DNA of 64,000 bases from a virus (lineage: Duplodnaviria > Caudoviricetes). How positions within the stretch are numbered: the stretch's first letter is position 1; every line of letters starts with the position of its first letter. The notes under the pieces are model-generated. The model was given only the letters and a program-made list of their open reading frames with translations, was not told where the DNA came from and ran no database searches. The stretch is from positions 12,598-76,597 of the IMG/VR virus record IMGVR_UViG_3300001598_000004. One strand, given 5' to 3'. Below are positions 1 to 64,000 of the stretch, one piece after another. The translations under genes and the position numbers were made by a program.

Positions 1-3000
1 GTTGTGAGATATTCCCATAACTTCGGCATATAAGTACGGATAGCGTTAAGTTGCTCTGGAGTCATCTTCTCAACATCGCCTATGCCTTTGATATTGTCAG
101 GCATATCGACACCTGAGAGTTTTTCAGCACGCCTTGCATCAGCATTGTAAAGCCTTCGCACTTCGGCATCATTAGCATAATAATCGTTACTATGATGTGC
201 ACTATTGTAGCCCATTTGAGCCTGTAAGGTCTCAGAAGCAAGTTGGTTGATCTCTTTTTGAATATCTACCATCTGCTGAGAAATCTCAACAGCTTGTACA
301 CCATTCGCGTTATCAAGAGCCTTCGTAAGGCTTTCAAGCCTTCCGTTGAGTCTTTCTATCGCCCTTGTATTTTGCTCCGTCAGCTTGTTTACTTCTGCGG
401 CATTACCGCCACCGATACCAAGAGCAGAGCCGAAATCTTTTATGGCAGATACAGCTTTCAATGCAGCTCCTACATAGTTGCCCGACGCAAAGTCAGCAGC
501 AGCCCCCGCAGCGTTACCAAATCCGCTCAAACCTTTGCCTACTTTCTCTCCTACGTCACCCATACCGAGCGAGTCCAAAAGGTTAGGCAACTGGTCTATA
601 CCTTTCTTCGCGATAAATTCCTGTGCGTCAGCGAACCAATCCGCTACAGCTTGTGCGCTATCTCTCTCTGCTGAGTCCTCCGCATTTTTCAGTTTCTCTG
701 CGGCTTCCTTTGCCTTTTCTCTTGTCCTTGCAAGACGTTTTTCTGCTGCGTCTATCGCCTCTACACTTGCATTTGTAGCTTTGAGAGATTCGAGGTGTGC
801 TGATGCTGCACCGACATCACCTATTGCATTAGAGAACTCTCTCTGCGCATTCGTAACATTAGCTTGAAGCCTCTCACGCTCCATTGCCCTCTCGCCCTTA
901 AACTCAAAGAGACCTGACTTGTCATTTATCTTAACATTGAGTTCGTTGATTTTCTGCTGAACCTTCTCAATGTCTGCGATATTAGAGAGTTTGTTACTGC
1001 TAATAAGTTTCTGTAATTCATCACGAAGATAAACAAGGTACTCCTTAGTATGAGAACTTAAATCAGTAAATACAGTATCCCAATTGATAGAATTGAATGC
1101 GTCTTGTGCGTTAAGAGCCTTCAATTCCTCTTGCATCCTATTCTTGAGAGCTTCCTTTGTATATTCGTCTTTCGCTTTTGCTATCTCTTCTTCATACTTC
1201 TTGGTAATAGCAAAGCGTTTCTCTTCTGCCGTTCCGTAGGCTTCAAGGTATTCATACAGAGCCTGTAGTTTCGCCTGTTGCTCTTCCCTATCGTAGTTCA
1301 ACTGGAGAGCCTTCGTCTTATCAGCCGCATTCTTATCAATCTTCTCGCTCTGTGTCTTGAATGTGTCGCTATTAATGTAGGCTTCTGCATCAAAGTTCTT
1401 ACCTTTGTTGCTTGCATCATTCTGAAACTCATTGCGAGCCATTTCAACAAGGGCGTTCTTTCTATCCTCTGACTCACGTTGGATCTGGAGCATAGCCTTC
1501 TTATGGTTAAGTTCACGTTGCGCAAGTTGTTTCTCCGCGCCCTCTTCCATAAGATTAATCATATTTTGCTGTGCCTCAAGCTCCAAGTCCTCCTCCTGAC
1601 GGATACGCTGTCTTGCATCCTTATCGAGGATCTTACGAAGTTTCTCTTCGGCAGCAAGACGACGAGCGTTCTCAGCATCTTGTCTGCGAGAATTTGCTCC
1701 TTCCTGTTTCTTCTTCTTCGCCTCTAAGGTAGCAATCTGCTGTTTGAGATAGGTTTCGATGTCACTGCCAGCTTCAACGCCTTTCGTGAGGTCTTTCACC
1801 TTCTGAATTACAGAGTCGATACCATCAGTGATCTCTGCTTGCTTAATTTTCTGAACTTGAGCCTTAATATCCTTGAGAGACTTTTTCTCTTCGGTATCGT
1901 CAGGTTCTTCGGATGTCGCACCATAAATAGTATCAACATCTTCCAAGAGTTCTTTTGCCTGTTTTGCATCGGCTTTAATCTTGTCAAGGATTTCCCTGAA
2001 AGTATCATCACCAATTCCACGAGAGAAATTCTTATTAATTTCCTCGAAGGTCTTATAAGACGCATCACCTAACGTATCTACGTCTTTTTTTAGCTTTTGG
2101 ATAAGCTGAGAGGCTTTTTCTCTGCCGACGTTATCCTTGATAGCATCAAAGATTTTTTTTACGTTCTCGCCGTATTTCTGTCCGTAATCATCAAGGATTG
2201 TCTGCTTCTCTGCTTGCATAGCTCTCGCCCTTGCTGCCTGTGTAGCTGCGGTTGCAACAGCTTTGTAAGCACCTTCTACGTCCTTCAACGACTGGATCTC
2301 GTCTGACAGACCTTGCAAGTAAGAACCATACTGGTCTATAATAGCTTTCTTCGCGTCCTCATACTCCTTAGTTCCCTCTTTCGCCTTACGGAGAGTGCCA
2401 AACAGGTCATCAATCTTAGCCTTCTCATTTGTTGCCGCAGCTTCGATATTCTCCATCGCAGTATTAAGGCGTTCCTGTGACTCTGATGCTTGGTTAGAAG
2501 AACGAACAAACTCATAGATGCCTGTAACGACGAAAGCAAGAGCCGTAGCTACAGCAATATAAGGATTCTTCAACATCGTCTTATTGAGAAGAGCCTGTGC
2601 TTTCTCCGCAAGCAGTGTTGCGATAGTGCCCGCCTCTGTTGCTGCTTTTTGGATCGCTTGCACCGTTGTAACGGCAATACAAGCGGCTTTGTATGTGCCT
2701 AATGTAGTAACAAGAGTAACAATAGCAGCAGAAAGTTCCTGTGCGTGATCGGCAAGAACTCCGAAGAGTTCCGTTCCTGTGTTCATCGCAGAGATCAAGC
2801 TACCCTCCATCTGCTCGCCAAGAGCATTGTAGAGCTTTTGCATTGCGCCCTCGAAGTTACTCCGTGCGCCCTTCATGATAGCGGCTTGGTTCTTGAGCAT
2901 ATCGTGGAACTGACCGCCCTCTTCCGTAGCTGTCTTGAATGCGTCAGCAACCATCTGAGCAGAAATCTTACCCTCAGACATTTCGTCCTTGAGTTCTGCC

Positions 3001-3920
3001 ATTGATTTGCCCGTAGTGCGAGCCATTTCCTTGAGAGGATTGAAGCCAGCATTGATAAGCTGCATAAGGTCTTGACCCATCAACTTACCTGTTGCCTGTA
3101 TCTGTGAGAAAGCAAGTGTAAGAGATTGCATCTTCTGCGAGTCACCCATTGAAACGTCACCGATTTCTTTGAGATAACCCATAACCTTATTCGCCTCAAT
3201 ACCGAAGCCAAGCATCGTCTGCGCACCTTGTGCAAGGTCTTTTTCGAGAAGCGGTGTAGAGGTAGCATACTCCGTAATGTCAGCAAAGAGTTTCTTGCCG
3301 ATCGCCTCGCTACCTGTGAGGGATTTGAATGATGCTTCGAGGGATTGAAACTCTGATCGCACCTCCATAATCTGCCCGACGAAGCCCTTTATTTGCTCAT
3401 AGGCAAAGTATGCCGCAACAGCTTTTCCAACCTTAGAGAGTGTCTGGTCTATACCATCGCCAAGTTTCTCCGTATTCTCAGCCAGCTCGCCCGTGTTCTC
3501 GGCAAGATTCTCCATCTCTTCGGATACCTCCGCAACCTGTTCGACTGCGTTAGCCGCTTCCTCGCCTTCTTTCTTTACCTTTGCTAACTGCTCCCCAAGT
3601 GACGCGCCCTGTTCGACGAGAGTTTGCATGAGTTTCTCGATATTGGCAAGACGCTCAACATCACTACTACTCAATGCAGAACTAAAGGATATACTACCAA
3701 CCTTGTCCTTCAACTGTGCAAGGCTCGCCACAAGTTCATTGATTGTCTCTTCTGAGTTATTCAAAGATGAAAGGGAAGCATTAATCTTATTGACGGCTTT
3801 GTCTGTAGCCGCCTCCATTTTGTTTAACGCTTCGATGTACTCCTTCGAGCCTTTGGTAGCTCCAGAGGAATCTATGGTAGCACTCGTTCCAAGTGCGCCG
3901 TCTATGCTATTATCTGCCAT
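1..3920 (-). CDS. Tail tape measure protein (5' part; continues beyond the left edge)
   Basis: ATG at 3920 (MADNSIDGALGTSATIDSSG); reading frame still open at base 1. Ala/Glu/Lys-rich helical sequence with a tape-measure core (EFQSLEASFKSLTGS...TPLLEKDLAQGAQTMLGFG...GKLMGQDLMQLINAGFNP). Lies downstream of the tail chaperones. Missing from the ORF track because it has no stop in the window. Confidence 0.93.
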   Translation of the reverse strand, partial: MADNSIDGALGTSATIDSSGATKGSKEYIEALNKMEAATDKAVNKINASLSSLNNSEETINELVASLAQLKDKVGSISFSSALSSSDVERLANIEKLMQTLVEQGASLGEQLAKVKKEGEEAANAVEQVAEVSEEMENLAENTGELAENTEKLGDGIDQTLSKVGKAVAAYFAYEQIKGFVGQIMEVRSEFQSLEASFKSLTGSEAIGKKLFADITEYATSTPLLEKDLAQGAQTMLGFGIEANKVMGYLKEIGDVSMGDSQKMQSLTLAFSQIQATGKLMGQDLMQLINAGFNPLKEMARTTGKSMAELKDEMSEGKISAQMVADAFKTATEEGGQFHDMLKNQAAIMKGARSNFEGAMQKLYNALGEQMEGSLISAMNTGTELFGVLADHAQELSAAIVTLVTTLGTYKAACIAVTTVQAIQKAATEAGTIATLLAEKAQALLNKTMLKNPYIAVATALAFVVTGIYEFVRSSNQASESQERLNTAMENIEAAATNEKAKIDDLFGTLRKAKEGTKEYEDAKKAIIDQYGSYLQGLSDEIQSLKDVEGAYKAVATAATQAARARAMQAEKQTILDDYGQKYGENVKKIFDAIKDNVGREKASQLIQKLKKDVDTLGDASYKTFEEINKNFSRGIGDDTFREILDKIKADAKQAKELLEDVDTIYGATSEEPDDTEEKKSLKDIKAQVQKIKQAEITDGIDSVIQKVKDLTKGVEAGSDIETYLKQQIATLEAKKKKQEGANSRRQDAENARRLAAEEKLRKILDKDARQRIRQEEDLELEAQQNMINLMEEGAEKQLAQRELNHKKAMLQIQRESEDRKNALVEMARNEFQNDASNKGKNFDAEAYINSDTFKTQSEKIDKNAADKTKALQLNYDREEQQAKLQALYEYLEAYGTAEEKRFAITKKYEEEIAKAKDEYTKEALKNRMQEELKALNAQDAFNSINWDTVFTDLSSHTKEYLVYLRDELQKLISSNKLSNIADIEKVQQKINELNVKINDKSGLFEFKGERAMERERLQANVTNAQREFSNAIGDVGAASAHLESLKATNASVEAIDAAEKRLARTREKAKEAAEKLKNAEDSAERDSAQAVADWFADAQEFIAKKGIDQLPNLLDSLGMGDVGEKVGKGLSGFGNAAGAAADFASGNYVGAALKAVSAIKDFGSALGIGGGNAAEVNKLTEQNTRAIERLNGRLESLTKALDNANGVQAVEISQQMVDIQKEINQLASETLQAQMGYNSAHHSNDYYANDAEVRRLYNADARRAEKLSGVDMPDNIKGIGDVEKMTPEQLNAIRTYMPKLWEYLT

Positions 3921-3925
3921 TGTCG

Positions 3926-4297
3926 TTACATTAATTGTTCAAAGAAATTGTTTGCGTGTTGTGTTGCAGGTTTCTTGTGGCTGCTTCCTTCTTCATCTTT
4001 CTTGTCGAAAGGCTTGTACCCTGGTATTGCCCTGTTAAGGAGTATAAGGTTGATGTATGAGCGTTTAAAGACGACCTCTTCGTAACTCATACGGAAGTAT
4101 TTCATTATACCACCTATGAATCCCCAAGGGCTGTCGGATCGCTCGTATTCGTTGGGTTCGTTATCGTCTTGATCCCTTTGAGGAAAGTGAAAGAGGTCAA
4201 AAAAAAACTTGCTTGCATACTTATGAAGCTGTATTCCATGACCTTCTTGTACTGTGCCATCGTTATATGGTTCTTGATATAACGACCAAACAACCAT
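3926..4297 (-). CDS. Tail assembly chaperone, downstream (T-like) ORF, probably made as a G-T frameshift fusion
   Basis: Overlaps the 3' end of 4114..4554 in the -1 frame; sits between tail tube and tape measure. Confidence 0.7.
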   Translation of the reverse strand: MVVWSLYQEPYNDGTVQEGHGIQLHKYASKFFFDLFHFPQRDQDDNEPNEYERSDSPWGFIGGIMKYFRMSYEEVVFKRSYINLILLNRAIPGYKPFDKKDEEGSSHKKPATQHANNFFEQLM

Positions 4298-4554
4298 CGT
4301 TTAAGCCTTCCTCGGAAGAGAATAATCTTCATCATTTCGGCACAACTCTTCATTGCCCTATGATGGTTCAAGGTTTCTGCCACTACGGTATTGTTCCCGT
4401 TCTTTATCTCAATATCCTCTACATTCTCAAGATAAGAACCAAGTTCCCAAATCTGCGCAAGTGTAAGAGGTTTGAGCAAAAACCAAAAGAAGCCGATATG
4501 TATCCACATCGGCTTCTCTGTAATCACTTTTGTTGTCTTATTCGTATTTTCCAT
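4114..4554 (-). CDS. Tail assembly chaperone (G-like)
   Basis: 146 aa, directly after the tail tube gene; contains a T9 slippery run near its 3' end. Confidence 0.7.
   Translation of the reverse strand: MENTNKTTKVITEKPMWIHIGFFWFLLKPLTLAQIWELGSYLENVEDIEIKNGNNTVVAETLNHHRAMKSCAEMMKIILFRGRLKRWLFGRYIKNHITMAQYKKVMEYSFISMQASFFLTSFTFLKGIKTITNPTNTSDPTALGDS
4199..4207 (-). other. Candidate -1 programmed ribosomal frameshift site (AGT TTT TTT TTG; T TTT TTT heptamer)
   Basis: A9 on + strand = T9 on - strand. A -1 slip moves from ...QASFFLT into ...KFFFDLFHFPQ, the open frame of 3926..4297. Confidence 0.7.
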
Positions 4555-4581
4555 TATCGCTGTTTAAAGCCTGATGATGTC

Positions 4582-5118
4582 TTACTCACCTTTTGTGTAC
4601 TTCCAGCGTGCACCAGCAATCTCCTTACCCTGTGCATCGTTGAGTACGAGCTGCTTGAAGGTAATCTGGAAGTTAGGGAAACCACTCTTACCGATGTTAC
4701 CTGTGCGAGTAATCTTAACTGCGAGGTTAGCCCACTCAAAGGTCTTGCTTGGGAAGTCAGCAAACTCCTTTGTGATAACCTGTACTGCCTGATTGCCAAG
4801 AGCATGACCAGGGGTTTCCTCGAAGTAACCTGTAGCCTCGTTCTTTGTGTAGCCCGCAAGATACTTGTAGGTAGCCTCGCCCATGTCGTAGGTCTGGATA
4901 GTGAAGCCTTTTGTAGCGAGTGAAGAAGGGAGAGAAGCATAGAAGTTATCCATATCCTCTACCTCAATATCGTTCTCAGATGACTCAGAGTCGTTGTAAC
5001 CGAAAGAGTCCTTAACGATAGCCTTCATTTCATAGGCATCTTCCCATGATGTTGGGAAACCGCTCGCAGAAGCATTCTGCATCTTGAACGACTGAATACC
5101 ATATACGCCGTCTTTCAT
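4582..5118 (-). CDS. Major tail (tube) protein
   Basis: 178 aa, acidic, beta-rich; canonical position between neck genes and chaperones. Confidence 0.7.
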   Translation of the reverse strand: MKDGVYGIQSFKMQNASASGFPTSWEDAYEMKAIVKDSFGYNDSESSENDIEVEDMDNFYASLPSSLATKGFTIQTYDMGEATYKYLAGYTKNEATGYFEETPGHALGNQAVQVITKEFADFPSKTFEWANLAVKITRTGNIGKSGFPNFQITFKQLVLNDAQGKEIAGARWKYTKGE

Positions 5119-5129
5119 AACTTTGTGTA

Positions 5130-5558
5130 TTAATTAGTGAAACGTACTGTTAATTTGAAATTTATGTAATGTGTATTATCAATATCTGATAGTGGTGCAC
5201 CAATATTTGTGATACTATATGCAGCCTTCTTCAATAGCAGCATTTCGTCCTCTTCGCAACCACCCTCAACTGGCAAGACCGTTTGCATCCAATCACGCCA
5301 CTTGTTAGCAACGGATCGGTAGTAACGATTGTTAGACCTATCGGGGATATGCAAGTTAACGTTAACGATGTTCTTATCGTTCAAAGCGTAACCATAGACG
5401 AAAGGGAGAGCGTTTACAGAGATATACACGCCTTTATCATCAGCCGCCTTTTCGTCGTACTGATAGACTTTCACGGATTTGTCGGGAGAGTTAGCTATCT
5501 CCTTTTGGAGGTATCTTTGGATCTCTTCCACACAATCATCGGCAGTAATAACGCTCAT
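5130..5558 (-). CDS. Tail terminator/completion protein
   Basis: 142 aa; synteny in the neck module. Confidence 0.55.
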   Translation of the reverse strand: MSVITADDCVEEIQRYLQKEIANSPDKSVKVYQYDEKAADDKGVYISVNALPFVYGYALNDKNIVNVNLHIPDRSNNRYYRSVANKWRDWMQTVLPVEGGCEEDEMLLLKKAAYSITNIGAPLSDIDNTHYINFKLTVRFTN

Positions 5559-6025
5559 AGTCCTCTCTTCTTTTTAAGTTTTTCTATTTCTTTCTCTAAT
5601 TCTATGCTTGTGAGATGCAATACATTGTAGCCGTAATTTTCGACGTGTACTGCGTAGTTCATTCCCGCAACAATAATAAGAGTCCACCCGTTGACTGATG
5701 CCGTCGCAGAAAAGGCTTCTAATGCCTGTCTCGCTGCTGCTTCGCCAAGTTCTCCGTTGCCGCCCTCGCCTGTTACGGTTTCAAAGCCGCCATCTTTGAC
5801 AGGCGTGCCGTTTTTAAGTATTCGGAAGCCAATAGAAGAACGAAGGTTGTGTGTCCAATCATCATAGCCGCCAGAAGCGCGTCCTTTGGTAATGGTTCTT
5901 GCATGGTTACACATCTTCTCCCCGATGAAGGACAGGTCAAAGATCATATCCTCGTCAGAGATTTTCTGCGCCATACCGCCGTTGCCACTCTTAGCCTTGT
6001 CAAAGCCGAACTTTTTTAAGCCCAT
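5555..6025 (-). CDS. HK97 gp10-like neck/tail completion protein
   Basis: DWTHNLRSSIG and AGMNYAVHVE motifs typical of gp10-like proteins; synteny. Confidence 0.7.
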   Translation of the reverse strand: MGLKKFGFDKAKSGNGGMAQKISDEDMIFDLSFIGEKMCNHARTITKGRASGGYDDWTHNLRSSIGFRILKNGTPVKDGGFETVTGEGGNGELGEAAARQALEAFSATASVNGWTLIIVAGMNYAVHVENYGYNVLHLTSIELEKEIEKLKKKRGL

Positions 6026-6333
6026 ATTTTAAGGAAGCGACCACCGAGAACGTCGATACCCTTCACTTGTAGTTCAGAGTCGATGACCTTATCTTTCGAC
6101 TTTAGGTTTATCCAGTCGCCTTCAATCGGAATACGCAGTTTAGGTTTACGCATCACAACAGTATAGGTGTATGTCCTTTGTTGTGTATTCTCGCTCACCT
6201 CTCTGCTTGCAGCGTTGTTAGGAAATATAGTGCATTTCCCTAATCTCAGCCACTCTTCCGTTTCGACAGGATAGCCATCATCATCCTCAGTTTCGATGAT
6301 CTGTTTTAGGAATATCTCATCGTCAAAACGCAT
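6016..6333 (-). CDS. Head closure / head-tail adaptor
   Basis: 105 aa with DDDGYPV N-terminal motif; synteny. Confidence 0.6.
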   Translation of the reverse strand: MRFDDEIFLKQIIETEDDDGYPVETEEWLRLGKCTIFPNNAASREVSENTQQRTYTYTVVMRKPKLRIPIEGDWINLKSKDKVIDSELQVKGIDVLGGRFLKIWA

Positions 6334-6334
6334 A

Positions 6335-6682
6335 TCAAATAGAGATAAATGTTACGCTTGGTTCATCAGAATCAGCGAGAACTATATCAGAAGGAAGTCC
6401 AGCTTCCGTTGCGATAGCCTTGATACGCTTCTCAAGTTTCTTGACATCGTAATTCTGAGAGATACCGCCGATATTCTCAGCAGTCAACTCCCTTACTCTG
6501 TTAAGACAAAGCATTGCAGCAAACGCAACAACCTTCTTCATTGAGTAGAGATAAACATCCTCAATCTCCAATGTTTCATCTTCTCCGAAACGACCATTGG
6601 CATCAATGAACGCCTTTTCTACACTCTCGTCAGAAAGTCCGTAAGGCTCGATTTCTCCTGATATAGCTTCTCTTATTGTCAT
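6335..6682 (-). CDS. Head-tail connector protein
   Basis: 115 aa directly after the capsid gene; ENIGGISQNYD resembles the adaptor E-x-G-x-S-x-S/T-Y motif. Confidence 0.6.
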   Translation of the reverse strand: MTIREAISGEIEPYGLSDESVEKAFIDANGRFGEDETLEIEDVYLYSMKKVVAFAAMLCLNRVRELTAENIGGISQNYDVKKLEKRIKAIATEAGLPSDIVLADSDEPSVTFISI

Positions 6683-6707
6683 AATAACACTTTACTTTAC
6701 TTAATGA

Positions 6708-7796
6708 CTACACCTTGTCAGTTTCAAGGATATAGTAATTATCCATACCTGTGAATACAGGTGTTGCCCACATATCGTAGTCGATGAAACGACCCTCGTC
6801 AGTACGCCATGTACCGATAAGGTTGTTGTCAACTGTAGAGTATGTCTTGTTTGGCAGTGGATCGATAGACTCAAGAGGGTCAGAAACCTTCAATACAGCT
6901 ACACGGTCAGCACACTGAGCAACAACACGATCGTCAACTGTGAAGTTAACAGATGTGCCATCAGCGAGTGTTGCGAAACGATCCTTCTCAATCTCGATTG
7001 TTGGGAGAAGAAGTGACTCGAGGTAAGCGTTTACGTCGTTCACTGAGAGGATTGATGTAGGAGTGATGTCAGCCTTTGCGAGCTTGAGCTTGAATGAAGC
7101 AAGGATCTGGTTACTCTGGCACATCTTACGGAATGTGCGCTTAGACATACGGAGGCGACGGATAACGCGACCATGAGCCTGTGCGTAATCCTCAAGAGCC
7201 TGAATATCGTCAAGAGGTGTAGCAGTAGCCTGACCCCATGTAGCAACCTTTGCTTGGAACTTCTTCACGTTAAGGCTGTAAGTGAAGGAAACGTTAGCAG
7301 AAGTGTTGTTTGTGCGAGAAACGGTCTGAGTACCATTGAAAAGACCCTCGAAGTAGAGCATATCAATACGCTTCTGAGGAGCGATGACAGCAGCATCGTA
7401 AGGACGATAAAGGAACTCAATGAGCTTGCGGAACTCGTCGTTGTCCTGTGCAGGAGTGTAGCTCGCACGCTTGTCGCGATAACGACCCTCAAGGAGATAG
7501 AACTGCTCAAGGCGGTCATTATCCATCTGCCACTTATCAGCCATGTGTGAGAGAGCGCCAGTGATCTGCTCGATTGTTGGCATCAAGTGAGTAGGCTTCT
7601 TACCATTCTTGTCGATTACAGAACCGACCATAGCAGCAGTGTACTCTGCGAGGTTTGCCTGATAAACCTTATGAGCACTGAACTCAACATCTATTTCCTT
7701 CTTCCACTCTGCCTGATAGGTAGAGAGCTTCATGTTGTCCTGAATGAAGGCATCGAAGAACTTTGGTTCAAGGAGTTTTGAAACTATAGAATCCAT
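6708..7796 (-). CDS. Major capsid protein
   Basis: 362 aa; position after scaffold/decoration genes; phage capsid E-like character (WGQATATPLDDI, MSKRTFRKM). Confidence 0.85.
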   Translation of the reverse strand: MDSIVSKLLEPKFFDAFIQDNMKLSTYQAEWKKEIDVEFSAHKVYQANLAEYTAAMVGSVIDKNGKKPTHLMPTIEQITGALSHMADKWQMDNDRLEQFYLLEGRYRDKRASYTPAQDNDEFRKLIEFLYRPYDAAVIAPQKRIDMLYFEGLFNGTQTVSRTNNTSANVSFTYSLNVKKFQAKVATWGQATATPLDDIQALEDYAQAHGRVIRRLRMSKRTFRKMCQSNQILASFKLKLAKADITPTSILSVNDVNAYLESLLLPTIEIEKDRFATLADGTSVNFTVDDRVVAQCADRVAVLKVSDPLESIDPLPNKTYSTVDNNLIGTWRTDEGRFIDYDMWATPVFTGMDNYYILETDKV

Positions 7797-7823
7797 TGTG
7801 TGTCTGTGTTAAATGTTAAACAA

Positions 7824-8369
7824 TTAGAGCTTGAAAGCGTGACGATCTGTAAGACCAGCCTTGATAGCCTCGCTGAGTGGATAAGGAAGTGTATCCTCCT
7901 CGATCTCATAAGCCTGTAGGGTTGGAGTTACTGTTACCTGACCGCGCATCTTAACACTTGCGTAGTTAAGACCGAGCACCTTCTTAGTGCCAAGAGTGTC
8001 AACTACCTCGTCCTTCTCAACTGCTGCGCTGAGAGCTGCTACTGTAAGAGTGTCGTAGCCTGTAGCAGATGTGATCTTAGAGATTGCAGAGCCGTTAATT
8101 ACGTCACCTACCTCAAGAAGATGACCCTTGGCTACCTTCAAACTTGTTGCTGATGCGTTAGCTGCCTCGTAAGCTACAGCAGTCTTAATGAGAACAGCGT
8201 TACCTGTGGTTGCGTCAAGAGCGAGTGGTGCGCCCTTTGGAAGCCACTTTGTCTCGTCTGTAGAGAAAGATGACTTAGTGAAGTCATAGCCACCGATACG
8301 GCGACGGCAAGACTCTTCATCCCACTTACCCTCTGTCAGAACGTCTGGTTTTGTTGATTCGTAAAACAT
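7824..8369 (-). CDS. Head decoration/fibre protein
   Basis: 181 aa between scaffold and capsid; Ala/Thr-rich, ends LPYPLSEAIKAGL. Confidence 0.6.
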   Translation of the reverse strand: MFYESTKPDVLTEGKWDEESCRRRIGGYDFTKSSFSTDETKWLPKGAPLALDATTGNAVLIKTAVAYEAANASATSLKVAKGHLLEVGDVINGSAISKITSATGYDTLTVAALSAAVEKDEVVDTLGTKKVLGLNYASVKMRGQVTVTPTLQAYEIEEDTLPYPLSEAIKAGLTDRHAFKL

Positions 8370-8398
8370 AGCGTTAAAAAAATTTGTGTTTGTGTTGT

Positions 8399-9067
8399 TT
8401 AAGACTTTTTGTTAGCAGATCCTTCCTCTGCCATCTTGTGCATACGAGCGATAAGGTCGTCTGTTTCACCTATGCCGCCCGCCTTTGGCTTCTCAACAAA
8501 GCCTTCCTGTTGAACAAGCTGCTGCTTCATAGTAGCATAATCAGTTTCGATCTGTGAAGCTATTGTCTCAAGATCCTCTGCCTTATCCAACGAATAACGG
8601 CTACGAAAGAAGTCGGGGATGTCTTTAACCTTTGAGTGCGCAAAGAGCTGTGCTCTGAGTTGAGTAGATTTCTCTCTTGCCTCATACTCCGCAATCTTGT
8701 CGTTGAGTTCCTTAGTTTTTGAGCTGATGCCCTCCGCAATAAGGTTCTGAACCTGCTCCAGAGTAAGACCTTCCTCTGATTTCTTCTCTGGCTCTTTGTT
8801 CTTTGCCTCTGCGAGAAGTTTCTCAACATCCTGTGGACTCTTGAAGTCTTTAAATCCTTCTCTGATTGCAGTTACCTGTCGGCTTGCACTCTTTTGCATA
8901 ATTTCGGCGATTGGAATAACACTCTTAGCAAGATTGTCTATCTCTTCGTCGGTTGATGTCTCTGTGAGATTCTTACTGTAAAGATTGGCAAGACTCTCAA
9001 TTTCTTCTTTGCTCAACCCTTTGTCCTTAATCAGAGGTTTAAGCACTTCTAAAAATTTCTTTGTCAT
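8399..9067 (-). CDS. Capsid scaffolding protein
   Basis: 222 aa, highly charged coiled-coil, first gene of the head operon. Confidence 0.7.
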   Translation of the reverse strand: MTKKFLEVLKPLIKDKGLSKEEIESLANLYSKNLTETSTDEEIDNLAKSVIPIAEIMQKSASRQVTAIREGFKDFKSPQDVEKLLAEAKNKEPEKKSEEGLTLEQVQNLIAEGISSKTKELNDKIAEYEAREKSTQLRAQLFAHSKVKDIPDFFRSRYSLDKAEDLETIASQIETDYATMKQQLVQQEGFVEKPKAGGIGETDDLIARMHKMAEEGSANKKS

Positions 9068-9098
9068 CGTTTATGTGTGATATGTTAAAAATCCGCTA

Positions 9099-9154
9099 CA
9101 AAAATATAGTTTTTTAATCAAAAAAGAAATTTTCTGATTAATCACGAATAAACA
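9099..9154 (-). promoter_or_regulatory. Late-type promoter TGTTTATTCG-N38-TATTTTTG upstream of the head/tail operon
   Basis: + strand CGAATAAACA at 9145-9154 and CAAAAATA at 9099-9106, 38 nt apart; same geometry at four other operon starts. Confidence 0.7.
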
Positions 9155-9185
9155 TCAATAAAAATCCTTTCATTTTTCCCACTTT

Positions 9186-9620
9186 TTAGCCGTTTTGCGA
9201 CGGTTTTACCCTTTCTCTGGAATAACTACCAAGCAAAACTTGTTTCTTGGGCATAAAGCGTTTTATTTTACTATGGATCTTGTCAAAGCTGTATGCGTCT
9301 TTGTTCTTTATGCGGCAAAGGTGATAGTCGAGCTTTCGTATGTTTGCGCTTCGGTTGTCGTCGAGTCGCTTCTGATCCTTCGTTTCGTGGTAGCCGCCAT
9401 CTACCTCGATGATGAGTCGAAGGGAAGGAACATAGATGTCGGCATAGTATGTCTTTCTTGGTGTAGTAATCGGGTACTGAGGTAAGAACCTTAGTCCGAG
9501 CCTACTCAACGCCCTCCCGACGGCACTCTCTGCTTTCGTAGTTGATGCTAACAATTCTCTTCGGAAATTTGAAGAAAACAGCTTTTTGTTTTTTTCTTTT
9601 TTATTTTTTTCTTTTAGCAT
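9186..9620 (-). CDS. DUF559 / Vsr-like endonuclease
   Basis: TKAES, PQYPI, YYADIY, LIIEVDGGYH, DDNRS motifs. Confidence 0.85.
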   Translation of the reverse strand: MLKEKNKKEKNKKLFSSNFRRELLASTTKAESAVGRALSRLGLRFLPQYPITTPRKTYYADIYVPSLRLIIEVDGGYHETKDQKRLDDNRSANIRKLDYHLCRIKNKDAYSFDKIHSKIKRFMPKKQVLLGSYSRERVKPSQNG

Positions 9621-9662
9621 AATAATATATATATTTTAAGCTTTCTTTTTCTTATATCTTTT

Positions 9663-9782
9663 TCTTTATCTTTATCATATGCCCCTACCCCTGCCCCAGA
9701 AGCTGGGGCTACGGCTGGGGCAGAGCCTACCCCAGAAACTGGGGCTACGGCTGGGGCAGAGCCTACCCCAGAAACTGGGGCA
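9663..9782. repeat. 36-bp tandem repeat (x2 plus partials) sharing a 22-mer and a 26-mer with the replication initiator gene
   Basis: Unit CTGGGGCTACGGCTGGGGCAGAGCCTACCCCAGAAA. CTGGGGCAGAGCCTACCCCAGA at 9715-9736 and 9751-9772 equals 49759-49780. 9663-9688 is the reverse complement of 49806-49831 with 1 mismatch. Confidence 0.85.
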
Positions 9783-9856
9783 GAAATAAAGGCTTAACTC
9801 GCCTTTATTGTTGTAGTGGAGCTGAGAGCCTTGTTTTTGTGGGCAAAAATACTAAG

Positions 9857-9961
9857 AATTATATTAAACTAATCATTTCTTCTTAAAAAATATTAAAAAT
9901 TTGTTTATTTTAATGTTTTTCTGATTAGTTTAATATAATTTTACCCCATCAAACATTTTGT
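9857..9961 (+). promoter_or_regulatory. Early-type promoter/leader module with a 19-bp perfect inverted repeat
   Basis: AATTATATTAAACTAATCA (9857-9875) / TGATTAGTTTAATATAATT (9922-9940), followed by TAATTTTACCCCATCAAACATTTTG. Confidence 0.65.
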
Positions 9962-9984
9962 CTAACTTTTAAACATTAAGTTTT

Positions 9985-10095
9985 ATGGAGATTATCATCT
10001 TATCAGTTCTAACAGTTTCAGTAGCTTTCATTTTCGGAAGCATAATCGGTCAGGCAATTTACAATTACTTGGCAAAACTATTAAGTGACAAATGA
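9985..10095 (+). CDS. Small hydrophobic (single TM) peptide, 36 aa
   Basis: MEIIILSVLTVSVAFIFGSIIGQAIYNYLAKLLSDK; first ORF after the promoter module. Confidence 0.5.
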   Translation: MEIIILSVLTVSVAFIFGSIIGQAIYNYLAKLLSDK

Positions 10096-10248
10096 GCAAA
10101 TCAGACACAGAGTTAATCAACAAAGCAGAAAACACCGACGACTTCTGCGCTCTTTGCGACTTGGAAATGCTTGCCGTTTCCAGTGTCGCAAAAAGTGTGA
10201 TCCATAGCCTCGCCGTTAGAGCCTACCACTTGGAAGAGTATTCCGTTT

Positions 10249-10671
10249 ATGGAGAAATGTAACCCAAATCATAAAGTAATGGCACAGGAACGAACCGTAG
10301 GATGCGGAAGGGGTAGATACCCTCGCACACAAGGCGATTATTCTTTGAAAAGTGAGTGGTTCAAGAACCTCTCTCCTGAGAAGCAAGCAAGACGCATCAA
10401 GGCGATTCAAGCCTTAGTCAACGCGAAAAGTCGAGGTTTCACGCAGATATGTATTGTTATTGACAAAGAAGGTAATGCAAGGAGATTTGAGAGCATCAAG
10501 GAAGCCGCAGAAGCCTGCGGTGTAACAATCTATACAGCTCGCAACAACATCTATCTGAACCGAAATAACCATAATGGTAGTAACGATCATACGACGTTGC
10601 GTGATAAGCTTCGTTTTTACAACTACGAAAACCCTGTTTGGAAAACCAAAGCTAAAAACACTATTCTATGA
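10249..10671 (+). CDS. NUMOD1-like DNA-binding domain protein
   Basis: RRFESIKEAAEACGV motif. Confidence 0.55.
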   Translation: MEKCNPNHKVMAQERTVGCGRGRYPRTQGDYSLKSEWFKNLSPEKQARRIKAIQALVNAKSRGFTQICIVIDKEGNARRFESIKEAAEACGVTIYTARNNIYLNRNNHNGSNDHTTLRDKLRFYNYENPVWKTKAKNTIL

Positions 10672-10982
10672 AAAGAGAATACGATTATTTTACAGCGGCA
10701 TTTTTCTTTCTGCGCGTTTCATTAGGTATATTCCGAAGGATTATATGGAACGCAACAGAAAAGGTTCTTACACGCCTTCTCTATGCCGTTTTTCGCACTC
10801 CTAATTGGCTCGTACATCATCCGTGGGCGATAGTGGCTATCTTGGTCGTCGTTATCGCGATCCAACAAGTGAAAATTATCAACTTGTCTGTAAATGCAAA
10901 TAGCACAAGTCACAGGATGTGGGAAATGCAAGTCCAGCTTGACTCAGCTTGCATGACTAACTATAAACTATCAAAATACTAA
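10668..10982 (+). CDS. Hypothetical membrane protein
   Basis: Hydrophobic segment WAIVAILVVVIAI; ATGA coupling to the upstream gene. Confidence 0.5.
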   Translation: MKREYDYFTAAFFFLRVSLGIFRRIIWNATEKVLTRLLYAVFRTPNWLVHHPWAIVAILVVVIAIQQVKIINLSVNANSTSHRMWEMQVQLDSACMTNYKLSKY

Positions 10983-10986
10983 AAGG

Positions 10987-11853
10987 ATGTATATTTTTTC
11001 GACTGATCCAAAGCTCAAAGGGCGAGACTTCATTACTCGCAAGATGTCACAGGAAGAAGCCAACGACCTCTTTCAAGATATGACCGCCCGCGTGAAATGT
11101 ATGATGGCTGTAGTCAATAGTGCCGCATACATAACGATGATGGACGCGATAGATAAAGTCAAGAAGAAACCTATCTACAAAGGCAAAATAAAACAGCTCT
11201 TCAATTCTGCTATAACATCATACAACAAACATGAACGCGATCTAAAATGGGGTAAATTTCAAGGTATAGAGTTCTTCGGACCGAGGAAGAGAACCGAAGA
11301 TGAATTGATGCGAGGCATAGAACAAGCTACAAGGGATGACCTGTATGATTGGTATCTTGACATAGGAGCTTGTGCTTACAAACGCACAAACAATGAGATA
11401 GAAGGTATGCGTAAGGCGATCCTCGAAGTCCTTGACAAGAATAATATCGACGACAAAGATGATTTGTCTTACATCCTTATCGCTGATACAATGCTCGAGT
11501 ACTCTTGTTCTATCTACGACCAGTTGATGAAAGAGTTTAAGGCGATGTCTCAGGTAGATTTATCCGAAGCCTTTCGCCCATTCCGATTAACAAACACTTA
11601 CCGATATTATGACGATGCAATCGGAATTATCACGAAAGCTGCAATCAAAGGACATGGCAGGATCAACCTCAATGAAGAGGAAAACATAATGGAGGCATTC
11701 AGAATCCTCGATACGAAGATGATTGAAGATGTAAACAATATGGACTCTGCCGACGAAGCAATATCTGAAAACCTAAAGATGTTGTCGCCAGAGGTGTATG
11801 CGCAATACAGGGATCTTCGTGACACTCCACAACAACCAGTAACTATTCAATAA
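10987..11853 (+). CDS. Hypothetical phage protein (288 aa)
   Basis: Long ORF within the operon; no motif recognised. Confidence 0.6.
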   Translation: MYIFSTDPKLKGRDFITRKMSQEEANDLFQDMTARVKCMMAVVNSAAYITMMDAIDKVKKKPIYKGKIKQLFNSAITSYNKHERDLKWGKFQGIEFFGPRKRTEDELMRGIEQATRDDLYDWYLDIGACAYKRTNNEIEGMRKAILEVLDKNNIDDKDDLSYILIADTMLEYSCSIYDQLMKEFKAMSQVDLSEAFRPFRLTNTYRYYDDAIGIITKAAIKGHGRINLNEEENIMEAFRILDTKMIEDVNNMDSADEAISENLKMLSPEVYAQYRDLRDTPQQPVTIQ

Positions 11854-12260
11854 ACCAACAACTATGACAGAAAGAGAATTATTCTATGCGGTTTTTCGCA
11901 ATTTCCAAGCGGACTATTGCGGTCTTGATATGAAAGGTACATTGGTGTACTATAAAGGCGAGTGTAAGTTTAACACCGATGGTTTTAACCTTCGCCATAA
12001 CTTGAAAATGCTTTGTAAGACCCTCGAAAATTAATTACGTTAGGTAAGTATGGGATCATATACAATACGGAGGACTCACAACCTTTATCAGGTGGTTGAG
12101 AATGGCATTAAGACCATATATCAAGACAATAATTTGGCAAGGATCAAGGAATTTATCCGTAGATCCAAGAATGAGTTGAAAACACTAAACCAAAAAGGGT
12201 GCGGAATGAGCCATCAGGCTCACGCGCTCAAATATTCACGAACAATTAACTCGTGAGGAT

Positions 12261-12575
12261 ATGACAACAACTCTAACATATGAGCAAAAACTTAAAGAGA
12301 TTAGGGCGCAACACGTTAAAGAGCATAAACATCTTTACTACATAAAGAATCGTGAACGATATATCGCGTATAGTCGAGAGTATAGCAAGACATACCAACG
12401 TAGTGAGGTTCAGATACGGAAATATCGTAATACCGAGAATGAGAAGTATCGCAATGACCCTATCTTTAGAGAGAAAGCCAAAGCCAGATCTCTTCGTAAC
12501 CATCGCAAGAAAAAGGTTCGTAAGATCCTGACAATACTCGAATCAATAATAACGAAGAAACTATGCCAACAATAG
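12261..12575 (+). CDS. Basic hypothetical protein
   Basis: Lys/Arg-rich 104 aa ORF. Confidence 0.5.
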   Translation: MTTTLTYEQKLKEIRAQHVKEHKHLYYIKNRERYIAYSREYSKTYQRSEVQIRKYRNTENEKYRNDPIFREKAKARSLRNHRKKKVRKILTILESIITKKLCQQ

Positions 12576-12991
12576 AAGAAAAAGGCAATGGAGGAATAAG
12601 GATGAAATACAGAATCAAATTAACAGAAGAGCAGTATGACCACATTGAGCAATGTGTAGAGGTCTGCCATCGTATTGCTTGCGGGCAAATTGAGGCAATC
12701 AATGAGATATTGCCGAACATCATAAACTACAATGATCTTCTTGACCTCAAGAAAATTGCATTTCCTGAGTTATCGAGATATGAATCTTATGGATGGAATG
12801 GTGGCTATCGTGGTACAGGGCATGATGAAGATTTTTGTAAAGCATTCGATAAATTTCAGGCACAAGGCTATCAGATATGGCATCATATGTTATATATCCG
12901 TAATGTTGCCAAGAATATAGACAATGTTTACTCGTTTCCTACTCTTCCCACTAATAAAGCAGAACAGCCAATTATAGAAGTGATAAAATAA
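12563..12991 (+). CDS. Hypothetical phage protein
   Basis: ORF in operon; the true start may be ATG 12602. Confidence 0.55.
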   Translation: MPTIEEKGNGGIRMKYRIKLTEEQYDHIEQCVEVCHRIACGQIEAINEILPNIINYNDLLDLKKIAFPELSRYESYGWNGGYRGTGHDEDFCKAFDKFQAQGYQIWHHMLYIRNVAKNIDNVYSFPTLPTNKAEQPIIEVIK

Positions 12992-13115
12992 TAGAGGAAT
13001 AAATATGGAAGCAAAAGAATTGATGATTAACGACATCGTGGGTTCTCGTTTTCAAGCACGCCTTGAGGTTATGTGAATTGAATAACATAGCTGACAATTT
13101 TAAAGTGTAGTATGC

Positions 13116-13292
13116 ATGTCATTATACAAAGCTATTGAGCACCAAAAGGAACATAGACAGCAGTACCGAGGTGCTAAATTATATAGTTGTAAATGTCGCA
13201 ATCACGGCTCTTGCTCTTGGTGCGAAAGGAGTAGAACGTTCAATAATATCAAACGGCTTGAAAAGTCAAAATCAATGGAGGAACAAATATGA
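13116..13292 (+). CDS. Small Cys/His-containing phage protein (58 aa)
   Basis: MSLYKAIEHQKEHRQQYRG...CRNHGSCSWC; ATGA overlap with the next gene; not in the ORF track. Confidence 0.55.
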   Translation: MSLYKAIEHQKEHRQQYRGAKLYSCKCRNHGSCSWCERSRTFNNIKRLEKSKSMEEQI

Positions 13293-13882
13293 AGAAGATA
13301 ATGTTTAACGATAAGTACGGACTGACAGATGCTGTACTTGAAGGTCGTAAGACGCAGACAAGACGTATTGCCTATGATGGAATAGTGAAAGATCCAAATA
13401 TCGGCTATGGCTTGGAGGGAAGCGAAAAAGACAAATGTGTTCTTTGTAGCGGTTGTATGATAGTCGCAAAATCAACATATCATGTCGGCGAAGAGATAGC
13501 TATTGCTCAGAGATATTCGGAATGTTTTCGCGCGGTATGCCTTGAGAACAGCAAAGGTTGGAATAACAAGATGTTCGTAATGGCAGAGTTAATGCCGCAT
13601 CGCATAAAGATAACCAATATCCGTGTTGAGCGTCTGCAAGACATCAGCGAGGAGGATTGCTTGAAGGAGGGTGTGTATTATCATACGGAGCCACCGAGAC
13701 ATCACGAATATGACAGGTATTCTCCATGGAGCCCAAGTGTAAAGCCTTACAAGTTTGAAAGCGAGAAGTATTTTTGTTCTGCTAAATATGCGTTTAAGCA
13801 CCTTATTGAAAAGGTGAGTGGCAAAGGAACCTGGGATTCAAATCCTTATGTGTTTGTGTATGACTTTGAATTAATAAAATAA
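13289..13882 (+). CDS. ASCH/PUA-like domain protein
   Basis: IMFND...AVLEGRKTQTRR N-terminus; RVERLQDISEED; WDSNPYVFVYDF. Confidence 0.7.
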   Translation: MKKIMFNDKYGLTDAVLEGRKTQTRRIAYDGIVKDPNIGYGLEGSEKDKCVLCSGCMIVAKSTYHVGEEIAIAQRYSECFRAVCLENSKGWNNKMFVMAELMPHRIKITNIRVERLQDISEEDCLKEGVYYHTEPPRHHEYDRYSPWSPSVKPYKFESEKYFCSAKYAFKHLIEKVSGKGTWDSNPYVFVYDFELIK

Positions 13883-13887
13883 TAATT

Positions 13888-16348
13888 ATGGATAAATACA
13901 CAATTTATTGCACCTCAGAGCAGACCAAAAAGGCTCTTGCACTTGGTGCGCCGATAGACCATAGTGGTGTTCCTTTCGAAGACTTAGAATCACTCGGATA
14001 TAGTGAATATTATAAAACAAAAATTTATGGGATTATTCCTACCGCAGAGCAGATGATTGGATGGTTACGTAGTAAAGGGTTTAGATTTAAAATAGACGAA
14101 TTATCCGACATCACCCCAGCATATAGAGTAACATTTGGTTATTGGTATAGAAACGGACAAAGTAGTAATCCTAAAGAAGCTACTCTCGCTGCCATTGATG
14201 CGGCGTTGGAGTATTTAATCAATAATAAGAAATGAAAAGGAAGGATGTGCTTATAGAATTATTTACTGATGCAGTAATTGTTATAATTGTATCAATAGTA
14301 ACAAGTGTATTAATGCAATGTGTTAATAACTAATACAGAAAATATGGAAAATTTTGATAATGTAAAAGTAGGCGACGAGGTAGCTGTCTGTATAAGATCA
14401 GGAAAGCATATCAAAAAGGTCGATAAAGTCACTCCTAAACGCTTTAAGATCGGATCGGCATACTTCAACAAGAAAGATGGGTGTATCTTCGGATCCTCAT
14501 ATCATATCAGCCATTGTGAGATCCTTACAGATGAGCTTCGTGAAGAGATCGCCCACAGTGAACGTATCGGGAAGATGCGAACCAAGCTCTGTAATGTGAA
14601 TATGTATTCGTTCAATTCCGAACAGGTAGAGAAATTGTATGCTTTCATGGTAGAAAACTCACTAATCATAGATAATTAATTATGACAAAAGAATTAGCAA
14701 AAGCAATCGTCAAAGAAATAGCAAAGCAAGAAATGGAAGATTGCTTCAAATGTGCACTCACGGAATTTTGTGACCGTATCGAAGGCGTAATATGTATTGA
14801 TGCCGTTCATTCATTAAAAGCAATGGAGAAATGAGTATGACAGATAAAGAAATTATAGAAGTTGTTCAAGCTCATAGCGAGGGTGAGCAAATACAATTCC
14901 GTGATTTCAATATTCCTACTTGGACTGATTGCATCGATAATGAACCTGTGTGGAATTTTGGTGCGACAGAATACAGAGTGAAACCAGAATCAAAGATTCA
15001 TCCTTATAAAGACCGTGACGAGTGTTGGAACGATATGCAGAACCATCAACCTTTCGGATGGATTAAACATAAACATCATGGTAATTATTTTTGTCTTGTA
15101 GCAATGGAAAGTTGTACTCATTTTGAGGATCTTTTTAAAAAATACATTTATGTTGATGGTTCGCCATTCGGAATAGTAGAGGAGGAATAAAACAATGAAA
15201 AAGACAGAAAGAATAGAGAAGTTCGTTCGTAACAACGACTTAGAGTACGTAACACTTGCTGACGGCACAGAGGCTATCATCGGTAAGATGGACTTCATGG
15301 AAATGTATCATTTCGCACACCTCAACCACTTGCGTGTGCAAGTTGTTATACAACGCGATGGTGGGGAATGGACGTTGAGCGAATATATACCTACCGAAGG
15401 AGTGGATATCAAGTACATTCTCTACAATGAAAATTTAGGGCATAACTATTGCAATCTTTATTATAAGAACTATGTTGACGAATTGCTTCAAACACCACTT
15501 ACTGAACGCCTTATACAAAATGGTGCAAAGCCGTCGGAATTTATAGCGATGATGGAAGAAGTTAAGGCGGTGAAGGAATTGCTCGAAAGTGGCAAAGCTG
15601 GTTATGATAAGCCATTGCAAATCGTCATCAATAGAGAAACCCTTTCGGTAGAAGTTATATCCCAAAGCCCTACGTATGTATCCTTTCACGGCATAACATA
15701 CGCCGTCGCAATGATGGAGGTTACAAAGCAGATGACTCTCGACATCAAGGATCGCGCTTTAAATCACGGCGCAGTTACTTGTATCGCAGGACAGATGCCA
15801 GAGGAGTTATTTGAAATTCTCACGGAAGAAGAGAAAGATAAGCACGATCTAAGTATATGCCCAAAAGAGTCAGAGTATGATCACTACCTATTTGGTCCTT
15901 TTATCGTTCTCGATACGGATAACTTTTTAGGATACGCTTACCGAACTTCGTTTGATGGCAAGATATGGTATTGGTCGGGAGGGGAGCATACTAATATCAC
16001 CCTTGCCAAGTCAGATGATTTGTTCCCATATCATAGCATAATATCAGAAGATACTCGCGAGGAACGCTCCCATGATTTGGATGTTGCAGCTTGGCAGATA
16101 CCAGACATCGTAGAGACGGACAGGTACGGAGAGTTGATAAAGATGCCGAAATGAGCAGAGAAGAATTTAACAGTATCGGATGGACTAAAGAGTGTGTCGT
16201 CCGAGATAAGTTCGGGCACGAAGGACATATCTTGACAGTATTCTTTGAGTATGGAGTCATACATTATGATGATGACGTAAAGAAATGCTCATTCGGTCGT
16301 CATTATAGAGAACTTACCTTCGTTGGCAAGATACCAAAGCAATTATAA
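13888..16348 (+). CDS. Run of hypothetical early genes (13888-14235, 14320-14679, 14831-15190, 15195-16154, 16151-16348)
   Basis: Tightly packed co-oriented ORFs with phage-like composition; no function recognised. Confidence 0.5.
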
Positions 16349-16739
16349 TATGAGAAAAAATAAGCAATACACTCCAAGAACTTATTACACCCCTGACGAA
16401 ATCCTGAAAATTCGGGAGTTAAGGGGGAAGGGCGCAACAATCAAGGAAGTCGCGGAAATTATAGGCAGAAATATAGGATCTGTATGTAGTGCCTGTGAAC
16501 GATACCATATCCCTTTCACAAGAAAACGCAAGAGTGACGTAAAATGGGATGAAAAGACCTTAGACCGCCTTTGCTTGCATTACCTTCGAGGAGATTCACG
16601 AAAGATGTTATCGGAAGAGTTCAACGTTTCAATTAACTCCATATCCGTACTTCTAACGAGGGAACGGAAAGCTGGCAGATTCCTCCCTTACGTCAATCAA
16701 GGCAGACCAAGAAAGAATTACGTTTTACCTTTTGAATAA
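16323..16739 (+). CDS. Tandem HTH DNA-binding protein (likely start ATG 16350)
   Basis: Two HTH-like units ([36 protein letters not shown]). Confidence 0.6.
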
Positions 16740-16747
16740 ATCAATGT

Positions 16748-17179
16748 ATGGAAATTAAAGTTATCAACAAAGGTAGCCAAGAACTACCAAAGTATCAAAC
16801 ACCACAGAGTGCAGGCATGGATCTCCGTGCCAACATCAATGAGCCAATCGTGCTCGCCCCACTTGACCGTAAATTAATTCCGACAGGACTCTACATCGCT
16901 CTACCAGTAGGTTATGAGGCACAGATCCGTCCTCGTAGCGGTCTTGCATTGAAGCACGGCGTTACAGTTTTGAACGCCCCTGGTACTATCGATGCAGACT
17001 ATCGTGGCGAGGTAGGTGTCGTGCTGATAAACCTATCGGAAGAGCCTTTCACAATCAACGCAGGCGAGAGAATCGCACAAATGGTTATCGCTAAGTATGA
17101 GCAAGCAACCTTCGTAGAGGTTGAGTCTTTAGATGAAACAGAACGCAACGGCGGCTTCGGCAGCACAGGTAGAAAATAA
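16748..17179 (+). CDS. dut: dUTPase (trimeric)
   Basis: [35 protein letters not shown] motifs. Confidence 0.97.
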
Positions 17180-17203
17180 TAACAATCTTAAATTACAAAC
17201 AAA

Positions 17204-17512
17204 ATGAACAATCTATTCGGTTCGCTTGACCTTACAAACACAGGCAAGCTCGTTAGAGAGGAAGGACTCTCTACTACATTCGTTAGACAGGATGGATCTA
17301 AGATCCTTAACCTCGGTATCAACATCGTCTTTAATCGTGACGCACAAGGCAATATCTGCGCCAACGAAAAAGGCATCATCGGCAACATCTTTGCATCTTG
17401 CACAAAGGATAAGCAGAAGGAAGGCGTTTCATACTTCATCGCTTCACTCCGCGAAAGCACATCAGGCGAAAGAGCTGCAACCAAAGAAGAGGTAGAGAAC
17501 CTCCCATTTTAA
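17204..17512 (+). CDS. Hypothetical protein, possibly SSB-like
   Basis: Beta-rich 102 aa ending in an acidic ...ENLPF tail typical of SSBs. Confidence 0.4.
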   Translation: MNNLFGSLDLTNTGKLVREEGLSTTFVRQDGSKILNLGINIVFNRDAQGNICANEKGIIGNIFASCTKDKQKEGVSYFIASLRESTSGERAATKEEVENLPF

Positions 17513-17530
17513 TATCTCCTACTAAACGAA

Positions 17531-17557
17531 GAGGGCGCACCATTACGATGCGCCCTC
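17531..17557. terminator. Hairpin between convergent genes
   Basis: GAGGGCGCA / TGCGCCCTC stem. Confidence 0.7.
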
Positions 17558-17573
17558 AATTAATATATGTATG

Positions 17574-18506
17574 TTAGCGTATGAGAGAAGCGAATTTCTC
17601 TGCCGCCTTATGTAATGCTTTAAGTTTCTCGCAAGCAACGGATACTATGGTGTTGAGATCCTTCGCTTCACAACCATAACCACCGCTATACGTTGCGCTG
17701 AAATATCGGTACTTGACACCTTCATCCGTGCTCCATTGTAACCTCTCGCCGTATATGCTTTCAATCTCATTAGCATACTCATGGATCGAATTGAACACCT
17801 CGTCGGTATCCTTTTGGTCGGGGTAATGGATCACCGCCTTGATAGTGAATGCGTCTTTCTTCGCACTAATGCTAAGATAGTATCGACTACCGTAACCAAT
17901 ACCTGCATCAAGCCAGTAGTCGGTAAGGTATTTCCTCTCTTTTGCGAATGGAGCGAAGTGTTCAGATTGACACTTAGCAATGAATGCCTCCCAGAATAGC
18001 TTGAGCGAATTGTTTATAGGTGATAATTCGGCTATTTCGACGGCTCTCTCAGGTTTTACTATTGTATTGAATAGAATTGCTGGCAAGGAGTCATCTATGG
18101 CGATAGCCGACGCTTTTACAAGGAAGAATACACATCCGTTAAAGAAGTTCTTGTTGAGCGTTTCGAGTGCCGAAATATGTTCTTCCCTTGCTTCTTCGAC
18201 AATCCATATCGCAACTTTCGCACCAACTGTTGACGCATAGGTCACTACTTTGCCCAAATGGTCGTGGTCGCTTGATCCATACTGATTTTCTATCACTACC
18301 TTGCAATCTTCTGAGTCACCTATCTGCGCTACAATGTCAACGAAACAGGTAGTCAGCAAATGTTCTCTCTCAGGATTAGTTATCTCTATCCCTACTGCGG
18401 CACTAAGAAGATCCAAGTGATGTGTCAGCCACGGCGTAAAGTCGTGAGCTTCATGCTTAAACACCTCGTTAAGGCGTAGATTTTTCAAAGTTCCTGTTTT
18501 CTCCAT
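17574..18506 (-). CDS. DUF4268 family protein with N-terminal NucS-like PD-(D/E)XK domain (moron)
   Basis: EAHDFTPWL...VDIVA...VVIENQYGSSDHDHLGKVVTYAS. Opposite strand to neighbours, with its own TAACTTTG box just upstream of ATG 18506. Confidence 0.75.
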   Translation of the reverse strand: MEKTGTLKNLRLNEVFKHEAHDFTPWLTHHLDLLSAAVGIEITNPEREHLLTTCFVDIVAQIGDSEDCKVVIENQYGSSDHDHLGKVVTYASTVGAKVAIWIVEEAREEHISALETLNKNFFNGCVFFLVKASAIAIDDSLPAILFNTIVKPERAVEIAELSPINNSLKLFWEAFIAKCQSEHFAPFAKERKYLTDYWLDAGIGYGSRYYLSISAKKDAFTIKAVIHYPDQKDTDEVFNSIHEYANEIESIYGERLQWSTDEGVKYRYFSATYSGGYGCEAKDLNTIVSVACEKLKALHKAAEKFASLIR

Positions 18507-18640
18507 GAGTGCAAAGTTAAGACAATGTACCAAAAGACCTAAATTTGCACTATTATTATTGTATATTATTAACTGACAGATGGCAGATTTTAAGAGATAT
18601 TGAGAAATAATAAAACTAACCTTTTTATACGCTTTTATAT

Positions 18641-18780
18641 CTTAATTTCTCTTAAAAACATTAGTTTTCTACTAAAATTATATTAAATAATGATTAGTTT
18701 TCAATGTTATATGATTAATTCTATATAATTTTAGACCATCAAACATTTATCAACATTTTTAATCATAGGAGATTTACACA
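18641..18780 (+). promoter_or_regulatory. Early promoter/leader module
   Basis: CTTAATTTCTCTTAAAAACATTA (identical at 21734); TGATTAATT-N5-TAATTTTAGACCATCAAACATTT; TAGGAGATTTACA before ATG 18781. Confidence 0.7.
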
Positions 18781-18978
18781 ATGGCACAGAAGTTTTCTCT
18801 TGTCGGCATCGACGGCAACGCCTTTTCGATCATGGCTTACGTTTCATCTTGCATGAGGGAAGTAGGTTACACTCGCTCGGACGTAATCGAATATCGATCA
18901 TTGGCAACATCATCAAACTACCACAACCTTAACGTTGTAAGCGCAAGCTACATCGACAAGTGTAACAACAGACTTTAA
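18781..18978 (+). CDS. Small conserved phage protein (GNAF motif)
   Basis: LVGIDGNAFSIMAYV. Confidence 0.6.
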   Translation: MAQKFSLVGIDGNAFSIMAYVSSCMREVGYTRSDVIEYRSLATSSNYHNLNVVSASYIDKCNNRL

Positions 18979-19010
18979 TCATTAACATCTAAAAATAGGA
19001 GATTTACATT

Positions 19011-19922
19011 ATGACAACAACAGCAGTTTCTTCAATCATCGACGGTTCTCAGTTCTTTAGCTTTGAGAAGGTTCGCGTACAAGACATCACTTTCGATCAG
19101 CTCTGCCACACGGTCAAGGAGAATGACGTTAACACCCAACAGGCACTCAAGGGTATCTATCACTACGCCTTCATTCAGGAGGTCTTGGATATGTGCAAGG
19201 AGTTCGGTTACACCCCTGAGATTTACGATCTCTTCGCTGCTCAGAATAAGAACGGCAACACCCCTGGTGTTTCCCTCATCCCATTCATCGAGGAACAGAA
19301 GGGCGAGCGTCACGTTGAAGCACACCTTCTTCGTCGCGTATTCGCCAATGTGCGCCTTGTCGATTTCGACGATGAGGAAAATACCACGAACCTCTCTATC
19401 GCTTACTATCAGCGCGGTATTCAGGTCGGCTTCGGCAACATGGTCAAGATATGCCACAACCAGTGTATGCTCGGTGCGGATAGATACGCCAGCACCTATG
19501 GCGAAGGTGGAGACATGGGTCGCCGCGACTACAAGGAGATCCTTAGTGTCATCCGCAGCTGGCTCACCGACGCACGTCACATCGTTGAAACGGATCGCGA
19601 GCGCATTGAGAAGATGAAGGCTATCGACGTACCCGCAGAGCAGTGCTTCACCCTAATCGGTATGCTCACCGCAGCTCGAGTCGCTCACGATACTACTTTC
19701 AAGGAGATCCGCAAGCCTGACATCTACCCACTCAATCAGGCTCAGATTACCGACTTCACGGAAGATTTGATGCTCCGCTATCATCGCAACGACAGGGTAT
19801 CGGCTTGGGATCTTTACGATGCCGCTACCGAACTCTACAAGGCGAAGGCGATGGACATCCCTTCTATCCTTCCTCAGAATAGGGCAATGGTTGCATTCTT
19901 GGAGGAACAATTCGCATTCTAA
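19011..19922 (+). CDS. DUF932/DUF3871-like protein
   Basis: GIQVGFGNMVKICHNQC motif and C-terminal AWDLYDAATE helix; family assignment by recollection. Confidence 0.5.
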   Translation: MTTTAVSSIIDGSQFFSFEKVRVQDITFDQLCHTVKENDVNTQQALKGIYHYAFIQEVLDMCKEFGYTPEIYDLFAAQNKNGNTPGVSLIPFIEEQKGERHVEAHLLRRVFANVRLVDFDDEENTTNLSIAYYQRGIQVGFGNMVKICHNQCMLGADRYASTYGEGGDMGRRDYKEILSVIRSWLTDARHIVETDRERIEKMKAIDVPAEQCFTLIGMLTAARVAHDTTFKEIRKPDIYPLNQAQITDFTEDLMLRYHRNDRVSAWDLYDAATELYKAKAMDIPSILPQNRAMVAFLEEQFAF

Positions 19923-20215
19923 TTCATTCAGTATTCACTCACAGGGAGGGGTCTTACGGCTTCTCCCTCTTAATTCTTTTCATCCATTATGAGCAAACTT
20001 ATATGTTTCCAGACAGACACTTATGTTAGGGTTTCGGAAATTGCAATGGTGCAAATCATACACCCTACCGAAAAACGTGATGCCCTTCTTCTCACCTTGA
20101 AGGGAAACTCAATGTCACAGCAATTCAACTTCAACGGCACAACAGCAGAAAACAACGCTGCTGTAAAGAAGTCTTACGACTACATAATCTCAGCTATCGA
20201 AAAGGAGGACGAACA

Positions 20216-20395
20216 ATGAAAGCAAAGGTAGGCGACAAAATCCGCATCAATCATCTATGCGGAGAAAACGACAGATATGACGGCAAAGTCGGCATTATCA
20301 CTCACATCGACGGAATAGGACAGCTACACGGCACTTGGGGCGGTCTCGCAGTTATTCCAGAAGAAGATTCATTCACAATTCTATCTAACACTTAA
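20216..20395 (+). CDS. DUF4314 protein
   Basis: GDKIRI...GIITHIDGIGQLHGTWGGLAVIPEED; not in the ORF track. Confidence 0.75.
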   Translation: MKAKVGDKIRINHLCGENDRYDGKVGIITHIDGIGQLHGTWGGLAVIPEEDSFTILSNT

Positions 20396-20737
20396 CAGTT
20401 AACACTATACGACTATGGTAAAAGTATTTTTCACACTAACAGACGAGACTCTTGAGCAACTCGCCAGTCTCGAGACATTTATAAAGAACGCAGAAGGCGG
20501 TAACCCTATTAAAGCAATGGCGGTACTCTCAGGGGTAAATATTCTCCAAGCCAACCACAAGGGCGGTCACGATGCGCTCTGCCTCGACATTCTCAGTAAA
20601 GAAGGAGATAAGCATGCTCAGGATTTATGGAACGATTCATTAGATATTCTCATTCTTCTTGCCGCAAAAGCATCAATTATGGAACACGAAGCTAAAGAAG
20701 CCGCTTCTCAAACAACAAACTAAACATCTGTACAATT

Positions 20738-21340
20738 ATGCCAAACCACGTAAGAAACATTGTCAGAACGGCTAAATTCGCCGATTTTGAAAAGATTAAA
20801 GAACTTATCGTTAACGATAAAGGCGAAGTAACCTTCAAAAAGGTTATTCCTATGCCAGCTACGCTACACATTAAGTCAAGCACCGATGTTACAAAAGGAT
20901 TAAAGATCCTCGACTTGATGAGATTAGGCGCAATGAAAGAAAATGCTATCTCACAAGTATTCGGCGACGACTACGACACGAAGAGAGTCGAGAAATGTAT
21001 CCGTCTTGGTCACATCGCAAGATACAACATTGCGAAATACGGCTACGAAACTTGGTACGATTGGTGTCGTGCTAATTGGGGTACGAAATGGAATGCTTAT
21101 GAGAGCAAAATCTTGGATGATAGCCTTTCATTTTGGACAGCTTGGAATACGCCAATACCTTTCTTTACTGCCCTCTCAAAGGCTCTGCCTGACATTACAA
21201 TACGGGTTGATTATGCCGACGAAGATACAGGTTACAACTGCGGCACTCTAAAACTCGTCAACGGCGAATGCCATGAAGATTGTTTTGAAGGTGGATCTGA
21301 CGAAGCTGTAGAGTTCGCCGATAACGTTTGGAGTATGTAA
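20738..21340 (+). CDS. DUF1281/YubB ferredoxin-like domain protein
   Basis: MPNHVRN, WYDWCRANWGTKWNA, FWTAWNTP motifs. Confidence 0.75.
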   Translation: MPNHVRNIVRTAKFADFEKIKELIVNDKGEVTFKKVIPMPATLHIKSSTDVTKGLKILDLMRLGAMKENAISQVFGDDYDTKRVEKCIRLGHIARYNIAKYGYETWYDWCRANWGTKWNAYESKILDDSLSFWTAWNTPIPFFTALSKALPDITIRVDYADEDTGYNCGTLKLVNGECHEDCFEGGSDEAVEFADNVWSM

Positions 21341-21608
21341 AATCATTAGTCTATGAAGAAGATATATAAGCTCACGAATAAGACAACTGGTAGATACCAC
21401 TTCTACCGAAACGTAAAGGCGATCCTTGAACTCAATCCTATTTGCACACATACAGGATCTCTATACAACGCTTTCTCACTTGGGAACGGCGTATTTGAAA
21501 ACGACAAGTACAAGGTAGAGAAGTTGGATGTAAAAGATGCCGTTATTGATGGTATGGAAATCAAATTCGTCGATAGCCTGTTTGTAGTAGATTAGTCTTA
21601 GATATAGC

Positions 21609-21639
21609 AAAAGGACGTGCCGATAATGCACGCCCTTTT
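21609..21639. terminator. Bidirectional-type hairpin
   Basis: AAAAGGACGTGC / GCACGCCCTTTT. Confidence 0.7.
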
Positions 21640-21733
21640 GTTGGGCACGCTCGCCCTTGTAATCTCTAAAACGGATGCAAAGGTAACAAAATAAGACTAA
21701 ACCACCAAACACAAGAATAAACACCCGACTCTT

Positions 21734-21861
21734 CTTAATTTCTCTTAAAAACATTAAGTTTTCTGTAAATTTTTATTAAGAATTAATCACTATCTAATCC
21801 AATCTGATTAGTTCTTTATAATTTTAGGACATCAATCATTTTAAACATAGGAGATTTAGAA
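21734..21861 (+). promoter_or_regulatory. Early promoter/leader module
   Basis: TGATTAGTT-N5-TAATTTTAGGACATCAATCATTTT then TAGGAGATTTA before ATG 21862. Confidence 0.7.
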
Positions 21862-23248
21862 ATGACACAGCAACTTTACATTGAGATTTCTCAGACCTTA
21901 AAAGGTATGGATCTCGTCGGTTACTCTACCAAGCAGATGAAGCAGACCTTACTCGCTCGCAAGACTTGGGATAAGGACATCAACCCATTCTGGAAGCGCG
22001 TCGACAAGGGAGAGTTCACTCTTCACGAATTCATGGTAGCTCTCCGCAAGGCTTTCAAGGAGTTCAAAAGCATATTCTATCAACCAGAGTCTTACGAGGC
22101 TTGGGGCGAAGAGATTTACAACAACTAAAGTCACACATAAATTTATTAGTTATGAAAAAGTACGTACTTTTTTGGGAAGATAAATGTTTTGAATTCTCAT
22201 CCCTTACAGAGTTAAATATCGACTATAATGAGCTTGGTCAGATAGTTTATGTAAGCCGTAAAGAATAACAGTTATGAAGCAAGACGACATCAACAAGTTA
22301 GGAACTATCGTTTCAAAGCTCGAAAACTTTATCGAAAGCCTCGGTGAGCAGATCGATAATCGCAACGACATCTACGACAATCGCTCGGAAGAATGGCAGG
22401 ATAGCGAGAAAGGTGAGGAGTACCAAGAAGAGACCGAAAGGCTCGAAGAGGACATGACCGAATTAGAGAACGCTCGCGATTACATTCAGGGCGTATTAGA
22501 CTTCTACCTCTAATAGGAGATTTACATTATGGAACACGCACTCATTAACATCGTATCAGCGAAGCTCATCAAGGGCATCGCTGATCTTTCAGTGAGCGAA
22601 GCTCGCTCATTCAACATCAATATTGCCGTCGGCAACCACAAGTACACGGCAGAGTATTTTCACGGCACTTTCGAGAAAGATGGATCTTACGACATCCTCC
22701 CTGGTATTCGCGTTTGTATTGATGACGCGCCTTACGGTCTTGGCGAGAAATGTCACGTTAACGTCGCTTGTCGAATAGACGCTATCGTAGCCAAGTCAGA
22801 CGAATACAAACGCCTACAAGACATCTTCGATGAACGATTAGAAAAATTAGAAAGGTTCATGCACGGAGATAAGTTTTAACCTACTAAATGAATGCTTATG
22901 TTACTACAGGAATTTATCGACCGCACAGGGTACTACCCTAATGACGTAGAATGGGAACGAATCACACAGGAGTATTCGGAGGGAAAAGACGACAAGGATC
23001 ATTTCTGCCGTAGATGGCGCAGACTCTCATTAAAAGGAGCTTCCGAACGCGCCGTCAACCTTCTCCTTCAAAAGAACATTCAAATCAAGGATTTGGAAGA
23101 GCATATCAAGAAGATCCAAAAGGAGCAAGCCGCATACAAGGACAAGGTTCGCAATCTTGAGGATGAGATCACGGCTCTTATGAGCGAACTACAAAAGGTT
23201 CAGCGCAACTTGATGCAACTATACAACAACCTCGCACCATTATCATAA
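21862..23248 (+). CDS. Hypothetical early genes (21862-22128, 22274-22513, 22529-22879, 22892-23248)
   Basis: Co-oriented ORFs; 22529 is preceded by TAGGAGATTTACATT. Confidence 0.55.
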
Positions 23249-23263
23249 CAAATCTATAACATT

Positions 23264-23869
23264 ATGGCAAAAACCGCTCACACATTACCCAAGCCTTCTC
23301 CTATCAAGAAGCAATTCGATGAGTTGAAGGCGAAACATCCCGACGCACTACTCCTTTTCAGATTAGGCGATTTCTACGAAACTTACGAAGATGACGCAAC
23401 AGCCGCCGCAGGGATTCTTGGGATCACCTTAACACGTCAGAACGACAGGAACATCGCAGGTTTCCCATATCACGCTCTTGACTCTTATCTGCCGAAGCTG
23501 ATCCGTGCGGGAAAGAGAGTTGCCATTTGCGACGCATTGGAAACGTCCGAGGGTAAAACAGAACAAGTCGCCAAAACAATCGTAACCCCAAACAACAATC
23601 AAGAAGAAACCGATATGACACAAGAAGAAATGACAAAGCAGATCGAGGATGTAAAGCGCGAAGCACAGGACAAGATCCTCGCTATCGCATCCGAAACAAT
23701 CAAGGCACTCAACGGCAAGCTGCCTCTAACACTCAACAGTTACTTCGCGAAGGCTATCGGCGAGCTACAGCTCATAAAGCTCAAGAACAACCTTAACGCG
23801 GAGATAACGAAAGCCGAAATGGCTTACCTTATCGAATGGGCTGAAAAAGGCTTAAATCACGGCAAGTAA
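23264..23869 (+). CDS. Stand-alone MutS domain I protein with helical C-terminal extension
   Basis: [21 protein letters not shown]...ILGITLT...[26 protein letters not shown]; no ATPase domain. Confidence 0.85.
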
Positions 23870-23872
23870 GCA

Positions 23873-24034
23873 ATGAGTATAAGAATTACTTACGAATGGT
23901 GCGCCAACTGCCGAGAAGAGGTTGTAATCATGGCAATTAGGTACAGGACTCAAACCTGTCCTAATTGCGGCGCACCTATCAAAGCCTGTAACCTATGCGA
24001 TCCACACACATCATGTAAACAATGTAAAAAGTAA
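23873..24034 (+). CDS. Small zinc-finger protein (4 x CxxC, 53 aa)
   Basis: CANC, CPNC, CNLC, CKQC; not in the ORF track. Confidence 0.6.
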   Translation: MSIRITYEWCANCREEVVIMAIRYRTQTCPNCGAPIKACNLCDPHTSCKQCKK

Positions 24035-24038
24035 CAAT

Positions 24039-25926
24039 ATGAAAAACGAGAAATCAGAAGAAATTAGACAGTCCTTTCTTTCCTTTTTAGGATACCAATC
24101 TGTCATTGAGTTTTTTGAAAAAGATCCAATACCTGACGAGTCTCCTAAGGTAGCCGAGACGCACAAGAAGATACAGCAGATTATCAAAGATGATCGAGAC
24201 ATAGTTATGACGATATTCATCATGTCTTGGAATGAGTGCTGTAACGCGAACAAGTTCCTTTCTGGAAAAGGTAAGGATCTCATCAAACTCGCCCTCAAGG
24301 GTGCGCCTTCTATTGAAGAAGCATTTAGTCTTGGGCGCAAGTTAGGTCTATCTGATGAAGAGATATATAACGTAATGGAAGAATAGATATGGAGAAAGCA
24401 TACGACAGGCGTAGGTTAAAGAAATGGATCAAAAAACATTCTCATAATTAAGTTATCATAGTATGGCTATTAATATAAAACAGAACGATTATGTTCAACC
24501 AACAGAGATCAGAGATTACGTTGTGCAAGGTATTTGTGATTCATTCCTGAATGAATGCGACTACCACCCAAGACAAGAAGGCTACTACAGACACGCTACA
24601 CCATACATCTGGAGAAGTAAGCCAGACGGGACTTTTGATAAGTTTAGAACCGATTTCGTAAATAACGAAAAGATAGAGACAATCAAGTTTAACGGTGCGG
24701 AAATGAAACAAGCATTTAAGGAACTGATCAATGCGGGGTATTTTATGTTCAAAGTATATAAGTACGGTACATGGCTCACTTATCGCTGCTCAAAGAAACC
24801 AGAACTATTTGGATATACCCAATCCAGATACTCACGCGTTACAGAATTTAACGAATTTATAGATTAAAATATAACTAACATGGAACATAGTGAAGCATAT
24901 AGTTATTACATCTATTCCTCTTCCAATGAGCCTGATGAAAAGATCGGGAAATTAGTGAATCTCGTCAAGGATATTCATTTCCTTTGGGCAACGGAGGACG
25001 ACGCGGCTGAATGCCTCTATCATAGTAGGATCACTACAAAATCAGATATTACTTACGGCACGCATTATTTCAGCATCAAGTTAGAGAATAATGATAAAGA
25101 CCAACTCATAAGGGATTGTATCGCCTTCTCTCGCAGATTGGAAGCTCCACCAATCAAGGAGATCCCCCTACCCCCTTCATCCTTGAAGCTCTACCTCGTT
25201 CACGAAGAATGGGAGCATATAGACGAGAATAAGCGAAGCAGTTCAGAAGTATTCCCTACGAAAGAGGCAGCATTTGCCTATGTAGAAGGCGAATTAAAAG
25301 GATGGGATAAGGAATATTACGACCCCGAAGGGAACAACTTTGACAAACGCCTTGAGATAGATAGCAAAGACAGACCGATGTGGGAATGGTCGAGGGCTAC
25401 ATCAGAGTACGAACATTGTTACGATATATATGTAACGGAAGTATCATTAGAAATCCCAATGAATCTATTATGAAAGATATTCAATTAACAGAGAAGGAGC
25501 AGGAGGCTCTTGAAAAACTCGCGAAGGTCAGCAAGATGGATTGTTGGTTCTCGATAGATGAGTTTGGTGTGTGGGATCGGGAAAATAAAAAGCATATCAA
25601 TACAAGCGAAGCCATCATCGAACTCCTCGATGGGGCTACTTATAGCGACATCCTTCACACTGGTCCAGACGAAGCGTATATCATAATTAACCTACTGATA
25701 AAAATCATCAACAATGAAACAGATTACAGTAAAAGAAATGGCGGCTGCACTCGCAGCAGAAGTCAAAAAAGGTAACGGCGACAAGATCCTTATTGCGCCA
25801 AGCGATAACGAAGGGAACGAATATCACGGGGTGTTCTTTACTATTTCGGATGCCGAGGGTGTTGACGAGGATTTCATCGGCGATAGCAATGAATTAGATC
25901 CTAAGAAGCTAATGATTATCGGGTAG
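24039..25926 (+). CDS. Hypothetical early genes (24039-24386, 24463-24867, 24880-25473, 25470-25775, 25714-25926)
   Basis: Co-oriented packed ORFs ending at a hairpin at 25931-25959. Confidence 0.5.
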
Positions 25927-25989
25927 AAAAGATAGGGCGGATCAAGCATCTGCCCTATCGCTATAATCTCCGTAAGTATCTGGTTATCA

Positions 25990-26131
25990 GTTCTTAATGT
26001 ATCTTAAATTGATTAGTTTTCTACTTAAAATATATTAAGTTTTGATTAGTTTTTAATAGTAGTTGATAGAAAATTATTAATTTTAGAATGTCAAACATAA
26101 TTCATTCACTAATTAATAGGAGATTTACATT
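25990..26131 (+). promoter_or_regulatory. Early promoter/leader module
   Basis: TGATTAGTTT at 26010 and 26043; TAATTTTAGAATGTCAAACAT; TAGGAGATTTACATT before ATG 26132. Confidence 0.65.
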
Positions 26132-26524
26132 ATGGAGTCAAACTACAACCCTTACACACTACCTTGCGCTCCTTCTTTCACAATCGAGGAGGAAGAGGAA
26201 GAGCCAAAGCTCACACCAAAGCACAGGGATCTACTTAGACGTTTACAGACCCTATTTCCCGAAGCTAACATAGACGAAGATTTCATCCAAATGCGCAATA
26301 GAGGCGGTTGGGTGTATGCGGAAGGAGTAGGGATCTCTTACCGAAGAGTCACATCATCATACGCAGATGGTCCAGAATTTGACTACTCTAAGGAAATCGC
26401 ACAGATCCTTTGCAACTCAGGCTTCGAGGCAGCTGGCTACTACACAAGCGGTTGTGATGAGCGCAACTTCGAGAACCACGAAACATTCTACTACATCGAA
26501 ATTTCATCCATTAAATACCTATAA
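26132..26524 (+). CDS. Hypothetical early protein
   Basis: First ORF after the promoter module. Confidence 0.6.
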   Translation: MESNYNPYTLPCAPSFTIEEEEEEPKLTPKHRDLLRRLQTLFPEANIDEDFIQMRNRGGWVYAEGVGISYRRVTSSYADGPEFDYSKEIAQILCNSGFEAAGYYTSGCDERNFENHETFYYIEISSIKYL

Positions 26525-26527
26525 GCT

Positions 26528-26944
26528 ATGACACAGACAATGTACGCGCTCGCTCCACAATTCTTCATCTTTGGCAGCGACGGCAATATCAGAGCAAACA
26601 GTTACACTAAGCAAGTACTTGGCTCTTGGAAGAAGATTGAACCACGAAAGGATTTCATAGAAAGGCATCGCAACAAGCACACAGGGCATATAAGCCGTAG
26701 TCTCGTTTTATGCGCGACGCGTTTGTCAAAGCCTTATACATCATCGACCTTAAATCCTTCGGCACATTCACCGCCTACTCTCGACAGGAAGCAAAGGAAA
26801 CACTTTCCGACATCGCCCACAGAGAAGGCATCGCAATCAAACGGTAAAAGAGATAACAACGCGTTGAATAGCAGACGAATTTCTTATCATTTCTTTGAGG
26901 ACTACTGCTTTACCAAAAACCTGAAAGAAAGAAGTTGGCACTAA
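26528..26944 (+). pseudogene. Probably disrupted gene
   Basis: The called frame looks non-natural after about residue 45. Another frame reads HRKASQQAHRAYKP*SRFMRDAFVKALYIIDLKSFGTF..., interrupted by TAG. Confidence 0.35.
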
Positions 26945-27229
26945 CTATATAGCCGCCTGAGACAACAGGATAATCCGTAGATAGCGACACTAATTGAGGA
27001 CAGCGATACAAACCTTTTCTACTTCAAAACATATCAGATATGAAAACAGCTTACGATTTTCGCGAATTAGTGCTGATTGACGATGCTACACCCTACGGCG
27101 GCAAGTCGCACAGCGAAGAAACTCTCGAAGAGTTTATGATAGAGATAAACAAATCAATTCACACCCCTATTAACGAGGTTAACAAGTGGCTCGTTGAATG
27201 TGGGATACAACCTATTAAAGCATAACATC

Positions 27230-28018
27230 ATGGCAGTAACTTACGAAACACTTAAATCATTTTGCGCAGATGAATACGCTCTGAGACCGCAGCTCCATTA
27301 CGCTATCAAACGAGGAGAATATTGGTGGGCTTCCGATGGATACCGCATTATATGTGTGCCTATGAATCAGACGCAACAAGGAGATATGAGATTCTTGTGC
27401 GACGAAATGCCAAACGATGCGGGCGCATACCCTAATGTCGAGAGCATTATCGACGTAAAAGGCTTCAAGTCTAAGTTCACAATCAAGGTTTCCGCAATCA
27501 AGGATGCAATGTCGAATCTACCCAAGATCGACGCATACGCCGAAGTTAAACGCGAACTCAATTTCATTGAATGCCCCGAATGCGACGACGGCGAGATTGA
27601 GATTGAAGATTCTGTTTACTACAAGGGAAATAGATACGAACTTATTGCGACCTGTCAATGTCCTATATGCCACGGCTACGGTAAAATACCAGACGTTGAA
27701 GGGTACGATCCAGATTGCGACGACTATGATCCCGATGAAGCCAGCACATACATCGAAATGGTAAAAACAGGGCGCAAGATACCCGATCTTGAAAACACGA
27801 TGCTCCATATCAAAGGCACAGCTTACATCAAATCATCGAATTTTAACAGCCTTTTGCGCGTAGCAAATGAACAAGGCGTTAGTGAAATTGAATGTGCTGG
27901 CGGTAATTACAATTCATGCGTTGTTTTCCGTATGAATGGTGTAATAGTTGGTCTTATGCCAATGATTAAGGGTAAAAGCGACAAAAGGACTGTCAGACGA
28001 ATCAAAATAGAGGAATAA
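27230..28018 (+). CDS. Sliding-clamp(beta)-like protein with a DnaJ-type zinc-finger insertion
   Basis: ASDGYRII and YPNVESII resemble beta-clamp ATDGHRL / YPxxxxxi; CPECDDGE and CPICHGYG are CxxCxGxG-like. Confidence 0.45.
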   Translation: MAVTYETLKSFCADEYALRPQLHYAIKRGEYWWASDGYRIICVPMNQTQQGDMRFLCDEMPNDAGAYPNVESIIDVKGFKSKFTIKVSAIKDAMSNLPKIDAYAEVKRELNFIECPECDDGEIEIEDSVYYKGNRYELIATCQCPICHGYGKIPDVEGYDPDCDDYDPDEASTYIEMVKTGRKIPDLENTMLHIKGTAYIKSSNFNSLLRVANEQGVSEIECAGGNYNSCVVFRMNGVIVGLMPMIKGKSDKRTVRRIKIEE

Positions 28019-28041
28019 ACAATCTTAAAAAAGTAAACAAT

Positions 28042-29215
28042 ATGGAATACGAAGTTGGATTTTGGGTAAGCAAGGAAGGATTTTCCATCTTATTAGAAGA
28101 TGAGAATGGTGGCGAGGTGTATAGTGCCGAGTATAAGTACAGCAGCAGCAAAGGCTCTTGCTTAGTGAAGGAACATGGAGAGATCCCAGACTCAAAGGTC
28201 GAAGAGCATATTGACAAGATCCTCGACCATTGCAATGAGATCACAACACACTTGCAAATCAAAGCAAGCCAAAACGACACACTTTAGATAGAAGAAATAG
28301 TCATAGACAAAGAAATAGCAGACAAAATCAAAGCATATACGCTTCACATAGACGATACGATATTGTCTTTGCACGGAATAAGAGATACGCTTGTAGGGAT
28401 AGGCATTCAACACCCAGAGGGGTATGATATACTCAAAGTCTTTAATTGCATGAGGGATCTCAATAGTGCAATAAAGGGTTTGAACAATGCAAAAACCAGT
28501 TTAGAATCATTAATCAAATAATATGGAAGAAAATAGAATTGACGTTGATTTCGGTTATCGCATCGAAACCAAAGGCGAGCCTACAAGGTACTACGAAGGG
28601 CAAACGGCACAGGGTTATGCATATAAAGACTCGGCAGCTTTCAAAACAGGATCGGGTATATGCTACATTCCAGAATGCGAGTTAGATGATGACAATGGAA
28701 CAAGGTACGCTAACAAATATGGCGGCTATAAGCGTGAAGATTTTATCGATTTCGTTACAACCGTTTTCAAGGAATACTTTCCCCATTTGTCGCCAAACGA
28801 TCATATAGACTTCATCTTGTATGTAGCGGAACACGTATTCGAGACCGTCGATTGGCAACACCCATTGACATATCTTGGTGAGTGGACTGACAAGGATTGG
28901 GAAGAAATGTTTGAATACTTCAATTCTCAAGCAATTAACTTGAAAGTCTGGCGATGCTACGCGAAAGCTCATTACGGCGGTGGAATGATCCTCGTAGCTG
29001 CTCGCAATGAAGATGAAGCAATCGAAGCCGCCGCAAAAGATAAAATGACAGGTATTTGGTTCGACAGGTTCGACGAGAACGGATGTTATACCCATGATAG
29101 TAGCGGAGTAGCCAAGAGCGATTATTTCCCAAAAGGAGATTGGAAAGAGATCCCTCAAGTGCAAACTACCATCACTGAACCGAAAGTTATCTGCGCAAGT
29201 ATTTACATAGAGTAG
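28042..29215 (+). CDS. Hypothetical genes (28042-28287, 28523-29215)
   Basis: Co-oriented ORFs. Confidence 0.5.
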
Positions 29216-29271
29216 TATTTATACACGAATAAACCTTGACCGCCGTTAGACGACGTTTTTCGCCGTAAAAT

Positions 29272-29535
29272 TTGGAGTTTTTCATTATTGTTTGTATCTT
29301 TGCGCACATTATGGAGAATATACCAAGCATCATAACCAGTTTACTAAAGCGATCTGGACTCAATCACGCAGAGCGCATAGACATCCCTGATAGAGAGGTC
29401 TATGTGCTCTCGTCTATTGCCGCCGATGGAACTATAGTTCCTATTGGGCTACCTTGTCTCTTTGAAATAACCGAAGAGGGATTACAAGAAATCGACGTAA
29501 ATGAATCTTTTGAAATATTAGAGAAATATGGATAA
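29272..29535 (+). CDS. Small hypothetical protein (likely start ATG 29310)
   Basis: TATCTTTG box just upstream of ATG 29310. Confidence 0.5.
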   Translation: MEFFIIVCIFAHIMENIPSIITSLLKRSGLNHAERIDIPDREVYVLSSIAADGTIVPIGLPCLFEITEEGLQEIDVNESFEILEKYG

Positions 29536-29818
29536 ACTGAAATATTGTAAATACTATAAAGGGGAAAAAGATTGCCCTTTTAAAGCATACACTCCCCCAT
29601 TCCATTTCTGGCACTTCGAGGATCAGTATTGGAACGGAACGAATTTCGACCATAAGATGTTCGAGGATATAGCTCGCGAGTATATAGAAGAGAACAAAGA
29701 CAAAGACAACTATATGACTTCCGATGCTCCTATCGAACAAAAAGGCTTCGTTATGTTTGCCGAAGCGATGTTAGAGAAGTGGATGCCACATAAGGTTGAT
29801 ATAATCTTCAAATACTAA
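29528..29818 (+). CDS. CxYYKGEKxCPF family protein, paralog 1 (candidate immunity protein)
   Basis: LKYCKYYKGEKDCPF...FWHFEDQYW. Confidence 0.6.
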   Translation: MDKLKYCKYYKGEKDCPFKAYTPPFHFWHFEDQYWNGTNFDHKMFEDIAREYIEENKDKDNYMTSDAPIEQKGFVMFAEAMLEKWMPHKVDIIFKY

Positions 29819-29822
29819 CGCG

Positions 29823-30155
29823 ATGAAAGTACTTGATCCATTAAAGACTTGCAATTACTACAAAGGTGAGAAGGAATGTCCTTTCCCCCTCACCTCGGTA
29901 GAAGCTACTTATTGGGATATAGAAGAAACGTGGGTGAAGCTCGTCAATCCTAACGAAGGGAGAAGCGATGCCTTAGTCTTGGAATATATCATGGACTTTG
30001 ATCCTGACCAATTCCGCTTCGCCGACATCCCGTTATCCCTTAAAGCCGTACTATATGACCAATATTATCATTTCTACGGCTCTAAGAACGGCTTTGACAA
30101 CTTCATAAAGACCTACTATAAGCGGTCTAACTCTCATAAGGGCGATACGTTCTAA
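29823..30155 (+). CDS. CxYYKGEKxCPF family protein, paralog 2 (candidate immunity protein)
   Basis: LKTCNYYKGEKECPF...YWDIEETWV; 3' end overlaps the MuF stop. Confidence 0.6.
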   Translation: MKVLDPLKTCNYYKGEKECPFPLTSVEATYWDIEETWVKLVNPNEGRSDALVLEYIMDFDPDQFRFADIPLSLKAVLYDQYYHFYGSKNGFDNFIKTYYKRSNSHKGDTF

Positions 30156-33100
30156 GCGTTCTATTTTTAAGACCAGGGATAGATGTTGATAATGCCTTCT
30201 GAGCTGGTTGCTCAATAATATCGACATCAATATACCACTTGCCGTTGTCGCCCTTGACAACTTTCGTTATACGGAACTTCGTGCCACGTTGTAGAAGGAA
30301 CTCTACCTGATTGCTCGGAGTTTCGTTTCTTTTCGTACCATCCCATTCCAAACTTGCGACACCTCGCTTGTATGGGTTCTTCTCATCACCATAAGATGCG
30401 AAAGGTTCCATATATACACCCTTTGTACCCTTCGGCATATAGATAGAAAGCACCACATCATTCTTAGAGCCAATACCCGTTTCCATCGTGAAGAGTCCGT
30501 TTCTCGCTGAGTGGCAAGAAAGGAACAGCTCAGAAGCACCTTCTTTCCCGACGATATGCGACATATCATCCCCTGACAACCTCGCACCGAATATCTTCCA
30601 AATAGCGTCCGACGGCATACCCGATTGCATCCACATACCCTCTTGGAGTGCAGGAGCTTTGTCAATGATAGTCGTGATGACATTCGCATCCTTCAAGCCG
30701 TTACGAATAGTGTTACTAACTATCGACTCTAACTTGAACCTATATACACCAAGCATTTCCTCGTTTATGTACTTACTACCATCGGTATAGAGCCAAAGGA
30801 TCTCCTTCTCTTCTTTTGATAGCTTACTCCACATTTCCTCGGCGTAATGCGACATATAATCATCAGCCTCCTTGAATGCTTTGCGTATCTCAGCCGATGT
30901 AGGGTTCTTGCTTGCACCTCTGAACCACTTAGCTTGATCCTTCTGCGCTTGTGTGAAGAGTTCTTCATCAAATACTATTCCGTGACTCTCGCCTTCTTTG
31001 AGCATTGTTTCGATACCCTTCATCTTCTCAGCTTTCTTCCTCGCTTCATAGGCTTTCTGGTATTCATAATCAGCCTTGACCTTATTCGCCTTTGCAATAG
31101 CCTCCGATGCACCATCAAAATCGCCTTTAGCAAGGAGTTCTTCTGCGTCCTTGATATGACCCTTGATGACCGAAGAACGTGTGTTATACGCCTTAATATC
31201 ATCCAGTGCCTTTGTTACCTCGGTACGCTTTATGACGATCTTGACCTCCTTAATCTTCTCATCATACATTTGCTGAGTGATCCTCCAAGTAGAGTGGCGG
31301 ACACGACCTTCAATGAAGTCCTGTGGTCTTTCTACATAGTCGCGTTGGAAGCTGAGTTTCTTTAACTGATATTCGAGGTCGCCACCTGAGTCAGCAATAT
31401 ACTTGTTGATACTTTTCTTCGCATACTTGTAGGCTTCCTCAATCTGATCCATAGTAAACTCCTTGTGGAAGTCGTCGATGCTTGGTATCTCAGCCCTAAG
31501 TAGGTCTGCCCTATCTTTAAGTTCTTTTACCTTTGCGCGGACTTTTTCTGCTTCGGAATACGCATCAAAGTATTTGCCAGAGGATACGGCTTTACGAACT
31601 TCACTTAGTGAAATATCCGCATTCTCTATTGCGTCTGCAACATCAAGTAACATTTGGGCGTTTTTCTTTGCCTCTACTTCCGTCATTATAACAAACTCTT
31701 TAGCAACACCTTTTTCTATGTAGTAGATTTTCGCGCCTTTTGCGGCATATCGACGCAAGGTTTCTTCACTACACAAACCGTCTCTAATCGGATGAGACTC
31801 GAATGTCAAACTTTCAACAGCGTCGATTGTAACTTTTCCGTGATATTGCAATTCGATATAACGGCTACATCCTGCGTCCACCAAAGAAACAACATCTTTG
31901 CACTCTGATTTTGAAAGGGAAGTGAAGGCTTTGTCAAACGACTCTACTTTCGGGTCACAGCACAATGTTGGTTGGTATCGTTTGCCAAGAGAGTCATCAT
32001 AAGTCCATGTACATACAACCTTGTCCTTGCGGAATCGAACTTGCACATTGCCATATTGGAACGCGCTTCTTTGTTCTTTAACGGCACGAACCTTATCTCT
32101 CATAAGTAAGTGTCCGTATTTCTCATATTCCTCTCGTTCTAACTGAGCACCTATGTACTCATAACTGACTATATCTTTATGTGTTGACGGCATAAACATC
32201 TGGTGTGAAGCGACCAAACGACCATGCTTCTTTTCAATCTTGCCAGTTGTCTTAGAAGAACCACTGTAGCCACCACTTCGACCAACCTGAAAAGTATTCA
32301 AGAATCCTTTATCTGCGATTGATTCGAGGATGCTACTATCTACTTGCATTCCATAATCACTATCCTCGAAGAGTTCTCTCATCCATTTTTCTATCTTATC
32401 GCGATGAAGCACTAAGCGTTTATCTACATTCTTATACAACCTTATCGCATCGTCCAACTCTTCAAGTGTCTTAGGCATATCCGCACCAAAGATTGCTCGA
32501 ACATCCTCAAGACTCTTCGCATCAGCAAGGCTCATAGTCTTACCGCCGTTCATTGCTGCTAATTCTTCTCTTCTTGCTTGCATGATAGCAGCACGCTGCG
32601 CTTGTAACTCTTTAAACTTCTTTCGTGCGTTATAAGGTGCATCTACCCAAGTAGTCTTACCACGAGCAATAGAACTAATAGCCTTCAATCGCTGTTGCGC
32701 TATGTAATCACGGAGTATTTCAGAACGTTTCTTGCCAAGTGACGCAACATCAATCTTAGAAAGTGATTGCATAGTCTTGTCATACTTCTCTATTGCATCT
32801 ATGAGATACTGGTCTATACCACTCCTTCTAACCTTAACAGCCGAAACAAAGCCATTGTCGTCTCGGTCTGCAACACGGAACAGGTCTGCCACACCAAGTT
32901 TCTCTTTCCCTTCAAGTCTTGCCACATCATTGAGCATATGATAAATCTCCATATCCTCCTTTGACATCGCAAGACGTATTTCTACCGCTTTTCGGATAGC
33001 AGCAACATCACGTTTCGCGTGACGTGCCTCCGTTGCGAGGTCGATAGCAGATTTAGGTTGAGCGAATACATATCCTGTGGTATCGATAATGCCTGCATCA

Positions 33101-41097: not shown

Positions 41098-43053
41098 TTA
41101 TTTCTTGTTTACGAAATTCATAAACTCAGCACGGGTCTCAGCATCGTTCTTGAAAGCTCCTGTAAGGAATGATGAGGTCATAATACCCTTCTTCTTTACA
41201 CCGCGCATTTCCTTGCAAAGGTGTGAGCCTCGCATAACAAGAGCGATACCAAGAGGTGGATATTCTTCGCCAAGAGCCTTCTCAAGCATTTCTACGATGT
41301 CGTGCGTAAGACGTTCCTGCACCTGTAGTTTAGCAGCGCAATAGTCAACAACGCGACCAATCTTTGAGATACCGAGGATCTTGCCCTTTGGATTAGGAAT
41401 GTAAGCGAACCAGTAATGCCCGAAGAAAGGCATCATGTGGTGCTCACAATTATGGGTAAGAACGCCGTTGATGCAGAATGTGTGTTCGTTGTCACATTTG
41501 AAAGAATATACCTTAGTAGGCTTATCCACAAACTCAACACTAACAACTTCTACCATTTCGCTCTCGCCAAGGTCTATGTTTGCTTCGTACTTCTCAAAGC
41601 CATGCTTCTTGAACCACTCTTCACTTAGTACCTTCTTAGAGATATTGGTATTATAGACATCATGCTTAGATACTGCGCTCCGTATGCCTTTTACTCCGTT
41701 TCGTGACGCAACGCCCATGAAGTCACGCAATTCATTGATAAAGTCTTTATTTGTTGACATTATTCTATCATACTCCTGCTTTTCTCCGCGATAGCGAGTG
41801 CCGTCAGTATCAAGATAACCTTCAACAAAGCCTCTCCAACAATCATAGTTAGCCTTTACAATCTCAGGAAGGTGGAATTTCTGAGTCTTAGAGCCACAAC
41901 CAATAGATCCGAATGGAATGTTAAGCATCTTTAAGGTTCTGCGGGCAATCTCTGATGAAACAACACGAATGCGATATTGGATCATCTTACCACCGAAGCC
42001 GTTAGGCTTGCATATAGTTTCGATGTTTGCCTTATATCCAAACACGTTGTATAGAGCATCATAGAATTTACATGTCACCTCAGAATTGTTCGTTTCAAGA
42101 CAAATTCTTCTATCCTCTTGCACCGAGCATTCTGCTGCAACAACAGCAAGGAAATAGCCAAGTTTCTTTCCGACCTTAAAGTCATAATGCTTCTGGGTGA
42201 AAGTCTTTGGATTTATCCATTCAACTTTTCTGCCAAGCGAACTTCCTGCTTCTATCCACTCACCTTCTGAGCGCAAAGGATGATCCGCAGTAACGCTGAA
42301 TCTCTTACCATTGGCAAGAGTTATGTTTACATATCCATCTGCCTTATGTGTGGTAATCTCAGTGATTGTTGTTTGCACAGGAATGCCATTGACAATAGTC
42401 CAGAGCTTATCTCCTACTCTCTGGTCTCTTGCGCGATTTTTCTTCCCTACAGAGTTGACGCACTGAAAGCCTGGTACACACATAGAATAGTAGTCGCCCT
42501 CGTCGATAACCATTGAGTCGTAGGTTATACCATCCTCTCCATTAGGGAACACAGTAATCTTTGGCTTCTTTGTTTCATCGTAACCTCTGAATATCTCTGC
42601 CCACATACGGATGATGCGGTCAGGTGTGCCAAGCAAGCCTGTTCGATTTGGATCTTCGCCAATATACTCAAAAATGCGACGGATGTTATCTTCTACTGTT
42701 TCACCCTTTTCGTCAGGGAACACGATCCATTCTCCTTCTGGCGACTCAGCACCATAATATGTGCATTTGTCGGTAGAATAAGGACGGCAGAACACTACTG
42801 CTTTATCATACTTGAAGTAATTCTCAAGGGTAGCTCCTGAGTCGCAGATGTCATCAACGACAAGAATGTTGCTATAACTTAATTCGGTAAATACAGGCAA
42901 GTCAAGCAACTTTCCAAGTTTGATTGCAGGATAATAGCCACCGCGAGGTATGCCGTAAACGCCTGTATATTTCTTGCCCGATTGTTCAATCTTACAGGCG
43001 AGCTTATTGATGTAGGCATCGTAAAGCTCATATGTCAAAACTTTCTTTTCCAT
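41098..43053 (-). CDS. folE: Fusion: type I phosphoribosyltransferase domain + GTP cyclohydrolase I interrupted by an intein
   Basis: N-terminal YGIPRGG / VVDDICDSGATL PRPP-binding motif; FolE GEDPNRTGLLGTPDR, CEHH, SKIGR, QVQERLT, HLCKEMRG. Confidence 0.92.
   Translation of the reverse strand: MEKKVLTYELYDAYINKLACKIEQSGKKYTGVYGIPRGGYYPAIKLGKLLDLPVFTELSYSNILVVDDICDSGATLENYFKYDKAVVFCRPYSTDKCTYYGAESPEGEWIVFPDEKGETVEDNIRRIFEYIGEDPNRTGLLGTPDRIIRMWAEIFRGYDETKKPKITVFPNGEDGITYDSMVIDEGDYYSMCVPGFQCVNSVGKKNRARDQRVGDKLWTIVNGIPVQTTITEITTHKADGYVNITLANGKRFSVTADHPLRSEGEWIEAGSSLGRKVEWINPKTFTQKHYDFKVGKKLGYFLAVVAAECSVQEDRRICLETNNSEVTCKFYDALYNVFGYKANIETICKPNGFGGKMIQYRIRVVSSEIARRTLKMLNIPFGSIGCGSKTQKFHLPEIVKANYDCWRGFVEGYLDTDGTRYRGEKQEYDRIMSTNKDFINELRDFMGVASRNGVKGIRSAVSKHDVYNTNISKKVLSEEWFKKHGFEKYEANIDLGESEMVEVVSVEFVDKPTKVYSFKCDNEHTFCINGVLTHNCEHHMMPFFGHYWFAYIPNPKGKILGISKIGRVVDYCAAKLQVQERLTHDIVEMLEKALGEEYPPLGIALVMRGSHLCKEMRGVKKKGIMTSSFLTGAFKNDAETRAEFMNFVNKK
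41449..42480 (-). mobile_element. Intein (344 aa) with LAGLIDADG endonuclease in folE
   Basis: Begins CVPGFQ after YYSM; block B VTADHPL; FVEGYLDTDG; ends VYSFKCDNEHTFCINGVLTHN; +1 Cys of CEHH. Confidence 0.93.
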
Positions 43054-43056
43054 ATC

Positions 43057-43650
43057 TTAACGCACATTTATGATTTTCTGCTGTTGGAGAGAAAGCTGCC
43101 AATCAGGATGTTTCTTGATATACTCAATACAACCATCAAGGATAGCCTTATTCTTCTTCTCATCGCCTGTATCACAAGGTTGCAGGTATTTGTTTTGAAC
43201 CTCCACAGGGTAGTCCTTTATCTCATGTTCGCCGTCAAAGACGATTTTGATTTCGTCGGCAGCTACGATCTTAGGAGTTCCGTTGTTGACGTATGCGTCC
43301 TTTGGCGAGAAGGTAACATAGTCAATATTCCACGGATAAAGGTTAGTGCCGTTTGTTTCCATAGCGACATAGTAGCCATGATCGTGGAGTCGGTCAATGA
43401 GTTCGTGGTCGGCTTGAAGAGTTGGCTCGCCACCTGTCAAGACGATGAACTTACAAGAGCTATCTCCTGTTGTGACAATCTCTAAGATTAGGTCGTTAGC
43501 AGTCATTTCGACATAATCAGAGAAGTCAGTATCGCAGAAAGGACACTTTAGGTTACAGCCAGAGAAGCGGACGAAGATAGCCGCACTTCCAGCCCATCTA
43601 CCCTCGCCTTGCAAGGAGTAGAAGATTTCGTTGATGCGATATGTTTTCAT
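43057..43650 (-). CDS. queE: 7-carboxy-7-deazaguanine synthase (radical SAM)
   Basis: EIFYSLQGEG, FVRFSGCNLKCPFCDT, TGGEP, METNG. Confidence 0.96.
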   Translation of the reverse strand: MKTYRINEIFYSLQGEGRWAGSAAIFVRFSGCNLKCPFCDTDFSDYVEMTANDLILEIVTTGDSSCKFIVLTGGEPTLQADHELIDRLHDHGYYVAMETNGTNLYPWNIDYVTFSPKDAYVNNGTPKIVAADEIKIVFDGEHEIKDYPVEVQNKYLQPCDTGDEKKNKAILDGCIEYIKKHPDWQLSLQQQKIINVR

Positions 43651-44009
43651 TACATTGCCTCCTCGCCGTCAACCTTTGTATCATCAACATAACAAGCGAT
43701 GTTGCCCTCTGACTCTTGCACGAATGCCTTGTAGCATTGAGGGAATTGAGAAACGATCCACTTTGCCATATTCTCAGCCGTAGGATTGAAAGAAAGCACC
43801 TCGTTGAGATACGCATGGTCGAGTTTATCGTGGATAGCATTCTTAATATGCTTGAAGTCGATAACCATTCCGTCATCGTTTAGGAAACGAGACTTGCAAT
43901 ATACGGTAATGATCCAATTATGCCCATGAAGGTTCTGGCATTTACTTTCGTATGAGAGTTTCAACTTATGTGCAGCCGAAATCTCCATTCTTTTTGAAAC
44001 GTAATACAT
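43650..44009 (-). CDS. queD: 6-carboxy-5,6,7,8-tetrahydropterin synthase
   Basis: SAAHKL, CQNLHGHNW, IDF, LDHAYLN, PTAENMA. Confidence 0.96.
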   Translation of the reverse strand: MYYVSKRMEISAAHKLKLSYESKCQNLHGHNWIITVYCKSRFLNDDGMVIDFKHIKNAIHDKLDHAYLNEVLSFNPTAENMAKWIVSQFPQCYKAFVQESEGNIACYVDDTKVDGEEAM

Positions 44010-44023
44010 ATCCTCTTGTGTTT

Positions 44024-44677
44024 TTAAGATTCATATTCAGTTGTATCCTCGATACCTGCATCACGAAGAGCTTCTTTTCGCTCCACGCAAGTGCCACACT
44101 TACCGCAGTGCTTCTCACCGCCTTTGTAGCAAGACCAAGTTTCCGCGTAGTCAAGACCAAGCTCTTTGCCGTGACGTGCTACATCAGTCTTTGTGATGTT
44201 GGTGTAAGGTGCAAGGATCTGGATGTTTTCGTAAGTGCCTGCACCCATTGCGTCAGACATAGCAGCGATGAAATCAGCACGGCAATCAGGGTAGATAGCA
44301 TGGTCGCCCCCATGATTGGCAATCATCACGTTTTTCAAGCCGTTAGACTCCGCGATACCACAAGCAATCGCAAGCATAATGCCGTTACGGAAAGGAACAA
44401 CTGTTGATTTCATGTTAGCATCAGCGTAATGTCCTTCTGGAATAGCATCAGCACCCTCAAGGAGAGAGGATTTGAAGTATTCGTGCATGAAGGTGAGAGG
44501 AATTACGATGTGCTTGATACCAAGTCTTTCGCAATGCAACTTAGCAAATGGGATCTCTTTCTTCGCATGGTTTGATCCATAATCGAAAGTAATGCCCATT
44601 GCAATCTTATCCTTATATTCGTGCAGGAGAGTTATTGAATCCATACCTCCTGACACTATAATCAATGAGTCCTTCAT
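44024..44677 (-). CDS. queC: 7-cyano-7-deazaguanine (preQ0) synthase
   Basis: SGGMDS, VPFRN, YPDCR, TWSCY, CGKCGTC. Confidence 0.97.
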   Translation of the reverse strand: MKDSLIIVSGGMDSITLLHEYKDKIAMGITFDYGSNHAKKEIPFAKLHCERLGIKHIVIPLTFMHEYFKSSLLEGADAIPEGHYADANMKSTVVPFRNGIMLAIACGIAESNGLKNVMIANHGGDHAIYPDCRADFIAAMSDAMGAGTYENIQILAPYTNITKTDVARHGKELGLDYAETWSCYKGGEKHCGKCGTCVERKEALRDAGIEDTTEYES

Positions 44678-44682
44678 CTTTA

Positions 44683-45150
44683 TTACTGGTTCTTGAAACA
44701 AGCTAAAAGGCGAGCCTTCTCAATATCCTTGTGTTCGTCGTCAGCATAAGTAGCGACAGGATAGATGCTTATACCACCGCGAGGCATGAACACGCCGATA
44801 ACCTCAAGATACTTAGGCTGCATGAGGGCAACAAGGTCATTCTTAATCATATTCACGCAATCCTCGTGGAAATCTCCGTGATTACGGAATGAGAAAAGAT
44901 ACAACTTGAGAGATTTAGACTCAACCATCTTCTCATTAGGGATGTAGTTGATGATGATCTTTGCGAAGTCTGGCTGACCTGTCTTTGGGCAGAGTGATGT
45001 AAACTCTGGGCAGTTGAATGTCACAAGATACTCATTCTCAGGGTGTTTGTTAACGAAGGTTTCAAGCACCTGTGGCGCATAATCAGTTTCATACTTTGTG
45101 TTCTGATTGCCAAGCAAAGTAACGCCGTTCAATTCTTTTTCGTTTCTCAT
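44683..45150 (-). CDS. queF: preQ0 reductase (unimodular QueF)
   Basis: [10 protein letters not shown], QueF motif [17 protein letters not shown]. Confidence 0.96.
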
Positions 45151-45175
45151 TTTGTTTTGTTTGTTTATGTTGTTG

Positions 45176-45931
45176 TTATTTCCAAATAGGCTGTACGTTG
45201 TTATACATAAAGTCTTGATATTTTCTCCATTCCATGAATGCAGGTCGCCCTAATGCTTGTGCGCTCTTCATTCGCTTTCCTTCTGGCTTTGGAATGAGTT
45301 TGATGATACCCTCTTTAGGAAGGAACTTGAAGGTGTATCCGTATCTACGGCTCACAGACCATGTAGAAGAGTCAACAGAGTCGAAAGGTATCTTATGGAG
45401 CATCGTACTCTTCGTGAAACCCAGTCCGTGAATACGGCAACCTAAAGAGTGAGCCTTGAGGACGAATTGGCGAGCATATTTCTCCGTTAGCTTTGGTGGG
45501 AGTCCTTCGGTAAGGAAGTATCCAAGAGCGATATAATCATAGTCCTTACAATCCTTTATGAATGACTCTTTGCCTCGGATCGTGTGCCAAACAGGAATAG
45601 ATTGCCAACCAACAAGGTTTTCGAGTTTATCACGCAAGCGTCTTGTTTCCTCTACGCCATAAATCTGATCCACATCCATTTCGACATAGTTCCTTATATG
45701 GTTCGCTCTCACGAATGCAGCATACTCTTCGGTATATTTCTTAATATCTACCTGTTTGCCAGAGTTGATGAATGTAAAAACGCCACTATCGAGGATGAAG
45801 TTACGCATCTTAGGAATGTTATTGATGATGCTATCCATCTTCTTACAATAATAGTAGGAAGAAAGGATGTCTGCACCAACGACCAGATCCTCAATATCCA
45901 ATGTATTGTTGATAGCGAGATATACCTTCAT
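45176..45931 (-). CDS. dpdA: DpdA-like DNA guanine transglycosylase (TGT fold)
   Basis: [34 protein letters not shown] motifs; embedded in the que cluster. Confidence 0.8.
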
Positions 45932-45934
45932 AGC

Positions 45935-46519
45935 CTATTTAACGCTTACATTTGGGTAGGAAAGGAGTGCAACAATGACTTTGTTTCTGACATCTTCCTC
46001 AATGTCAGCTTCCTCATAAGGGATAGTAACAGTAACTACAAGGTCTTTGCCCTTATCCTCTTCTTTCGCCTCTTTTGCTTCCTCGAAGAAATCATCAAGG
46101 TCGCCATTTTCGTCATCATTACCCATGAAGGAAATGTCAACACCCCAATCACCAAGATCCTCGGTAGTACCCCAAGTCTCGTTAGCAAGGATGTCGTAAT
46201 CCCAACGACCATTGCTCACGTTGTCACGGATAACAATCTCTTTCTCTCTATTCTCAGAAAGACCGTGCATGAGGACAGTAGGCACTTCTTCCATTCCAAG
46301 CTGACGAGCAGCCTCGTAACGCATATTACCTGCAATGATAACAAGCGAGCCTGTTCTGTCTGAAAGAATGATTGGGCGGCACTCAAAATAATCAGGATTG
46401 TCCTGAATGCTCTGTTTAAGACGAGCCATATCATCTTCATAGATATAGCGAGGATTACCGCCAAGCTTCTCAAGCTCAGAGGTCTTTCGGTAAACGATTT
46501 GTACTGCGGGTTTCTTCAT
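45935..46519 (-). CDS. ParB/Srx N-terminal domain protein
   Basis: NPR, LKQSI, RPIIL, IIAGNMRYEAARQLG...VP. Confidence 0.88.
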   Translation of the reverse strand: MKKPAVQIVYRKTSELEKLGGNPRYIYEDDMARLKQSIQDNPDYFECRPIILSDRTGSLVIIAGNMRYEAARQLGMEEVPTVLMHGLSENREKEIVIRDNVSNGRWDYDILANETWGTTEDLGDWGVDISFMGNDDENGDLDDFFEEAKEAKEEDKGKDLVVTVTIPYEEADIEEDVRNKVIVALLSYPNVSVK

Positions 46520-46538
46520 ACTTTTTAGAATTATTCCG

Positions 46539-46594
46539 CAAAACTAATCATTTTATATAACTTTAAGTAATAATATGATTAGTACGAATAAACA
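46539..46594 (-). promoter_or_regulatory. Late-type promoter TGTTTATTCG-N38-TAGTTTTG upstream of the ParB/dpd/terminase operon
   Basis: + strand CAAAACTA 46539-46546, CGAATAAACA 46585-46594. Confidence 0.7.
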
Positions 46595-46672
46595 TTGCCG
46601 CGTTTTTCGGCGTTTTTGTGGTGTTTGACGGCTTTTTGTAGTTTTTCTTATAAGTATTACAGGCAATAAAAA

Positions 46673-46692
46673 AAGCCGCATTATAGCGGCTT
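46673..46692 (-). terminator. Terminator after the integrase
   Basis: AAGCCGC/GCGGCTT stem with an A-run on + (T-run on -). Confidence 0.7.
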
Positions 46693-46699
46693 CTTTCCT

Positions 46700-47890
46700 T
46701 TACTTATCGTAAAGCACATAATCAATAACCTTTCTGTTTGCGTCGTCAATTTTCTTATGGTCAAAATCAATATAGACGGCAGTGACTTTTGATCCATTGG
46801 AATGTCCTAAGGCTGCACTGATAGTATCAATCGGCACATCAAGGTGTGAAGCGATGGTCGCCCAAGAATGTCGAGACCAATAGGTTGTGATACCTTCTTG
46901 TATATCCATACTTTGCAAAGCAGAGTTAAGGTGCTTCGCGTAGTCCTTATAGGATGTGTATCTATCCATCATAGAAAGAAGATACTTCTTACCTTTCAAC
47001 CTCTCTATAATCTCATCTGCCTCTGGTTCTACTTTGATGTGATAGTGTTTGCCAGTTTTACGTCTATCATAGTCGATGTACCCATTCCGATAATCTTCCT
47101 TCCTAAGATGCAAGAGATCCACAATGTTGATACCAATGAGCATAAACATGAGTTTAATGACATCTATGTACTCATTGTAGTAAGCTGTATGGTAACGGCT
47201 CGTATAGTTGAGGGAAAAGAGCCGACGGATCTGCTCTATGCTCAATGCACGCTTTGTTGTCTCAGCACGTCGTATCTTATACTTCAAGAAAGGATTGACC
47301 GACGCAATACCCTCTGCCATCGCATCTTTTATTGCAGCTCTTATGTTTCTCAGATGGATCGACCTTGTATTAACCTCACATCCGTTCCTCTCTAAAAATT
47401 CATCAAAGTGTTTTACCCATAAGGCATCCACATCGTCAAAGGTCAATTCGTCTGCATCATCGGCAAACATAAGGATCTTCTTTCGCGTAGTGTCGTATAT
47501 CTCCCTTGTTCGCGGAGAACGTCGGCTTTGGGCGTAGGCATTGTACCGAAACAAAAACCTTTCCTCTAACGGAGTTTCGTCAACAGGCATCAGCACCGCA
47601 TTGATCCTCTCAACAAGGTCTTTCGCCTTGAGCTTTGTGTACCCGTTTGCTGATACTTCCATCATTGCGCCTTTCACCTTGACTAAGGTTTGCTGCAACA
47701 CCTTATTATAATAGGAGGCACGCGGATGACGGACAACCTTCTTCTTCGTATCATCCCAACACTCTATCGGAATAGATACATTCGCATTTTGCATAGCTGC
47801 CGTGTTGCAACTACGAATGATGATTTTCACAGGAGCTTCATTCTGTTTGTTTAGCTTCCTTGCATCTAAGTAAAGATTAACTGTAGCCAT
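46700..47890 (-). CDS. int: Tyrosine integrase (Bacteroidales type with arm-binding and SAM-like domains)
   Basis: GINIVDL, YWSRHSWAT, LGHS, TAVY motifs; adjacent to attP. Confidence 0.93.
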   Translation of the reverse strand: MATVNLYLDARKLNKQNEAPVKIIIRSCNTAAMQNANVSIPIECWDDTKKKVVRHPRASYYNKVLQQTLVKVKGAMMEVSANGYTKLKAKDLVERINAVLMPVDETPLEERFLFRYNAYAQSRRSPRTREIYDTTRKKILMFADDADELTFDDVDALWVKHFDEFLERNGCEVNTRSIHLRNIRAAIKDAMAEGIASVNPFLKYKIRRAETTKRALSIEQIRRLFSLNYTSRYHTAYYNEYIDVIKLMFMLIGINIVDLLHLRKEDYRNGYIDYDRRKTGKHYHIKVEPEADEIIERLKGKKYLLSMMDRYTSYKDYAKHLNSALQSMDIQEGITTYWSRHSWATIASHLDVPIDTISAALGHSNGSKVTAVYIDFDHKKIDDANRKVIDYVLYDK

Positions 47891-47919
47891 AATCGTACAT
47901 TTTAAAAAGAACAATAGTT

Positions 47920-48220
47920 TTCTCACGGATTTCTCACGGATTCAGCACCAATCTGTACCATAATGTACCCAAAAAGTGCAAAAACTATGTTTTTTTTAAA
48001 ACCTACTCAATCCACGCTACGAACTACCTAAAACGCTATTCTGTTACGCTTTCGAGAGTTAGTTTCATAGTCGGGGTGACAGGACTTGAACCTGCGACCA
48101 CACGCCCCCCAGACGTAGCGTCGTTGGCTCTAATCTTTGCACTTATCTAACACATTTTCAGCACATTACGCATTCGCTCTAATTACGACAAATTTTGCCT
48201 TCTCACGGATTTCTCACCGT
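47920..48220. mobile_element. attP region with arm-type direct repeats
   Basis: TTCTCACGGATTTCTCAC at 47920-47937 and 48200-48217, flanking the tRNA fragment. Confidence 0.75.
48071..48118 (-). pseudogene. 3' half of tRNA-Pro(GGG) = attP core
   Basis: - strand TACGT-CTGGGGG-GCGTG anticodon arm, GCAGG-TTCAAGT-CCTGT T-arm, CACCCCGA acceptor strand; no 5' acceptor strand or D-arm. Confidence 0.85.
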
Positions 48221-48221
48221 T

Positions 48222-48647
48222 TTATTTATTTTCGGCAAATTTCGACTCGAAAAGTTGAAGAAGTCTGTCGATCTGCTCTTGTGACTTTGCAAGGCTTTGC
48301 TGTTGGGAAAGGATCACATCGATGAGCTTATCATCACCCTTCCTCGTTATTTTATTATTCTTGCCACCAACGGAGTTGTCACCGTGCACGGAGTTATCTT
48401 CGGATACATCTATATTAATAGTGTTATTCTCGAAGCCTTCGGCGAACATATTTCCTTGCCCTGTTTGCAACCATTCAACATTTAGCTCTGGATGTGCTTT
48501 CTTGATCCTTTGTATTACACGAGGACTGATATTGTTTACAGCATTGGCAAAGTATGCAGGTGATACTCCGATATCCTCCTGAAACTTCCTTTTTGACAAG
48601 TCCACAACTGCGAGGAACTCATTTAGTCTTTCTCTGATCTTTTCCAT
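48222..48647 (-). CDS. CI-like HTH repressor
   Basis: LSKRKFQEDIGVSPAY HTH and PELNVEWLQTGQGNM motif; divergent from the cro-like gene. Confidence 0.85.
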   Translation of the reverse strand: MEKIRERLNEFLAVVDLSKRKFQEDIGVSPAYFANAVNNISPRVIQRIKKAHPELNVEWLQTGQGNMFAEGFENNTINIDVSEDNSVHGDNSVGGKNNKITRKGDDKLIDVILSQQQSLAKSQEQIDRLLQLFESKFAENK

Positions 48648-48941
48648 AATAGTTATTAATTGACAGGTTAATTATCTTAATTATTATTAATTTTTAGCCG
48701 AACTAATCATTTTATATCGTTTTATTGAAAACTATTTTATAATTTTGCCGACGATTTTATATAACTTTTATATATATGCAATATTAATACTATTTTCTAA
48801 TAGGTGCAATAATTATACTTTATTATTAACTTTTTTTAAGTGATGCACTGGAGATTATAGGGGTTTATCGCATTTTATATTAAGTAAAGTACAATTTTTA
48901 ATATAATTCACGAACTAAACACTTTAAACATTACTAATCAG

Positions 48942-49148
48942 ATGAAAACGGCAAAAGAGAAAAAGACACTAAAACAGAAGGCTTTAAGAGCCTATCAAAT
49001 GAAGGTCAGAACTGAGTATGAATCGCTCCTTCTGAAAGGATATGGAAAGACGGATGCCAAGAACCTTTGCGCCGACAAATTCAACCTTTCCTTCGCAACT
49101 ATCAACAACTACATCAAAATAACCAACGAAATTGAAGAAGAAGTATGA
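48942..49148 (+). CDS. Cro-like HTH protein
   Basis: ADKFNLSFATINNYI; divergent from the repressor. Confidence 0.55.
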   Translation: MKTAKEKKTLKQKALRAYQMKVRTEYESLLLKGYGKTDAKNLCADKFNLSFATINNYIKITNEIEEEV

Positions 49149-49357
49149 TAAGCACAACACCGCAAGTAGAGAAGAATAGAATGTACACAATCTGCGAAGC
49201 GGCTGATGTATTACAATTACACCGTAACACACTACGCCGTTATACAGACGAAAGCCACATCTTCTCTTGTGACATCAATCAGGTAGGTCGAAGGGTTTAC
49301 ACAGGATTGCAAATTATAAATGGTTGGAGGAAATTCTATGGCAAAGCGATACTCTGA
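49145..49357 (+). CDS. Excisionase-like winged HTH protein
   Basis: YTICEAADVLQLHRNTLRRY...GRRVYTG. Confidence 0.65.
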   Translation: MISTTPQVEKNRMYTICEAADVLQLHRNTLRRYTDESHIFSCDINQVGRRVYTGLQIINGWRKFYGKAIL

Positions 49358-50261
49358 TACCGAAAGGTTTGCAAAGGATTTCTATAAAGGACTGCCTGCA
49401 CCATACAAATTGCTTTGGGAGTATGTATGTGCGAATTGCGACTATGCTGGTTTCTGGAGCGTTGAAGAGGCTGTCGCCCAATACCGAATAGGCGATGATG
49501 CCATGATAAGCCTTGAGAAAGCTCTTGCCTTATACAATGCCGACTCTTGCCGAGTCCTCACCTTAAAAGGAGGATCTTTATGGTTCTTGACAGGGTTTAT
49601 TGAGTTCCAGTATGGAAAGCTGAACATCGCAAAGAACGCAAGCGGCGGTTACAATAAGGTTCATAGGCTTGTAAATGAGAAGCTGAAACACTACGGAATA
49701 GAGCACCTTATAGACAAAGAAACAGGAAAATTTATAGGAGATTCTTCTGCCTCTACTTCTGGGGCAGAGCCTACCCCAGAGGCTGCCCCTACCCTTACCC
49801 CTACCGTAGGGGTATATGATAAAGATAAAGATAAAGATAAAGATAAAGATATTGATAAAGAAAAAGAAAAAAGAAAAAGCAATTTCCCAAGAGACATCGA
49901 ATTGATTTGCTTCTACTACAATTCCCAAATGATAGGCAAAACGATAAAACCTATGCAAAGAATTGCAACGGATAGCGGATTACACAAGAAGATAAGAGCG
50001 AGAATCAATGAATACTCTATCGAAGAGGTTGAAGATGTGATTTGTAGAGCAGCAAACAGCACCTTCCTTAACGGAGGATCTGCAAACAGGTTCATAGCTA
50101 CAGCCGATTGGATATTCAGCCCTAATAACTTTCAAAAAATCTACAATGGAAATTACGACAACAGAACAGCGAGAGGCATCGACACAGAGACCGTCCAAAA
50201 ACTCGAAGAATATTCAGATGCCGCTATGCACTTCGCCAAACTTCGCACCCACGAAGAGTGA
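49338..50261 (+). CDS. Phage replication initiator
   Basis: Central Pro/Thr linker and (DK)n repeat; C-terminal FLNGG...ATADWIFSPNNFQKIYNGNYDN motif. Confidence 0.8.
   Translation: MAKRYSDTERFAKDFYKGLPAPYKLLWEYVCANCDYAGFWSVEEAVAQYRIGDDAMISLEKALALYNADSCRVLTLKGGSLWFLTGFIEFQYGKLNIAKNASGGYNKVHRLVNEKLKHYGIEHLIDKETGKFIGDSSASTSGAEPTPEAAPTLTPTVGVYDKDKDKDKDKDIDKEKEKRKSNFPRDIELICFYYNSQMIGKTIKPMQRIATDSGLHKKIRARINEYSIEEVEDVICRAANSTFLNGGSANRFIATADWIFSPNNFQKIYNGNYDNRTARGIDTETVQKLEEYSDAAMHFAKLRTHEE
49759..49850 (+). repeat. Origin-like palindrome/repeats inside the initiator gene
   Basis: TCTGGGG-N9-CCCCAGA, CCCTAC repeats, and (GATAAA)5 at 49818-49847. Confidence 0.6.
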
Positions 50262-50808
50262 GCCTGCAACAGCAGAGAAATTCTTGGCTCTATATCATTG
50301 CGACCACGAAACACGCATAGTAAGAAATATCTTAGATTGTTTCGGTGGCGAATTCCCTACCCTCGGCAGAGTTAACAGGCTCTACGGAGAAGGAACGGCA
50401 CAGGAGTGGCTTACATACCAAATCGGGCAGATGAATCTCTTTTGTGGTACGCAAAAGATGACAGGTCAGCAGTTGATTACGCTATGCGAGTATATCGCCA
50501 ACGATTTCTACTACCTAAAGGTTACAGAGGTAGTCTATTTCTTCCACCAAATCAAGATGGGTGAATACGGCTCATTCTACGGCAAGGTTGACCCTCAGAA
50601 AATCACAGAGGCTCTCATCAAATACTTTCTCCCTAAGAGAGCAGCAATCTTAGAAAAGATAGAACAACAAAAGAGGGAAGAAAAGAAAGAGGAAGAAAAG
50701 AAGAATGCCAAATATGCACCTGATTGGATCATAAAGAAACATGGTTTGAAGAAGGGCGAACCTTTATCAAATGTTTTCACTAAACTCAAAAAGATATGGA
50801 AAAATTAA
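50146..50808 (+). CDS. Replication-associated protein (helicase loader-like)
   Basis: Follows the initiator; FFHQIKMGEYGSFYGKVDP motif. Confidence 0.5.
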   Translation: MEITTTEQREASTQRPSKNSKNIQMPLCTSPNFAPTKSEPATAEKFLALYHCDHETRIVRNILDCFGGEFPTLGRVNRLYGEGTAQEWLTYQIGQMNLFCGTQKMTGQQLITLCEYIANDFYYLKVTEVVYFFHQIKMGEYGSFYGKVDPQKITEALIKYFLPKRAAILEKIEQQKREEKKEEEKKNAKYAPDWIIKKHGLKKGEPLSNVFTKLKKIWKN

Positions 50809-52736
50809 CTCTTAAAACATTAGTCATCCGAAACTTCCAGAGTTTTGATGAGATAATCGTCGGTTTCTTACCCCACGAGACTAATATAAGTGGAGATAAC
50901 GGTGTCGGCAAGACAACTATCTTCTCAGCATACACTTGGTTGCTCTTCGGCAAAGATGCTTTGATGCGAGAGAAATTCGACATCAAGCCTTATGGTTCTA
51001 AGAAGGAGGATGTTGAAGTTATATGTGTTTTAGAACACACTACGGATCATAGTAAAGAAGAGATTGAATTGCGCCGTGTCCTACACGAAATATGGACGGA
51101 TTTAGGAGAATATAAGGGCGATGAAACGCGATGCTTTATCAATGGTATTCTTACCAAAGCTACCGAATACAAGGCGTATATCAACACCTTTGCTTCAGAA
51201 AAAAATTTCTACATCCTTACCTACCCAAACTATTTCCTTTCAATGGATACAAAGTCGCAAAGAGATTATCTTTGCAAGATGGCTGGAGAAAAGGACATCA
51301 AGGATGTTATCACAGGCAACAAGAGATTGCTTGAAGCCTATGATCGCATACCAAAAGGATTCTCTATTGATGATTTCATCAAGAAGATAGAAGGCGAACT
51401 CAAAACCTTGAAAGATGAGAAGAAAGGCATACAACCTGCAATCGACGCATTGATTTCTACTATGCCGAAAGAGATTGATGATGACGATGTAAAGGAAGAG
51501 GAAGCTCGCATCAACAAGGAGATTGAGCACATTGACGAATTGTTGCTTTCATCGGAGAGTGCTATCAAAGAGAAGGTGATGGAGCGCACTGCGATATATG
51601 CCAAGATAGGCATAGCTCAAAGGAAGGTTATCGAACTCACGAAGGAGAGGGATGATAAGGTTCGAGATCTCAAGGACAAGGATGAAAAGGCTATCAATGA
51701 CGCAAAAACGTTGCAAATGATAAGGGTAAACAACCTCAAGATCCTCACAGGAGTTATCGAGTCACTTGAAAGCCAAATCGTATCCCATGAAGCGAAGAAG
51801 GATAGGCTCTACGGAGATTTGGATACTCTTATGAAGGAATGTCACAAGGTAAACGCAGAAGAGTTCTCTTCTATATGCCCCTATGCAAAGGTAACATGCA
51901 ACCATATTAGCAGCGATAGCAAAGAAGATTTCGAGGCGAAGAAAAAGGAACGTCTTGAAGCCTTGATGAAAGAAGGTAAAGCAAAGAATATAGAGTATGA
52001 GAGCGTCGTATCTGAAATCGCAGATCTCAACGAAGAACTTACGGCTAAGAGAAAGATTGCTGACTCTAAGAAAGCACAGATTGCGGAATATGTCGAGCCT
52101 ACTTATGATACCAAAGCAGAACAGGACAAGATCATCCTCTCCTATGACAAGGTTATCCACGAAACCCAAGAAGAAATAAACAACCTTCAATCAGCTTACG
52201 ATGCGTTCAAGATAGAGGATAATACCGATAAAGGTGCGTTAATGGAAGCAAGAGGCGTTTTACAGGCAAAAATCAAGGAGCTTCACACCCTTTCCGCTCA
52301 ATCCGAACTAAGAGATAGCATCAACGCGAAGATCGAAGAAAAGAGGAAGGAAGGTGTCGTTGTAGCATCTAAGATTGTCGCACACTCAGAACTCGCGGAG
52401 GATCTAAGAAGCATAAAGACGATGATAATCAAAGATTCAGCTCAACGCATCAACGATATGTTCGCTATCACAACTTGGGAGGTAACGGAGCTTTTGAAGA
52501 ATGGCACATACAGGGATACTTGCAAGCCTTTCGTAAATGGTGTTTCAGCATCACTCAACACAGCTATGGCACTCAACGTAAGACTCGACATCTGCCAAAC
52601 GATAAGCAACTACCTCGGTATCCGTCTGCCTTTATTCATTGACTCAAGAGAATGCTGTAACAAGACAATAGATTTATCTATGCAAATCATAAACTTGAGA
52701 GTAGCACCAATAGGTACGCCTCTCACTATTAATTAA
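50796..52736 (+). CDS. SMC/Rad50-like AAA ATPase
   Basis: Walker A GDNGVGKTT, long coiled coil, Zn-hook-like CPYAKVTC, Walker B PLFIDSRE. Confidence 0.85.
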   Translation: MEKLTLKTLVIRNFQSFDEIIVGFLPHETNISGDNGVGKTTIFSAYTWLLFGKDALMREKFDIKPYGSKKEDVEVICVLEHTTDHSKEEIELRRVLHEIWTDLGEYKGDETRCFINGILTKATEYKAYINTFASEKNFYILTYPNYFLSMDTKSQRDYLCKMAGEKDIKDVITGNKRLLEAYDRIPKGFSIDDFIKKIEGELKTLKDEKKGIQPAIDALISTMPKEIDDDDVKEEEARINKEIEHIDELLLSSESAIKEKVMERTAIYAKIGIAQRKVIELTKERDDKVRDLKDKDEKAINDAKTLQMIRVNNLKILTGVIESLESQIVSHEAKKDRLYGDLDTLMKECHKVNAEEFSSICPYAKVTCNHISSDSKEDFEAKKKERLEALMKEGKAKNIEYESVVSEIADLNEELTAKRKIADSKKAQIAEYVEPTYDTKAEQDKIILSYDKVIHETQEEINNLQSAYDAFKIEDNTDKGALMEARGVLQAKIKELHTLSAQSELRDSINAKIEEKRKEGVVVASKIVAHSELAEDLRSIKTMIIKDSAQRINDMFAITTWEVTELLKNGTYRDTCKPFVNGVSASLNTAMALNVRLDICQTISNYLGIRLPLFIDSRECCNKTIDLSMQIINLRVAPIGTPLTIN

Positions 52737-52755
52737 TCTCTAAAACAATAACAAA

Positions 52756-53526
52756 ATGGAAGAAAAAAAGCCAAATGAGCAGGTGAACATCACCGCTCCA
52801 GTAGTTAAGCCTACTGAAACAGTAGAGTACCTTATGACCTCTATCGGTCAGCAAGTGAAGAAGTTTGAGCTTCAGCAGCGTATGGCACAGGTCTATGCAT
52901 CTTCATCCATCGTACCTAAAGCCTATCAGGGTAGTGCCAACATCGGTAACGTTATCATCGCAATGGACATGGCAGAGCGCATCGGAATGAACCCTATCAC
53001 CGTAATGCAAAACCTATACGTCGTATATGGTAACCCTGGTTGGTCAAGCAAGTTCCTCATTTCATCTTTCAACCAGTGTGGCAAATACACTCCACTCCGC
53101 TTCGAGGTATGCGGTAAGCCTAACACAGACCAGTGCGGTATGCGTGCTTACGCTTACGAGAAGGACGATAGGAAGAAGGAGAACCCTCTATATGGTCCGT
53201 GGATCACTATCAAGACCGCGAAGGATGAGGGTTGGTATAACAAGCAAGGCTCTAAGTGGCAGACCATTCCAGAGTTGATGCTTCGCTATCGCGCTGCCGC
53301 TTGGTTCATCAACACCACCGCTCCTGAGATCTCAATGGGTCTGCCTACAAGAGAAGAGGTCGAGGACATCAGAGAGGTCGCCGATGCTGATGCCGTTGAG
53401 GTCTTTGATGATATTGCTATGCCAACAGATTTTGAAGAGGTCGTAGAGGAAGCTCCAAAGGAAGAGCCTAAGAAGAAGGAGGCTGCACCAAAGTCAGATA
53501 ACTCACCTCAGTCATTCTTTAGCTAA
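52756..53526 (+). CDS. Single-strand annealing recombinase (RecT/Redbeta-like)
   Basis: VMQNLYVVYGNPGWSSKF, WQTIPELMLRYRAA; between the AAA and MBL genes. Confidence 0.7.
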   Translation: MEEKKPNEQVNITAPVVKPTETVEYLMTSIGQQVKKFELQQRMAQVYASSSIVPKAYQGSANIGNVIIAMDMAERIGMNPITVMQNLYVVYGNPGWSSKFLISSFNQCGKYTPLRFEVCGKPNTDQCGMRAYAYEKDDRKKENPLYGPWITIKTAKDEGWYNKQGSKWQTIPELMLRYRAAAWFINTTAPEISMGLPTREEVEDIREVADADAVEVFDDIAMPTDFEEVVEEAPKEEPKKKEAAPKSDNSPQSFFS

Positions 53527-54239
53527 TGAAGGTCAAAGTTTACGGAAGCGGATCTTCTGGAAACACCTATACACTCACATCAAGCACGGGGGAAACCTTA
53601 GTGCTTGATGCTGGCGTTAACCCGAAGGATGTTTTTAGGGATGTTTCGCCCGAAAACATATCCGCAGTCCTTGTGACGCATACACACGGCGACCATATCG
53701 CTTATATCAACCGATATTTCGACTGTTTCGCGCCTGTTGTCGCCCCGATAGACAATAACAAGGCAATTATGCCAGAGGTTAAGAAACGGCTTCGCTTCGG
53801 CGGTTTTTCTGTTACCCCGTTAGAGATGTACCACGATGTTCCTTGTTTCGGGTATTTCATAACCCACAAGGAAGCACCAAAAGGGATCTTATACGCTACC
53901 GACACGGCAAGGATAAAGTATAAGTTTAAGGAGCTTTCTCTCGCGATGATTGAAGCCGATTATGACAAAATGAGTATATGGGAGAATTGCAAAGCAGGTA
54001 TAGTGCCTGTATCGGTAGCAGAAAGAACGAAACAGACACATTTCAGTCTTGAAAAGGCGATTTGGTATTGCAAGAACGGAATAGAGTTCCCTAATCAGAT
54101 TATGTTGGTGCATCTATCCTCACAAAACGCCAATGCGGGGATGTTTAGGGACCTTTTTTTACAAGAGGTTGGAATAGATCCATATATAGCCACAAAAGGT
54201 TTAGAGTTTGATATTAAGGCGTTTAGCCTTTTCTCATAA
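53526..54239 (+). CDS. MBL-fold metallohydrolase (recombination exonuclease)
   Basis: GSGSSGN, THTHGDH, HDVP, ATDT, IEADY, HLS. Confidence 0.9.
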   Translation: MKVKVYGSGSSGNTYTLTSSTGETLVLDAGVNPKDVFRDVSPENISAVLVTHTHGDHIAYINRYFDCFAPVVAPIDNNKAIMPEVKKRLRFGGFSVTPLEMYHDVPCFGYFITHKEAPKGILYATDTARIKYKFKELSLAMIEADYDKMSIWENCKAGIVPVSVAERTKQTHFSLEKAIWYCKNGIEFPNQIMLVHLSSQNANAGMFRDLFLQEVGIDPYIATKGLEFDIKAFSLFS

Positions 54240-54373
54240 GAAATCATAACACAAGTATAGTCGTAAAGATTGTATTTGTGTTATTTTTTGTTAATTATAT
54301 CACATTAATCATCTTTGTGATTAGTTTGTTTAGTACCTTTGCAGACGAATTAATCTCTAAAACGTAAATCACT

Positions 54374-54670
54374 ATGCTTATAACATCTATTATCGAAGCG
54401 TCGTGCGAGGTTTGTAATGTAGAGGAAGATGATTTCTTGAGCCGTAAGAGGATTACGAATCTCAATATTGCACGAGGTCTGTTTATGGTTATTGCATCAG
54501 AGTATGGGTATAGCTCTGAGGTTATCGGTTTTGCCATATTTCGTAGCCGCCCTTCTACTACTATCACAAGACAAAGGTACAAAGGCTACCTCGAAATCAA
54601 AGACAGATATATTACCAACACATATAACAAAATCAAAGAAAAGCTGAATAATGGACACCTACATTCCTGA
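54374..54670 (+). CDS. DnaA domain IV-like HTH protein
   Basis: EDDFLSRKRITNLNIARGLFM...SSEVIGF...RSRPSTT. Confidence 0.6.
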   Translation: MLITSIIEASCEVCNVEEDDFLSRKRITNLNIARGLFMVIASEYGYSSEVIGFAIFRSRPSTTITRQRYKGYLEIKDRYITNTYNKIKEKLNNGHLHS

Positions 54671-55400
54671 TTGTATCTTTCCTTCGGATAATGATGCCGA
54701 AATCCCTTCACTCCGACTCGATATGCAGCCAGAGTTCGTTGACATCCCTTTTGTTTGTTTCGGAGAACAGAAGCGCACCTTTCAAATGAATGGCTGCGGT
54801 ACGCTCCATTTCTACACCGACGATTATCGTTTCAGTGTGTTGTATGAGCATCCAGAGAAGATCCTTCAACATAACCCTCGTAATATCGTAGAGCCAAACT
54901 TCTCATTGTTCAATGAAATGCCTATCGCGTTTGGTCTGCAAGCCATTTACAAGAAGCGTTTTATTTCGAGAGCTATGCAAGAGCGAGGAATCAGAGTGTT
55001 CGTGGATCTGAATGTTTCTGCGAAGTTCTATCAACTCAATCTACTTGGCGTACCACAGGGGTATTCTTCATTCTGTACTCGCGGATATTCTGACCGTATC
55101 AACTACTTACAATTCGAGTATGAAATGGCAAAATCTATTGCAGGCGACAATCCGCTTACTTTCGTCATATACGGCGGTGGCAAGGTGTGCAAAGATTTCG
55201 CGAAGCAGAACGGATGTATCTACATCACTCCTGTCGTTACAATGAAGAAGTCTTTGAAGGCTCTTGATAAGATTGGCAACAACATCGCTTTCTTCGGACA
55301 GCAGTTTAGCGTTGAGAATCTTGTAGAAGAGAAAAAGAAGCAGATTACTGATAATCAGATGTTTGACTTTAGAGAAGGACAGAAACTGATAGAGAACTAA
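54651..55400 (+). CDS. DUF4417 family protein
   Basis: LHFYTDDYRF, PNFSLF, MQERGIRV motifs. Confidence 0.7.
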   Translation: MDTYIPDCIFPSDNDAEIPSLRLDMQPEFVDIPFVCFGEQKRTFQMNGCGTLHFYTDDYRFSVLYEHPEKILQHNPRNIVEPNFSLFNEMPIAFGLQAIYKKRFISRAMQERGIRVFVDLNVSAKFYQLNLLGVPQGYSSFCTRGYSDRINYLQFEYEMAKSIAGDNPLTFVIYGGGKVCKDFAKQNGCIYITPVVTMKKSLKALDKIGNNIAFFGQQFSVENLVEEKKKQITDNQMFDFREGQKLIEN

Positions 55401-55404
55401 GTAT

Positions 55405-55515
55405 CAAATCTTAAAATATATTAAATCTTAACTTACTCACTGTCAGATAGTTGTGAGTCTGAGATCTTTTTATTAATTTTAGACCATCAAACATTTTAAC
55501 ATAGGAGATTTAACA
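55405..55515 (+). promoter_or_regulatory. Early promoter/leader module
   Basis: TAATTTTAGACCATCAAACATTTTAACATAGGAGATTTAACA before ATG 55516. Confidence 0.7.
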
Positions 55516-55911
55516 ATGAAATTCAACTACAATGACGGAGGTCGTAGCAAGTACTTTAGAGCTACAAATGTCGGTGATTGCGTTACAAGAGCTATCGCTA
55601 TTGCAACACAAAGAGATTACAAAGAGGTGTATAACGAAGTTGCAAAGATATTAGGCTACTCTCCAAGAGACGGAGTGAAGCACCAACACACAAGAAAGGT
55701 CGTCGAGCACTTCGGTGGTAGATGGACAGCATTAATGGCTATCGGCACAGGTTGCAAACACCACCTTAAAGACGGAGAGATCCCGATGCAAGGCAATATC
55801 ATCTGTTCCGTATCTGGACACCTTGTAGCCGTCGTAAACGGCGTGATAAACGACCTTACAGATTGTAGCCGAGGCGGCACACGTTGCGTCTATGGTTACT
55901 GGATGTTCTAA
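55516..55911 (+). CDS. Small papain-like (C-H-D) peptidase-fold protein
   Basis: GDCVTRAIAIA...SGHLVAVVNG.IND. Confidence 0.5.
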   Translation: MKFNYNDGGRSKYFRATNVGDCVTRAIAIATQRDYKEVYNEVAKILGYSPRDGVKHQHTRKVVEHFGGRWTALMAIGTGCKHHLKDGEIPMQGNIICSVSGHLVAVVNGVINDLTDCSRGGTRCVYGYWMF

Positions 55912-55912
55912 A

Positions 55913-55968
55913 TGTTTATTCGTAGGTTGCGACATATTTGCAACCTACGAATTTTCTTACTACTTTTG
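55913..55968 (+). promoter_or_regulatory. Late-type promoter TGTTTATTCG-N38-TACTTTTG, overlapping a 12-bp hairpin
   Basis: TGTTTATTCG 55913-55922, TACTTTTG 55961-55968; TTCGTAGGTTGC/GCAACCTACGAA stem. Confidence 0.7.
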
Positions 55969-55998
55969 CAGAAATTATCAAATATAACACATAACAAT

Positions 55999-56434
55999 AT
56001 GGGAAAACAGACAGGAAGCACTCGCAGTTCAAGTAGTTCCTCTCCACGTGGGATTAGTGCACCTACAGGCAGTATGGGGGGGTAGAAAAATGAGTTCACC
56101 TTCTTTTACAGTAGAAGATTTCGATAAGAAAGTAGACAAATTACTTAGCTCACCTTATGGATGGCAAGGAAATACACGCCAACAGTTCATTGACTTAGGT
56201 ACAGCAAAAGGACAGAAACTTGGTCACGCTACTATTACGAAAGCTTCATATGTGGACGAGGACGGAAATAGGCGAACCGCTTATATACCTACGGCAAGTG
56301 TTGGCAAAGAACAGGTTGTTACAGATATGAACCCTATCTATATTTCATCAATGCAAGGAGCAAAAGATTATGCTCTTGATGCTATTAGGAAGTACCACCA
56401 GAAAGAATTTGCTAAGAAGTACAAGCGAACCTAA
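55999..56434 (+). CDS. Hypothetical protein split by a G7 tract (55999-56085 + 56048-56434)
   Basis: ATG 55999 frame stops at ATG GGG GGG TAG; removing one G joins it to the downstream frame. Confidence 0.5.
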
Positions 56435-56502
56435 CTCTTAATTTATGCTAAAATTTGCCGCATAATATAGCGACTTTATAATTTTCTGATTATATTTGCA
56501 AC

Positions 56503-56598
56503 GATTTTCAAGGAGTTCTTCGCGAGAACGAACTCCTTTCTGTAAATCTCCTACAAAATGTTTGACCCGAGCGCATATCTTTTTATGCGCTCTTTTTT
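56503..56598 (+). ncRNA. Candidate trans-acting antisense sRNA (~95 nt)
   Basis: TATATTTG box 56491-56498; 5' hairpin 56510-56538; unpaired core TGTAAATCTCCTACAAAATGTTTGA 56541-56565 complementary to early leaders; terminator 56569-56598. Confidence 0.7.
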
Positions 56599-56624
56599 AT
56601 AGAACCTAATAAATTATATGCTAC

Positions 56625-57083
56625 ATGGACGACAGTATATTAGAGCAGTTAGTGGTAAACTTATCAGAACAAGTAAAGAATCGTGATGCCTTGATTGACC
56701 GCATCATCTTCGCGATGGCTGAACAGACCAAGACAAGAAACGAGCAGATGAATAACCTTCTCAACGTCATAACCGAAACAAATAGAGTTATGGCAGAAAG
56801 GGGTAAAGAGTCTGATGATAGGATGCGTATCGTCAACACTATGGTACACAACCTTATTGACGATTACAAAAATACCCACGAAACATATCGTGAGCATTTA
56901 GAGAAATTAGAGAAAGACCACGCAGAGATAAAAGAAGAGAAGCAGAAACTACTAACCTCTTTGGATCGCCTTGTGGATAGAGTAGAACAGGCAGAAATGA
57001 CCAACAACCAGCTCTTACAAATGATTAAAGAACTTGCAATACAGAAAGCTGCAAGCAATAATATCAATATCAATAAGAGGTAA
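56625..57083 (+). CDS. Coiled-coil hypothetical protein
   Basis: 152 aa helical ORF just after the sRNA terminator. Confidence 0.55.
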   Translation: MDDSILEQLVVNLSEQVKNRDALIDRIIFAMAEQTKTRNEQMNNLLNVITETNRVMAERGKESDDRMRIVNTMVHNLIDDYKNTHETYREHLEKLEKDHAEIKEEKQKLLTSLDRLVDRVEQAEMTNNQLLQMIKELAIQKAASNNININKR

Positions 57084-57534
57084 GATGCGATCGGCAGTGT
57101 TCGCACAACAACTTCTTACAATACGGAAATAATGCCCTTGCTATGTCGCCTATTAAGTAGCAAGGTTCTTCCCCACATTCGGGTATTCCACATTCGTCTG
57201 CAATGTATTGTTGTAGATGGCGTAGCTCATGCACGATAGAGTCGAAGAACTCCGCAGAAGAAGAGGTGATGCTTGTAACCAATACCGCCTCCCTTCTCTC
57301 CTTATTCCCATAACATAGTCCACTATCCAAATCGCCTGATATGAGGTTTTTGTGCGCTTTCAGGATAATTTCCTTTGGCGCACCAATTCTCCGCATCACA
57401 TCAAGGATTTCGTAGGTATAATAGGTATCTACGGCAAAGAATACGTGTAGAGTCCAATCATATTTTGGGATATGGATCAAAGCGTCTATCATAGAAGATC
57501 CTCCCAATCTATCGGCTCGCCTTTCGCGATGCAC
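57070..57534 (-). CDS. HExxH motif protein (likely start ATG 57492)
   Basis: IVHELRHLQQ. Confidence 0.55.
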   Translation of the reverse strand: MHRERRADRLGGSSMIDALIHIPKYDWTLHVFFAVDTYYTYEILDVMRRIGAPKEIILKAHKNLISGDLDSGLCYGNKERREAVLVTSITSSSAEFFDSIVHELRHLQQYIADECGIPECGEEPCYLIGDIARALFPYCKKLLCEHCRSHLTSY

Positions 57535-60169
57535 TTCTGCAACCAGTAGCGGAATGGCAATTCATCACTACCATCTATGTCATCAAGGGTATCCTTAACG
57601 AAAAGAGCAACGTGTACCTCTTCTGGAACACTCGACTTATAGAGGTCAGCTTTGCACCAGTTCGCTTGATATGTTGCATCATACATTATGTTATTTTCAA
57701 GCTGCACTCCATACTTTGTAAGGAGCGTTTCGACCTGTTCCTTAGTCCACGGCTCGATAGACTCAACTTTACCCGATGAAGGATTCTTCTTCTTCATCGC
57801 TTTTACAGCTACGTCGCACGCTTTTTTGTTGAAGTGAAAGCCGTAAGAAGAGATATACGCACGCATTGCAGGTGGCATATCATCGTATAAATCTAAAGGT
57901 AAATGTTTCATAACTTGCTTTTTTTACAGATTGGGTCTGAAAAAGTCCGAAATTCAGACCTTCCCAGACCCTACTTTTTAGTTATACATTGAGTATCGTC
58001 CAGTGCCACGTACACCGCGACGATCTCCGTAAGCCTCCCAACGATCACCATAAGGTGACATAGGATAGTGACGCTCGCCCATGTGGTCATAGTCCTCACG
58101 CATACCCATTCGGTCGCCGTATGGGTAATCCATTTCACGCATACCAATGCGCTCGCCCATTTCAGGCTCTTCGCACATCTGAGATAATCGTGACATCACC
58201 TTACCGAAGACGTGCAGACCATCTTCTACCATTCCCTTGAGTTCTTCGGTCTTGGCTCTTGGTATCTTAATAATAGTTGTTGCCATAATTATGTTTCCTT
58301 TCTTGATTTGTTTGTAGAAGAAGATGAACTCTCAGCAAGCCTTTCATTCAGCAATGCAATTGTCTTAGACATTTGTGCCATTTGGGTTCGCATTTCTGCC
58401 ATTTCCTTATCCCTCTGAGCCTTCTCCTGCTGTTCAGGATTGAGTTGAACTATGAGAGCATCAATACTCTTGACTCTCTGGTCGTGGAACGGAACTGCAT
58501 TGATGTGATTGATAGAGTCCTGCTTCATAGAAAGCAGAGCATCATTCAAAGCCTCTTTGTCGCAAGCAACGATGACCTCTTCACCAGTTGTAGGGTTCAT
58601 AGCTTTGGCAGTCGCAGAGTTAGGATTGATGCCTCTATACGGCAAGCTTTTATCCCCTACTCTTATGGTTACATCAATAGGATACGATGGCATATTTGGA
58701 TAGTACCCCATCAATGGCATATTCGGTATTGACTCTACTACTCCGTTGTCTATCGTAGGAGTGGCTGATGTAGAATGTATGACATAAACATTACTACCTT
58801 GTCTTAACTGATTGAACATCTTCTTTTGTTTTTACTGTTAATACTAAACCACAGCAGAAACCACTTCAACTATGTCTTTACTAAAGTCATAGAAAACAAG
58901 GTCATACTCTGGTACGGTTATATCCTCTGCTACCAATGGTTGACCTCCAGCCTTTGTAACAGCCTTGCGCGAACCGCTGACACCTCTTGTTTCAAAGTAA
59001 ATTGGTGTTGTGGCTGTTGTGCCTGTTGGTGCTGCCTTTGTAAAGTGAATAAGCAAAAGACCATTGTAAGGACTGTTAACAAACGGATGGTTCTCAAAAA
59101 TGTATGTGAGAGTATTGTTCGAGAGAACTGCATCAATAGTCTCAAGTCCAAATATGCCGCGCTTATTAAATGCTATAGGAAAAGCCATGAGTTACCTCCT
59201 TTCTTAGCCAAAGATACCAGCACCATTAAGACCAAACTGACCAGCACCATATCCGTAGAGCTGCCATGCAGGTACTCCTACAAGGTTAGGATACTGAACT
59301 GTGGCAGTACTTGGCAGTTTGCACTGAATATCACTTACCGCCTTGAAGAGTGGCGCAATTTCAGCCTGACGTTCTGCACGCGCTGTCAAAGATGCAACCT
59401 GTGCTGTAAGAGCATTAATCTCACGATCCTTGCGAGAGTCCTCGATAGCGTCGAGTTTAGCGAGAATCTTACCTGTGTTGTCAGTGTTGTTCTGACGAGT
59501 AGCGCATGACTGCTCTGCGAGAGCATAACCAAGCTGACTAAATCCACGCTCTACTCCAACATTTGTCTGGTTGAAGCCGTTAAGCATTGAGTTCTGAATA
59601 TCCTTCTGTCCGAGCTGATTTTGGAAGCCCTGCTGCGTGATAGCATCACGAAGAGTGCAACAGCAGTTAGCGAGCTGAGTCTGGAGTGCGTTGTTGCCCT
59701 GCATGATAGCCGTCAATGTCTGATTGAAAGACTGCCCCTGGTTAGCAGAAAGCGCACAAATGTCCTTGCTTACACCATTGATAGCAGCTGTGATAGCGTC
59801 AGCAGATGTGTTTGTCATGTTAGCCAATGACTGAATATCTACGCCGTTTCTCTGGAGCATCTGCATCAGGAGCTGAGTGTTTGAGTCGTTGTTAATCATA
59901 TTTGGAAGCGCACAACCGCCACCATTACGATTACCACCAAACAAGCCGCCACCCCAACCATTGTTACCAAAGATAGCTGCAATGACAATGAGGGCAATAA
60001 TGTCGCTCAAGCCGTTGTTGCCGAACGCGCCACGATTAGAGCACATAGCGATAAGAGAAGGATCTACGCCCTGCTTTTGGAGAAGGGCTGGAAGCATCGC
60101 GAGGATGCCGTTAGTGCTATTGTTGCCGTCGTTGACAACATAGCAATCTGAGTTAGGTACATATCCCAT
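57489..60169 (-). CDS. Five-gene cassette of unknown function (57489-57911, 57978-58286, 58289-58819, 58844-59188, 59204-60169)
   Basis: Co-oriented, low-complexity Met/Gln/Gly-rich proteins; the first has an NCCC motif and coiled coil; TACCTTTG box at 60239-60246 (-). Confidence 0.6.

Positions 60170-64000: not shown

Follow-up and report, generated by a model that had tools for sequence, protein, structure and literature searches.

The window comprises 64,000 nucleotides from a gut phage with a complete genome of 76.6 kb and contains an operon for 7-deazaguanine synthesis and insertion, encoded on the minus strand. The operon begins with a ParB_N-like protein (positions 45,935–46,519), followed by a DpdA-like DNA guanine transglycosylase (45,176–45,931), which matched phrog_887 with an E-value of 3.9e-41 and had no Pfam match. 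Downstream lie QueF, the reductase that converts preQ0 to preQ1 (44,683–45,150), QueC (44,024–44,701), QueD of the PTPS family (43,650–44,009) and QueE, the 7-carboxy-7-deazaguanine synthase (43,057–43,650). The last ORF considered here (41,098–43,053) encodes a 651-residue protein in which a phosphoribosyltransferase (PRTase) domain precedes GTP cyclohydrolase I (FolE). FolE, QueD, QueE, QueC and QueF were assigned by Pfam and, together with DpdA, constitute a full preQ1-type set in one operon. The stop codon of queE is separated by 3 nt from the ATG of the PRTase–FolE ORF and no methionine occurs at the boundary between the two domains, so the fused product is obligatory. Phage DNA-modification systems with the components FolE–QueD–QueE–QueC–(QueF)–DpdA are described by Cui et al. 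2023 (PMC10516641) and, reportedly, by Hutinet et al. 2019.

The ORF was divided into a PRTase domain (residues 1–118; 42,700–43,053), an N-extein of FolE (residues 119–191; 42,481–42,699) whose first element, a few residues past the PRTase core, is the N-terminal helix of GTP cyclohydrolase I, a 344-residue LAGLIDADG intein (residues 192–535; 41,449–42,480) and a C-extein (residues 536–651 plus the stop codon; 41,098–41,448) that opens with CEHH. Beyond the PRTase domain, FolE was matched by PF01227 (E = 2.4e-48) in two stretches flanking the intein. The intein itself matched PF14890, PF14528 and PF07591 (HINT and LAGLIDADG), runs from Cys192 to His534-Asn535 with Cys536 as the +1 residue, and is inserted directly before the cysteine of the CEHH zinc motif of FolE. 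An intein-free homologue of 307 residues (P0003) is colinear across the insertion site, consistent with clean excision relative to intein-free alleles. The zinc-site residues of FolE, namely the C, H and H of CEHH and the later H..C, are invariant across the fusions, and a two-domain structure model of PRTase plus FolE reached a pTM of 0.82.

Residues 1–118 were confirmed to form a type I PRTase of a minimal, XGPRT-like form. The initial annotation had assigned the first ~115 residues to this class on the basis of YGIPRGG and VVDDICDSGATL, both of which are present within residues 1–118, and had compared them with xanthine/guanine PRTases and placed the domain outside the textbook preQ pathway. 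Both the comparison, through sequence and fold matches to XGPRT, and the placement outside the pathway were supported. In isolation, the domain scored 27.4 bits against PF00156 (cut-off 26.3; E = 2.4e-6) and matched phrog_8995, a "phosphoribosyl transferase" (E = 1.1e-9), as well as the solved purine and xanthine/guanine PRTases 1vdm, 5vog and 1a95 (E = 3e-6 to 2e-5). Against the NCBIfam XPRT equivalog NF006613 it scored 35.8 bits, which is below the curated threshold of 138. An AlphaFold2 model of the domain (pLDDT 93.8, pTM 0.86) was searched with Foldseek, and the top PDB matches were XGPRT of Yersinia and E. coli (E ~4e-10, TMq 0.81–0.84). At least 100 PDB PRTase chains matched the model at E ≤ 1e-3 over a Rossmann-like α/β core with a parallel sheet.

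The best structural match is thus XGPRT/Gpt (1a95, 1nul and 4jls from E. coli; 5xtk and 6kqc from Yersinia), with which the phage domain has in common an N-terminal helix, the S/P-R-G-G PPi loop, the DDxxD(S/T)GxT PRPP motif, a K/R position, Trp-Ile and acidic C-terminal positions. In the phage protein, these landmarks correspond to PRGG (residues 36–39), VVDDICDSGAT (residues 65–75), the stacking Trp109-Ile110 and the FPDE end. Loop residues P36-R37-G38-G39 were aligned to S36-R37-G38-G39 of XGPRT, and R37, D67/D68, D71, R90, W109 and I110 to R37, D88/D89, D92, K115, W134 and I135 of the E. coli enzyme, which we take to be its PPi, ribose/Mg, N7, O6 and stacking contacts. Across 30 fusions no substitution was seen at P36-R37-G38-G39, D67, D68, D71, S72-G73, T75 or W109, and conservation of the same residues in 86 standalone relatives was 90% or more; position 90 is usually K or R in the family alignments. 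At the position of the XGPRT N7 contact, aspartate was found in 79 of the 81 loci surveyed and cysteine in the other two. This aspartate is kept whether the cluster has QueF (preQ1), is without QueF (preQ0) or is of the DpdA3 type; its constancy, whatever 7-substituent the cluster makes, fits a single shared substrate that is a true purine.

The phage domain differs from XGPRT in being shorter (118 versus 152 residues), phage-encoded and fused to FolE, and in lacking a region overlooked in the initial annotation. Some 21 residues that form the β-hairpin and flexible loop of XGPRT are absent from the whole phage PRTase family. In our query, a 10-residue connection (residues 52–61) replaces XGPRT residues 52–82, with just a 3-residue strand at the hairpin position in the AlphaFold2 model, and the spacing from RGG to DD is 29–38 residues across the family versus 51 in XGPRT. 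The small archaeal 6-oxopurine PRTases of the same subgroup, namely PH0095 from Pyrococcus horikoshii (1vdm; the best sequence match among solved structures, E = 2.7e-6) and Sulfolobus HGXPRT (4z1o/5bqo), keep the hairpin region (153–179 residues) and, unlike the phage domain, are cellular housekeeping enzymes. The flexible loop of type I PRTases normally shuts over the active site, so its absence means that activity could be weak or changed, and the domain may not be a fully competent enzyme. The family provides a natural case of a type I PRTase without the catalytic flexible loop.

This family-wide loss would be compatible with a domain that binds ligands without turning them over and either acts as a sensor or regulator, tuning FolE according to PRPP, guanine nucleotides or (p)ppGpp, or serves in the assembly of the FolE decamer. 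PRTase folds have been reused as regulators, PyrR and PurR being precedents; 5vog, a PRTase-like protein whose solved structure contains ppGpp, ranks among the nearest matches by sequence and by fold; and the domain sits on the same polypeptide as FolE in a defined two-domain arrangement. We nevertheless regard such a role as improbable, given that the PPi-loop arginine, the acidic pair, the aspartate and the stacking tryptophan are all strongly conserved, and that most family members are standalone proteins of 110–150 residues, a free-standing persistence less expected of a purely allosteric domain.

The PRTase–FolE architecture is common to 117 independent protein clusters at 90% identity, which rules out a chance motif and an assembly or gene-calling artefact. 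The only named relative is a protein of Leyella stercorea. A pattern scan of genome contigs for hosts returned one weak locus, with matches dominated by the ordinary CEHH pattern of FolE. The survey of co-occurrence with dpdA proposed in the initial annotation was run and revealed tight linkage of the PRTase to phage clusters of FolE, QueC/D/E and DpdA, which are its neighbours at the surveyed loci. Of the 81 loci, 18 have the PRTase fused to FolE, 38 have the two genes at most 150 bp apart and 12 have them 1.6 kb apart or less. A search for DpdA succeeded in 46 of the 81 stretches fetched, including 13 of the 18 with a fusion; four of the remaining five are cut contigs, leaving L006 as the sole evaluable fused locus without a DpdA match. 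These searches were performed with phmmer, in which the DpdA of the window missed many loci that were recovered with DpdA3 of immuto as the query, and a DpdA-independent class of PRTases was dropped for that reason. The PRTase tree has two clades, which match DpdA type. Repeated independent fusion was discarded as an argument for coupling, since the 143-column tree needs four changes but its starred branches force only one.

Could the PRTase instead serve generic phage purine salvage, unrelated to the deazaguanine pathway, with its adjacency to FolE a historical accident? Nucleotide-salvage genes are frequent in phages, FolE was not found in the fetched stretch of 13 of the 81 loci, and PA5oct-like jumbo phages carry a Gpt-like gene distant from their FolE. 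We consider this very unlikely, because FolE is fused or within 1.6 kb in 68 of the 81 loci, the PRTase phylogeny tracks DpdA type, and chance poorly explains a fusion retained in 117 clusters. Moreover, three of five "orphan" PRTase records carry FolE and QueD elsewhere (with QueC in two), and the other two are fragments, 32–38% complete. The gene tracks FolE and remains with it where the cluster is split, as in Brevundimonas phage MaInes, in which FolE-PRT lies beside a ribonucleotide reductase (RNR) and a dNMP kinase, and QueC/QueD are 9 kb off. The PRTase is a conserved, co-evolving accessory of phage deazaguanine clusters. Among cultured phages, PRTase records number 40 versus 401 bearing FolE, and ~90% of the latter are without it.

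Homologues also occur in the phages reported to replace every G, namely immuto, phiST and the CP220-type phages (PMC10516641). Gp211 of Flavobacterium phage immuto_2-6A and gp064 of Cellulophaga phage phiST, annotated merely as "phosphoribosyl transferase", belong to the same loop-less family (~30% identity) and share the pathway context, whereas they differ from the fused domain in being separate genes, in falling in the other main clade and in accompanying DpdA3 and a MazG/PRA-PH-like hydrolase. In the Campylobacter Firehammervirus record, the homologue, interrupted by a frameshift, lies ~47 kb from FolE; the upstream neighbour of FolE in that virus is ferritin-like and was ruled out as a PRTase. 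In phiST and the CP220-type phage CJLB-14, the PRTase gene is likewise far from FolE. In DpdA3-type phages, the PRTase adjoins the MazG/PRA-PH-like NTP pyrophosphohydrolase, with RNR, DNA polymerase and nucleotide kinase genes near. An analogy with HisG/HisE/HisI, in which a PRTase and a PRA-PH-like hydrolase are joined by a cyclohydrolase, was considered and dropped, as the MazG-like fold of PF01503 is a general one and the ring that FolE opens is not the same.

The published parts list of phage 7-deazaguanine systems comprises FolE, QueD, QueE, QueC, QueF, DpdA1–4, DpdL, DpdM and DpdN. As far as it could be searched, this list includes no PRTase, and the immuto gp211 and phiST gp064 PRTases are not discussed in PMC10516641. 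A search for literature linking DpdA or 7-deazaguanine to phosphoribosyl or PRPP, covering sources other than subscription journals, found nothing relevant, and none of the searchable papers takes up the pairing of the PRTase with FolE.

These settings bear on the two chemistries put forward in the initial annotation, guanine salvage and ribosylation of preQ0 or preQ1. Sequence alone does not settle which applies; the former is favoured by residue conservation and by gene order, and the latter has a biochemical precedent in TubE (PMC6112128). TubE joins PRPP to CDG, a 7-deazaguanine, in tubercidin biosynthesis (PMC6112128), and a comparable phage enzyme would convert CDG, preQ0 or preQ1 plus PRPP to a deazaguanine ribonucleotide on a route parallel to or upstream of DpdA. 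Compared by description and context, TubE/ToyH, of tubercidin and toyocamycin biosynthesis respectively, is a purine-type PF00156 enzyme encoded beside FolE, QueD and QueE homologues. It differs in its length of 194 residues, in its occurrence in actinomycete secondary-metabolite clusters that, unlike the phage operon with its DpdA insertion enzyme, have no DNA transglycosylase, and in its product, a free nucleoside antibiotic. The almost complete restriction of the phage PRTase to deazaguanine clusters speaks for such an activity, as do the hydrolase, RNR, polymerase and kinase genes near it in DpdA3-type phages and its presence in phages with full G replacement. That DpdA3 activity could not be shown in E. 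coli (PMC10516641) counts on the same side. Conversely, the aspartate at the N7-contact position is near-invariant and independent of the 7-substituent, although 7-deazapurines lack N7; a DpdA-free system is not evident among the fetched stretches; and gene order links the PRTase with FolE, which catalyses the first step, rather than with QueC or QueF, the makers of the candidate base. In addition, no guanylate kinase, RNR, MazG-like gene or dNTPase was found in the complete 76.6-kb genome of the phage of the window, which is thus without specialized enzymes of its own for a modified-nucleotide route. On balance, we judge deazapurine ribosylation possible but rather unlikely.

A bolder form of this proposal, which we hold to be doubtful, is that the loop-less family makes 7-deazaguanine ribonucleotides and that these constitute a pre-replicative nucleotide-pool route in the DpdA3-type phages with their MazG-like hydrolase, RNR and kinases. 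If true, it could explain complete G replacement and would contradict the current proposal that phages modify their DNA with 7-deazaguanines exclusively after replication; the fused copy in the phage of the window would then supply a minor parallel route beside DpdA.

Our main reading, to which we assign a probability of about 0.5, is that the domain is a 6-oxopurine salvage PRTase of the Gpt/XGPRT type that refills GTP for FolE and removes the leaving group of DpdA. We infer that it would convert free guanine, and perhaps also xanthine or hypoxanthine, to GMP with PRPP and would function without the flexible loop; a PRTase is the only route from free base to ribonucleotide. Host guanylate kinase and nucleoside-diphosphate kinase would then phosphorylate GMP to GTP, on which the FolE half acts. 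Guanine would come mainly from DpdA, which releases one guanine per preQ1 put into DNA, with nucleic-acid turnover as a second usable source. Two outcomes would follow: a closed recycling loop from guanine through GTP to preQ1, and clearance of a leaving group that the transglycosylase would otherwise re-insert in competition with preQ1. That ubiquitous host enzymes suffice to turn GMP into GTP is consistent with guanine salvage, and the resemblance to XGPRT in fold and sequence, the linkage to FolE and DpdA and the homologues in phages with full G replacement, where guanine release is greatest, count in its favour. Against it, 7-deazaguanines present the Watson–Crick face of guanine, which limits the argument from residues, and the fusion does not unite successive reactions, because two kinase steps separate GMP from GTP. 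Further points against it are the missing flexible loop, the majority of FolE-bearing phages that manage without the PRTase, the distant gene in phiST and CJLB-14, and the two loci with cysteine.

Phage genomes containing 7-deazaguanines are a well-studied means of evading restriction enzymes, and the present analysis adds to the published parts list, as far as that could be searched, a PRTase as a conserved accessory of the pathway. Guanine recycling, if true, would explain how the cost of the modification is met in these phages and how they drive base exchange forward, while deazapurine ribosylation, if true, would reopen the question of pre- versus post-replicative modification.

The PRTase-FolE ORF (41098..43053, minus strand; 651 aa) encodes a single polypeptide, as it begins 3 nt past the stop of queE and the boundary between its domains lacks a Met. 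Pfam matches in the full protein were to GTP cyclohydrolase I, divided into two segments (E = 2.4e-48), and to intein-splicing and LAGLIDADG domains; a phosphoribosyltransferase (PRTase) match stayed below threshold. When residues 1–121 were searched alone, PF00156 scored 27.4 bits, above its cut-off of 26.3, and phrog_8995 ('phosphoribosyl transferase') was matched at E = 1.1e-9; the NCBIfam xanthine PRTase model gave 35.8 bits, far under its equivalog cut-off of 138. The best sequence matches among solved structures were a purine PRTase of Pyrococcus (1vdm), a PRTase-like protein of Neisseria (5vog) and E. coli xanthine-guanine PRTase (XGPRT), with E values of 3e-6 to 2e-5. A confident AlphaFold2 model of the domain, computed from an alignment of 86 relatives (pLDDT 93.8, pTM 0.86), had its nearest folds in the XGPRTs of Yersinia and E. 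coli (TMq 0.81–0.84; E about 4e-10). The Pfam score, the sequence matches and the modelled fold bear out the initial annotation, which had placed a type I PRTase at the FolE N-terminus (42700-43053).

FolE is interrupted by a 344-aa LAGLIDADG intein (residues 192–535; 41449-42480, minus strand), which runs from Cys1 to His-Asn and is followed by Cys+1. The insertion point lies directly ahead of the Cys in the CEHH zinc motif of FolE, that Cys being Cys+1, and relatives lacking the intein are colinear over this point. The fusion also exists as the intein-free P0003 (307 aa), as P0002 with a shorter insert (489 aa) and as P0030, which has the full intein and forms another 651-aa cluster, of 444 member sequences. 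Active FolE, and hence the mature fusion, requires intein splicing. In P0255 (400 aa), a small-PRTase relative, a LAGLIDADG_3 domain precedes the PRTase motif, which could mean that the PRTase family either has a further intein or is associated with homing endonucleases.

Residues 2–51 and 62–117 align with XGPRT 3–51 and 83–142, respectively; between these blocks XGPRT has 31 residues where the window domain has ten, and the model shows just a three-residue strand at the position of the XGPRT beta-hairpin. In type I PRTases, this hairpin bears a flexible loop that closes over the active site. The deletion is common to the whole family, with a spacing from RGG (PPi loop) to DD (PRPP motif) of 29–38 residues across 110 members, compared with 51 in XGPRT (XGPRT alignment numbering). 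Among 30 fusion proteins with identity down to 34%, P36-R37-G38-G39, D67-D68, D71, S72-G73, T75, W109 and P113-D114-E115 are invariant, and most of these positions are ≥90% conserved in standalone relatives (n = 86). Residues D71, R90, W109 and I110 align with XGPRT D92, K115, W134 and I135, which we take to be the purine N7, O6 and stacking contacts. Judged by sequence, the domain thus retains all marks of an active 6-oxopurine PRTase apart from the hairpin. The missing loop, together with the binding of ppGpp by the relative 5vog, would suit a non-catalytic sensor or scaffold, but such a role is improbable, given that the catalytic residues are strictly conserved and that many copies stand alone.

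A word-indexed fusion search, with the 121-aa domain as query and longer proteins only, yielded 117 clusters (90% identity), nearly all 292–316 aa long and carrying PF00156 and PF01227; one was named, and only as 'GTP cyclohydrolase I FolE [Leyella stercorea]'. HMMER, run exhaustively over 1.84 billion representatives, returned 1,719 proteins at E<=1e-3, of which 215 reached E<=1e-10. Most were free-standing (about 107–156 aa); the longer ones examined were FolE fusions. IMG/VR gave 226 confirmed stretches, 80 of which were retrieved, and neighbourhoods were surveyed at 81 loci with phmmer, the proteins of the window and of Flavobacterium phage immuto_2-6A serving as queries on ORFs from all six frames. 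The PRTase was fused to FolE in 18 of the 81, lay ≤150 bp from it in 38 (often overlapping) and within 1.6 kb in 12; FolE was absent from the retrieved stretch in 13. Of five records with a seemingly orphan or distant PRTase, three have FolE and QueD elsewhere, two of these also QueC, and the others are fragments (32–38% complete). In two fused relatives with a PRTase-domain identity of about 47% (L002:1953-2918 and L003:9959-10924), the PRPP-motif Asp that is conserved elsewhere is replaced by Cys (DDICCTGAT).

Unbiased clustering of neighbours at the 81 loci recovered QueE (66), QueD (51), QueC (45) and a PRA-PH/MazG-like hydrolase (31). The co-occurrence with dpdA that the initial annotation had suggested surveying was found, with DpdA3 near the PRTase in 28 loci and window-type DpdA in 18. 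Generic purine salvage unrelated to the deazaguanine pathway fits these linkage statistics poorly and is very unlikely. The PRTase-domain tree comprised two supported clades (SH-aLRT 95), one going with window-type DpdA and holding all fusions, the other going with DpdA3 and entirely standalone, with one change of DpdA type needed. As tree labels are shared by kin, this indicates long-term PRTase-DpdA linkage, not co-evolution in the strict sense.

The PRA-PH/MazG-like NTP pyrophosphohydrolase, which is the 'hydrolase' gp208 of phage immuto, adjoins FolE/PRTase in DpdA3-type clusters (L012:2040-2603, L082:13422-13946 and 29 other loci) and could be relevant to how G is fully replaced. A sister prophage (L088:4221-6892) keeps QueD-QueE-PRT::FolE-terminase; the place of DpdA-QueF-QueC is taken by an unknown protein of 349 aa, one of 262 aa that matches the S-AdoMet synthetase N-domain, and small unknowns. 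Its deazaguanine end product may differ. In a 133-kb phage, an NAD-dependent epimerase/dehydratase lies between QueC and QueE (L011:7176-8054), and a gene resembling dCTP deaminase/dUTPase separates the PRTase from a family B DNA polymerase (L011:10549-11076).

Among GenBank phages surveyed by tblastn, the PRTase is gp211 in the Flavobacterium immuto phages, flanked by QueE and FolE, and gp064 in Cellulophaga phiST, phi13:1 and phi19:2, adjoining RNase H and RNR. In Brevundimonas phages, FolE and PRTase form a pair 1 nt apart beside RNR and dNMP kinase; in MaInes (ON529866.1, 49863-50901), this two-gene unit sits inside an RNR/dNMP-kinase/polymerase module, with QueD and QueC about 9 kb away. 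In Vibrio (VpKK5 and others), Sphingomonas, Stenotrophomonas and Pseudomonas phages, the PRTase is fused and masked by the annotation 'GTP cyclohydrolase I'. In Pseudomonas phage Baskent_P4_1 (PP992516.1; L084:7540-8781, plus strand), an ORF matching the window DpdA (E = 1e-9) occupies a stretch without annotated gene between the fused PRT-FolE and a polymerase processivity factor. With about 40 PRTase records against 401 with FolE, the PRTase is an accessory of roughly a tenth of FolE-bearing cultured phages. Complete G replacement has been described in immuto (fdPreQ1), phiST (dDG) and Campylobacter CP220 (dADG) and credited to DpdA3, all such modifications being proposed to be post-replicative (PMC10516641); the PRTase is absent from the main text of that paper. 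In the CP220-type Firehammervirus CJLB-14 (MW074126.1, about 143.8-144.2 kb; L093:1307-1728), two adjoining ORFs (PNRGG... / ...LDDINDTSKT...WLIFPWD) at a distance of about 47 kb from FolE match the family profile; they are separated by a frameshift, which is either a homopolymer sequencing error or a real disruption. All three phage types with complete G replacement therefore have the PRTase, the copy seen in the CP220 relative being the frameshifted one.

The window phage record is a complete virus of 76,597 bp with direct terminal repeats and encodes an integrase. Upstream of PRTase-FolE on the same strand lie genes for ParB_N-like, DpdA-like (phrog_887, E = 3.9e-41), QueF, QueC, QueD and QueE proteins; downstream are three small ORFs, one of them at the small-terminase position, and 400-aa and 479-aa ORFs. 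The last two are taken to be large terminase and portal from their position and because relatives with the same gene order give Pfam matches to Terminase_3 and portal. In the complete record, no gene was found for guanylate kinase, for ribonucleotide reductase or for a MazG/PRA-PH-like protein. This lack of nucleotide-handling genes, the conserved N7-contact Asp and the fact that no DpdA-free system is evident all weigh against a deazapurine PRTase like TubE of tubercidin biosynthesis; that reading, which has biochemical precedent (PMC6112128) and gains from the surroundings of the DpdA3-type copies, with their genes for RNR, polymerase, kinase and the MazG-like hydrolase, is possible but doubtful.

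Both enzyme families and the pathway are already known, and public databases contain these proteins, mostly labelled plain FolE or 'phosphoribosyl transferase'. The literature searched held no account of a loop-less Gpt-type PRTase as a phage 7-deazaguanine component or FolE fusion partner; such a PRTase, often FolE-fused, seems to be a conserved yet undescribed part of these systems.

We favour 6-oxopurine salvage as the role of the domain, at a probability of about 0.5, because its fold and contact residues are those of XGPRT and because the gene tracks FolE, the GTP consumer, rather than QueC/QueF, the makers of deazapurine bases; it stays with FolE where the cluster is split. The N7-contact Asp, present at 79 of 81 loci whatever the end product of the cluster (preQ1, preQ0 or DpdA3-type), argues for one common substrate bearing N7. 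Salvage is further favoured because DpdA-type transglycosylases free one guanine per exchange, and a PRTase offers the sole route by which a free base can become a ribonucleotide again, as needed by FolE. A last reason is that bacterial TGT follows a ping-pong mechanism; by analogy, guanine might re-attack the covalent enzyme-nucleic acid intermediate. Its removal should drive exchange toward the modified base, which would matter most in complete-replacement phages, where the PRTase family also occurs. In the window phage, the guanine-to-GTP recycling loop would be closed with host Gmk and Ndk alone.

What the first reader, a model, noticed from the sequence alone, without database searches (positions are those of the whole stretch)
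56491..56598. Candidate master antisense sRNA complementary to the conserved leaders of 6-7 early genes
Seen: a -7 box (TATATTTG), a 5' hairpin, a 25-nt unpaired core and a hairpin+T6 terminator, with no ORF. The core carries two modules. TGTAAATCTCCTA (56541-56553) is the exact reverse complement of TAGGAGATTTACA in front of ATGs at 18781, 19011, 22529 and 26132 (13/13), and matches 11 nt at 21862 and 55516. CAAAATGTTTGA (56554-56565) complements the TCAAACATTT(T) element just downstream of the early -7 boxes: 9949-9961 (13 nt), 55487-55497 (11), 18739-18748 (10), 21832-21842 (1 mismatch), 26091-26098 (8). Read on the - strand the site has no TAATTTTAG box and no ATG, so it is not another copy of the leader. 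Known: phages P1/P7 (C4) and P4 (CI RNA) use two-seed antisense RNAs against one or two targets. Inference: one sRNA silences a dispersed regulon of early transcripts by pairing at the 5' end and the initiation region, either in lysogeny or to shut off the early phase. I know no such multi-target system in Bacteroidales phages.
Basis: partly seen in the sequence, partly recalled or inferred. Interest (0 to 1): 0.92.

Follow-up and report, generated by a model that had tools for sequence, protein, structure and literature searches.

The report
Phage small RNA mirroring early-gene leaders
A temperate gut phage of Bacteroidales-type bacteria carries a promoter-to-terminator, non-coding unit of about 95 bases. 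Its unpaired middle is the exact mirror of the shared start regions of six of the phage's own early genes. Two related phages keep the same design, so it is probably a regulatory RNA that switches those genes off together, although no RNA data exist yet.

Summary
Window 56541-56565 (+) is the exact reverse complement of two conserved leader modules: the 5'-end 12-mer and the ribosome-binding 13-mer. It lies between a host-type -7 box (56490-56497), a 5' hairpin and a one-directional intrinsic terminator. Only six of about 113 genes carry that 13-mer-type leader. These six hold six of the top seven predicted duplex energies.

New here: the element is not unique to this genome.
- A strain-level relative (L054) keeps the whole intergenic unit identical, while the gene just upstream is swapped for another cassette.
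- Two more diverged relatives (L050, L149; neighbouring protein 80% identical) carry a unit at the same position, with a -7 box, a 5' hairpin, an unpaired core of 22-25 nt and a terminator.
- The hairpin and terminator sequences are replaced or shuffled between the three variants, but the core stays anti-leader and partly follows each lineage's own leader.

This favours a functional base-pairing RNA over an inert inverted remnant. Expression, timing and repression are not shown. No RNA run holds the phage, and only one leader is known in the second lineage. Verdict: a well-supported candidate and a new variant of phage antisense control. Confidence is about 0.55.

The parts
56488..56502 (+). 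Promoter of the candidate sRNA. It has a Bacteroidota-type -7 box (TAnnTTTG) at 56490-56497. The 13-mer 56490-56502 is identical to the early promoters of relative G002.
   Evidence: G002 promoters
56503..56598 (+). Predicted sRNA of about 96 nt. The start is inferred from the -7 box; the end is at the T-run.
   Evidence: The whole unit is 100% identical in relative L054.
56510..56538 (+). 5' stem-loop (-14.1 kcal/mol). Relatives L050 and L149 have an unrelated stem-loop in this place.
56541..56553 (+). Anti-RBS module: exact reverse complement of the 13-mer in front of four ATGs.
56554..56565 (+). Anti-5'-end module: exact reverse complement of the 12-mer just downstream of the early promoter box.
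56569..56598 (+). Intrinsic terminator: 9-bp GC-rich stem plus T6, with a T-run on the + strand only. It is homologous to the L149 terminator, with one compensatory A:T to T:A pair.
55474..55515 (+). Target leader of gene 55516-55911: early box, 5' module, 4-nt spacer, RBS module. Predicted duplex with the core is -24.7 kcal/mol in the all-gene ranking and -24.0 in the leader-only run.
26078..26131 (+). Target leader of gene 26132-26524 (box, 5' module, exact 13-mer). Duplex -25.2 kcal/mol.
18726..18780 (+). Target leader of gene 18781-18978 (box, 5' module, exact 13-mer). Duplex -24.2 kcal/mol.
18996..19010 (+). Internal initiation region of gene 19011-19922 with the exact 13-mer. Duplex -19.6 kcal/mol.
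21819..21861 (+). Target leader of gene 21862-22128 (box, 5' module with 1 mismatch, 13-mer with 1 mismatch). Duplex -20.6 kcal/mol.
22514..22528 (+). Internal initiation region of gene 22529-22879 with the exact 13-mer. Duplex -21.2 kcal/mol.
9936..9961 (+). Early box (1 mismatch) plus a 13-nt match to the anti-5'-end module. It is followed by a 36-aa hydrophobic ORF (9985-10095) that has no 13-mer.
55918..55952 (+). Intrinsic terminator after early gene 55516-55911. It separates the early transcript from the late-type gene and the sRNA in this genome.
55999..56434 (+). Late-type cassette gene, split by a G7 run at 56076-56082. Its mRNA has no terminator before the sRNA unit, so its 3' UTR would contain the anti-leader core.
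   Evidence: Cassette swap in L054.

Best explanation
Window 56503-56598 encodes a phage small RNA of about 95 nt. It is transcribed from a host-type -7 box promoter and ended by its own intrinsic terminator.

Between a protective 5' hairpin and the terminator it exposes 20-25 nt that are antisense to two conserved pieces of the 5' untranslated leaders of six early genes. One piece is the first dozen transcribed bases. The other is the extended SD-like initiation region.

Pairing (two helices of 10-13 bp bridging a variable loop, -20 to -25 kcal/mol) would cover the initiation region and the 5' end. This would block 30S binding and/or mark the mRNAs for decay, turning down a dispersed early regulon together.

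The same sequence also ends up in the 3' UTR of whatever + strand transcript reads into it: the late-type gene in this genome, and the early gene in relatives.

Shown: the sequence anatomy, the complementarity, the target ranking, the lack of a conserved ORF, and conservation of the design with a conserved core in three variants.
Inferred: transcription, the start site, trans action, the direction of the effect (repression) and its timing.
For: 1. Anatomy. The unit has a -7 box, a 5' hairpin, a core that is largely unpaired in the MFE and a + strand-only terminator. The promoter 13-mer is identical to three early promoters of relative G002.
2. Complementarity is far beyond chance. The six leader-bearing genes take six of the top seven places among 113 start regions, at -19.6 to -25.2 kcal/mol against a median of -11.3. 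None of 1000 shuffled cores reaches the observed energy.
3. Only these six genes have an SD-like leader; the rest have A-rich, SD-free upstream regions.
4. Conservation at strain level. In L054 (Logan, about 96% relative) the gene 56019-56432 is replaced by 575 other bases, yet 56433-56624 is 100% identical. The five differences in the next ORF are all at third codon positions.
5. Conservation in diverged relatives. L050 and L149 (neighbouring protein 80% identical) carry a unit at the syntenic place with a -7 box, a 5' hairpin, an unpaired core (P unpaired 0.77 and 0.81) and a terminator.
6. Hairpin and terminator sequences are unrelated or shuffled between variants: hp1 15-16/29 and terminator 19-20/37 identical. 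There is one compensatory pair in the window/L149 terminator. The anti-leader blocks persist.
7. The L050 core is a 12-nt exact complement of its own leader's 5' end, including the position where that leader differs from the window's. The 'ATCA' variant of the RBS module occurs in both leader and core of that lineage. Cognate pairing is -23.6 kcal/mol against -18.8 for the window core on the L050 leader.
8. No ORF is conserved across the three variants (read). There is no Rfam family match.
Against: - There is no transcript evidence of any kind.
- Only one leader is known for the L050/L149 lineage. Pairing there is imperfect: 10-12 bp, plus 7-8 bp with a bulge or a G.U pair.
- Not every change is compensatory. 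In L149 a leader C-to-U change meets a core G-to-U change, giving U.U.
- Cross-lineage duplex energies are not clearly specific: the L050 core binds three of the seven window leaders as well as or better than the window core.
- Promoter copies show concerted evolution (ACC versus ACT in both the early and the sRNA promoter of L050 versus L149). Gene conversion could therefore mimic part of the leader/core tracking.
- Distant relative G002 uses the same SD-like 8-mer at 10 genes with no clear anti-leader in the 90% of its genome held.
- In the MFE, five bases of the RBS module are paired with the RNA's 5' end.
- Bacteroidia ribosomes are reported to be blind to SD sequences (PMC7797042, PMC9976891). 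What masking this motif would do in the host is therefore uncertain.
Confidence: 0.55

Rival explanations
1. The element is a cis-acting 3' UTR element, not a free sRNA. It is made only as the tail of the + strand operon transcript. It pairs with the leader of that same mRNA (5'-3' closure) or of sibling mRNAs, for autoregulation or stability. The -7 box is incidental.
For: In L050 and L149 there is no + strand terminator between the early gene and the element. One transcript would then carry both leader and anti-leader. In the window the late-type gene also lacks a terminator before it. The element always sits at the end of the rightward unit.
Against: A -7 box stands at the same short distance upstream of the 5' hairpin in all three variants, although the surrounding sequence differs. 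In the window the early gene 55516 is cut off from the element by terminator 55918-55952. The mRNA that carries the core there has no matching leader.
Confidence: 0.13
2. The element is an inert inverted remnant of a promoter-leader cassette. It would have been left by the recombination that shuffles early-gene modules, and it happens to lie in the terminator region. It has no function of its own.
For: The region is mosaic. A cassette swap ends exactly at 56433. The hairpin and terminator modules are shuffled among variants. Leader cassettes are repeated 5-6 times in the genome. On the - strand the core reads as a shortened copy of the 55516 leader.
Against: A neutral remnant should have decayed along with its surroundings. 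Between the window and L050 the two hairpins are unalignable, yet both anti-leader blocks persist. Homology covers only the two conserved modules and omits the promoter box and the ATG. All three variants keep promoter, unpaired presentation and terminator. The unit is identical in L054 beside a replaced gene.
Confidence: 0.12
3. The element is a DNA-level site. The two modules would be binding sites for a phage or host DNA-binding protein, or recombination linkers. Such sites work in either orientation, so the inverted copy is one more operator or crossover point.
For: The 5' module contains an imperfect dyad (CAAA..TTTG) and lies at the promoter. Recombination breakpoints lie next to the element.
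Against: The second module is an SD-like initiation region placed 2 nt before ATGs, including at two internal genes without promoters (19011, 22529). This is an RNA-level feature. The spacing between the modules varies from 1 to 18 nt, which is unusual for one protein site. No inversion of the 1-kb segment between the inverted copies is seen in L054, L050 or L149.
Confidence: 0.07
4. The sRNA is real but works differently. It might activate or stabilise the early mRNAs by protecting their 5' ends. It might mainly target host mRNAs. Or it might act as a sponge that the abundant early leaders titrate.
For: Pairing at the extreme 5' end can protect mRNAs from 5'-end-dependent decay (general knowledge). 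In an SD-blind host (PMC7797042) covering the SD-like motif need not be inhibitory. The host genome is unknown, so host targets could not be screened.
Against: The helix over the initiation region ends 2-4 nt before the start codon, inside the ribosome footprint. The leaders are AU-rich with no evident inhibitory structure to open (read; not folded).
Confidence: 0.1

Closest known systems
C4 immunity RNA of phages P1/P7 (and the related CI RNA of P4)
   Same: Both are short phage-encoded antisense RNAs that use two short exposed seeds to pair with two sites in a phage leader or initiation region and keep lytic functions off (own knowledge: Citron and Schuster 1990; Deho and Ghisotti for P4).
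   Different: C4 is processed out of the same transcript as its single target operon (icd-ant), and P4 CI causes premature termination in one operon. Here the unit has its own promoter and terminator, six dispersed targets, and seeds that cover the 5' end plus the RBS. There is no match to any Rfam family, including C4-type models, in 55000-58000. The host phylum is different.
T4 RegA translational repressor and RegB endoribonuclease
   Same: They have the same logic: one phage factor recognises a shared feature of many early initiation regions (RegB cuts GGAG in SD sequences; RegA binds about 30 TIRs) and shuts early expression after transcription (PMC3014915).
   Different: Those are proteins. 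Here the recognising agent would be an RNA, and recognition would be by Watson-Crick pairing with a 13-mer and a 12-mer.
Bacterial trans-acting and 3'-UTR-derived sRNAs with own promoter (for example MicL or DapZ type; Bacteroides GibS)
   Same: Both have an intrinsic terminator, an unpaired seed that pairs at initiation regions of several mRNAs, and a location at the 3' end of a coding unit with an internal promoter (own knowledge; Bacteroides sRNA maps in PMC7366714).
   Different: The regulator and all predicted targets are phage genes. The targets share a duplicated leader cassette rather than short independent seed matches. Pairing is 25 nt and split in two modules.
Promoter-early stem-loop (PeSL) cassettes of T4-type phages
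   Same: Both involve repeated promoter/leader cassettes in front of small early ORFans that also act as recombination points for module shuffling (own knowledge: Arbiol et al. 2010).
   Different: PeSLs are not known to have an antisense counterpart. Here one extra unit carries the cassette's transcribed part in reverse.

Membership tests
Trans-acting base-pairing sRNA (generic definition) | Own promoter | tested here: met
   A -7 box TAnnTTTG lies 5-6 nt before the predicted start in the window, L149 and L050. This is motif evidence only; no TSS data exist.
Trans-acting base-pairing sRNA (generic definition) | Intrinsic terminator that defines a short transcript | tested here: met
   + strand stem plus T-run in all three variants
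Trans-acting base-pairing sRNA (generic definition) | No conserved coding potential | tested here: met
   Small ORFs differ in start, frame and length among the three variants (read).
Trans-acting base-pairing sRNA (generic definition) | Accessible seed complementary to target initiation regions and conserved among homologues | tested here: met
   The core is the conserved island. P unpaired is 0.55, 0.81 and 0.77.
Trans-acting base-pairing sRNA (generic definition) | Detectable transcript, and target regulation dependent on pairing | not testable with these tools
   No RNA run holds the phage. This needs wet-lab work.
C4/CI antisense RNA family (P1, P7, P4) | Sequence/structure homology to the family model | tested here: not met
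   The Rfam scan of 55000-58000 at E up to 10 lists only chance miRNA/snoRNA-type hits.
C4/CI antisense RNA family (P1, P7, P4) | Regulator processed from the same transcript as its single target operon | tested here: not met
   The element has its own promoter, and its targets lie at 9.9, 18.7, 19.0, 21.8, 22.5, 26.1 and 55.5 kb.
C4/CI antisense RNA family (P1, P7, P4) | Two separate seeds that pair with two sites of the target leader | tested here: met
   The 13-mer and 12-mer modules pair with two leader sites separated by 4-18 nt. This is an analogy of mechanism only.

The most novel reading that the evidence does not exclude
The six leader-bearing genes form a special translational regulon in a host whose ribosomes normally ignore SD sequences. 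The 13-mer is kept identical not for ribosome binding but as an address tag. One co-evolving phage RNA, carrying an anti-SD-like core, reads that tag to gate the whole set. It pairs at once with the 5' end and the start region, and the promoter-leader cassette and its antisense reader spread and recombine as a matched pair. This would be an RNA counterpart of T4 RegA/RegB, and the first self-targeting, multi-target sRNA regulon described in a Bacteroidota phage.
Probability: 0.2. Interest if true: 0.85.

Novelty: new variant of a known kind. Interest (0 to 1): 0.66.

Why it matters
Phage antisense RNAs known so far act on one or two neighbouring targets. Coordinated post-transcriptional shut-off of early genes is known only for proteins (T4 RegA and RegB). 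A single RNA that addresses a duplicated leader cassette at six dispersed genes would be a compact, evolvable way to time a phage programme.

It would also be the first regulatory RNA described for phages of Bacteroidales, a group with unusual translation initiation and no Hfq.

The design is simple enough to test with reporters. It could also be reused as a programmable multi-gene switch in Bacteroides.

Tried and rejected
- DNA similarity to 50,697 phage records: no match.
- Exact or degenerate core patterns in viral contigs, metagenome contigs and genome contigs: only chance hits inside unrelated coding regions, or ordinary gene starts on the other strand.
- The flanking ORFs 56625-57083 and 56090-56434 are ORFans. 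L049 is the same phage at 100% identity and is not independent.
- Relatives found through the portal, the nuclease and more distant homologues of the 55516 protein lack the leader system and the element. These are G001, G002, L002-L016, L051-L059, L147 and L148.
- Sequencing runs: no RNA holder listed.
- Rfam: nothing.
- Anti-terminator reading (the element as an attenuator for 56625-57083): I saw no alternative pairing with the terminator arms by eye, so I dropped it.
- Invertible segment between the inverted copies at 55487-55514 and 56541-56565: no inverted form occurs in L054, L050 or L149.
- A covariance model was not built, because MAFFT could not place the two unrelated 5' hairpin types in common columns.
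- The orphan SD-like motif at G002:41227 was examined and left unresolved.

Full report
**Context.** The window is bases 12598-76597 of a single 76,597-base virus record. A Logan contig that is 100% identical bridges the record's two ends, so the record is a complete, circularly permuted assembly. The phage encodes an integrase, a portal, a replication module and a 7-deazaguanine pathway. Its portal is only about 35% identical to those of Porphyromonas, Riemerella and Bacteroides phages. Most genes have A-rich upstream regions without SD sequences, and promoters are of the TAnnTTTG type. A homologue of its nuclease lies in a Bacteroidales MAG. The host is therefore very probably a member of the Bacteroidia.

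**Observation.** The finding is accurate.
- Window 56541-56565 on the + strand is the exact reverse complement of a 12-mer followed by a 13-mer.
- The 13-mer occurs exactly four times on the + strand, each time 2 nt before an ATG (genes 18781, 19011, 22529, 26132). It occurs with 1-2 mismatches before two more ATGs (21862, 55516). That is 10 matches at up to 2 mismatches against 2.3 expected.
- The 12-mer is the start of the transcribed region behind a shared early promoter box at 9936, 18726, 21819, 26078 and 55474.
- Upstream of the core are a -7 box (56490-56497) and a stable hairpin. Downstream is a 9-bp GC-rich stem with T6, whose T-run serves the + strand only.
- The fold has z = -6.7. 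The core is mostly unpaired, although five bases of the 13-mer module can pair with the RNA's own 5' end.

**What is special about the targets.** In a simple gene list of 113 ORFs, only the six genes named above have an SD-like leader. Their products have no known function. Against the -70 to +20 regions of all genes, the core gives -19.6 to -25.2 kcal/mol for these six, against a median of -11.3. They take six of the top seven places. This restates the complementarity, but it shows that no other large set of phage genes competes.

**Surroundings.**
- The early gene 55516-55911 ends in its own terminator (55918-55952).
- Next comes a late-type promoter and a cassette gene (55999-56434) with no terminator before the element. 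Any transcript of that gene would therefore carry the anti-leader in its 3' UTR.
- The element's promoter 13-mer (56490-56502) is identical to the early promoters of a distant relative, G002. This argues that it is a real, strong promoter.

**Relatives.** Close relatives are rare.
- Pattern and protein scans of the large collections gave nothing useful.
- Laying Logan contigs on the region showed a relative about 96% identical. In it, the cassette gene body 56019-56432 is replaced by 575 other bases, while 56433-56624 is untouched. The five differences in the next ORF all fall on third codon positions (the contig was fetched as L054).
- The homologue search with the 55516 protein gave a second lineage at 80% protein identity. 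Its contigs L050 and L149 are syntenic from the SbcC-like gene to the nuclease and the 132-aa gene.

**The same design in the second lineage.** Just downstream of the 132-aa gene, at the end of the rightward unit, both contigs hold the same kind of unit. It has a -7 box, a 5' hairpin, 22-25 unpaired bases (P unpaired 0.77 and 0.81) and a + strand terminator.
- The 5' hairpin of L050 and L149 is unrelated to the window's.
- The terminator of L149 is the window's type, with one compensatory A:T to T:A pair. The terminator of L050 is a third, unrelated sequence.
- L149 and L050 differ here even though the neighbouring gene is 388/399 identical.
- Through all this shuffling the two anti-leader blocks stay.

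**Does the core follow its own leaders?** Partly.
- The leader of the L050/L149 lineage differs from the window's after the ninth base of the 5' module and in the last bases of the RBS module.
- The L050 core is a 12-nt exact complement of its own 5' module, including the changed base. Both L050 and L149 cores carry the lineage-specific 'ATCA' form of the RBS module. The window core has four extra bases exactly where the window leaders have a T-run.
- The cognate duplex on the L050 leader is -23.6 kcal/mol, against -18.8 for the window core.
- Against this, one L149 change gives a U.U mismatch, and the cross-lineage energies on the window leaders are not discriminating.
- The early promoter and the sRNA promoter of L050 and L149 share the same C/T difference. 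Copies are therefore being homogenised at the DNA level.
- Only one leader of that lineage is on the contigs.

**Reading.**
- An inert inverted scrap of a leader would have decayed along with the hairpins around it, and it has not.
- A DNA-binding site is unlikely. One module is an initiation region placed before ATGs even at internal genes, and the spacing between the modules varies from 1 to 18 nt.
- A single-strand RNA-binding protein would not bind the reverse complement.

The simplest account is an RNA selected for pairing with the leaders. In L050 and L149 the unit is driven by a copy of the early promoter, and the early gene can read into it. In the window it is driven by a host-type promoter and also lies behind a late-type gene. 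Both arrangements point to co-expression with, or accumulation after, the targets. That fits a delayed shut-off or damping of early genes better than a lysogeny-only immunity RNA.

**Caveats.**
- No RNA run holds the phage.
- Bacteroidia ribosomes are reported not to use SD sequences, except when they lack bS21 (PMC7797042, PMC9976891). The role of the 13-mer in translation, and so the effect of covering it, is open.
- The distant relative G002 has the same 8-mer before 10 genes and no clear antisense copy in the 90% of its genome that is held. The motif therefore has a function without the RNA.

**Comparison with known systems.**
- The mechanism resembles the two-seed antisense RNAs C4 (P1/P7) and CI (P4). 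It is not a member of that family: there is no Rfam match, it has its own promoter, and its targets are many and dispersed.
- In logic it parallels T4 RegA and RegB, which recognise shared features of early initiation regions (PMC3014915).
- In build it is like 3'-end sRNAs with their own promoter.

I rate it a new variant of a known kind. It is well supported as a conserved RNA-like unit (about 0.75) and moderately supported as a repressor of the early leaders (about 0.55).

Noticed in passing
window 55999-56434 (G7 run at 56076-56082); L054:559-1143: The late-type cassette gene is split by a G7 run into a 28-aa N-terminal piece and a 114-aa body in another frame. Relative L054 has an intact 194-aa ORF with the same first 16 residues and an unrelated body. 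The same N-terminal tag (M-x-K-x-x-G-x-T-R, then a Ser run) heads tandem genes in G002 (25025, 25658), L148 and L151. The cassette swap runs exactly from 56019 to 56432.
   Followed up: partly
window 18766, 18996, 21848, 22514, 26117, 55502: Only six of about 113 genes carry a strong extended SD-like leader, in a phage whose host class is reported to have SD-blind ribosomes. Relative G002 has the same 8-mer before 10 genes. This may mark a special translation class, for example one served by bS21-free ribosomes.
   Followed up: partly
L050:6236-6262 and L149:6363-6390 versus their early promoters (L050:5680-5712, L149:5679-5711): In the second lineage the sRNA promoter is a near copy of the early promoter, up to the first transcribed bases. 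The copies share a lineage-specific C/T difference, which indicates concerted evolution of the promoter copies.
   Followed up: partly
window 56625-57083: This ORFan has no homologue among 5.8 billion proteins. All five differences in the L054 strain are at third codon positions, so it is probably a real gene. A -7-like box lies 8-9 nt before its ATG, so its mRNA may be leaderless.
   Followed up: partly
G002 (IMGVR_UViG_3300045988_063733) 40717-41456: This 740-nt intergenic region holds an orphan copy of the SD-like motif (41227, + strand, no start codon). It is followed by a -7 box and a structured stretch of about 90 nt that ends in a T-run. This may be another phage sRNA.
   Followed up: partly
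window 9985-10095: A 36-aa strongly hydrophobic ORF is the first reading frame behind the early promoter at 9936. It has the 5' module but not the 13-mer.
   Followed up: no
L050:6420-6490: Two GC-rich hairpins with nearly the same arms (CCCTACGC...GCGTAGGG) lie in the non-coding stretch between the sRNA terminator and the convergent leftward genes.
   Followed up: no
L049 versus the genome ends (genome 76499-76597 and 1-99): A 100% identical Logan contig runs across the record's ends with a 99-base overlap. The 76.6-kb record is therefore a closed, circularly permuted assembly.
   Followed up: yes
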